The notes beneath the pieces were generated by a model that saw only the letters and a program-made list of their open reading frames with translations, searched no databases and was not told the origin of the DNA. A stretch of DNA of 40,400 bases from an uncultured bacterium (GTDB lineage Bacteria > Bacteroidota > Bacteroidia > 2-12-FULL-35-15): NCBI GenBank assembly GCA_964014945.1, contig CAXHCC010000001.1:1-40400 (forward strand), in the 5' to 3' direction. Positions 1 to 40,400 of this stretch are shown here, piece after piece (within the stretch, counting starts at the first letter, position 1; each line of letters opens with the position of its first letter). A program made the translations under genes and the position numbers.

Positions 1-1577
1 TCTTAAACGGAAGTTATACGTGGAGCCATGATGGTGCTGGCACCTTAAGTGGAGGTGGTACCTTAATGCCAAGCTATCAATCTACCACTGCAGAAGGTGG
101 TAGCGTAGTTACCTTAACCTTAACGGTTATAGGTACAGCTAATTGTATTACTGAAAGTTCTACAGCCACCTATCCTATTACTATTTTGGACTTGCCTACA
201 GGTGATATAAGCGGTACTGCTGGGGCTTGTCAAGGAGATCCAGATGAAACAATTACCTTCTCTTCTAATGCTGGTTTAGCACCGTACACCTATACCTATA
301 CACTTAATGGTGGTGGCCCAATTACATTACCTGCTGGTAATTCTACTGTTCCTCAACCTACAACTACGGGTGGTACGTTTGTGTATGCCTTGCAAAGTGT
401 TACAGATAACAATGGTTGTACAAGTTTACCGTATAGTACTACACCAGAAGCTACCATAACGGTGAGTAGCAAACCTACTGCTAGTATTGGTGTGTCTTCT
501 TCTACTGCTTGTCAAAACAATCCTGCCCAATTAATTCTAAGTGGCAATGTTGGTTCTGGAACATTTACCTATACCTACGATGATGGTACTGGAACTCAAA
601 CCGTATCGTCTATTAGTCCAGGTAAAAATGCTGTTATTGGTGTCAACACCTCAGCTATTGGCCCAACCACCTATAGCTTATTATCAGTTAGTGATGATAG
701 TGGCTGCGCAACTACCTACACCAACACAACTGCCGCAATTACGGTTACAGCATTACCAAACGCTACCATTATGGGGGGTGGTATACCAATTTGTCAAGAC
801 AGCACTGGCGCTGCTACTGAAATAAAACTGGGCGCCTCAGGAGGAGCATCTCCTTATACCGTTGAGTACAAAGTAAATGGTGAGGAGGCTAACCCTGTAA
901 GTCTTAACCCTGCTACCGACTCATTAACCATTAATGTATACACCAGTGCTGCGGGCACATTTGATTACACCCTACAAAAGGTAACCGATAATAATGGTTG
1001 TGAGCAAAATATAACTGGACAAAAAGCCACCATTACTGTGGTAGAAAATCCACTTCCAGAGTTTACAGTTAATCCACAAAGTACCACCATATTGGAGCCA
1101 ACAGTAGAGATTGTTGAAAGCTCATTACAAACGGTGAGCTGGAGTTGGGATTTTGGTGATGGCACTACAAGTAATAGTCCTACGCCGGAAGAACATAAGT
1201 ATTTAGATTCGGGTAGCTATGCGATTAAGCTGGTTGTAGAAAATAGTTTAGGTTGTACAGATTCTATTGTACGTACTGTAAAAGTAACAACGCCATTATT
1301 GGTGTATCTACCAGATGCCTTTACGCCTAACGAGGATGGGATTAATGATGTATTCTTACCAAAAGGGGAAGGCATAATAGAGTATAGCATGAAGATTTAC
1401 GACCGTTGGGGTAACCTTATATTCATAACCGACGATATTAATAAAGGTTGGGACGGTATAGTAGACGGTGGCTCTGAAGTTTCTATGCAAGACGTGTACG
1501 TATATGTGGTAGAAGTTACTTCATCTGCAACACAGCAAACCAACGTGTATCGGGGCACTTTTGAATTGATTCGTTAA
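1..1577 (+). CDS. Cell-surface adhesin-like protein, 5'-truncated by the window edge: Ig/PKD-like modules, one PKD domain and a T9SS type B (gliding-motility/CHU_C-type) C-terminal sorting domain
   Basis: The frame is open from nt 3 (LNGSYTWSHDGAGTLSGGGTL precedes the tracked Met at 66), so the true start lies upstream of the window. It has ~90-aa Cys-bracketed modules with an xPYT(F/Y)xY motif. PKD signature: WSWDFGDGTTS...GSYAIKLVV. The C-terminus LPDAFTPNEDGINDVF...YDRWGNLIF...GWDG is typical of the type B T9SS sorting domain. Confidence 0.85.
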   Translation, partial: LNGSYTWSHDGAGTLSGGGTLMPSYQSTTAEGGSVVTLTLTVIGTANCITESSTATYPITILDLPTGDISGTAGACQGDPDETITFSSNAGLAPYTYTYTLNGGGPITLPAGNSTVPQPTTTGGTFVYALQSVTDNNGCTSLPYSTTPEATITVSSKPTASIGVSSSTACQNNPAQLILSGNVGSGTFTYTYDDGTGTQTVSSISPGKNAVIGVNTSAIGPTTYSLLSVSDDSGCATTYTNTTAAITVTALPNATIMGGGIPICQDSTGAATEIKLGASGGASPYTVEYKVNGEEANPVSLNPATDSLTINVYTSAAGTFDYTLQKVTDNNGCEQNITGQKATITVVENPLPEFTVNPQSTTILEPTVEIVESSLQTVSWSWDFGDGTTSNSPTPEEHKYLDSGSYAIKLVVENSLGCTDSIVRTVKVTTPLLVYLPDAFTPNEDGINDVFLPKGEGIIEYSMKIYDRWGNLIFITDDINKGWDGIVDGGSEVSMQDVYVYVVEVTSSATQQTNVYRGTFELIR

Positions 1578-1612
1578 CGCTTAATTGACGCTAATTACTC
1601 GCCAATAACTTA

Positions 1613-1620
1613 CCCCCCCC
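1613..1620. repeat. C8 homopolymer tract in the intergenic region between the two adhesin genes
   Basis: Direct read of tacccccccca. It ends 14 nt upstream of a TAnnTTTG-like box. Confidence 0.95.
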
Positions 1621-1634
1621 ATAAGTGCCAAAAA

Positions 1635-1642
1635 TACATTTG
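1635..1642 (+). promoter_or_regulatory. Candidate Bacteroidota sigma-A -7 box (TACATTTG) for the second adhesin gene
   Basis: Matches the TAnnTTTG consensus. No clean TTTG -33 element is present, because the C8 tract occupies that position. The box is about 105 nt upstream of the annotated GTG start. Confidence 0.35.
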
Positions 1643-1747
1643 TAAGAACGTGTAAATCAGGTCAAAAGGTGTTCAAAAATTGATTATCTTCGATGGGCTA
1701 AAAAAAGCCTGCTTATCAGGCCAATAAAAATTTAAACCAATGCTTAG

Positions 1748-4700
1748 GTGAACGCATTACTCGTTTTGCATACAAAAAATATATTGCGCAAGTTTATTGC
1801 AATATGTTGCTCTGTATTGTTGGGCATAAATGCACATGCGCAATGTTCACTTAACGTGGACTTTAATACCTGGGTGCAAGAAGGAGATCCCGCCAATGGC
1901 AATTGGACCGTAGGTGGAGGTGGCGCAAACGTTTCGCAATCAATTAACGGCGAACCAACTTTTTTTGTAAGTCCACAAAACTTTATAAATGTGGAAATGA
2001 CCGGTAAAATGCGCACAACCGATAACGATGATGACTATATGGGGGTGGTGTTTGGCTATAAAGCACCGGTTGGTAACTCTACTGTTTTTGATACTTGGTT
2101 GGTTGACTGGAAAGAAGAAACCAGCGGTACAGCTGGAGGTAACGAAGGCCTATCTTTAGTTCGGATAAATGGTGATGTTGCTGGACAATATAACCCCTAT
2201 TTCTGGGGGCACAACAGCGACGCTATTTTTAATGTAGTAGATACGGATCATGGTGCAGGAAAAGGCTGGGTTAGAAATCGGACACATGAAATTAAGGTGG
2301 TGTTTACCCTAACCAACATAATTGTTATTGTTGATAGCGACACCGTATTTAAGCATTCTGGTTGTTTTGAACCTGGCCGTTTTGGTTTTTATAACTATTC
2401 TCAAAAAAACGTAACCTACTCCGATTTTGATTACAAGCTAAAAGCCGACTTTAGCGTACTTACCCCTGTTATTTGTTTAGACGATTCTGCAAAGTTTTTA
2501 TCCGTTTGTGGTGTTATACCTGCCAATATAGCTACCTGGGATTGGGATTTTGGTGATGGCACTACCAGCAACCTGCATAACCCCGCACATAAATTCAACA
2601 CCCCAGGTACACATAATATTAAATTGGTATTAACCGATCTTAATGGCTGTAAAGATAGTTTAACAAAAAGTGTATTGGTTAAACCCTTACCGCAAGTAAG
2701 CCTAAGCAACAATATTACAGCTTGCCTTGGCGATGCAGCCCCAAACGTTACCTTCACGGGCGCCAATGCTGTAGCCCCTTATACTTTTTATTATCAGTTA
2801 AATGGCGCTGCGCAACCAGCAGCTGTTTCCACTGGTAATACAAGCACCTTTACCGTTTCAACCGTTGCTCCCACTACACAAATGTATACGCTCGACAGTG
2901 TACAAGCCAGCAATGGCTGTAGTCAAACACAACTAGATACAACAACTGTTAGCGTTAACAGCTCACCAACCGCCACCATTAGCGGAACAACTGTTTTATG
3001 TGCAACCGCCGGCACTACAGATATAACGTTCTCCGCTTCCAACGGAACGCCACCTTATACCTTTTCGTATACTGACCCAACGGGTGCACCCCAAACCATT
3101 TTAAGCTCGGGCACCACTACCCTGGTACCACAGTCAACAACTACAGCTGGTGTTTATACCTACTCGCTCACCAACATAAGCGATGCCAATAACTGCGGCC
3201 AAGCAAGTACTGGAGCAGCTACAGTTACCGTTAACAGCATTCCTACTGCAAGCATAACGGGTGGCACTACCGTTTGTACCAATGCACCATCGCCCAACAT
3301 TACCTTTACTGCAAGTAATGGTACGCCTCCATATACGTTTACGTATAATACAGGCGGCGGTAATATAGCCCTTTCTTCACCCTTAACATCTACCCTACTA
3401 AGCCTGCCTACAGCAACGGCTGGCACCGTTAATTACAACCTAGTTCGTGTAGAAGATGCTAATACCTGTGCACAAACACTATCGGCTACAGAAACTGTTA
3501 CGGTAATGCCTTTACTTTCTGCAACAGTTACTTCTTCTGTTCCAGACATTTGTCAGGGACAAGCTACTAGCTGGAACCTATCTGCTAGTGCGGGAACGGC
3601 TCCTTATACCTTTACCTACCGCATTGACTCCTTAAACGCCAATAATAGCTCTACAGGTACCATTACGGCTACAAGCTCTACAACAGTTGTAGCTTCGCCC
3701 AATACCTACGACGATACATTAGAATTAACCATAACTGGCTTAAGTGATGCCAGCGGATTTAGTTGCCCTACCGCCTCAACGGCTAGCGACAGGCTCATCA
3801 TTAATGCCATACCATCTTCTATAATTAGTGCCTCATTGGGTAATGTTTGCGAAGGCGTAGGAGGTACACAAACCATTACCTTCGACGCAAGTGCCAACCC
3901 TAGTTTGCCTACACCGGTAACCTTTAATTATTACTATACGATAGATGGCGGCGCCCCTGTTAACGGCAGTGTTACCAGCAACCCTGGCGACCTTACCGCT
4001 ACTACAACCTATAATGTGCCTTTAACGGCAAGCCGCACTATTTTTTATAATCAAACGGTTTCTAACTCTACCTGTGGTGGTGGTATTGGTGGAGGATCTG
4101 ATACCATTGATGTATACCCATTACCAACAGCTACCATTATTGGCACTGCCGCCATTTGCGAAACAGGTGCTACTAATATTACATTTACCGGTGCTACTGG
4201 TACGCCTCCTTATACCTTTACCTATAACATTAACGGTGCAGGCAGCTATACCATAACAACCACTGCTGGCAACAGCAGTGTTGATTTGCCGGTTAGCAAT
4301 GTACCCGGCACCTATGCCTACAACCTAGTTGCTGTAAGCGACCAAAAAGGCTGTAGCAATGCACAAACTGGTGCCGCCACCGTTACGATAGACCCATTGC
4401 CAACATTAACAGTGCCAGGCGGGCCCGATACTATTTGTGTGGATAATACCTTAAACATAACAACGGCAAGTAGCAGCAATAGTGCTATTGCATGGACGAG
4501 CAACGGCGCAGGTAACATTAGCAATGCTAACACCATTTCGCCAACTTACAACCCCGCTCCTGCTGATGGCGAAATGCTTGTTACTTTAACGGTTACAATA
4601 AACGGCATTGCAGCATGTTCCAATGCCAACCCCTTAAGCGGCACACATAGGATTTATATTGATAGCTTACCTGCTGCAAGCATAACAAAGAGTAACGCTA

Positions 4701-6301
4701 TTTGCGCAGGAGAAACTGTAAGCTTAGTACAAGGAGACGCTTACTTCAGGCATGGTAGCATCACGTGGACGCATAACGGATTTGGAGCTCCTATAACAAG
4801 CACTGGCTTAACACCCGTGTACACCTCCACTACTACTGAAGGTGGTAATACTGTAACACTTACTATGACGGTTGATGGGCAAGGCGCTTGTAGTACTGCG
4901 CAAGCAACAGCCACCTACCCTCTTACCATTTATGAATTACCTGCCGGAACGGTAAGTGGTGGCACTACCCTTTGTGTGGATGATGCGGCGCCTAGTATTG
5001 CGTTTACCGCCAATGCAGGACAAGCCCCTTATACTTTTCATTACACTAAAAATGGTTTTGATACAACCATGGCAACACCACCCTATACCATTACCCAGCC
5101 AACCAGTATAAGTGGTAATTTTATGTATACGCTTAATAGCATTGTGGATGCCAACAACTGTACTAGCCTTCCGTTTAGTGCTAAGCCTAGCACCACGGTG
5201 GTGGTAAATAACAACCCGAAAGGCGCCTTTGAGCTATCCAGCAAAACCGCTTGCCAAAACAGTCCTGCACAACTCATTTTTACGGGTAATGATGGCTATG
5301 GTAACTATACCTATACCTATTCATTAAATGGTGGCGCAAGCAATACCGTAACAACTATTAATAATAACAGCACAGCAGTGGTTGGTATAAACACCTCAGC
5401 ACAGGGTATACAACCGTATATGCTAACACGGGTTAGCGATGAAAACAATTGCTTTACAACGTATACCCAAGGCGACACCCTGCTAATACACCCATTACCT
5501 TATGCAAGCATTAGTGGCGATACCACCATTTGTAAAGACAGTACTGTGCAAGATATTATCTTGAGCGCTGGCAATGGCAAAGCGCCGTATGACATGGTTT
5601 ATACCCTTAATAACAACTCCGCTAGCGTTACAACAGCAACAAGTGATAGCGTTGTTTCTGTACCAGCAAACAATAACCAAGCGGGCATCTTTGTATATGC
5701 ATTAAAAAGTGTAACCGATGCCAATAACTGTAAACAAAATGTTTCAGGCAGAGTAACCATTAACGTAGTTGAAAATGCCCTTGCAAGTTTTGATTTAGCC
5801 GAAAACAGCAGCACTATAATTGAGCCTTTTGCCCATATTTACGAGAGCTCTATAAATGCCGTAAGTTGGCAATGGAATTTTGATGATGGTATTACTTCTA
5901 ACAGTCCCGACCCACAAACACACATATACAACGATACAGGCGCTTATACCATACATTTGGTAGTTGCCAATAGTTTGGGTTGTTTTGATTCTGTAAGCCA
6001 TATTATGCACATTACACAACCCATATTGCTATATATACCAGAAGCTTTTACGCCTAACGGCGATGGCATTAACGATACGTTTGCTCCTAAAGGGGATGGT
6101 ATTGGCGAATACCTGCTGCACATTTATGATAGGTGGGGCAACTTAATTTTTGTTAGTGATGATATAAATAAGGGCTGGGATGGTACGGCAAATGATGGCA
6201 CCGAAATAGCCCAAATAGATACCTACATATATGTAGTAGAAGCCGAAGACATTAACAACAAAACCTATACCTACCGCGGCGTGTTTAATTTGGTTAAATA
6301 G
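1748..6301 (+). CDS. Giant T9SS type B-sorted adhesin: signal peptide, TSP_C/ConA-like lectin-type domain, PKD domain, about 10 Ig/PKD-like PYTF modules, second PKD domain, type B sorting domain
   Basis: A 1517-aa ORF with signal peptide ...CCSVLLGINAHAQ. The start could be GTG 1748 or TTG 1784 (MRKFIAICC...). PKD motifs: WDWDFGDGTTS and WQWNFDDGITS. Repeated C...(P/A)PYTFxY...C modules. The C-terminus IPEAFTPNGDGINDTF...YDRWGNLIF...GWDG is a type B CTD. The last ~500 aa are collinear with the upstream ORF. Confidence 0.9.
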   Translation: MNALLVLHTKNILRKFIAICCSVLLGINAHAQCSLNVDFNTWVQEGDPANGNWTVGGGGANVSQSINGEPTFFVSPQNFINVEMTGKMRTTDNDDDYMGVVFGYKAPVGNSTVFDTWLVDWKEETSGTAGGNEGLSLVRINGDVAGQYNPYFWGHNSDAIFNVVDTDHGAGKGWVRNRTHEIKVVFTLTNIIVIVDSDTVFKHSGCFEPGRFGFYNYSQKNVTYSDFDYKLKADFSVLTPVICLDDSAKFLSVCGVIPANIATWDWDFGDGTTSNLHNPAHKFNTPGTHNIKLVLTDLNGCKDSLTKSVLVKPLPQVSLSNNITACLGDAAPNVTFTGANAVAPYTFYYQLNGAAQPAAVSTGNTSTFTVSTVAPTTQMYTLDSVQASNGCSQTQLDTTTVSVNSSPTATISGTTVLCATAGTTDITFSASNGTPPYTFSYTDPTGAPQTILSSGTTTLVPQSTTTAGVYTYSLTNISDANNCGQASTGAATVTVNSIPTASITGGTTVCTNAPSPNITFTASNGTPPYTFTYNTGGGNIALSSPLTSTLLSLPTATAGTVNYNLVRVEDANTCAQTLSATETVTVMPLLSATVTSSVPDICQGQATSWNLSASAGTAPYTFTYRIDSLNANNSSTGTITATSSTTVVASPNTYDDTLELTITGLSDASGFSCPTASTASDRLIINAIPSSIISASLGNVCEGVGGTQTITFDASANPSLPTPVTFNYYYTIDGGAPVNGSVTSNPGDLTATTTYNVPLTASRTIFYNQTVSNSTCGGGIGGGSDTIDVYPLPTATIIGTAAICETGATNITFTGATGTPPYTFTYNINGAGSYTITTTAGNSSVDLPVSNVPGTYAYNLVAVSDQKGCSNAQTGAATVTIDPLPTLTVPGGPDTICVDNTLNITTASSSNSAIAWTSNGAGNISNANTISPTYNPAPADGEMLVTLTVTINGIAACSNANPLSGTHRIYIDSLPAASITKSNAICAGETVSLVQGDAYFRHGSITWTHNGFGAPITSTGLTPVYTSTTTEGGNTVTLTMTVDGQGACSTAQATATYPLTIYELPAGTVSGGTTLCVDDAAPSIAFTANAGQAPYTFHYTKNGFDTTMATPPYTITQPTSISGNFMYTLNSIVDANNCTSLPFSAKPSTTVVVNNNPKGAFELSSKTACQNSPAQLIFTGNDGYGNYTYTYSLNGGASNTVTTINNNSTAVVGINTSAQGIQPYMLTRVSDENNCFTTYTQGDTLLIHPLPYASISGDTTICKDSTVQDIILSAGNGKAPYDMVYTLNNNSASVTTATSDSVVSVPANNNQAGIFVYALKSVTDANNCKQNVSGRVTINVVENALASFDLAENSSTIIEPFAHIYESSINAVSWQWNFDDGITSNSPDPQTHIYNDTGAYTIHLVVANSLGCFDSVSHIMHITQPILLYIPEAFTPNGDGINDTFAPKGDGIGEYLLHIYDRWGNLIFVSDDINKGWDGTANDGTEIAQIDTYIYVVEAEDINNKTYTYRGVFNLVK

Positions 6302-6370
6302 AAGTTAGAATTTAGGAGACAGGAGATAGTAGGAAGTAGATAGTAGAAGGACGTACAACCCATTAGAACC

Positions 6371-6468
6371 GTCATTGCGAGGAGCTTTTGCGACGCGGCA
6401 ATCTCCTCTTCGGAATAAACAGATTGCCACGCTGCGCCTGCCTGCCGGCGAGGCAGGCTCGCAATGAC
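6371..6468. repeat. REP-like nested inverted-repeat element
   Basis: Outer arms are gtcattgcgag (6371-6381) and ctcgcaatgac (6458-6468). Inner arms are ggcaatct / agattgcc and cctgcc / ggcagg. The sequence type (cattgcgag...gcaatct) resembles short palindromic repeats common in Bacteroidota intergenic DNA. Confidence 0.7.
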
Positions 6469-6635
6469 GAACAAATCATTCTTCCGAAGCCCAATCGGCA
6501 TTGAAGAAATCGGGAGGAATTTAAAACAGTTCCTTTAGTTAAGATGGGAAGCGCTCAGCTTGGCTGAGTGATCACCCAGCTTACTTAGGAAATGTAAAGA
6601 ATGACGACTGATTTATTCACAGCCTTGCCCTTTTG

Positions 6636-6661
6636 TTTCTTTTGTGGCAAGACAAAAGAAA
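6636..6661. terminator. Perfect 10-bp stem / 6-nt loop hairpin between convergent genes (possible bidirectional terminator)
   Basis: tttcttttgt-ggcaag-acaaaagaaa, with A/T-rich flanks on both sides. Confidence 0.4.
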
Positions 6662-6724
6662 AGAATAAACATTGCGAAGAACAATTCAAATAACACCCGT
6701 TTCCAAATTGAACCAGATACCCTC

Positions 6725-6860
6725 CTACGGCGGGCAGGCTTTCGCTTTGCTCAGCATGACAAAATAATGAACACTACCCCTGCTTAGTATGACATCCTGA
6801 GGTATGAAGCCCAACCGCTCAACCGGCCATTGAGCGGAGTCGAAATGTGCCGAAACGCAC
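6725..6860. repeat. Second cluster of REP-like elements (catgctgagc / tcgactccgctca type)
   Basis: Hairpin cgctcaa-ccggcca-ttgagcg at 6816-6836. The minus-strand pseudo-translation gives VMLSKAKACPP and HFDSAQWPVER, a typical artefact of such repeats. Confidence 0.6.
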
Positions 6861-6863
6861 TCC

Positions 6864-7604
6864 CTAATGCGCACACCCTTCCGAATGCTCATGCTCCTTT
6901 TCAGCAGGCGCCAAGTCATGCATGTCCTTCAAAATAGCAACAAACTCCTCTTTGCTTAAGTACTTTTGCGCTAGTGGAAACAAGGTAGTATCCTCTCTAA
7001 AAATGTGGAGTTTTAATAATTCTACTAATTCTTTGGCATTGTTAAAGGCCACATCATAAGTAAACATTTGCGATTGCTCATCCCTAAAACGTGGTGCTAA
7101 ACCTAAAAAGTTAAACACCAAAGTACCTAACTGAATAAACTTAATATGGTCGTCTTCCATCATGTCAATGGCCGTTACCACCTCCCCTTCACTTTTAGGA
7201 CTGTGCTCTCCGTTTTCAATGAGTTTTTTATGCAAAATAGGAAACAAGGTTTTTTCTTCCTTGCGGTTATGCGGCATTAAGTCCCCATCAAAAAACTCAA
7301 AAAAAGCTTTAAAATCTAGGTTAATGGCATCGTCTAATTTATAGCCGTTTTCTTTAAAGGCCACCAATGCTTTTTCAAAGGTGTCAATTATTTCCGTAGC
7401 ATGTTCATGCTCCTTTTTAAGCAACAATAAACTTTCGTCTAGCTGTTCATCCGTTACTTGTTCAACGGTAGGTGCTGCATAAGCTTCTGGTGGATCCATG
7501 GGCGAATTTTCATTCGCTATATCCATTGCATCTTTTTCGGGGTTGCCCTTAACAGGGTCTACTTTTTTTGCGCGTATTAGGTCTTCTCTTTTTACTTTTC
7601 TCAT
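6864..7604 (-). CDS. Hemerythrin-like (HHE cation-binding) domain protein
   Basis: Motifs MPHNRKEEKTLFPILH, DDHIKF and HIFREDTTLFPLA fit the hemerythrin HHE pattern. The N-terminal ~70 aa are low-complexity. Confidence 0.7.
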   Translation of the reverse strand: MRKVKREDLIRAKKVDPVKGNPEKDAMDIANENSPMDPPEAYAAPTVEQVTDEQLDESLLLLKKEHEHATEIIDTFEKALVAFKENGYKLDDAINLDFKAFFEFFDGDLMPHNRKEEKTLFPILHKKLIENGEHSPKSEGEVVTAIDMMEDDHIKFIQLGTLVFNFLGLAPRFRDEQSQMFTYDVAFNNAKELVELLKLHIFREDTTLFPLAQKYLSKEEFVAILKDMHDLAPAEKEHEHSEGCAH

Positions 7605-7716
7605 GCCATAAAGATAATTGCAATTCAGGCAAAATGTACCGCCATTTTGGTGATCTTAATCACCTAATGAGGTGTATTATAATCATGTAGAATAAAAACG
7701 CAAACACATTAATTTG

Positions 7717-7724
7717 TATTTTTG
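7717..7724 (+). promoter_or_regulatory. Candidate -7 box TATTTTTG upstream of the MORN-repeat gene
   Basis: TAnnTTTG match 30 nt upstream of ATG 7754. Confidence 0.35.
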
Positions 7725-7753
7725 CAAGCACCATAACACTGCTTTGTTTTACC

Positions 7754-8134
7754 ATGGCCTACTCCTATAATAGCAAACACAAGGTAATCACCGCCTTACT
7801 TTTTATTGGCTGGGCTATATTTAGTTTTGTGCTTAAAGGCGATGGCGAAACCGAATATAAAAACGGACAAAAAAAGCGGGTAGGCAATGTAAGCGCCCAT
7901 AAAAACAACGGCGTTTTTGTGTGGTATTACCCCAACGGTAAAAAAAACATGCAAGGCAATTTTGTGGATGGCAAACGCGAAGGCAAATGGATTACTTGGG
8001 ACAGGCAAGGCAATAAAGTAGTAGAGTGCGAATACACCAACGATAAATTAAACGGCTTGTACACGGCATGGAATGCCAATAAAGAAATTACCTTTCAAAA
8101 AACATACGCCAACGATGTAATTGTGGGCAATTAA
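7754..8134 (+). CDS. Membrane-anchored MORN-repeat-variant protein (YwqK-like family)
   Basis: N-terminal TM segment VITALLFIGWAIFSFVL. Repeated G..xG.W..(Y/W)..NG.K units: NGVFVWYYPNGKK, DGKREGKWITWDRQGNK, NDKLNGLYTAWNAN. Confidence 0.7.
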   Translation: MAYSYNSKHKVITALLFIGWAIFSFVLKGDGETEYKNGQKKRVGNVSAHKNNGVFVWYYPNGKKNMQGNFVDGKREGKWITWDRQGNKVVECEYTNDKLNGLYTAWNANKEITFQKTYANDVIVGN

Positions 8135-8143
8135 AAACAACAC

Positions 8144-8341
8144 ATGGACGAAGCCTTTGACCCCGAAAAAATAACCGGCTATTTAGTAAAACCTTATAGT
8201 CAATTGGTAGATTTAATTGGCAAAGAAAAAGCACAAGCCTTGGCGGTTAATTGCGATTATAATTACCATACCATCAGCGGCAAGGTAACCGACCTTACCC
8301 TTAATGACCTGTTTTTTAATTTACCTAAAGATCATATTTAG
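8144..8341 (+). CDS. Hypothetical small protein (65 aa)
   Basis: ORF only. It starts 10 nt after the MORN gene on the same strand. No recognisable motif. Confidence 0.4.
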   Translation: MDEAFDPEKITGYLVKPYSQLVDLIGKEKAQALAVNCDYNYHTISGKVTDLTLNDLFFNLPKDHI

Positions 8342-8587
8342 GCAAGCCCAATTGCTGTAAATTCTTTCCAGTTTCTTTTTTGCGCTCTCAAAACGCCCTA
8401 TTTACAGGCCTTTTGGAGTTCGGACTTTTCTTAGATGTTTTTTGTAACCCTAGCACTTGGGGCTGCGTTAAGGGATATTTAAAAAGCAAATTAACTGCTA
8501 GCAGTATGATAGAAATATATGCAATTGTGTATATACAGATGTTGGCATTAATGTAAAATGACAAAACAAGATAATACCGAACGGTAA

Positions 8588-9166
8588 ATGACAAGACCAT
8601 TCAAAAGTGACTTAGTAATTGATGAACAAATCTCAGATGTCGGCATAAGGGCTTATCATGTAGGATTTGACAAAAAAGAATTTCGTTTAACCCCTCTTGT
8701 TGACATTATTAGAAACGTTATTCCTGAATTTTCTCTTGGTTATCATTGCGGTGAGAACATCCCATTAACAGAGATTGTTGAGAGACTAAAAGAAGCTGCT
8801 GAAACAGTTTATCTAACCGAGAAGTATCAAACTAGGGGAGAATTTGGAGAGCTTATTTTACACCTACTATTAAGAGACTTCCACGATACTATTCCGTTAA
8901 TTTCCAAAATGTATTTTAAGGACTCCCACAATGTTCCGGCTCATGGGTTTGATGGTGTTCAAATTACAATAAATGGGGATGAGAAAAAGCTATGGTTAGG
9001 AGAATCCAAATTATACAAAACTGGTAAAGTTGGTATTAGAGATTTACTTGGTGACATTACAAAACATGTAAACGAAGACTACATAAGAAAGGAATTTAAT
9101 CTCATTTCTAGAAAACTACCTAGTTCCGTACCTGAAAATAGAATATTGGCGTCAATTAATGGATAA
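8588..9166 (+). CDS. hamA: HamA-like (DUF1837-type) protein, N-terminal part containing a PD-(D/E)xK-like nuclease core
   Basis: RGEFGELILHLLL, then GFDGVQI...LWLGESKLY, giving a D...ExK arrangement (D122, E139, K141). It sits directly upstream of, and is translationally coupled into, an SF2 helicase. The length is short for the family unless it is joined to the next ORF. Confidence 0.6.
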   Translation: MTRPFKSDLVIDEQISDVGIRAYHVGFDKKEFRLTPLVDIIRNVIPEFSLGYHCGENIPLTEIVERLKEAAETVYLTEKYQTRGEFGELILHLLLRDFHDTIPLISKMYFKDSHNVPAHGFDGVQITINGDEKKLWLGESKLYKTGKVGIRDLLGDITKHVNEDYIRKEFNLISRKLPSSVPENRILASING

Positions 9167-9431
9167 ACACCAAAGGCTAGATAAAATATTCTCGAACATT
9201 GTAATTCCAATGGTTTGCACATACAATAGTGAATTATATAATAATCATAACGATAACACTAAGGAGTATTTTGATGATTTTCTAAATGAATGCAATGACC
9301 TGTTTACTAGATTCAATAATGGGAAACCAGAATCAGATGTAGAAATTATTTTACTCCTCTTACCTGTTCCAGATAAAGATGCTTTAAATAGTGAACTAGA
9401 TAAAAGGTTAAAATCAATGCAAAGAATATGA
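9159..9431 (+). CDS. HamA-like C-terminal part (separate 90-aa ORF in a different frame)
   Basis: It overlaps the previous ORF by 8 nt (ATGGATAA). Its frame is already open from 9087. 192 + 90 aa is about the expected size of a single HamA. Its stop overlaps the helicase start (ATGA at 9428-9431). Confidence 0.5.
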   Translation: MDKHQRLDKIFSNIVIPMVCTYNSELYNNHNDNTKEYFDDFLNECNDLFTRFNNGKPESDVEIILLLLPVPDKDALNSELDKRLKSMQRI

Positions 9432-11632
9432 GTTTTGAATCTTATAACCAAGCCGTTGATTTCCTCTCGCAGAAAAAAGAAATATCAACTGAAGACAGTT
9501 TCGATTTGTCCAAGTATTGCACATACCTTTTACGTAACAACGAAATTGAAGGTAGGGACTTAGTCATAAGAATACATGACAGTTGGGATTTTTTGCCTGA
9601 GCATACAAAACCTATATGGAACGATATTACTGAGTCTGCGGGATTATACCCATATGTGAACCCAGAATACTTATCAAAGAGTGCTCTCTTAAGGTTTGAA
9701 TATCATAAGTCCCCCTTTTTAGAAGGCGTGTATTTGCACGAGGAACAACAACAACTATCAGTAGAATTACAAAGCAAAAGGTCACTTGTCGTAAGCGCAC
9801 CGACTAGTTTTGGCAAAAGTTTACTAATAGAAGAGGTAATTGCAAGCAAATTGTATAAACAAATTGTTATTATACAACCCACCCTTGCATTACTAGATGA
9901 GACAAGGAAAAAATTATTAAAATACAAGGACTCTTACAAGGTTGTTGTTTCAACGAGTCAAGAGCCCGATAATGAAAAAGGAAATATTTTCCTTTTCACC
10001 GGTGAACGAGTCGTTGAATATGACAAGTTTCCTAAAATAGAGTTTTTCGTAATTGATGAGTTCTACAAGCTTAGTATTGATAGAGATGATGACAGAGCTA
10101 TTGCATTGAATCAAGCATTTCACAGACTACTCAAATTTACAAACAAGTTCTACTTATTGGGTCCCATGATTAAAAATATCCCGGTAAACTTTAAAAATAA
10201 ATTTGAACTTACTTGGTTCCCTACAGAGTTCGCAACAGTTGCAGTTGATGAAACTAGCAACATGGTTGAAGGTAAACTAAAAGCAAAGGAAAAGAAGGAG
10301 CTTAAAAAGCTAAGTCTTTTCAAGTATCTCATTACCCAGAATGAACAAACAATCGTATACTGCTCTGCACCAAATAGAACAACAAACCTTACTCTTGAAT
10401 TTTTACAATTCCTAAAAGAAAATGTTATTAAAGTCAATAACCCTTATGTTGAAGAAAACAATGATGTTATTGAATGGATAAAAGAGAATATTAACGGTAA
10501 TTGGTCATTAAATGATGCTCTTGAATTTGGAATTGGTTTTCATCACGGTGCTGTTCCTAGGCATTTAGGTAGCACTATAGTTGATTACTTTAACAATGGG
10601 TCTATTAGGTGGCTATTTTGCACTTCAACACTCATAGAAGGAGTAAATACATCTGCTAAGAATGTTGTCTTATTTGATAAGAAAAAAGGTCCAAAACCAA
10701 TTGATTTCTTTGATTACAAAAATATTGCAGGACGCTCTGGGCGAATGAGAAAGCACTTTGTTGGAAATGTAATCCGTTTTGAAGACCAGCCAGAACAAAT
10801 GGAGTTATTTGTTGATATTCCACTATTCAACCAAGAAGAAGCACCTTTAGAAATATTGATAGGCTTAGAAGATGAAGAAATTGAAGAAAATGCCAAGCCT
10901 AGACTTGAGGAGTTCAATAGTCTTCCAGATGATTTAAAGAATGTCGTTAGATTGAATGCAGGCATATCAATTGATGCCCAATTGGAAATAGTAAAAAAAT
11001 TAGAATCAAACCTTCCTTATTACAACAAGGAGTTAGCTTGGTCTTCATTACCAAAGAGTTTTGATAACCTTAGCACCATTATTGAGTTATGTTGGGATAC
11101 CTTAGCAGGCCCAGGTGATAAGACTTATATTGAAGGTATTGGTAGACTTTCTGCACGATGGTTAGCTAGTTTTACGTTTTCCTATATAAATTTGAAATCA
11201 ATAGGAGCAGTAGTAAACACTTATATCAATGATTCCTTTTGGATTGAAAAAATTCCAGATAGACAAAAAAGAATTGATACTGCTACATATTCCATATTGC
11301 ACATTACTCGCCATTGGTTTGACTACAAACTGCCTAAGTGGTTAAATGTAGTGTCTAATTTGCAAGAGTATGTTTTTAAAAAGAACGATTTAAAATACGG
11401 GAACTACTCTTTCATTTCCAGTAGTATAGAAAACGGTTTTTTACACCCTAATATAGCGGCTTTGAGTGAATATGATATTCCTCTTTCTGCTATTAGAAAA
11501 TTAAAGAAATACATCAACAAAGACAGAACTCCTGAAATGAATATTATTAATCTGAATCAACTTTCTGATGAAGAACTTTTATCAAATAGTCTACTAAAGT
11601 ATGAGATTGTTAAAATAAGGAGTGCATTTTGA
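9428..11632 (+). CDS. hamB: SF2 (Ski2/DExH-like) helicase, HamB-like
   Basis: Motif I SAPTSFGKS (about 9794-9820). Motif II FVIDEFY (about 10046-10066). TSTLIEGVN. Motif VI AGRSGR (10727-10744). It has a long alpha-rich C-terminal extension and is coupled to the DUF1837-like gene. Confidence 0.6.
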   Translation: MSFESYNQAVDFLSQKKEISTEDSFDLSKYCTYLLRNNEIEGRDLVIRIHDSWDFLPEHTKPIWNDITESAGLYPYVNPEYLSKSALLRFEYHKSPFLEGVYLHEEQQQLSVELQSKRSLVVSAPTSFGKSLLIEEVIASKLYKQIVIIQPTLALLDETRKKLLKYKDSYKVVVSTSQEPDNEKGNIFLFTGERVVEYDKFPKIEFFVIDEFYKLSIDRDDDRAIALNQAFHRLLKFTNKFYLLGPMIKNIPVNFKNKFELTWFPTEFATVAVDETSNMVEGKLKAKEKKELKKLSLFKYLITQNEQTIVYCSAPNRTTNLTLEFLQFLKENVIKVNNPYVEENNDVIEWIKENINGNWSLNDALEFGIGFHHGAVPRHLGSTIVDYFNNGSIRWLFCTSTLIEGVNTSAKNVVLFDKKKGPKPIDFFDYKNIAGRSGRMRKHFVGNVIRFEDQPEQMELFVDIPLFNQEEAPLEILIGLEDEEIEENAKPRLEEFNSLPDDLKNVVRLNAGISIDAQLEIVKKLESNLPYYNKELAWSSLPKSFDNLSTIIELCWDTLAGPGDKTYIEGIGRLSARWLASFTFSYINLKSIGAVVNTYINDSFWIEKIPDRQKRIDTATYSILHITRHWFDYKLPKWLNVVSNLQEYVFKKNDLKYGNYSFISSSIENGFLHPNIAALSEYDIPLSAIRKLKKYINKDRTPEMNIINLNQLSDEELLSNSLLKYEIVKIRSAF

Positions 11633-11724
11633 AAAAGAATAATACCGCCAAGCACCAACAAGATATATAGTGCATACCCTGCGGGGTACTCACTATTTAC
11701 AAACCGTTATAGAAAATCAAAACA

Positions 11725-12138
11725 ATGAATAAATCTATTGAATTTTTTAAACAATACTATTTAATAGTAGTAATCATCTGTCTGTGTCTCTCTATCTTTT
11801 TCAATTTTTTATCGAATGACTATGAGCTTAACTCTAAAACAATTGACACTGTTAAAAATGGTAAAGTGTTTGAGACTACTTATTACAAAATAGACAGTAA
11901 GAAACCTATCTTCGAAATTCTATCCGCTGTATTTCTCAACCTTGGAATTTCAACATTCATCGCCATCTTCTTTGTAAATTATCTTGACAAGAAGGAAAAA
12001 CAAGAATTTGAAGATAAATTAATGGAATTCCAAAAGAAAACAGCTAAAGATGCTATTGAGTCTGTATTTAATAGGACAATCGAAAAAGAGTTCTTTGACA
12101 TTATTAAATATGACCTTCTCAATGCTAAACTACTTTGA
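11725..12138 (+). CDS. 2-TM membrane protein fragment (first third of a longer disrupted gene)
   Basis: Two hydrophobic helices (YYLIVVIICLCLSIFFNFL and IFEILSAVFLNLGISTFIAIFFVNYL) are followed by a charged helix. It ends at TGA 12136-12138, but coding character continues in the same frame. Confidence 0.6.
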   Translation: MNKSIEFFKQYYLIVVIICLCLSIFFNFLSNDYELNSKTIDTVKNGKVFETTYYKIDSKKPIFEILSAVFLNLGISTFIAIFFVNYLDKKEKQEFEDKLMEFQKKTAKDAIESVFNRTIEKEFFDIIKYDLLNAKLL

Positions 12139-12317
12139 AAGAATGCTAAATGGATTTATGATATTAAGGAAGGTAATGAAGGGCATTTAACATTAGTGAG
12201 AACTCTAAATTATAAACTAAAAAACCTTACACAAAAAGAAATTAAAGAGCCAATCCATTTAACTTACAGCAACAATATTCATTCTCAAGCACAAATAGAG
12301 GCTATAAAGGTGAAAAG

Positions 12318-12325
12318 GGGGGGGG
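12318..12325. repeat. G8 homopolymer at the frame junction of the disrupted gene
   Basis: Direct read of aaaagggggggggaataa. The two frames overlap only at 12308-12330. G7 would fuse them as ...KGEKGGNNDFEDI... Confidence 0.95.
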
Positions 12326-12696
12326 AATAATGATTTTGAAGACATTCAATTAACTCAAACATCCCAAGGTAGTGGCTTTGACAAAGAAGAGGAAATTGTT
12401 ATAATTCCACCAAACTCTGAAATTGAAGTAATTATTATTCTGCGACAAGACTTTAAGCGAGAATATATTTATGAAACCCATTTCACTGTATATCCAATTA
12501 TTAATTTAGAAATTAATGTTTCATTTCCTGAAAACTACGTTTTTGAATTATCCGGTGATTCAATATCAACCAAATACGATTTAAAGCTAAATACTGATAC
12601 AAAGAAAATCTATGAGTTTAGTGGAGGTATTTATAAAGGGCAAGGGATAGAATTTATATGTAGAAAAAAATAATTTCGATAACAAACTGTATAAAA

Positions 12697-12733
12697 CCCC
12701 GCCTAAGCGTAGTTTGTAAAACGCTTACTTATT
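12697..12733. repeat. Hairpin repeat copy A (degenerate right arm)
   Basis: ccccgcctaagcgtagtttgtaaaacgcttacttatt, located 24 nt after the stop of the disrupted gene. It is near-identical to copy B. Confidence 0.8.
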
Positions 12734-12815
12734 ATATTAATTTAACGGTGGCCGAGAAAACTTTAACCGAAGCTTAATAACAAAGAAAAATAATTGGGTG
12801 TTGGCAAACATTAAA

Positions 12816-13253
12816 ATGAAAAAGATTGCAGCTTTCTGTTTAACTCTATTGATAGTTGGTTGCACTACCACCGGAAGGCACTATTTAAGAAACATGACCG
12901 ACAATGATGCATTAATTACTATTAGCTTCGATAATGCAATTCAAATCTCTGACTCCACCAACTCGAGGTACGTCTACGAACCAAAATTGAAGACAATAAA
13001 ATTCGCCCTTTATAAGAGGCTCAAGCAGAATTTAAAAGTTATTCAGTTAAGTAATAAACAACTACAATTCACTCTTCCTGCAAAGTCAACGGCATATTTA
13101 GGAGTAGGACAAAATACACGTCTGTGGGGTTTTAATTCTATAACAATACAGAGCTTAAACAGCGTAGATACAATGAATTGTAAGAACTCTGAGGAACTAA
13201 TTATTAAACGGCATGGATTATTAAGTTACACAGCTCATTATGACATAAAATAA
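12816..13253 (+). CDS. Hypothetical lipoprotein
   Basis: MKKIAAFCLTLLIVGC has a classic lipobox, so ATG 12816 is preferred over the tracked GTG 12798. No other motif was recognised. Confidence 0.65.
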   Translation: MKKIAAFCLTLLIVGCTTTGRHYLRNMTDNDALITISFDNAIQISDSTNSRYVYEPKLKTIKFALYKRLKQNLKVIQLSNKQLQFTLPAKSTAYLGVGQNTRLWGFNSITIQSLNSVDTMNCKNSEELIIKRHGLLSYTAHYDIK

Positions 13254-13342
13254 AAAAAACGTTAACCCAAACTAATATGAAAGCTTATATTTTATTGGGA
13301 TATATTGCATTTGTTTTTGTGACGTGCGCTGTTTATCGTTTA

Positions 13343-13380
13343 CCCCACCTAAGCGTAGTTTGAAACTACGCTTACTTATT
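13343..13380. repeat. Hairpin repeat copy B (perfect 11-bp stem)
   Basis: ccccacctaagcgtagtttgaaactacgcttacttatt. The stem is aagcgtagttt-g-aaactacgctt. Confidence 0.8.
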
Positions 13381-13488
13381 CTAATTACTTCAGCATGCTA
13401 GGGAGCTATACCCATCATTATTTTGTAATTTAACCCTTGTTTAAACATCAAGTATACATAGCAATAACAAAAAATTAGTCCATTAACC

Positions 13489-14028
13489 ATGGGAGTAAAA
13501 ACCTTAAAACTAGCTTACGTTTTTTCTTTTGGTATGCTAATTATTAGTGGCTTGTTCCACCTATTAACCTACTTCCCCACCAATGCTTATGATAACCAAT
13601 TGTTCATTTTTGTGCTAACAGTCGCTACATTCCCTCCATTTTATATTGGTATAAAAAGTTTAAAAAAAGAGTTTGCTGCGCAACAAATTAAGAACCCACA
13701 TATTGCATACCAGCAAGTACTTTCTTCGGTTAAAGAAGCCTTATCGAAAAACGTTATCTGGGTGGGCATTGCACTTGTTGCTTACGTGTTTTTTAATTTC
13801 TTTTTCTCTATACTTTTTTTAAATCAAGGTTTAGGTCCAGACATTGTAAACGGCACCTATGTGCTGCAAGATCATGGTCGTATTGTAAAAGAAATAACGG
13901 CAACAGAATATGCCCTACACCGTAGATATGAAATGCGCGGCATAAGCGGTCACCCCGTTTTATTCCAGTTTATTGCGCTAAACATGATAGACTGGAGCCT
14001 CAAAAAAAGTAAAACACCAGCCGATTAA
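13489..14028 (+). CDS. Hypothetical multi-pass membrane protein
   Basis: At least three hydrophobic segments: FSFGMLIISGLFHLLTYF, LFIFVLTVATFPPFYIGI, VIWVGIALVAYVFFNFFFSILFL. No family was recognised. Confidence 0.5.
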   Translation: MGVKTLKLAYVFSFGMLIISGLFHLLTYFPTNAYDNQLFIFVLTVATFPPFYIGIKSLKKEFAAQQIKNPHIAYQQVLSSVKEALSKNVIWVGIALVAYVFFNFFFSILFLNQGLGPDIVNGTYVLQDHGRIVKEITATEYALHRRYEMRGISGHPVLFQFIALNMIDWSLKKSKTPAD

Positions 14029-14122
14029 CAGTAGCTAATAAATACACCCCTGTTGTTATTCTAAGCCATCACTGTTTTTATTACCTTCGCCATCGCAAAA
14101 CAAATACGCCCCAACTTTAACA

Positions 14123-15394
14123 ATGAAACAATTTTTTACCCTCGTTTTAATCGCACTTATATCACACAACGCAATTGCACAATGCAATGCACCTAACGTT
14201 AAATATGGCATTAGCATTAGCGATAAAGTAGTAAGCTTTACGGATTCTACTTTAAGCGACTCCACCATTACCAACTGGATTTGGGACTTTGGCGATGGCA
14301 ATACCAGCACGCAGCAACACCCGCAACACACCTATGCAGGTACCGGCACCTACTTAACTTGCTTAACGGTTTTCACTGCTTGCAGTGCAGACTCTATTTG
14401 TAAATATGTAACCACCACCTGTAGTATACCCGATACTAAATATGCGGTTGCTGTAAGTGATAAAACAGTCAATTTTACAGATACCACGGCTGCAACGCCA
14501 AGCCCAATCACCAACCGTATTTGGGATTTTGGCGATGGCAATACCAGTACACAACAAAACCCACAACACACCTATGCTGCTACCGGCACTTATAAAACTT
14601 GCTTAACAACGGTAAACGCATGTGGTGCTGATTCTATTTGCAAATTTGTAACCACAACGTGTGCCCTACCTGACACCAAGTTCTCGTATACGCTGAATGA
14701 AAAAACAGCAACTTTTATGGATACCACCGCTGCAACACCCAGCGCATTTAATACTTGGATTTGGGAATTTGGCGATGGCAATACCAGCACCCAACAAAAC
14801 CCACAACATACCTATACCAATACCGGCACCTACCTCACTTGTTTAATAGTGGGTAATGCTTGTGGAGCCGATTCTATTTGTAAACCAACCTACGTAACCT
14901 GCGATACCGTTAAACCGAATTTTACGGCACAAACAAGCTATGGTAAAACAGTGTTGTTTACCAACACCTCTACAGGTAGCGGACAAACACTTTTATGGAC
15001 TTTTGATGATGCGGATACCAGTACAACAAGTGCTCCATCTAAAACATTTGATACCATTGGTAGCCACACCACTTGCTTAAAAGTGAGCAACTATTGTAGC
15101 GTTGATTCTGTTTGTAATGTACACGTTATTACCGACAGTATTGTAGGTATAGAGCCTATACACAACACTACTATCGTTAACATTTACCCAAGTCCTTTTA
15201 ACAACATATTATCTATAGAAGTTAGTGCCGCTAGCACCATTAGCTTACACTCCATTACAGGGGCTTTGGTGCATACGGCCAATGTACAACAAGGAGTGCA
15301 TACACTTGTTACCAAACACCTCAACAAAGGCATTTATTTTGTAAGGGTAAGCAATGCGGACGGAGCCATTACCAAAAAGGTAATTAAAAACTAA
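14123..15394 (+). CDS. PKD-repeat secreted protein with a T9SS type A (Por_Secre_tail) C-terminal sorting domain
   Basis: Signal peptide ...ISHNAIAQ. Four W(D/E/T)F(G/D)D(G/A)(N/D)TST PKD-type units. The C-terminus IYPSPFNNILSIE...GIYFVRVSNADGAITKKVIKN is typical of the type A CTD. Confidence 0.85.
   Translation: MKQFFTLVLIALISHNAIAQCNAPNVKYGISISDKVVSFTDSTLSDSTITNWIWDFGDGNTSTQQHPQHTYAGTGTYLTCLTVFTACSADSICKYVTTTCSIPDTKYAVAVSDKTVNFTDTTAATPSPITNRIWDFGDGNTSTQQNPQHTYAATGTYKTCLTTVNACGADSICKFVTTTCALPDTKFSYTLNEKTATFMDTTAATPSAFNTWIWEFGDGNTSTQQNPQHTYTNTGTYLTCLIVGNACGADSICKPTYVTCDTVKPNFTAQTSYGKTVLFTNTSTGSGQTLLWTFDDADTSTTSAPSKTFDTIGSHTTCLKVSNYCSVDSVCNVHVITDSIVGIEPIHNTTIVNIYPSPFNNILSIEVSAASTISLHSITGALVHTANVQQGVHTLVTKHLNKGIYFVRVSNADGAITKKVIKN
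14183..14900. repeat. Three tandem ~240-bp (80-codon) coding repeats, plus a degenerate fourth unit extending to about 15136
   Basis: ttgggaNtttggcgatggcaataccag recurs at 14281, 14521 and 14761, an exact 240-nt period. Confidence 0.9.
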
Positions 15395-15396
15395 GC

Positions 15397-16095
15397 ATGA
15401 CCATTTATGAACATTACCGCAGCACATCTAAAAGCTCAAAGATAAGAGAGGTTATTTTTGGTTTGGAGGATGGTATGGTATCCACCTTAGGAGCCATTAC
15501 GGGTATTGCTGTGGGTAGTGACGATCCCTTTGTGGTCATCTTGGCTGGTGTGGTGTTAATTTCGGTGGAGTCTTTTTCCATGGCCATTGGTTCTTATATT
15601 TCTAACCAGTCGGAATACGAAATAAACCAACAAATAATTGAAGAAGAAAAAGAAGAAATAAGAGATTACCCCGAACAAGAAAGTGAAGAGTTATTGCAGT
15701 TATTTGTACGTGATGGTTGGCCCAAAGATTTGGCCCAGCAAATGACGGAAGCCGCTGCAAAAAAACCGGAGCTGATGTTAAACGAAATGGTGCACCGCGA
15801 ACTTTTAATAACGCACGAGTCGGCAAGCAGCGCTTTTAAAAATAGCCTGCTCATGTTTTTTTCTTACATGGCTGGCGGAGCATTACCAATAATTGCTTAT
15901 TTGTTATTGCCTATAAAACAAGCCATGCCGGTGTCTGTTGGTGTTACCCTATTAGGCTTGTTTAGCATTGGCGTATACACGGCCAATTATGCTAAAGCAT
16001 CGTGGCTAAAATCGGGCCTACGCATTTTATTGTTAGGTGTTGTATCTTTAAGCATAGGTTATTTAATTGGTGAGGCAGCATCGTTGATAAAATAG
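15397..16095 (+). CDS. VIT1/CCC1-family iron/manganese transporter
   Basis: N-terminal EVIFGLEDGMVSTLGAITGIAVG, an acidic central loop, and C-terminal TM helices. This is the typical VIT family layout. Confidence 0.75.
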   Translation: MTIYEHYRSTSKSSKIREVIFGLEDGMVSTLGAITGIAVGSDDPFVVILAGVVLISVESFSMAIGSYISNQSEYEINQQIIEEEKEEIRDYPEQESEELLQLFVRDGWPKDLAQQMTEAAAKKPELMLNEMVHRELLITHESASSAFKNSLLMFFSYMAGGALPIIAYLLLPIKQAMPVSVGVTLLGLFSIGVYTANYAKASWLKSGLRILLLGVVSLSIGYLIGEAASLIK

Positions 16096-16102
16096 CATAG
16101 CT

Positions 16103-16690
16103 ATGAACAGCAAACTAAAAAAAACACTTTTCATTTTTACTGCCAGCATGCTTGCATGGGGCCTATTAACCCTTTGGGTGGAATATGCGGGCGGCGAAAA
16201 ATCCAATGCTATTGGCAACAAAACGGCAGCCCACACCGCCATCATAATTTACAACCCCGACCCTATTTATAATTTCGACGAACAAGTATGTAAACAATTT
16301 GCAAAGGGTTTAAGTAAACATAACTTTTATGCAAAAGTAGCCACGGTTGAGTCGGCTAAAAAAGATACGGCCCAATACCATTTGTATGTGTTTTGTGCCA
16401 ACACCTATAACTGGGCACCCGATTGGTTAGTAAAAGAACACATTGAAACGCATGCGCATTTAAGCCACAAAAACACCGTTGCCATAACCTTAGGTGCTGG
16501 CAGTACCGAACAGGCACAACGTATTTTAGAGGCTACCATAAACGATAAAAAAGCCAAGTTGTTGGGCTCTAAAACCTATTGGTTATTACGACCCAATGAT
16601 GAAAGTAGATTGGATGAAAACAACGTAGACGTTGCCTTAGAAATGGCGGAACAATTTGGAGGTGATATAGGAAAAGGTATAAAAAAGTAA
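16103..16690 (+). CDS. Membrane-anchored flavodoxin-like fold protein
   Basis: An N-terminal TM segment, then AIIIYNP...YHLYVFCANTYNWAPDW...VAITLGAGS, which resembles a flavodoxin-like domain. The assignment is weak. Confidence 0.4.
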   Translation: MNSKLKKTLFIFTASMLAWGLLTLWVEYAGGEKSNAIGNKTAAHTAIIIYNPDPIYNFDEQVCKQFAKGLSKHNFYAKVATVESAKKDTAQYHLYVFCANTYNWAPDWLVKEHIETHAHLSHKNTVAITLGAGSTEQAQRILEATINDKKAKLLGSKTYWLLRPNDESRLDENNVDVALEMAEQFGGDIGKGIKK

Positions 16691-16704
16691 ATTACAACAT
16701 ATAC

Positions 16705-17043
16705 ATGGCTGAACTAACCATAAAAGAATCGCAAGCAATAGTAGACAACTGGATAAAAACGGTGGGTGTTCGTTATTTTTCTGAACTAACCAACCTAGGG
16801 CAACTCATAGAAGAGGTGGGCGAAGTGGCACGCATAATTACCAGAACCTATGGCGATCAAAGTTTTAAGAAATCGGATGAAGATAAAGACCTGAGTGAAG
16901 AGTTGGCAGATGTGCTGTTTGTGTTGATTTGTATTGCCAATCAAACGGGTGTTGACTTAACTCAAGCGCTTCAAAAAAACATTGAAAAGAAAACCATGCG
17001 GGATGCAACAAGGCATCAAAACAACCCTAAACTGAAACAGTAG
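16705..17043 (+). CDS. MazG-like nucleotide pyrophosphohydrolase domain protein
   Basis: LIEEVGEVARII...SEELADVLFVLICIANQTGVDL is the EExxE...ExxD helical MazG signature. Confidence 0.75.
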   Translation: MAELTIKESQAIVDNWIKTVGVRYFSELTNLGQLIEEVGEVARIITRTYGDQSFKKSDEDKDLSEELADVLFVLICIANQTGVDLTQALQKNIEKKTMRDATRHQNNPKLKQ

Positions 17044-17061
17044 GTATTCATCATTACCTAC
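17040..17061 (+). terminator. Possible terminator hairpin after the MazG-like gene
   Basis: gtaggta-ttcatcat-tacctac overlaps the stop codon. The downstream T-tract is weak. Confidence 0.3.
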
Positions 17062-17102
17062 AGCTAGTTTACTATAAAACATATTTAGCTTACCTTTGCA
17101 CC

Positions 17103-17504
17103 GTGAAAACGCTAGCTAAACAAATAACCGCGTTATTTTTCTTGCTTTGCCTATTGGCAAGCATGGTGCCGTTTAACCTCTTGCATCATCATCATGAAGA
17201 GGAAGCGCACTGTGAACACAACAGCGCCGAAGTAGAAAGCAACCCTTGTCATGTACGCATCTACCACGCCACCCTAAGTGCGGATGTATGTGATCATAAA
17301 GCCCACGTAAGTGATAATTTAGAGAATTGTGAGCTGTGTAAATTTATAAGTACGCAACGTCAACAATACACCGCCAACAAACAACTTATTGTTAAAGCGC
17401 AGCTTGCGCAAAGGGCACAAAAAGCCCTACTACTTTACAAGAACAACCTACTTGTATGGGATTGTTCCGAGTCCTTAAACGGAAGGGCGCCTCCTACTTG
17501 TTAA
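17103..17504 (+). CDS. Small His/Cys-rich protein with an N-terminal signal/anchor (putative metal-binding)
   Basis: LLHHHHEEEAHCEH and several Cys/His pairs (NPCHV, VCDHKAH, NCELC). It lies directly upstream of a TonB-dependent receptor. TACCTTTG (17091-17098) is only 4 nt before the GTG, so either the start or the promoter call is uncertain. Confidence 0.5.
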   Translation: MKTLAKQITALFFLLCLLASMVPFNLLHHHHEEEAHCEHNSAEVESNPCHVRIYHATLSADVCDHKAHVSDNLENCELCKFISTQRQQYTANKQLIVKAQLAQRAQKALLLYKNNLLVWDCSESLNGRAPPTC

Positions 17505-17650
17505 GCCCCAACCAACTATTTCCTGTTCAAATTTTTGTTTAACAGGTTAGCATGCCTTGGCTTAAATTTTAAGCCAACACCTGAAGCTAATTTTATTGGC
17601 GCAGCAGCATGCAATGTTCAGTAATTAATTGTTAAAAAACGTGTGCGCAA

Positions 17651-19999
17651 ATGCACCAATTGTATAAACTTGTACTGTTAACTGTACTTGGCATAACCAT
17701 GGCACAGCCATTGTTTGCACAAGATACCTGCACCTACACGTTATCGGGTAGGGTGGTTGACGAGCACGATGGACAGCCATTGCTGTTTGCTGATGTGCAA
17801 CTATTGGGTACAGAAATTGGCGCGGTTACCGACACCGCTGGTTACTACCAAATTAAAGGTTTGTGCAAAGGCACCTATACAGTGCGTTGCATGTATGTAG
17901 GTTGTGAACCAGTTGCTGCAACGCTTGTAGTAAAGGGTGATACCCAACTAAACCTTTACCCCGAATTGCATGCCGACTTGCTTGCAGGGGTAACCATTGT
18001 GGGTAAAAAGCAACAGGTAACGGTAACACAAAGCACACAAACCTTAACAAAAAAAGAACTGAACCAAAGCAAAGGCGAATCATTAGGTAATAGCTTAAGC
18101 AAGGTAACAGGTGTAACAACATTGGCTACTGGTAACAATATTGCCAAGCCGGTAATTCATGGCTTGCACAGTAACCGTATACTTATTCTTAATAACGGCG
18201 TACGGCAAGAAGGGCAACAATGGGGCAACGAACATGCACCAGAAATTGACCCTTTTATTGCCGATGAACTTACCGTAATTAAGGGCGCTAACAGTGTGCG
18301 GTTTGGTCCGGATGCAATTGCCGGTGTAATATTGGTAAACCCAAAACCCTTGCCTAAAAAGCCAGGTATTGGTGGTGAGCTAAACTTAGTAGGTTTTAGC
18401 AACGGCAGGCAGTATGTTGCTTCGTCTATGATAGAAGGTAACAGTGCCAAATTGCCGCCTTTAAGTTGGCGTTTGCAAGGCACCTATAAGCAAGGTGGAA
18501 ATGTACATGCACCCAACTATTTTTTAAAAAATACAGGCGTGCAAGAATACAATTTCTCATGGGCGGCAGCTTACACAAAAGCCAAGTTTGGTGTAGAAAC
18601 ATTTTATAGTCAGTTTAACACAGACATAGGTGTTTTTTCAGCTGCGCATATTGGTAATTTAACCGATTTGCAAAGAGCCTTTGAAGCAGATGAGCCGCTT
18701 GAGTCAGCCGACTTTACCTATGCCATTAATCGGCCTTGGCAGCAAATACAACATGAGCTGTTTAAAGCAACCGCGTATTGGTATATAGGTGAAGCGGGTA
18801 AGCTTAATTTTTCTTACGCTAGGCAATACAACAAGCGCTTGGAGTATGATAAAGATGAAGCGCTAAATGATTCTATAGCCGCTCTTAATTTGCCTGCATT
18901 GCAATTTGAAATTACAACGCATACCAGCGACCTTTATTGGGAGCATAAACGCGTGCTTAATTTAAAAGGAAGTGTAGGTGTAAGCGGCATTCATCAAGGC
19001 AACACGTTTGCAGGTCGTATGTTTATTCCAAACTTTCGCAAATACGGCAGCGGTGCTTATTGGATAGAACATTGGAAACCTACCGGTAACAAACTAGAAT
19101 TGGAAACGGGTATACGTTTTGATTACATATTTCAAGAAATATTTTTGTGGCAAAACAATGTTATTTATTCACCGGAATATAGTTACACAAATGTTTCAGG
19201 AAGTGTAGGAGGCTTATACACCTTTAACGATAAGTTTTTGTTACGTGCCAATGCAGGTACTGCATGGCGACCACCCAATGTAAACGAACTTTATAGTGAC
19301 GGTGTGCATCATGGTGCAGCGGCAGTAGAAATTGGCGATACTTCTTTGGTTACAGAGCAAGCCTATAACCTAACTGCATCGGCGGAATACAAAGGAAAAA
19401 AGCTAAAGGTAAATGCAGATGTTTATTACAATTACATCAATAATTTTATTTACCTAAAGCCTACTTTGCCACCAACGCTAACCATAAGAGGTGCCTTTCC
19501 AACCTTTAATTACAGTCAGGTTAATGCCACCTTACAAGGGTTTGATTTTACCGTTAATTATGCCTTGCCGTTTAATTTTAATGTAACATCAAAGGCTTCT
19601 ATTTTGCGTGCATACAATACAAGCACAAATGAATATTTGGTGCAAATGCCTGCCGACCGTTTTACGCATACCTTGGAATATAAATTACCCAAGCGTAAAA
19701 AAATAAGCGATGCTTACATAGCCATTAGCGTTTTGCAAGTAATGAAACAATGGCGTGTGGAAAGCAATAGTGATTTTGTAGCGCCACCAAACGGGTATGT
19801 AACAGTTGGTTTGCAAGCAGGATTAACAGTGCCGTTGGGGCAACAAAAAATGAATATTGGCATGGGAGTAAATAATTTATTCAATGCTGTGTATAGAGAT
19901 TACCTGAACCGATTTAGGTATTACGCAGATGAAATGGGCACCAATGTAAGCCTAAAAATAAATGTACCCTTTGACATTTTACAAGCAAAAAATAATTAA
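17651..19999 (+). CDS. TonB-dependent receptor with an N-terminal carboxypeptidase-regulatory-like domain
   Basis: Signal peptide. GRVVDEHDGQPLLFADVQLLGTEIGAVTDTAGYYQIKGL (CarboxypepD_reg). Plug domain (GVTTLATGNNIAKPVIHGL...ILNNGVRQEG). A long beta-barrel ending in the aromatic-rich ...NVSLKINVPF. Confidence 0.85.
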   Translation: MHQLYKLVLLTVLGITMAQPLFAQDTCTYTLSGRVVDEHDGQPLLFADVQLLGTEIGAVTDTAGYYQIKGLCKGTYTVRCMYVGCEPVAATLVVKGDTQLNLYPELHADLLAGVTIVGKKQQVTVTQSTQTLTKKELNQSKGESLGNSLSKVTGVTTLATGNNIAKPVIHGLHSNRILILNNGVRQEGQQWGNEHAPEIDPFIADELTVIKGANSVRFGPDAIAGVILVNPKPLPKKPGIGGELNLVGFSNGRQYVASSMIEGNSAKLPPLSWRLQGTYKQGGNVHAPNYFLKNTGVQEYNFSWAAAYTKAKFGVETFYSQFNTDIGVFSAAHIGNLTDLQRAFEADEPLESADFTYAINRPWQQIQHELFKATAYWYIGEAGKLNFSYARQYNKRLEYDKDEALNDSIAALNLPALQFEITTHTSDLYWEHKRVLNLKGSVGVSGIHQGNTFAGRMFIPNFRKYGSGAYWIEHWKPTGNKLELETGIRFDYIFQEIFLWQNNVIYSPEYSYTNVSGSVGGLYTFNDKFLLRANAGTAWRPPNVNELYSDGVHHGAAAVEIGDTSLVTEQAYNLTASAEYKGKKLKVNADVYYNYINNFIYLKPTLPPTLTIRGAFPTFNYSQVNATLQGFDFTVNYALPFNFNVTSKASILRAYNTSTNEYLVQMPADRFTHTLEYKLPKRKKISDAYIAISVLQVMKQWRVESNSDFVAPPNGYVTVGLQAGLTVPLGQQKMNIGMGVNNLFNAVYRDYLNRFRYYADEMGTNVSLKINVPFDILQAKNN

Positions 20000-20021
20000 A
20001 TAATCGATTAATAATAATACA

Positions 20022-20591
20022 ATGAAAACAATTAAAAAACATTTAAAAACAAGTTTATACATCGCATTTTTAGCAACGGCAATTACGGCCTGTAAAAAAG
20101 ACGATGACCCGGTAGCAACACCGCAAACAGCAACACATGAAGAAGAAGTAATTACAACGCTTACCTTAACGTTTACAGATTCTGCCAATGTACAACCTAC
20201 GGTAACGGCTACTTTTCGTGACCCTGATGGTGATGGTGGTAATGGGCCAGACAAGCACGATACCATTAAATTAGCCAATGGTACAACGTATAATGTGGCT
20301 ATTACATTGTTGAACGAATCGGAAACGCCAGCAGAAGATATGACGGCCGAAATAAAGGATGAGGATGATGAACACTTGGTTTGTATGACGGTTACAGGTG
20401 CTAACGTGAGTATTGTTAAAACGGATACGGACGGAACCCTTCCTGTTGGTTTAGAAAGTAAATGGACAACAGGAGCTGCAAGCAACGGAACGGTTCAGGT
20501 AACATTAAAACATCAGCCAGGTGTTAAAGATGGTACTTGTGCGCCAGGTGATACGGACATAGATGTAACCTACGTAACACAAATAAACTAA
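20022..20591 (+). CDS. Acidic lipoprotein co-located with the TonB-dependent receptor
   Basis: Lipobox LATAITAC. Asp/Glu-rich (DPDGDGGNGPD, EIKDEDDEH). It starts 22 nt after the receptor gene. Confidence 0.6.
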   Translation: MKTIKKHLKTSLYIAFLATAITACKKDDDPVATPQTATHEEEVITTLTLTFTDSANVQPTVTATFRDPDGDGGNGPDKHDTIKLANGTTYNVAITLLNESETPAEDMTAEIKDEDDEHLVCMTVTGANVSIVKTDTDGTLPVGLESKWTTGAASNGTVQVTLKHQPGVKDGTCAPGDTDIDVTYVTQIN

Positions 20592-20656
20592 TACATGGGG
20601 GCCTTCCAATAAACTTAGCACTGCGTTTTATTCTTGAACTTTATGCCCTATATGCT

Positions 20657-20962
20657 GTGGGGTTGTGGGGTTGGAAAAACCACGAAGGCTGGTTAAAGTA
20701 TGCTATAGCTATTGGAGGGCCCCTTTTATTAATGGCCATTTGGGGCACCTTTGCCGTACCCAACGATCCCAGCAGATCGGGCAATGCGCCCATCATTACA
20801 CCGGGCATTATTAGGCTACTAATTGAACTCGCCTTTTTTGCATTGGCCACTTGGGCATTACATGCAAGCGCCTACCCAAAACAAGCCATCATCTTTGGCG
20901 GTATTGTTTTACTACACTACCTTATTTCTTACGATAGGATTTTGTGGTTGCTATCGCATTAG
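20657..20962 (+). CDS. DUF2568/YrdB-like small membrane protein (the start is probably upstream of the tracked GTG)
   Basis: WGW...YAIAIGGPLLLMAIWGTFAVP...RLLIELAFFALATWAL. The same frame is open from 20612 and reads NLALRFILELYALYAVGLWGW, which looks like the family N-terminus. It contains no ATG/GTG/TTG, only CTG 20621 and ATT 20630. Confidence 0.6.
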   Translation: MGLWGWKNHEGWLKYAIAIGGPLLLMAIWGTFAVPNDPSRSGNAPIITPGIIRLLIELAFFALATWALHASAYPKQAIIFGGIVLLHYLISYDRILWLLSH

Positions 20963-21010
20963 CAGTAATCAACTTTTGGGGCCTTGTTTTCTTTCCCATA
21001 ACTTAGCTGT

Positions 21011-21766
21011 ATGTGCTACGATATAAAAGCCAGTTTAGAAACACAATTAAAGCGTGCTAAACGCAACAACGATGAGGTGGCCATTACTGAAATTATTGAA
21101 AAACTGGGGCCACAAACACAGTTACCCTTGTTTCATGCTTCGGGTTATAGTCACCCTAAATTATTTGTATACACCAACGCGCAAGCAGCATTACCTATTG
21201 TAGCTGCCTGGGGCTTAATACCGCACTGGAGCAAGGATATAGAGCAGGCCAAAAAGTTTTGGAACAACACCTTAAATGCACGCGGGGAAACCATTTATGA
21301 AAAGCCTTCTTTTCGCAGTTCAGCAAAAAGCAAACGTTGCATTATTTATGTAGATGGTTTTTTTGAGCACCATTATTTTAACAAAAAAACCTTCCCTTAT
21401 TTTATTCATAAAAAAGAAAAAGAAGCAATTATTTTAGCTGGTTTATACGATGAATGGGTGGATAAAAATACCGGAGAAATAGTAAACACGTTTACCATTG
21501 TTACAACAAAGGGCAATGCCTTGTTAAGTAAAATACATAACAACCCTAAACTAAAAGAACCCCGCATGCCTGTGTTGTTGAATGAAGAAGAGGCCACAAT
21601 TTGGCTAAATGAAAAGAGCAGTAAAAATGAAATTGAGAGCTTAATTAAACCATATGCTACCGATGATTTAGAAGCCTATACCGTGCATGCCTTAAGAGGA
21701 AAAAACGCGTTAGGAAATGTACCTGACGCAAGTAAACCTGAAGTGTACAAAGAACTTGCTGCTTAA
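21011..21766 (+). CDS. SOS response-associated peptidase (SRAP/YedK family)
   Basis: It starts with MC (catalytic Cys2). The size and motifs (NARGETI, P..RCII..DGFFEH, TIVTT.N) fit SRAP. Confidence 0.8.
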   Translation: MCYDIKASLETQLKRAKRNNDEVAITEIIEKLGPQTQLPLFHASGYSHPKLFVYTNAQAALPIVAAWGLIPHWSKDIEQAKKFWNNTLNARGETIYEKPSFRSSAKSKRCIIYVDGFFEHHYFNKKTFPYFIHKKEKEAIILAGLYDEWVDKNTGEIVNTFTIVTTKGNALLSKIHNNPKLKEPRMPVLLNEEEATIWLNEKSSKNEIESLIKPYATDDLEAYTVHALRGKNALGNVPDASKPEVYKELAA

Positions 21767-22050
21767 AAAATATACACGTAAATAGTTCGGCTATCATCTA
21801 ACTCCCAGCCTTCATCCGATCCCATTTTTTCGGGTATGTTGGCTGGAAATTCTTCTATAAAAAACTGCTTTACTTCTTGGGCTACAGCTAATGAATCCGC
21901 TTCCCAAAAACGAAACCAAAGGGGCGTTTCTTTTTGTGTTTTACGTGCCGCAATATTGGAGGTAATGCCAATCGTCCAATCAGCGTACATCAGTTTTGAA
22001 CTGATTACACTACTCTTAATTGCAGCTTTAATTATTGTTGCATCTGCCAT
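21763..22050 (-). CDS. Hypothetical protein (95 aa)
   Basis: ORF only. It is convergent with the SRAP gene, and the two stop codons overlap within TTAA (21763-21766). Confidence 0.4.
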   Translation of the reverse strand: MADATIIKAAIKSSVISSKLMYADWTIGITSNIAARKTQKETPLWFRFWEADSLAVAQEVKQFFIEEFPANIPEKMGSDEGWELDDSRTIYVYIF

Positions 22051-22180
22051 GTTGGTTTAGAAGTTTTGCACGAATGTAAACCAAATAAACACAAGCATCA
22101 CCTAAGAAAACCCTTATTTTTAGGGTGTTTCTAGGACTTATCTTAGTTTTATAGGTGGATGCAAATCATAGCAACAAAAA

Positions 22181-22207
22181 AACGGAAGCAAAAAAATTGC
22201 TTCCGTT
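22181..22207 (-). terminator. Rho-independent terminator of sodA
   Basis: Perfect 10-bp stem aacggaagca / tgcttccgtt with a 7-nt loop. On the minus strand it is followed by TTTTTGTT. Confidence 0.8.
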
Positions 22208-22229
22208 TTCAATAAAATGTAAATCGTAC

Positions 22230-22832
22230 TTATGCTGCAGCAAATCTTTTTGCTACTTCATCCCAATTAACAACATCCCAAAAAGCAGAGATGTAATCTG
22301 GACGACGATTTTGGTAGTTTAAATAGTAAGCATGCTCCCACACATCTAAACCTAAAATTGGGGTTCCTTTATCATCAGCAATATCCATTAAAGGATTGTC
22401 TTGATTTGGAGTAGAGGTGATAGCTAATTTGCCATCTTGCACAATTAACCATGCCCACCCTGAACCAAAACGAGTAGCTCCAGCAGCAGCAAATTGTGTT
22501 TTCATTTCGTCAAACGATCCGAAAGCAGCATCAATAGCCGCAGCTAAATCGCCTGTTGGTGCGCCTCCAGCATTTGGAGCCATAACAGTCCAAAACAAAG
22601 AGTGGTTAAAATGTCCGCCACCATTGTTACGAACAGCACCTGAGTACTTAGATATGTTTTTACAAATATCTTCTATACTTAAATTTTCTGCATCGCTACC
22701 AGCAATTGCATCGTTTAGTTTTGATACGTAAGCAGCATGATGTTTTGAGTGGTGTATTTCCATTGTACGTGCATCTATTGTTGATTCAAGTGCATCGTAC
22801 GCATACGGTAAATCTGGTAATTGAAAAGCCAT
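22230..22832 (-). CDS. sodA: Superoxide dismutase, Mn-type
   Basis: [33 protein letters not shown] and [18 protein letters not shown]. The GGGH.NHSLFW and QD motifs favour the Mn class. Confidence 0.9.
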
Positions 22833-22876
22833 AATATTAATGTATTTTGTGGTTAATGATTATTAATTTAGCTGTG

Positions 22877-22884
22877 CAAAGGTA
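22877..22884 (-). promoter_or_regulatory. Candidate -7 box TACCTTTG for sodA
   Basis: TAnnTTTG match on the minus strand, about 45 nt upstream of the sodA ATG. Confidence 0.45.
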
Positions 22885-23203
22885 GGTATTTGCTTTTGCT
22901 TATTAAAGTTAAATAAACTTAAATAATTTATGCGCTTTGTTGGTGTTGCTTTTTGCGGACTTTGTATTATTAGCTTTTCTGCTTGTTGGCCCAATGCCGA
23001 AGAACAGCAAAAGTTAGACGCAGCAAAAAAGGCAAAGTACGACTCATTATTTGGGGTGTTTCCTAAAACCGACACAACAGCGACAAGCATACCTTAAAGG
23101 CCAAAGGGGTTTAACCTAAAAAAAATCCCTTTCATCGAAAATTTCTCTCTTCTTAACGATTTGCCTTATAATAGTGTAGTATAGGCCTATATATTTACCC
23201 TAT

Positions 23204-23740
23204 ATGAACGCAAGCATCAACACCACCACCATGAAACACATAACCCTAGTAATCGTTAGCCTTTTGGTTTTTAGCTTTGGAAGCAAAGCCCAAAACTTAA
23301 ACGGAAATAACATTAAAAACATATTTTATAAAGTTAAAACTAGCGAAAGACCCAATGAGCGAATTGTAAGCTACGCGCTTGAATTAAATAATGACTCACT
23401 GGTTATGTTTACTCTGGTGTATGACGTTAAAAATTCCAACGCCGAGGTAAGAGCACACAAGGTTAAGAAAACGTTGCAGTATTTTTTAAAGGATTACAAT
23501 AGCGGAGCTGCTGCTGCAGTAAAATTGAGTGCAAACTATATGGCGGTATACAAGAAATCTAGTGATGTTGAGTATACAATGGTGTCTACAAACAAAAACA
23601 TGAGCTTACGCTTTACAAAAAACGTTAATAAGAAAACATTATCCGATGGCAAAGTAGTACTTGAAGCGCTTAATGAATATAAGGCGGAAAGTAATCAAAG
23701 TGCAAACACTATTTACGGGGCGCAACTCAGCCTTAACTAA
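23204..23740 (+). CDS. Hypothetical secreted protein
   Basis: Signal peptide MKHITLVIVSLLVFSFGSKAQ. The likely true start is ATG 23231. Confidence 0.55.
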   Translation: MNASINTTTMKHITLVIVSLLVFSFGSKAQNLNGNNIKNIFYKVKTSERPNERIVSYALELNNDSLVMFTLVYDVKNSNAEVRAHKVKKTLQYFLKDYNSGAAAAVKLSANYMAVYKKSSDVEYTMVSTNKNMSLRFTKNVNKKTLSDGKVVLEALNEYKAESNQSANTIYGAQLSLN

Positions 23741-23780
23741 ACGCATTTTTAAAACACAATATCAAGCTAGTAAAGCCGCG

Positions 23781-25379
23781 CTACTGTAATTGCAGTAATG
23801 CTGCTTTTAACATTTTATCCTTGCTTTGCATCACGGTATAATAACCGTAAGCGTTCCACATATTACGGGCAATTAACGCTTTTAAATGATGGGCCAACAA
23901 ATCATCGTTACCCGCGGTGTGCACTTTTTCTCTTTCTATGCCTTTGCTACTACAGTAAGTATAAAACTCCTGCAATAAAGCCTCGCTTAAAGTAAATTGT
24001 TCGTTAAACAAATCGGCATTTTTAAATGCTTTTAATGTTTTGCGATGCCTGTTGGTATAAGAAAAAGCAAATTCGTTTAAGTAGCCCATGGCAACCACCT
24101 GGCTTAAGAACAACGACACAGATCCTGTATCAACCGGCACAAACACATCAGGTACAATACCACCTCCACCGTAAACTTTTTTACCCTTTGGTGTGGTAAA
24201 AACGAGTGAGTCAACCACCTTAATACTGTCTGCAGTTTCTAGCTCTCCGGTAACCGATCGGTTATAGGCCTCATTGTAATAATCTTCCGCACCGTTTTCA
24301 TAGGTACGTTGTATACACCTACCCGTTGGGGTATAGTAACGTGCTTTGGTTAACCTTAATGCCGAGCCATCTTCAAACTGACTTTGCTCTTGTACCAAGC
24401 CCTTACCAAATGAGCGCCTGCCAATTATGGTTCCCCTATCATTGTCTTGAACGGCACCCGCCATAATTTCACTTGCAGAAGCCGAGTTGCCATCAATTAA
24501 AATAACCAGTGGTTGGGTTTTAAAACGACCTTTTTTAGTAGCAACATAGTCTTCTCGTGGACTTGATTTGCCTTCCGTATAAGCAATTTGCATACCTTCT
24601 TCTAATAGCTCATCGCACAACTTATTTGCCGCCGTTAACAAACCGCCTCCGTTACCACGCAAATCCAATACCAAAGCTTTCATGCCTTTTTTGTTTAATT
24701 TTTTGAGCGCATCCACAAATTCATCATGCGATGTTCTTGCAAAACGAGCTAGCTTAATATAGCCTATGCTATCGTTTAACATTTTAGATAAATCAATGCT
24801 ATGAATTGGTATTTCACCACGGGTAATTGTAAACGGAATTAATTTTTTTTGACCTGTTCTTTTAACCGTAATTTTCACCTTGCTTCCTGCTTCTCCCTTT
24901 AAGGTAGTGGTTACATCTCTGTTAGTTGCACCAACACCTGCCAAGTTTTTACCTGCTGCTTTTATAATTTTATCACCTGCCAACACACCCATTTTTTCAG
25001 CAGGCCCACCACCAATCACCGCAATTACACAAAGCGTATCATCTATAATGCTAAACTGTATTCCCACCCCACTAAATTTTCCTTCTAAGGGATCTAAAGC
25101 ATCTTGCAATTCGGCAGCAGAAATATAACTCGAATGAGGATCTAAATTTTGTAGCGTTTGAGCGATTATTTTGTCGGATAGGGCATTCATATCCACACTA
25201 TCTACATACTGCTCTTGTATGTAATGCATGAGGCCCTCAACCTTACTATAAGGGTTAGTAGCGTCCATGGTTACCACACCTGGTTGGTTGGTTCTAAACG
25301 TGCTACCAATATAAATGCCCGCCATTAACAGCAAAGCAAAAACAATGGGCAGGTATATATAAAACTTGGGCCTATTCAT
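23781..25379 (-). CDS. S41-family carboxy-terminal processing peptidase with a PDZ domain
   Basis: An N-terminal TM anchor. PDZ (GGGPAEKMGVLAGDKIIKA). Catalytic region LDLRGNGGG...NSASASEI...GKGLVQ. Confidence 0.85.
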   Translation of the reverse strand: MNRPKFYIYLPIVFALLLMAGIYIGSTFRTNQPGVVTMDATNPYSKVEGLMHYIQEQYVDSVDMNALSDKIIAQTLQNLDPHSSYISAAELQDALDPLEGKFSGVGIQFSIIDDTLCVIAVIGGGPAEKMGVLAGDKIIKAAGKNLAGVGATNRDVTTTLKGEAGSKVKITVKRTGQKKLIPFTITRGEIPIHSIDLSKMLNDSIGYIKLARFARTSHDEFVDALKKLNKKGMKALVLDLRGNGGGLLTAANKLCDELLEEGMQIAYTEGKSSPREDYVATKKGRFKTQPLVILIDGNSASASEIMAGAVQDNDRGTIIGRRSFGKGLVQEQSQFEDGSALRLTKARYYTPTGRCIQRTYENGAEDYYNEAYNRSVTGELETADSIKVVDSLVFTTPKGKKVYGGGGIVPDVFVPVDTGSVSLFLSQVVAMGYLNEFAFSYTNRHRKTLKAFKNADLFNEQFTLSEALLQEFYTYCSSKGIEREKVHTAGNDDLLAHHLKALIARNMWNAYGYYTVMQSKDKMLKAALLQLQ

Positions 25380-25408
25380 GATAACAAATGAAACTTACGA
25401 AAGGGGCA

Positions 25409-25867
25409 CTATGACTTAACATAACGAACCGCTTCTACCCCAAATTTATTTAAAAAGTCAACCCCTTCATCGCAAGGAATACCCTTATACGCTGCATAGG
25501 AATTTAAGTAGAACACTTTTTTTATGCCCATGGTAAATATTACACGGGCACAGGCAATACACGGTGATAGGGTTACATACAGTGTGGCCCCTTCTAAAGA
25601 AATGTTGTTTTTACAAGCATATAAAATAGCATTTTGTTCAGCGTGCAAGGCTAATGAACAACTGCCTTTACTATCGCGCGGGCAACCCTCTTCTGGCCAT
25701 TCATGATCGCAATTGTGCGTGCCCGCAGGGGGGCCATTATATCCCAAGGAAATGATGCGTGTATCTTTGGTAAGCACCGCTCCCACCTGCGCTTTTACAC
25801 AGTGCGATCGGTCGGCCAAATTAACGGCCAAATCCATGTAAATATCATCAAAGCTTGGTTTACTCAT
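25409..25867 (-). CDS. Deoxycytidylate (dCMP) deaminase
   Basis: HAEQNAI and PCIACARVI form the zinc-binding CDA motifs. The size is typical at 152 aa. Confidence 0.85.
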   Translation of the reverse strand: MSKPSFDDIYMDLAVNLADRSHCVKAQVGAVLTKDTRIISLGYNGPPAGTHNCDHEWPEEGCPRDSKGSCSLALHAEQNAILYACKNNISLEGATLYVTLSPCIACARVIFTMGIKKVFYLNSYAAYKGIPCDEGVDFLNKFGVEAVRYVKS

Positions 25868-25872
25868 AACAA

Positions 25873-28800
25873 TTAATACGCTAAGTTAGGCCCTAACCAC
25901 CGTTCTGCTTCTTCTAAGCTCATTTTTTTTCTATTGGCATAATCTTCCACTTGGTCTTTATCTAATTTACCAACTCCAAAATAATGTGCTTCTGGGTGTG
26001 CAAAATAAATACCACTCACGGCAGCAGTTGGCACCATTGCCAAACTATCGGTTAAGGTAATGCCTGCGTTTTTTTCTACGTCTAACAGTTTAAACAAAGT
26101 TGGTTTTTCTGTATGGTCGGGTTGCGCCGGATAACCTGGCGCCGGACGAATACCCTTGTATTCTTCTTTAATTAATTCATTGTTGCTAAACGTTTCATCG
26201 CTGGCATAGCCCCAAATTTCTTTTCGTACTTTTTGGTGCATTAGTTCCGTAAACGCTTCCGCTAACCTATCCGCCAAAGCTTTCAACATGATGGCCGAAT
26301 AGTCATCATGATCTGCTTCATAACGTGCCACATGCTCATCTATACCTATACCGGTTGTGCATGCAAAAGCGCCAATATAATCTTGTCCTTCCTCTTTGGG
26401 TTGTACAAAATCAGCTAAGGCTACATTGTATTTTCCTGCAGGTTTTTTTGTTTGCTGACGTATGGAATGAAAGGTGCATAACACCTCTTCACCATTTTCA
26501 TCTAACACTTCTATATCATCATCGTTAACAGCATTTGCTGGAAATAAACCTATTACCGCATTGGCTTTTAACCATTTTTCATCTATTATTTGCTGCAACA
26601 TTTTTTGTGCATCAGCAAACAATTTCTTGGCCTCCTCTCCTCTTTCAGGGTCGTCTAATATACGCGGATAAGCACCTTTCATTTCCCAACTGATAAAAAA
26701 CGGCGTCCAATCTATATAGTCTACTACCTCTTTTAAATCGAAGTCTTCAAATACTTGTATGCCTAATTTTTTAGGTGCAACAGTTGCTGTTTTTGTCCAG
26801 TCGATCGGAAATTTATTAGCCCTTGCTTCTGCAATGCTTACAAATTTATTTTTCGATTTGGCGTTTTTATTTTGCTCTCTTACCCTGTCGTAATCTTTGT
26901 TTAGCTCTTGCACAAAATCGGCTTTCAGGTCTTCAGAAATTAAGCTACCTGCAACAGGTACAGATCTACTGGCATCATTAACATGTACAACAGGGTGTGA
27001 ATAATGCGGTGCAATTTTAACCGCAGTATGCACTTTAGATGTAGTGGCCCCTCCAATCAATAACGGAATGGTAAAGCCTTCTCGCTCCATTTCTTTGGCC
27101 ACGTGTACCATTTCATCTAATGACGGAGTTATTAATCCACTTAAACCAATCACATCTACATTATGATTTTTAGCTTCTTCTAATATTTTTTCTGGCGCTA
27201 CCATAACGCCTAAATCTACAATCTCATAATTGTTACAAGCCAATACAACACCTACAATATTTTTACCAATATCGTGCACATCGCCTTTAACCGTGGCCAT
27301 TAAAATTTTACCGCTATTGCTAGGTCCGGCAACATTTATATTGGCCTCTTTTTCGGCTTTTAAAAAAGGGTCTAAATAAGCTACTGCCTTCTTCATAACA
27401 CGCGCACTTTTTACCACTTGTGGTAAAAACATTTTACCACTTCCAAACAAATCACCTACCACATTCATGCCCGCCATCAAGGGCCCTTCAATTACATTTA
27501 AAGGCTTGCCTAATTCTTTTCTGGCTTCTTCTGTATCCTCATCAATATATTCTACAATACCTTTTACCAAGGCATGTGTTATACGCTCTTGCACGCTTCC
27601 TTGTCGCCATGTTTCATCCTTAGTGTTTTTCTCAACGGAAGTGCCCTTTAATTTTTCTGCATGTTCAATTAACAACTCTGTTGCTTCATCGCTTCTATCA
27701 AACAAAACGTCTTCAACAAGTTTTAACAAATCTTTAGGCACATCGTCGTACACCTGCAGCATAGCAGGGTTTACAATACCCATATCCATACCACATTTAA
27801 TGGCGTGGTATAAAAAGGCAGCGTGTATTGCTTCGCGCACTACATTGTTTCCTCTAAACGAAAACGACACATTACTTACCCCGCCACTTACATGTGCATG
27901 TGGTAAGTTTTCGCGTATCCATTTGGTGGCATCAAAAAAGTCGGTAGCATTTTTACGGTGCTCTTCCATACCTGTTGCCACCGGAAAAATATTCGGGTCA
28001 AAAATGATATCCTGCGGAGGAAAGTTCACTTCGTTTACCAAAATATCATAGGCCCTTTTACAAATTTCAATTCGCCTTTCATAGGTATCCGCCTGCCCTA
28101 CTTCATCAAATGCCATTACAATAACAGCCGCGCCGTATTGTTTAATTTTATGTGCGTAATTAATAAAATTTTCCTCGCCTTCTTTTAAAGAAATAGAGTT
28201 CACAATTGCCTTGCCTTGCACACATTTTAATCCGGCCTCAATCACACTCCACTTTGAAGAGTCTATCATGATAGGCACACGTGAAATATCCGGTTCTGAA
28301 GCAATGAGGTTTAAGAATTTAACCATCACCTCTTCACTATCCAACATGCCTTCGTCAACGTTTATGTCGATTACTTGTGCGCCATTTTCTACTTGATCGC
28401 GTGCAATAGAAAGTGCCTCTTCGTACTCTTCATTTTTAATGAGTCGCAAGAACTTTTTTGACCCCGTAACGTTGGTACGTTCACCAACATTTAAGAAGTT
28501 ACTTTCTGGTCTAATGGTTAGCGGTTCTAAACCACTTAAGTGCATTAGTTCATCGCGCTGTGGTTTTTTTCGCGGCTTACTTTCGGCTGCTAATTGCGCA
28601 ATGCGATTTATATGATCGGGCGTTGTACCACAACACCCTCCTATTAAGTTTACAAATCCTGACTTTAAAAAGTCGTCAACCTGTTGCCCCATTTCATCCG
28701 CATCTTGGTCGTATTCGCCAAACTGATTAGGCAAGCCCGCATTTGGGTAAACGCTAACAAAAAAGGGGGCCTTTTCCGATAACTCAGAAACATAGGGCCT

Positions 28801-29559
28801 CATTTCTTTGGCGCCTAATGAGCAGTTTAAGCCCACACTTAATAAATCAATATGTGAAACAGAATTCAAAAATGCTTCTGTTGTTTGTCCTGATAAGGTT
28901 CTGCCACTAGCATCCGTAATAGTACCCGAAACCATAACCGGTAAACGCTTACCAATTTCTTTGGCGTGGTTTTCAATAGCAAACAATGCGGCTTTGGCAT
29001 TCAGTGTATCAAAAATTGTTTCAACCAACAACAAGTCTGCACCACCATCTACCAAGCCCCTCACCTGTTCTTGGTAGGCCTCTACCAAGGCATCAAATGT
29101 AATGGCCCTAAAACCAGGATCGTTTACATCAGGAGAAATAGAAAGAGTTCTGTTTGTTGGCCCCATGGCACCTGCCACAAATTTGGCTATATCCTTTTTA
29201 TCTGGGTTTTCTTCATAAAATTTTGCAATGGCCGCTTTTCCGTTTTTAGCTGCTTCAACATTTAACTCATAGGCCAACTCCTCCATGTTATAATCAGCCA
29301 TACCAACAGAGGTGCTGCTAAAGGTATTAGTGGCAATAATATCTGCACCGGCATTTAAATAGCTTAAATGAATGGCCTGAATTATTTCTGGTTGAGTAAT
29401 AGAAAGTAAATCGTTATTTCCTTTTAGGTCAGTTTCAAAATCGGCAAAACGTTTCCCCCTAAAGTCTTTTTCCTCTAGTTGGTATTCTTGTATCATAGTG
29501 CCCATGGCACCATCAATTACAAGTATGCGTTTTTCTAATTCTTTTCTTATATCTGACAT
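25873..29559 (-). CDS. metH: Cobalamin-dependent methionine synthase
   Basis: A 1228-aa ORF with all modules. Hcy domain (GGCCGTTP). Pterin-binding domain. B12-binding motif (DVHDIGKN). AdoMet activation domain ([15 protein letters not shown]). Confidence 0.95.
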
Positions 29560-29631
29560 ATTTGCTCAAAAAAAAAGCCCTTCTTACGTATTATCGTCAG
29601 AGGAGCTTCATTATTATTTTTATTACTCTGA

Positions 29632-29733
29632 CTTATCTGCATTTGTGAAAATCACAAATCAGGAATTAGCACCTTTCCATTACTGGGGTTGCTAAGGTTT
29701 CACCGGGCATGTCCCTCCACCTTTCTTGATAAG
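29632..29733 (-). promoter_or_regulatory. SAM-I (S-box) riboswitch aptamer in the metH leader
   Basis: Minus-strand read: CTTATCAAGAAAGGTGGAGGGACATGCCCGGTGAAACCTTAGCAACCCCAGTAATGGAAAGGTGCTAATTCCTGATTTGTGATTTTCACAAATGCAGATAAG. The P1 arms are CTTATC / GATAAG. The conserved cores GGTGGAGGGA, GCCC..GAAACC, GCAACC and GGTGCTAA are all present. Confidence 0.85.
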
Positions 29734-29790
29734 TACACGAAAAGCAAGCTTTTCGTTATTATTTAAACGTTACTACTAAAAGAACTTGTG

Positions 29791-29798
29791 CAAAGGTA
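29791..29798 (-). promoter_or_regulatory. Candidate -7 box TACCTTTG for the riboswitch-metH transcript
   Basis: TAnnTTTG on the minus strand with a TTTG 16 nt upstream. It lies about 58 nt upstream of the aptamer 5' end. Confidence 0.45.
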
Positions 29799-29858
29799 AT
29801 TAAAATATTTACAGCAAAGTGATTCTTTTGCAAGGTGCTTTTTATCCGTTTTGTTCCC

Positions 29859-31775
29859 TTACATTTCAACTACTAAAAACTCTACCCTCCTATTCAACTG
29901 GCGGCCTTCTTTAGTTTCGTTTGTGGCAATCGGTTGCGTTTCTCCGTAGCCCTTGGCGCTTAACCTACTCGCATCAATACCATGTGCTATTAAATAATTT
30001 ACCACCGCATTTGCCCTATTGTGCGATAAGGTAAGGTTTGCGCTAGCAGCACCAACATTATCCGTATGCCCGCTAACCTCAATGCGTATGTTTGTGTTTT
30101 CCCTTAACAACTTCACAGCCCTATCCAGCTCCACAGCACTTTCAGGCTTTAAATCTGCTTTGGCTGTTTCAAAAAATATGTTGTTCAACACAATTTTTAA
30201 GCCTTTTTCTATTGGACTTAAAGCAATATTCTTTGTCATTTCTTTATAAGGTGTACCTACTGGAATATTAAAGTTGTTGGAGTAAAAGAAATAGTTTTCT
30301 TTTGCAATGGAAACGCTATAATGTTTGCCTTCAGGAAGCACTACCAAATAGCTACCCGTTGCCGAATTGCTTTGGCTTTTAGCAATGAGCTCTCCATTGC
30401 TCAAGTCTTCAACTAAAACTACGGCGCTAATAGCTTCTCCTGACTTTTGGTTGGTTACAACACCACTTACAATAACGGTAGGGGTTGGTTGTACTTTTTT
30501 GGGAATTGTTACTTCAAATAAATTCATCACATCGTTTCTTCTTTCTGAAGCCATATAAGCCACCTCCCCTGGCCCACCTATAGTAAAGTATAAGTCAGAT
30601 TTATCTGTATTTACCGGGGTGCCCATATTCACAGGTTCTCCCCAAACATTGTTTTCAAACCTGCTAGTAAACACATCAAAGTCGCCAAAACCGGGGTGCC
30701 CCTTTGAGGCAAAATAAAGTGTTTTTCTATCGGCACTGATAAATGGCGATTTATCCTCAAATGGGGTGTTAATGATTGGCCCTAAGTTCTGCGGTGTACC
30801 CCAACGGTTATCATCAATTTTAATGGTAACATAAATATCTTCTTCACCATACCCTCCGCTTCTGCTTGAAGAAAAATAAATACGTTTGCCATCAGATGAA
30901 ATGCTTGGTTGGGAATCCCAAGCTGCAGAATTAACCGTAGAGCCCATATTTACCGGTTGACTCCAAGTATTGCCTCGCAAATAAGAAATATACAAATCGC
31001 AACTACCTTGTGAATCCTTTCTTCCACAAGCAGTAAATACCATGGTTTGGCCATCAGCAGAAATGGCTGGCGCCCCCTCGTTGCTTATAGAGTTTAACGG
31101 TGGCGGAAGGAGTTGTGGTGTTTGCCACATGCCATTCTCTTTGTCGGTATAATACAAATCCTCGTCGCCTTCAGCATCATCGCCAATTTCCGCTAATAAG
31201 CCTCCAAATCGCGTACTGGTAAAATAAATTCGTCTACCATTAGGAATTGTTGATGGCATGTAGTCGTCTTGATTGCTATTAACGGCAATTCCTAAACTAA
31301 TGGGTGGTGGCAACTCCGATTCGGCACTTTTTCGTACTACCGGACTTTCCCTAGCGTAACGTAACCGGCACTTACCTCTGCGTAAATGAATATCGTTATC
31401 TGCATATCTAATAACAAAACTGTTGTAGGCAATGGCCGCATTCATAAAGTCGCCTTGCTCTAAATAGGCTTCACCTAACTGATAATAAAACCAGGCGCTG
31501 TATTCTGGGTTAAGTGCTATTAGCTCATTAAAGTACTCTATAGCCATTTCGTTATCATCTATATATTTATATGAAAGAGCTAAATAATAAATGGCCTCCT
31601 CATCGGTATTTGATGCATCATATGCCTTTAATAATTTCGGAATGGCTTGTTCGTAACGCCCTTTGTCAAAAAACATTTTTCCTTCATCTAAATACATCTC
31701 ATCCATGGATACAAGTTGTGCTGAAAGGTTTCCTATAAAGCAACACAAAAAAACAAGAGCAACAATTTTTTTCAT
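29859..31775 (-). CDS. OmpA-family envelope protein with TPR, PD40 (TolB-like) repeats and a CarboxypepD_reg-like domain
   Basis: The start was revised to MKKIVALVFLCCFIGNLSAQ, because the tracked upstream extension runs through a terminator hairpin. PD40 units: DDYMPSTIPNGRRIYFTS, WDSQPSISSDGKRIYFSS, EDKSPFISADRKTLYFAS. OmpA C-terminus: GHTDNVG...LSHNRANAV...NRRVEF. Confidence 0.85.
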   Translation of the reverse strand: MKKIVALVFLCCFIGNLSAQLVSMDEMYLDEGKMFFDKGRYEQAIPKLLKAYDASNTDEEAIYYLALSYKYIDDNEMAIEYFNELIALNPEYSAWFYYQLGEAYLEQGDFMNAAIAYNSFVIRYADNDIHLRRGKCRLRYARESPVVRKSAESELPPPISLGIAVNSNQDDYMPSTIPNGRRIYFTSTRFGGLLAEIGDDAEGDEDLYYTDKENGMWQTPQLLPPPLNSISNEGAPAISADGQTMVFTACGRKDSQGSCDLYISYLRGNTWSQPVNMGSTVNSAAWDSQPSISSDGKRIYFSSSRSGGYGEEDIYVTIKIDDNRWGTPQNLGPIINTPFEDKSPFISADRKTLYFASKGHPGFGDFDVFTSRFENNVWGEPVNMGTPVNTDKSDLYFTIGGPGEVAYMASERRNDVMNLFEVTIPKKVQPTPTVIVSGVVTNQKSGEAISAVVLVEDLSNGELIAKSQSNSATGSYLVVLPEGKHYSVSIAKENYFFYSNNFNIPVGTPYKEMTKNIALSPIEKGLKIVLNNIFFETAKADLKPESAVELDRAVKLLRENTNIRIEVSGHTDNVGAASANLTLSHNRANAVVNYLIAHGIDASRLSAKGYGETQPIATNETKEGRQLNRRVEFLVVEM

Positions 31776-31804
31776 AATAACTAATAAATAGTGAGCACTA
31801 AAAA

Positions 31805-31839
31805 CAAAAAGCGATGAGGGCATTTTCCTCATCGCTTTT
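31805..31839 (-). terminator. Rho-independent terminator after the beta-propeller gene
   Basis: aaaaagcgatgagg-gcatttt-cctcatcgcttttt forms a perfect 14-bp stem. On the minus strand it runs into TTTTTGTTTT. Confidence 0.75.
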
Positions 31840-31859
31840 TAATAACTACAGCAATACGC

Positions 31860-33503
31860 TTATTTTGTTTTTAACTTGGTAACAGTTTTTTTCTCGTAAA
31901 TGTAAACGAAGTTGCCATCTTTTGATAAAGCCACCCCTGCACCTTTACGGGCTTTAAATTGCTTGTATTTACATGTACGCAAATCAAAGCAAGCAATATC
32001 AGAACGCAAGGTTTTCATGATGGCATAATCACCAATAGCGTCGTGTAAAAACGATTTTTTGTATTTACCACTGCTATTTAATTTACCATCGCTAATGTTG
32101 TGTGCAGATACTCCTTTAGATCCAATTACTATTACTTGATCGTTGTAAACCATGATTTTCTCACCTCTTCCAATCCCGTCTTCTTTTAATTCTTTTTCAT
32201 AGTTCATATCCCCAGTAGCAGCAACAATTGAATACAAAGCTTTACCACTTGAAACTATTACATTGCCCTCATTGGTAAAAGAGTTAGATATTCCTTTTTT
32301 AAAGCGTTCTGAACGCCACGCTGCTTCTCCGTTGCTGGTATTGATAGCCATTAAACCCCATGGTTTAACATCTGGATACCAAATTCTATCTTCGTACGAA
32401 ATTGATACAGAACCATCAGCATTTTTAGTTGTTACCTTAACACGCGCTTGTGCTTCAACGGTACCACCTATTTGCAATATTATTTTATCGCCCGATTTCG
32501 CAATTACGGGTATAGCTCTTGCAGCTTTTATTTCAGCAGAAGTCCATAATAGTTTGCCAGAGTTTTTATCATACTTTTTTAAGTATTGTGACTTTGTGTT
32601 TGACATATCCAACACATACACATCGTCTCCGTCAAATAATGGCTCAGCTACAGCACCATACACCCCAAACCTAACCGCATCTTTTGGTGGGCGAATTACT
32701 TGTGCAGTAAAATCAAATGCCGCAGCCCACAGCTTGGCGCCTGTTTTAAAACTATACGTTTGTATACCGTTCATCTTTAATACCACCATATCATCTTCCA
32801 AGTCAAGCGTAAAAATAAACTCACGTGTAATGGCTTTACGCTCTGCTCTACCAATATATGCTTGCTCCCAAGCAATTTCCCCATTGGTTAAGTTTATTTT
32901 AGCTATTTGGTTTTTAAAGCCTGAAAACAACGCGCCTAAACCTGAAGGTTTAAAGTTAACAGCAACAATAAACCCGTCTTTCCAAACGTATTTACCAATT
33001 ACACCTTTAAAGGTTGATGTGCTCCATTTTTCTTCACCAGTTCTAGCTTTAATAAAAACCAGCTTGTCTTTTAACGAAACAGCAAAGCCTTTTTCCTCTG
33101 CTATATAAACAATGTTATCTTCAGAAAGATTTTGGTACTTTTCTGTTGTCCATAAGAGTTCACCTGTTTTTAAGTCAACACAAGCAATTTGGTCTTTACC
33201 AACTTTTCTGTCGAATAAAAATATGATATCTCCTTCCCAAAAAGGTATTAGTACGTCTACCTTTCTTAATTTAGGGGCAATTTCCTTAAATGCTTTAGTC
33301 CATTTTACCTGCCCTGTAGAGTGGTCGAAAATTGATAGTTGTTTGTCTGAAGCTGCATAACTTACTTCTCCGTCCCCCTCTAGTCCGGTTCCATAACGGG
33401 TAATTTTGTGCTCTAGCTTTAACTCGTAAACAGACGTCATTTCGTCTTGAGCATAACCAGCTATACCAGCAATTAATAGTAATCCTAATAGTAGTTTTTT
33501 CAT
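31860..33503 (-). CDS. Secreted PQQ-like/BamB-like beta-propeller repeat protein
   Basis: Signal peptide MKKLLLGLLLIAGIAGYAQ. There are at least 7 recurrences of the tGe..W motif: TGQVKWT, TGELLWT, TGEEKWS, NGEIAWE, TGAKLWA, SGKLLWT, NGEAAWR. Confidence 0.65.
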   Translation of the reverse strand: MKKLLLGLLLIAGIAGYAQDEMTSVYELKLEHKITRYGTGLEGDGEVSYAASDKQLSIFDHSTGQVKWTKAFKEIAPKLRKVDVLIPFWEGDIIFLFDRKVGKDQIACVDLKTGELLWTTEKYQNLSEDNIVYIAEEKGFAVSLKDKLVFIKARTGEEKWSTSTFKGVIGKYVWKDGFIVAVNFKPSGLGALFSGFKNQIAKINLTNGEIAWEQAYIGRAERKAITREFIFTLDLEDDMVVLKMNGIQTYSFKTGAKLWAAAFDFTAQVIRPPKDAVRFGVYGAVAEPLFDGDDVYVLDMSNTKSQYLKKYDKNSGKLLWTSAEIKAARAIPVIAKSGDKIILQIGGTVEAQARVKVTTKNADGSVSISYEDRIWYPDVKPWGLMAINTSNGEAAWRSERFKKGISNSFTNEGNVIVSSGKALYSIVAATGDMNYEKELKEDGIGRGEKIMVYNDQVIVIGSKGVSAHNISDGKLNSSGKYKKSFLHDAIGDYAIMKTLRSDIACFDLRTCKYKQFKARKGAGVALSKDGNFVYIYEKKTVTKLKTK

Positions 33504-33521
33504 GATTGATTGGTTGTTTGT

Positions 33522-33899
33522 TTATTTATTAAAATTAAATTGATAACGGAATTTATAACTTTTGTTTTTAGGCATCTTAAAGCCCATTTTCATTTCCTTA
33601 ATATAATCTGTTAACATATTTTGCACTTCAATACTACCTCCATCTCGGTTCACCACAAACACTGAGGCCACCTCTCCTTTGTTGCGTATAGTAATATCTA
33701 TTACATAAGCTCCAGTAAAGTTGTTTTCTTTCGCCAGCAAGTCTAGGTCTCCACCTTCTTCCATCGCAGTTGTAAATACTTGTGCCGCGGTTGATATAAT
33801 CTCTTTTTGATCGCTAATCAGGTTTTTTTGTGCGAATGATTGGGTGCTAAAAAAAGAACACAATAACGCAACAAGGCTTAGTTTAAGTCTGGTCTCCAT
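33522..33899 (-). CDS. Hypothetical secreted protein (125 aa)
   Basis: Signal peptide ...SFFSTQSFAQ. It overlaps the upstream gene by 22 nt, which suggests an operon. Confidence 0.5.
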   Translation of the reverse strand: METRLKLSLVALLCSFFSTQSFAQKNLISDQKEIISTAAQVFTTAMEEGGDLDLLAKENNFTGAYVIDITIRNKGEVASVFVVNRDGGSIEVQNMLTDYIKEMKMGFKMPKNKSYKFRYQFNFNK

Positions 33900-35020
33900 A
33901 GTATCGTTTGGTTTCCTGTTGTAATAATTATTGAACGATTGGGTAAAAAAGCAAAGCTTGCTTTACCATCAACATACATTTGTTTTTTCATGCCCGCGAA
34001 AATGCGCTGGCGTGTATCAAACCTTGCCAACATTTTGCCGTTAGCGTAGTCATAAATATTTATTTGAGGAGCCATATCAAACGACACCACGCCAAAGAGT
34101 TTTTGAGTTTTGTTTTCGATAAAATCGGGTTCATAAGAGGCCAGTGAAACAAATGAAGTGCGTGCAGGTTCACCCGAAGGCATATCTATCGTATTAATAT
34201 ACCCTTGCCTACCAGCAGAGGAAACTTGCATTTTAAGATGGGGTATGCTGTAGCAAAATAATCGCTCTCCTTTTCTTGAAAACTGCAAACGGTATACAAT
34301 ATCGTAAAGCTCATTTACAGTTTTTATTTTTGTGAAGTTGCTTGTTTCGTAAAGGCTAATCATTTGCCTATACTTCATAGCCGGTTTTATTGCCTTTTTG
34401 TTATTTCGAATACTCGGCACGCCTTTTACCTGATCCAAAGTTGGCCTATGTGAAACCGCAATGGTAGAGCCGTCAGGGCTAATTGCCACAGAGTTGGTTG
34501 CATTAAGTACAGTAAAACTTTTGGTTTTTTTACCTGAAGGCAGCTCATAAAATGTTACCTCATCACCCGAAAGGGAAACAAAAAAACTTTCATCGTTGGC
34601 AATCTTTAATGAGTGTACATTGTTTACTTTTTTAACTACTTTTCCTGTAGTGGCGTCAACAATTTCAAAGGCGCCTTCTCTATCTTTATTGGGTGCCCAA
34701 TCAATGGCAAAAATCCGCTGTAATAAAATATATTTTCCGGTTGTAGAATATGAAACCTTGCTTCCGGCATACCAATTACCAACATTAAATTCGTTTATAA
34801 TTTTATCTTGCCTCCAATCATAAATGAACAAAGGTGTGCCTTGCATGCCAGCCATGGCAACGTGTTTGCCATCAGGAGAAATAGCAACACCCGTGCGCAT
34901 AGTTTTATTTCCGCCAGCATGTAGCTGTTTAAAATCTACATTTTGTTGTGCTTTAGCAAACACCAGTATGCAAGCAAGCAGAAACGTGAAAATATTCTTT
35001 ATGTTGAATAGGCCCAGCAT
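33878..35020 (-). CDS. Secreted WD40/beta-propeller-like repeat protein
   Basis: Signal peptide ...LVFAKAQ. Recurring ISPDG motifs (VAISPDGKHVAMAG, VAISPDGSTIAVS) are typical of propeller blades. Confidence 0.55.
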   Translation of the reverse strand: MLGLFNIKNIFTFLLACILVFAKAQQNVDFKQLHAGGNKTMRTGVAISPDGKHVAMAGMQGTPLFIYDWRQDKIINEFNVGNWYAGSKVSYSTTGKYILLQRIFAIDWAPNKDREGAFEIVDATTGKVVKKVNNVHSLKIANDESFFVSLSGDEVTFYELPSGKKTKSFTVLNATNSVAISPDGSTIAVSHRPTLDQVKGVPSIRNNKKAIKPAMKYRQMISLYETSNFTKIKTVNELYDIVYRLQFSRKGERLFCYSIPHLKMQVSSAGRQGYINTIDMPSGEPARTSFVSLASYEPDFIENKTQKLFGVVSFDMAPQINIYDYANGKMLARFDTRQRIFAGMKKQMYVDGKASFAFLPNRSIIITTGNQTILWRPDLN

Positions 35021-35199
35021 AATTTAGGAGCAAATCTATATAATTTTTTTATTGCTACAAGTGAGTTTGTTAGGCAATAATCATGTTGTTAATCATATTT
35101 TAACATTAAATCAATTTACTTCGTATAACTGCACAACTCTTTCAACGATAATTTGTATCGCAATATCGATTGGTAGTAAGCAATATGTGTTTAATAACA

Positions 35200-35207
35200 T
35201 ATATTTG
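35200..35207 (+). promoter_or_regulatory. Candidate -7 box TATATTTG
   Basis: TAnnTTTG lies 25 nt upstream of ATG 35233 and inside the tracked 35170 ORF. This argues for the downstream start. Confidence 0.4.
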
Positions 35208-35232
35208 TACCGCACAACCAGCCATAAGTATA

Positions 35233-35667
35233 ATGGATTTACACCTACATTTTATATTGCTTAACTCCGATTTTAATCAGTCTATTGCCGACGATTTTAA
35301 TGACGGCGATGAATCGGAAGACAACGTAAAACGAGTTTGGGAAGATGAGTTAAAAGTTGCACAATCTGTAGTGGCACATAAAATTAGTCATAACCAAACC
35401 TATACCTTGGCGGGGTTTTATGGCGATGATAAGCCCTTTGAGTTTAAAATTCCGAATGTAAGTTTAATTGAATGCGAAACAAATAGCGGTGAAAATATTA
35501 AGTTTGCGGTTTCAAAAAAACTGATAAAATCAATTGATAAAAATATAAACGAAGAAAAAAACGAAGGCCATATTACGGTGTACTTAAAGGACAGCACACC
35601 GCTAGAAAACCCTGTTAGTGGGGTGTATATAGATAAGGCCGATTTTCCAAAGGAGTTGTTACAATAA
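35233..35667 (+). CDS. Hypothetical acidic protein (144 aa)
   Basis: ORF with the start revised to MDLHLHF. No motif was recognised. Confidence 0.45.
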   Translation: MDLHLHFILLNSDFNQSIADDFNDGDESEDNVKRVWEDELKVAQSVVAHKISHNQTYTLAGFYGDDKPFEFKIPNVSLIECETNSGENIKFAVSKKLIKSIDKNINEEKNEGHITVYLKDSTPLENPVSGVYIDKADFPKELLQ

Positions 35668-35674
35668 GCGAATT

Positions 35675-36130
35675 ATGGATAAGTTATCTTTTTTAAAAGA
35701 CGAGCTGCCTACATTAATGGCGAAACTAAAAGCAGGCGATAAAGGAAATTGGGGGGTGCTAACCGCCCAAGGAATGGTGGAACATTTAGGCGATGCTTTG
35801 CGTGAAGCAAACGGCAAAACACCTATTAAAACACTTACGCCTCCGGACAAATTGGAGAAGGCAAAAAGTTTTGCCATGAGCGATAAACCATTTAAAGAAA
35901 ACACAAAAAACAGTATGATGAGCGCAGAGCCCGCTCAACTAAACTTTATAAGTATTGATGCTGCAATTGTTGATTACCAAAAAGAAATAAAAGCGTTTAT
36001 TAAGCACTTTAAAGGGAAAGAAGAGTCAACGCTACCCAACCCCTTTTTTGGCGATTTAAACTTTGCCGAATGGACACATTTGCTCCACAAACACGCAACA
36101 CATCATTGCAAACAGTTTAACCTATTGTAA
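35675..36130 (+). CDS. DinB-superfamily protein (DUF1569-like)
   Basis: The C-terminal FAEWTHLLHKHATHHCKQFNLL matches the W..L..KH..HH..QF signature. Confidence 0.65.
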   Translation: MDKLSFLKDELPTLMAKLKAGDKGNWGVLTAQGMVEHLGDALREANGKTPIKTLTPPDKLEKAKSFAMSDKPFKENTKNSMMSAEPAQLNFISIDAAIVDYQKEIKAFIKHFKGKEESTLPNPFFGDLNFAEWTHLLHKHATHHCKQFNLL

Positions 36131-36131
36131 C

Positions 36132-37247
36132 ATGCTTAGCAACGAAGAAGCTTTACGTTATTCACGCCAAATTCGCTTAGACGAAATTGGGGTTGAGGGA
36201 CAAGAAAAGCTTCAAGGTGCTAAAGTGTTGGTAATTGGTGCTGGTGGTTTAGGTTGTCCTGTTTTACAGTATTTAAGTGCTGCTGGTGTAGGTACTATTG
36301 GTGTAGTTGATTTTGATGTAGTGAGTGCTACCAATTTACACCGGCAGGTATTGTTTAGCCAGGCCGATGTGGGCAAAGAAAAAGTGGCTTGTGCCATTGA
36401 TGTGCTTTCTAAACAAAATCCTTTTGTAAAATTTGTTCCGCACACAAAAGGTATAAATAACAACAATGCCTTAGAAATAATTAAAGATTACGATTTGGTA
36501 ATTGACGGTACCGACAATTTTTCTACCCGATATTTAGTTAACGACGCTTGTGTATTATTAAACAAAACATTGGTATACGGTTCCATTTCTAAATTTGAAG
36601 GGCAGGTATCTTTATTTAACGCACCCACTTCAAATGATGAACGTGGACCTAATTACCGTTGTTTATTTCCAGAGCCCCCTTCGCCCGAATCGGCACCTAA
36701 CTGTTCGGAGGTTGGCGTGTTGGGTATATTGCCAGGCATAATTGGTTGCCTGCAAGCCAATGAAGCCATAAAGTATATAACCGGTGCTGGCCAAAACTTA
36801 ATTGGTAAACTGTTTGTATTCAACGCTTTAAATATGAGTAGTTACAATATAACTTTTGGTAAGGCCGAGGAGTTTGCTGGCCCAGAAAATTTTGACGAAT
36901 TAGAAGACTTTGATTACGATTATTTTTGCAGCGCAAATCAAGAGTCGGATAAAGAGGTTACTACCCAAGAACTTAAAAGCTTAATGGAAAATAATCGGGA
37001 CACCATTAGCGTTATTGATATAAGAGAAGAAGGAGAATTGCCAACTACTGAAGGTTTGAGTGATCAGCAAATGCCTTTTAGTACTTTTGTAGATAACAAA
37101 CACAAACTGCCTGAAAACAAACAACTTATACTGGTTTGTAACAGTGGCAACAGAAGTCTAAATGCAATAGAGGCCTTTAATAATGAAGGTTTTGATGATG
37201 TTGTAAGTTTAAAAGGTGGCATTGAAGACTGGCTAAGTACACCATAA
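36132..37247 (+). CDS. ThiF/MoeB-family adenylyltransferase fused to a C-terminal rhodanese domain
   Basis: The start was revised to ATG 36132 (MLSNEEALRYSRQIRL). GAGGLGCP nucleotide loop. DNFSTRYLVND. CxxC-like NYRCLFP...APNCSE. Rhodanese active loop CNSGNRS. Confidence 0.85.
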   Translation: MLSNEEALRYSRQIRLDEIGVEGQEKLQGAKVLVIGAGGLGCPVLQYLSAAGVGTIGVVDFDVVSATNLHRQVLFSQADVGKEKVACAIDVLSKQNPFVKFVPHTKGINNNNALEIIKDYDLVIDGTDNFSTRYLVNDACVLLNKTLVYGSISKFEGQVSLFNAPTSNDERGPNYRCLFPEPPSPESAPNCSEVGVLGILPGIIGCLQANEAIKYITGAGQNLIGKLFVFNALNMSSYNITFGKAEEFAGPENFDELEDFDYDYFCSANQESDKEVTTQELKSLMENNRDTISVIDIREEGELPTTEGLSDQQMPFSTFVDNKHKLPENKQLILVCNSGNRSLNAIEAFNNEGFDDVVSLKGGIEDWLSTP

Positions 37248-37252
37248 AAGCT

Positions 37253-38491
37253 ATGGAAACCGAAAACAAATCAGCACTTGCACAAGGGGTTAAATTGGTT
37301 GGTATTGGCAAGCACGGTAGCAAAAAGCTGCCTGTAGCACTTATTACCCAAATTAAAGATGAGTTGCTTTTGGGCCAACAGCCCGACATATTAGTAGGAG
37401 CATTTGTAGGCGCCTTGCTTATGAAGGATATTGATGATGAACTGCTTGTATTAGAAGAATATTTAGGTGCAGGAGCTTTTAGCAACCATCAAATTATTTG
37501 GGATAATTTATTGGAAGGCACACCAACCTATTTGCACGGTTCTGCCCTTAAGTTAATGGCAAAGGATACGCTCTCTGAAACTGAAGCCTTGGAATTGGGA
37601 AAGTTTTTATTGTCCAATGAAAGTGGTGAAGCATTTCGTGGGTTAGCCGTAAGCATTTTACGCATTCGTTACGAAACCATGGACGAATACAAAGGCTTAT
37701 TTGATGCAATTGTTGCTAACCAAGCTAAAATATTACACCCAATAGAAAGGCTAAATATTCAACTTTCAGAACCTTTTGATGGCGTAGATAGATCCTATAT
37801 GATTACTCCAAACATTGTTGAATTTTTGCAACAAAAAGGTCATAAAGTTGTTGTTTCTTGTGGCCGCTCTTCCGGCCCAAAAAACGTCATCAACAGCTGG
37901 GATATTTATAAGGCATTAGGGGCAAATTTTATACAACCCGATGAAAAGTTGGACGATGAGCAACCAAAATTTGGACAAGTTTTTGATCAAAAAGATCTAT
38001 ATCCAGCATTGGATGGTTGGGTAGATAAAAGACGCGTTATAATGAAGCGCCCCTTTTTAGCCACCCTCGAAAAAGTATTGAATCCGCTTGGGGTTGATAC
38101 TTTAATTACTTCTGTTTTTCATATTCCCTATCTAGAAAAAATGCTGCATTTAGGTTTTATGGCTGGCTTTAAAAATGTGTTGGTTCTAAAACGCGGACAA
38201 GAAGGAACCTTAGGTCCTTCCCTAGCAAAAGCAACCGGCTTATTATGTGCAACACGTACCAGTAATGGAAACATTATAAAGCATGAAATTGATGGACGAG
38301 AAGAGCGTTTTAATGCCTTTAAAATGGAAAGTGATGATGATATAAGTGAGCCAACAATACAGGACAATTTAAAACTTGTACATGCATTTTCAGATGAGGG
38401 AAGTTCAGGAAACGAAGCATTTGATAAACGGATAGCGTTTGCATCTCAACTTTACCTAGAAGGACTTGACTGGTTGGCTGCTAATCAATAA
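37253..38491 (+). CDS. Divergent TrpD-fold (glycosyltransferase family 3 / nucleoside phosphorylase II-like) protein lacking the canonical GTGGD motif
   Basis: Collinear with the TrpD layout: a helical N-terminal domain (LSETEALELGKFLL...ILRIRYETMDEYKGLFDAI), then EPFDGVDRSYMITPNIVEFLQQKGHKVVVSCGRSSGPKN in place of GTGGD..N.S....A..G..V.KHGNR, then KRPFLATLEKVLNPLG and VLVLKRGQEGTL. Assigned by eye only. Confidence 0.35.
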   Translation: METENKSALAQGVKLVGIGKHGSKKLPVALITQIKDELLLGQQPDILVGAFVGALLMKDIDDELLVLEEYLGAGAFSNHQIIWDNLLEGTPTYLHGSALKLMAKDTLSETEALELGKFLLSNESGEAFRGLAVSILRIRYETMDEYKGLFDAIVANQAKILHPIERLNIQLSEPFDGVDRSYMITPNIVEFLQQKGHKVVVSCGRSSGPKNVINSWDIYKALGANFIQPDEKLDDEQPKFGQVFDQKDLYPALDGWVDKRRVIMKRPFLATLEKVLNPLGVDTLITSVFHIPYLEKMLHLGFMAGFKNVLVLKRGQEGTLGPSLAKATGLLCATRTSNGNIIKHEIDGREERFNAFKMESDDDISEPTIQDNLKLVHAFSDEGSSGNEAFDKRIAFASQLYLEGLDWLAANQ

Positions 38492-38525
38492 AACCATGAC
38501 CGTATAAATTAGTATTTAAACCTTC

Positions 38526-38541
38526 CCCGCTTACCAGCGGG
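38526..38541 (+). terminator. Possible terminator hairpin
   Basis: cccgct-tacc-agcggg, located 35 nt after the stop at 38491. There is no strong T-tract. Confidence 0.3.
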
Positions 38542-38607
38542 ATTAGTTTAAAAGCTAGTTTGAGTCTGCTGCAACACGACTATTCAAAATAGAGTTTCAC
38601 TAAAAAT

Positions 38608-38638
38608 TTTGTTAGCCCCTTTATTATCAATACTTTTG
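38608..38638 (+). promoter_or_regulatory. Bacteroidota-type promoter for mnmG (-33 TTTG, 19-nt spacer, -7 TACTTTTG)
   Basis: TTTG at 38608-38611 and TACTTTTG at 38631-38638. The ATG follows 22 nt downstream. Confidence 0.55.
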
Positions 38639-38660
38639 TCCGCTTTTTAGCCTTAACCAC

Positions 38661-40400
38661 ATGTTTAAAGAATACGATGTAATAGTAGTTGGTGGCGGCC
38701 ATGCTGGCTGTGAAGCTGCGGCAGCCGCAGCCAATATGGGCTCTTCTACCCTATTGGTAACTATGAACATGCAAAACATTGCCCAAATGAGTTGCAACCC
38801 GGCCATGGGTGGTATTGCTAAGGGTCAAATTGTGCGCGAAATTGATGCTATGGGGGGCTATTCCGGCATTGTTTCCGATAAATCGGCCATACAGTTTAGA
38901 ATGCTAAACATGTCGAAAGGACCCGCTATGTGGAGCCCAAGAACCCAAAATGATAGAATGCGTTTTGCGGAAGAATGGCGCTTACTTTTAGAGGCTACGC
39001 CTAACGTTGATTTTTGGCAAGATATGGTACAAGAATTAATTGTAGAGGATGGGAAAGTATGCGGTGTAAAAACCGGCATGGATGTTGAAATAAGAGGCAA
39101 AGCAGTTATACTAACCAACGGTACTTTTTTAAATGGTTTAATTCATTTAGGAGAGAAAAATTATGGAGGTGGGCGCGCAGGCGAAGGGGCTGCAAAAGGG
39201 ATAACAGAACAATTAATTGAATTAGGTTTTGAGGCAGGAAGAATGAAAACCGGAACCCCTCCTCGGGTAGATGGTCGCTCCTTGGATTATTCCAAAATGG
39301 AGGTGCAACATGGCGATGAACAGCCAAATAAGTTCTCCTATTTAGATGCCCAACAGTTTCATTTTAAAGCCGAAAAAACGGATGAATATGCTGGTGGACC
39401 AGAAGGACAAGTTCCGTGTTTTATGACTTACACTAATCAGGCAGTACATGATATTTTAAAAACAGGCTTTGAAAAGTCGCCCATGTTTGCGGGTAGGATT
39501 CAAGGAAAAGGGCCCCGTTATTGCCCAAGTATTGAAGATAAAATTACCCGCTTTGCAGAACGTGAAAGGCATCAAATATTTGTAGAGCCAGAAGGGTGGA
39601 ATACAGTAGAAGTTTATGTAAACGGGTTCTCTACTTCGTTACCAGAAGATGTGCAATACAAAGCCTTAAAATTGATTCCAGGTTTTGAGAATGTAAAAAT
39701 GTTTAGGCCCGGATATGCTATAGAATACGATTATTTTCCGCCCCAGCAATTACAATTAACCCTTGAAACAAAGCGCGTAAACAACCTGTATTTTGCGGGG
39801 CAAATAAATGGAACTACGGGCTATGAAGAAGCAGCCTGCCAAGGTTTAATGGCGGGCATTAATGCTCACCTTAAAATAAACAACAAGGAGCCGTTTATAC
39901 TACAACGCTCTGAGGCCTATATAGGCGTTTTAATAGACGATTTGGTAACAAAAGGTACCGAAGAACCCTACCGTATGTTTACCTCACGTGCAGAGTATAG
40001 AATACTGCTTAGACAAGACAATGCAGATATACGATTAACCCCTAAAGCACATGCATTAGGTTTGGCTTCAAAAGAGCGTTTAGATAACGTCCGTAAAAAA
40101 GAAGCGGACACCCAAGAGGTGATTACTTACTTTAAAAAGCAAAGCATTTCACCTGATGATATGAACCCTATTTTAGCGGAATTAAATTCTGCTCCGTTAA
40201 GTCAGAAAGTAAAAATGTATAGCGTAATAACGCGCCCAAATTTAAAGTTGGAGCATTTTGCGCAAGCATCAGAAAACACAAAAACTTTCTTAAATAATTA
40301 TTCAAAAGAGAGCCTAGAACAAGCTGAAATTTTGATGAAATACGAAGGATATATTTCTAAAGAACACGAACTGGCTGACAAGCAAACCAAACTTGAGGAC
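38661..40400 (+). CDS. mnmG: tRNA uridine 5-carboxymethylaminomethyl modification enzyme MnmG (GidA), 3'-truncated by the window edge
   Basis: Hand translation: [34 protein letters not shown]...[23 protein letters not shown]...[12 protein letters not shown]...[12 protein letters not shown]...[15 protein letters not shown]. The frame stays open for 580 codons to the last base. It is not listed in the ORF track. Confidence 0.95.

What the first reader, a model, noticed from the sequence alone, without database searches (positions are those of the whole stretch)
11725..12673. Cryptic gene of about 316 codons after the helicase, mostly invisible to the ORF track
The track lists only 11725-12138 (137 aa, two TM helices plus a charged helix). 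Coding-like sequence nevertheless continues for another 535 nt. There are 63 more codons in the same frame straight after an in-frame TGA (12136). A further 115 codons follow in the +1 frame, down to a stop at 12671-12673; they contain no Met and so were never called. The reconstructed protein would be an N-terminal 2-TM anchor fused to a beta-strand-rich soluble domain (alternating patterns such as EIVIIPPNSEIEVIIILRQ and THFTVYPIINLEINVSF). A membrane-anchored protein directly downstream of a nuclease/helicase defence pair is the layout expected for an effector or accessory component. I cannot assign it to any known family by eye, so it could be an undescribed third component.
Basis: seen in the sequence. 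Interest (0 to 1): 0.7.

Follow-up and report, generated by a model that had tools for sequence, protein, structure and literature searches.

The report
Broken membrane-anchored defence-island gene beside Hachiman
The "cryptic gene" is real: it is a recently broken copy (one stop codon plus one frameshift) of an unnamed family of membrane-anchored proteins that sits in many kinds of anti-phage gene clusters, and it is not a specific third part of the neighbouring Hachiman system.

Summary
ORF 11725-12138 ends at TGA 12136-12138, the same frame continues for 63 codons, a G9 run lies at 12317-12325, and the +1 frame runs 115 codons to TAA 12671-12673. Reading through the TGA and removing one G gives a 315-aa protein.

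This protein aligns end to end with intact 307-337-aa homologues (E down to 3e-83; a profile search found 310 clusters). The TGA replaces an Arg kept in 73 of 81 homologues, and the G run falls in a variable loop.

The AlphaFold2 model (pLDDT 94.9) shows two TM helices, a stalk helix and a cytoplasmic VIT/M1-N-like beta-sandwich. No Pfam, NCBIfam, PADLOC or PHROGs model matches.

No HamA or HamB was found near homologues in any fetched locus from another organism (16 contexts had readable flanks). They sit:
- inside type I R-M loci
- inside a CRISPR-Cas operon
- next to SIR2-HerA, a TIR protein with AbiL, or a type III-like R-M system
- in a prophage lysogeny module
- sometimes in polysaccharide loci

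HamA is itself frameshifted, so this low-GC island is decaying.

Verdict: this is a pseudogene of an uncharacterised, mobile family that is a candidate stand-alone defence gene. The Hachiman-component reading is not supported.

The parts
11725..12135 (+). 5' part of the pseudogene (codons 1-137): cytoplasmic N-terminus, TM1 (about residues 12-31), a roughly 28-aa beta-hairpin loop (35-56), TM2 (about 62-85) and a charged, conserved juxtamembrane stalk helix (to 132).
   Evidence: ORF list and translation. Hydropathy peaks at residues 13-24 and 70-78. AF2 helices 3-31 and 59-118. Aligned with homologues.
12136..12138 (+). Premature TGA stop replacing a conserved arginine (residue 138 of the RKNAxW motif). 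Most simply a CGA>TGA transition.
   Evidence: The aligned column is R in all 8 close homologues and in 73 of 81 in the wide alignment. The same 137-aa truncated product is on record on 6 contigs from NCBI, Logan and ENA sources. The long ORFs of the window are intact under table 11, so TGA is not a sense codon here.
12139..12316 (+). Continuation of the original frame (codons 139-197): start of the beta-sandwich domain.
   Evidence: Same frame, no stop. Codon score 0.17 in this frame only. Contains conserved W143, Y163 and N167.
12317..12325 (+). G9 homopolymer carrying the frameshift; G8 would be in frame. It encodes Arg-Gly-Gly in a variable loop between strands.
   Evidence: Sequence. The two open frames overlap only at 12314-12327. 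Columns 198-200 are variable in homologues. No homologue gene has a G/C run of 5 or more. Runs of 8 or more G/C are over-represented in the window.
12326..12673 (+). 3' part in the +1 frame (115 codons plus TAA): the rest of the beta-sandwich, including the conserved P268 and GQG (305-307) motifs.
   Evidence: Translation. Alignment. Q306 is invariant in 81 of 81 and G307 in 74 of 81. Codon score 0.25. AF2 pLDDT above 95 in this region.
12696..12735 (+). Hairpin element after the stop codon, terminator-like. A second copy lies at 13342-13382, after the next ORF.
   Evidence: Local alignment of the two intergenic regions. The second copy was picked up by the terminator scan.
8588..9431 (+). hamA (DUF1837 nuclease) split by a 1-nt frameshift near 9159-9166 into 192-aa and 90-aa pieces.
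   Evidence: Pfam HamA positions 2-151 and 158-230; PADLOC HamA1 5.6e-62 and 2e-19. Sequence at the junction. The same split alleles occur on other contigs.
9428..11632 (+). hamB (Hachiman helicase), intact, 734 aa.
   Evidence: PADLOC HamB1 1.9e-221 over profile positions 8-704 of 709. Pfam DEAD and Helicase_C.
8200..13800 (.). Low-GC island (0.30-0.36, against 0.40-0.44 in the flanks) holding hamA, hamB, the pseudogene and two small ORFs for unknown envelope proteins.
   Evidence: Composition profile.

Best explanation
SHOWN. Bases 11725-12673 are one gene of 315 codons. It has been inactivated twice: a nonsense mutation at a conserved Arg codon (TGA, 12136) and a +1G frameshift in a G run (G9, 12317-12325).

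It belongs to an unnamed protein family of about 310 clusters at 50% identity, nearly all 300-345 aa, found in at least four phyla. The family architecture is: cytoplasmic N-terminus, TM1, short outside hairpin, TM2, conserved stalk helix, then a cytoplasmic beta-sandwich of the VIT / M1-aminopeptidase-N-domain type.

The family is a solitary, horizontally mobile gene with no fixed partner. In most readable contexts it sits as a passenger in defence islands or in a prophage lysogeny module. In this genome it landed beside a type I Hachiman system, in a low-GC island that is now decaying (hamA is also frameshifted). The parts after the lesions are as conserved as in intact homologues, so the inactivation is recent.

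INFERRED. When intact, the protein most likely acts as a stand-alone abortive-infection or superinfection-exclusion protein.
- The cytoplasmic beta-sandwich would bind a ligand or a phage product.
- The signal would pass through the conserved stalk helix.
- The two-helix membrane anchor would then oligomerise and damage the inner membrane.
This is the same logic as Cap15-type 2TM effectors, but without a signalling partner.

Three natural fusions put the whole module in front of a histidine-kinase core plus receiver. They show that the sandwich is cytoplasmic and that the module can serve as a signal-input unit.
For: Gene reconstruction:
- sequence and frames; 8 intact homologues, 97-100% coverage, R at the TGA site; 310 clusters; frame-specific codon signal; R in 73 of 81; invariant N167 and Q306 retained; identity after the lesions 0.38-0.42, against 0.39 between intact homologues.

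The lesions are real:
- The truncated 137-aa product and the split HamA occur on other contigs, including Illumina/Nextera-based assemblies.

Structure:
- pLDDT 94.9; 6fpy VIT domain E 2e-7; M1 aminopeptidase N-domains; OST1.

Topology:
- In P0109, P0113 and P0146 the kinase core follows the sandwich directly, with no TM segment between.

Contexts (homologue position):
- Inside type I R-M loci: L004, L006, L007, L029.
- Between cas5 and cas3: L017.
- Directly upstream of SIR2-HerA: L022.
- Next to a TIR/ThsB-like protein and AbiLi/AbiLii: L029.
- Upstream of SNF2-HKD + DUF4391 + type III MTase: L032.
- Downstream of a CI-like repressor in a temperate phage: L026.

Other:
- No HamA or HamB near any homologue.
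- Low-GC island.
Against: - No experiment exists for any family member, and no defence-HMM library contains it. The defence role rests on guilt by association from about 16 contexts.
- Several contexts are not defence-related: RND efflux (L001), MlaD (L005), surface-protein/rhodanese genes (L033), and polysaccharide biosynthesis clusters (L008/L009/L021, L034/L035, partly L002).
- The fold matches are generic beta-sandwiches with TM-scores of only 0.3-0.4, and no ligand site is identified.
- The G9 length was not confirmed independently. The other contigs stop at 12296.
- The other assemblies share contig ends and low coverage, so they may be re-assemblies of related read sets rather than independent strains.
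Confidence: 0.65

Rival explanations
1. One reading: the protein is a dedicated third component (membrane effector or accessory) of this Hachiman system and works together with HamA and HamB.
For: It lies 92 nt downstream of hamB on the same strand, in the same low-GC island. Hachiman is known to recruit extra modules: HamC, PezAT, trypsin-MBL (PMC11914072; PMC13064477). Several homologues also lie next to helicase- or ATPase-containing systems: Cas3, HerA, SNF2, HsdR.
Against: No homologue locus from another organism contains HamA or HamB, and no neighbour is conserved. The protein has no DUF3223/HamC hit and no PADLOC hit. PADLOC classifies this window's HamA and HamB best as type I, the two-gene form. 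The partners in other loci are mechanistically unrelated to one another.
Confidence: 0.05
2. Phase-variable (contingency) gene: the G run switches the gene ON (G8) and OFF (G9) by slipped-strand mispairing, and the window shows the OFF state.
For: A 9-G run in a gene of about 30% GC is very unusual. Runs of 8 or more G/C occur in two tracts, against 0.59 matches expected. The run sits in a variable surface loop where Arg-Gly-Gly is tolerated. None of 18 homologue genes has a G/C run of 5 or more, so the run is a lineage-specific acquisition. A second run (C8, 1613-1620) lies in a promoter-like position upstream of a giant surface-protein gene. The sequence after the shift is undecayed.
Against: The upstream TGA cannot be reverted by slippage, so in this lineage G8 would still give a 137-aa product. 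No length variant was found (0 hits for G7-G13 in JGI metagenomes). No read-level data are available.
Confidence: 0.15
3. Assembly or sequencing artefact: the gene is really intact, and the stop and frameshift are errors.
For: Homopolymer runs are the classic site of indel errors. The G9 length itself was not covered by any other contig.
Against: The TGA allele and the HamA frameshift (which is not at a homopolymer) recur on other contigs from NCBI, Logan and ENA sources, including a SPAdes contig with a Nextera adapter, that is, short reads. The ORFs of 1517 aa and 1228 aa elsewhere in the window are intact, so the assembly is not generally error-prone.
Confidence: 0.05
4. The family is not an immune gene. 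It is a membrane-anchored cytoplasmic sensor or scaffold of envelope or surface-polysaccharide physiology that merely accumulates in variable genome regions.
For: Three lineages place it in capsule/EPS/O-antigen-type clusters. One places it after an RND pump, and one among surface-protein genes with an overlapping start. The histidine-kinase fusions show a signalling use of the module. VIT, OST1 and M1-N-like sandwiches are binding domains, not toxins.
Against: 9 of about 16 contexts are bona fide defence loci, plus one prophage lysogeny module. In some the gene is inserted inside R-M and CRISPR-Cas operons, where cargo is typically defensive. Even the EPS locus L034 carries HicAB, RelB and an AIPR (Abi-like) gene nearby. 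The distribution is patchy across four phyla and the genes are always AT-rich.
Confidence: 0.2

Closest known systems
Cap15 (CBASS 2TM + beta-barrel effector) and other TM effectors (Cap14, TM-type ThsA)
   Same: Two N-terminal TM helices followed by a cytoplasmic all-beta domain, small size, and residence in defence loci. Cap15's mechanism (ligand binding to the beta domain drives oligomerisation and inner-membrane disruption; PMC10419184) is the model proposed here.
   Different: There is no sequence relationship (no PADLOC hit). The beta domain is a large VIT/M1-N-like sandwich of about 175 aa, not the Cap15 barrel (7N35 is absent from the top 50 Foldseek matches). A long conserved stalk helix is present. 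No CD-NTase or other fixed signal-producing partner was seen, so the family appears solitary.
Hachiman accessory genes (HamC/DUF3223 of type II Hachiman; PezAT; trypsin-MBL modules)
   Same: An extra gene adjacent to hamAB in one operon-like array.
   Different: HamC is a DUF3223 protein encoded upstream of hamA (PMC11914072, PMC13064477). This protein is a 2TM beta-sandwich downstream of hamB, has no DUF3223 hit, and its homologues never accompany HamAB.
VIT domain (ITIH1, 6fpy), the N-terminal domain of M1 aminopeptidases/LTA4H, OST1/ribophorin I, and BDI_1141 (3kd4)
   Same: The best structural matches of the C-terminal domain (Foldseek E 2e-7 to 1e-4, about 215-230 aligned columns). These are non-catalytic binding or scaffold beta-sandwiches.
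   Different: Identity is only 7-14% and TM-scores are 0.3-0.4. There is no Pfam VIT hit. Here the sandwich is cytoplasmic, tethered to a 2-TM hairpin, and stands alone.
Prophage lysogeny-module exclusion genes (lambda rexB/sieB-type membrane proteins)
   Same: In L026 the homologue lies downstream of, and on the same strand as, the CI-like repressor of a temperate phage. This is the classic position of membrane-bound superinfection-exclusion genes (the comparison with lambda is from my own knowledge).
   Different: No sequence or fold similarity was tested or expected. RexB is a polytopic membrane protein that works with RexA.
Poly-G phase-variable restriction-modification and surface genes (Haemophilus, Neisseria, Campylobacter contingency loci)
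   Same: A long G run inside the coding region of a defence-island gene, where one length is in frame (from my own knowledge of contingency loci).
   Different: No length variation was observed. An independent nonsense mutation upstream makes the switch moot in this lineage.

Membership tests
Unnamed 2TM + cytoplasmic beta-sandwich family (P0001-P0157) | Full-length collinear similarity to intact members | tested here: met
   33-47% identity over 97-100% of 315 aa, E 5e-58 to 3e-83. Profile hits reach 2.5e-139.
Unnamed 2TM + cytoplasmic beta-sandwich family (P0001-P0157) | Family-wide conserved residues (W143, N167, P268, Q306, G307) | tested here: met
   All are present in the repaired translation. 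N167 and Q306 are invariant in 81 of 81.
Unnamed 2TM + cytoplasmic beta-sandwich family (P0001-P0157) | Uninterrupted reading frame (functional member) | tested here: not met
   TGA at codon 138 and a +1 frameshift in G9. This copy is a pseudogene member.
Hachiman third component (HamC, type II Hachiman) | DUF3223 domain / PADLOC HamC-type model | tested here: not met
   No Pfam or PADLOC family at E <= 0.1. HamC definition taken from PMC11914072.
Hachiman third component (HamC, type II Hachiman) | Conserved co-occurrence of homologues with HamA/HamB | tested here: not met
   tblastn with this window's HamA and HamB found no hit in any homologue locus from another organism. No conserved neighbour.
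Cap15-like CBASS TM effectors | Two N-terminal TM helices plus a C-terminal cytoplasmic beta domain | tested here: met
   AF2, hydropathy, and the kinase fusions that fix the cytoplasmic location.
Cap15-like CBASS TM effectors | Homology of the beta domain to the Cap15 nucleotide-binding barrel | tested here: not met
   No PADLOC match. 7N35 is not among the top 50 PDB fold matches.
Cap15-like CBASS TM effectors | Operon with a CD-NTase | tested here: not met
   No nucleotidyltransferase appears among the annotated neighbours of any locus. Not every neighbour could be scanned.
VIT / M1-aminopeptidase N-domain beta-sandwich fold | Structural similarity of the C-terminal domain | tested here: met
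   6fpy E 2.2e-7; 3kd4 2.6e-7; IRAP, ERAP and LTA4H 3e-6 to 1e-4. This is fold-level similarity only; TMq is 0.3-0.4.
VIT / M1-aminopeptidase N-domain beta-sandwich fold | Sequence-profile membership (Pfam VIT or Peptidase_M1_N) | tested here: not met
   No Pfam hits. The PDB profile search returned nothing at E <= 10.
Phase-variable contingency gene | Long homopolymer in the coding region with one in-frame length | tested here: met
   G9 at 12317-12325; G8 restores the frame.
Phase-variable contingency gene | Observed tract-length variation within or between populations | tested here: inconclusive
   A pattern scan for G7-G13 in JGI metagenomes gave 0 hits. Related contigs end at 12296, before the run. 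No reads are available.
Phase-variable contingency gene | Gene otherwise intact, so that switching restores function | tested here: not met
   Upstream nonsense codon at 12136.
Anti-phage defence gene (generic) | Enrichment next to known defence systems | tested here: met
   9 of about 16 readable contexts are defence loci, plus 1 prophage lysogeny module. This is a small, non-random sample with no formal background statistic.
Anti-phage defence gene (generic) | Experimental protection against phage | not testable with these tools
   Needs cloning and a phage challenge.

The most novel reading that the evidence does not exclude
The intact family is a previously undescribed, widespread single-gene anti-phage system. 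It would be a 2-TM protein whose cytoplasmic VIT-like beta-sandwich senses infection directly and triggers membrane disruption. In this lineage it had additionally evolved a poly-G contingency switch before being knocked out. The recurrent adjacency to TIR or SIR2 proteins (L002, L022, L029) could even mean that some members act as membrane effectors of NAD-derived signals.
Probability: 0.3. Interest if true: 0.6.

Novelty: new variant of a known kind. Interest (0 to 1): 0.4.

Why it matters
For this genome, the result means that both the Hachiman nuclease gene and its neighbour are dead, so the island should not be counted as active immunity.

More generally, the repair exposes an unannotated protein family: 310 clusters, at least four phyla, and no Pfam, NCBIfam, PADLOC or PHROGs model. 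The family repeatedly rides inside R-M, CRISPR-Cas, SIR2-HerA and TIR/AbiL loci and in a prophage immunity region. That makes it a concrete, cheap-to-test candidate for a new stand-alone membrane-acting defence gene.

The confident structure model (pLDDT 95) and the natural histidine-kinase fusions define its topology and suggest a sensor function.

The case also shows that adjacency to one defence pair is weak evidence for a multi-component system.

Tried and rejected
1. Family assignment. Pfam, NCBIfam, PADLOC and PHROGs scans of the repaired protein and of intact homologues gave no meaningful hit. A PDB sequence-profile search found nothing at E <= 10. BFVD fold search gave only an M1 aminopeptidase and noise.

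2. Hachiman linkage. tblastn with HamA and HamB against all fetched loci found only this lineage's own contigs.

3. Conserved partner. All-against-all BLASTP of neighbours found none.

4. Invertible segment or repeat as the reason three contigs end at 12296. No inverted repeats lie near the site. The coincidence is better explained by low-coverage re-assemblies of related read sets: coverage is about 2x, there is a Nextera adapter at the L012 end, and contig ends also coincide at 8175/8176 and 11279/11283.

5. Tract-length variants. A metagenome pattern scan for G7-G13 gave 0 hits.

6. Genetic-code reassignment of TGA. Rejected, because long ORFs are intact under table 11.

7. An exact-product look-up of HamB found nothing, probably because the database gene call uses a different start.

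8. The wide 82-sequence alignment was too divergent for locus scanning, so the 26-sequence alignment was used instead.

9. Literature. No paper mentions the one named member, WP_135599684, and none describes a VIT-like TM defence protein.

10. Rfam and tRNA scans found nothing at the locus.
Full report
**1. The observation**

- The listed ORF 11725-12138 (137 aa) ends at TGA 12136-12138.
- The same frame then stays open for 63 codons (12139-12327) before TAA TGA.
- The +1 frame is open from 12314 and runs to TAA 12671-12673 (115 codons from 12326).
- The two open frames overlap only in 12314-12327. The G9 run at 12317-12325 fills nearly all of this 14-nt stretch, so the frameshift is localised to the run. 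Deleting one G (G8) joins the frames.
- The repaired product is 315 aa.

The signal is not chance.
- Codon-usage log-odds, trained on 16 long ORFs of the window, are highest in the proposed frame for each of the three segments (-0.01, 0.17 and 0.25 bits per codon; HamB scores 0.14). Every other frame scores between -0.4 and -1.5.
- G/C runs of 8 or more are over-represented: 3 overlapping matches in two tracts, against 0.59 expected.

**2. It is a real gene family, and this copy is broken**

Homologues:
- A profile search of 1.84 billion cluster representatives found 310 clusters at E <= 1e-3 and 96 at E <= 1e-30. Nearly all full-length members are 300-345 aa.

The lesions in the alignment:
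- The TGA falls on an arginine that is R in all eight close homologues and in 73 of 81 in the wide alignment. A C>T change of CGA is the simplest cause.
- The G run encodes Arg-Gly-Gly in a variable loop.
- All family-wide conserved residues downstream of both lesions are retained (W143, N167, P268, Q306, G307).
- The segments after the lesions are as similar to homologues (0.38 and 0.42) as intact homologues are to each other (0.39). The inactivation is therefore recent.

Independent support for the lesions:
- The 137-aa truncated product is on record on six contigs from NCBI, Logan and ENA sources.
- Three ENA contigs are 99.9-100% identical to the window over 11279-12296.
- One of them starts with a Nextera adapter, so the TGA is seen in short-read data.
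- These contigs share ends and have about 2x coverage, so they may be re-assemblies of related read sets rather than independent strains.
- None reaches the G run, so its length is not independently confirmed.
- TGA is not a sense codon here, because ORFs of 1517 and 1228 aa are intact under table 11.

**3. The neighbourhood in the window**

- Upstream lies a type I Hachiman system. HamB (9428-11632) is intact (PADLOC HamB1, 1.9e-221).
- HamA (DUF1837) is split by a 1-nt frameshift near 9159-9166 into 192-aa and 90-aa pieces, which match profile positions 8-190 and 193-282.
- The same split alleles occur on other contigs.
- The region from about 8200 to 13800 is a low-GC island (0.30-0.36, against 0.40-0.44 in the flanks).
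- There are thus three inactivating lesions within about 4 kb of an acquired island. I noticed no split ORF among the long ORFs elsewhere in the window. The island is decaying.

**4. Structure and topology**

With an 82-sequence alignment, AlphaFold2 gives mean pLDDT 94.9 and pTM 0.73. The elements are:

| Residues | Element |
|---|---|
| 3-31 | Helix; hydrophobic core 12-31 (TM1) |
| 35-56 | Beta-hairpin |
| 59-118 | 60-residue helix; hydrophobic part about 62-85 (TM2), then a charged stalk carrying the conserved FQKxTAKDA motif |
| 121-132 | Helix |
| 141-314 | Thirteen-strand beta-sandwich |

Fold matches:
- Foldseek against the PDB matches the VIT domain of ITIH1 (6fpy, E 2e-7), BDI_1141 (3kd4), lpg2210 (4g2a), the N-terminal domains of M1 aminopeptidases and LTA4H, and OST1/ribophorin I.
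- Identity is 7-14% and TM-scores are 0.3-0.4. These are generic binding sandwiches.
- No catalytic motif is evident.

Topology from natural fusions:
- Three natural fusions (P0109, P0113, P0146; 703-761 aa) put the whole module in front of a histidine-kinase core and a receiver domain.
- In P0109 and P0113 an H-box and an HATPase_c domain can be seen. All three carry a receiver domain.
- No TM segment lies between the sandwich and the kinase part.
- This fixes the topology as N-in/C-in, with only the roughly 28-aa hairpin outside. It also shows that the module can serve as a signal-input unit.

**5. Is it a Hachiman component?**

No.
- I fetched 35 loci. About 16 distinct homologue contexts from other organisms had readable flanks.
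- tblastn with this window's HamA and HamB found nothing in any of them.
- All-against-all BLASTP showed no conserved neighbour at all.
- The known third Hachiman gene, HamC, is a DUF3223 protein encoded upstream of hamA in about 3.8% of systems (PMC11914072, PMC13064477). The present protein has no such hit.

**6. Where the family lives**

Defence or mobile-element contexts:

| Locus | Source | Context of the homologue |
|---|---|---|
| L004 (= L018, L019) | Fibrobacter | After HsdM, HsdS and an FRG/PDC-S15 protein; before a SocA/Panacea toxin-antitoxin pair and an AAA_21 ATPase |
| L006 | Treponema | After HsdS; before RhuM and Fic |
| L007 | Bacteroidia | Between HsdM-HsdS-DUF6119 and HsdR |
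| L029-L031 | metagenome | HsdS, FRG, TIR/ThsB-like protein, the homologue, then AbiLi/AbiLii |
| L017 | metagenome | Between cas5 and cas3 of a type I CRISPR-Cas operon |
| L022 | metagenome | Immediately upstream of SIR2-HerA (PADLOC 1e-118 and 4e-155) |
| L032 | metagenome | Upstream of SNF2-HKD + DUF4391 + type III methyltransferase |
| L002 | metagenome | After a TIR-like fragment |
| L026 | temperate phage | CI-like S24 repressor, DUF2511, then the homologue: the lysogeny-module 'moron' position |

Other contexts:
- After an RND efflux pump (L001).
- Near MlaD (L005).
- Among surface-protein genes (L033).
- In polysaccharide-biosynthesis clusters (L008/L009/L021, L034/L035, and downstream in L002). 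L034 also carries HicAB, RelB and an AIPR gene nearby.

General features:
- Hosts span Gammaproteobacteria, Fibrobacterota, Spirochaetota and Bacteroidota.
- All copies are AT-rich (0.21-0.35 GC).
- The picture is a solitary, mobile gene that is strongly, but not exclusively, associated with defence islands.

**7. Mechanism**

What is shown: the architecture, the topology, the solitary occurrence, the context bias, and the pseudogene state.

What is inferred: the intact protein is a stand-alone abortive-infection or exclusion factor.
- The cytoplasmic sandwich would bind a trigger.
- The conserved stalk would transmit the signal.
- The 2-TM hairpin would oligomerise to damage the membrane.
- This follows the logic established for Cap15, which has two N-terminal TM helices plus a beta-barrel sensor and disrupts the membrane by oligomerising (PMC10419184).

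Membership in the Cap15 family fails. There is no PADLOC hit, 7N35 is not among the top 50 fold matches, and no CD-NTase neighbour was seen.

The main rival for the family's role is a non-immune envelope or polysaccharide-related sensor, supported by the polysaccharide contexts and the kinase fusions.

**8. The G run**

- A G9 run in a 30% GC gene is striking, and none of 18 homologue genes has even a G5 or C5 run.
- It may have been a contingency switch (G8 ON, G9 OFF).
- The upstream TGA makes switching futile now. No length variants were found.
- I rate this reading at 0.15.

**9. Verdict**

- The reading as a third Hachiman component is not supported.
- The feature is a recently inactivated member of an uncharacterised membrane-anchored family that is a reasonable candidate for a new single-gene defence system.
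- The window copy itself is non-functional.
- Interest is moderate (0.4). The family is worth a phage-challenge experiment, but nothing here overturns current understanding.

Noticed in passing
window 8588-9431 (junction near 9159-9166): hamA (DUF1837 nuclease) is split by a 1-nt frameshift into 192-aa and 90-aa ORFs that overlap by 8 nt (ATGGATAA), while hamB is intact. The split is not at a homopolymer, and it recurs on other contigs (L027, L028). It is untested whether the two halves could still work as a split protein.
   Followed up: partly
window 1613-1620: A C8 run lies in the intergenic region between ORF 66-1577 and the 1517-aa repeat-rich surface-protein ORF (1748-6301). It sits about 15 nt upstream of a TAnnTTTG motif (1635-1642), a motif I know as the Bacteroidota -7 promoter element. 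This is a possible phase-variable promoter. Together with the G9 run, it suggests that G/C homopolymers may be contingency sites in this organism.
   Followed up: no
window 12696-12735 and 13342-13382: A hairpin element of about 45 nt (ACCCCRCCTAAGCGTAGTTTG..ACGCTTACTTATT) is repeated after the pseudogene and after the next ORF (12798-13253). It looks like a terminator. There are only these two copies in the window.
   Followed up: partly
L010, L011, L012 (= window 11279/11283/11599 to 12296); L027, L028 (start at window 8175/8176): Contigs from three ENA assembly accessions end at exactly the same window position (12296, 21 nt before the G9 run) and share other ends. L012 begins with a Nextera adapter and has about 2x coverage. 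These are probably re-assemblies of related read sets. A systematic coverage drop before the G run cannot be excluded.
   Followed up: partly
P0109, P0113, P0146 (database proteins, 703-761 aa): The whole 2TM + beta-sandwich module occurs fused to a histidine-kinase core plus receiver domain. This makes it a previously unannotated cytoplasmic input domain of hybrid sensor kinases.
   Followed up: partly
L029 6727-8954; L002 1027-2339; L022 837-4783: In three lineages the homologue is directly adjacent to a TIR/ThsB-like protein or to SIR2(-HerA). This hints that some members might be membrane effectors of NAD-derived signalling, in the manner of Thoeris.
   Followed up: no
L017 2450-3904 and 6121-7098: A type I CRISPR-Cas operon carries two inserted passenger genes: an AAA_21 ATPase among the upstream cas genes, and the 2TM family member between cas5 and cas3.
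   Followed up: no
window 29630-29735 (-): A SAM riboswitch (RF00162, 83.6 bits) lies upstream of the 1228-aa ORF 25873-29559 on the minus strand.
   Followed up: no
window 12798-13253 and 13489-14028: Two small ORFs in the same low-GC island (a lipoprotein-like 145-151 aa product and a 179-aa membrane protein) have no Pfam or NCBIfam hit, and no homologue was found in any fetched locus from another organism. Their relation to the island is unknown.
   Followed up: partly
L007 8270-9880; window 9159-9431: A DUF6119 protein (536 aa, E 2.5e-133) sits next to the homologue inside a type I R-M locus. The C-terminal HamA fragment of the window gave a faint DUF6119 hit (E 0.076), which might indicate a distant relationship between the HamA C-terminus and DUF6119.
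   Followed up: no
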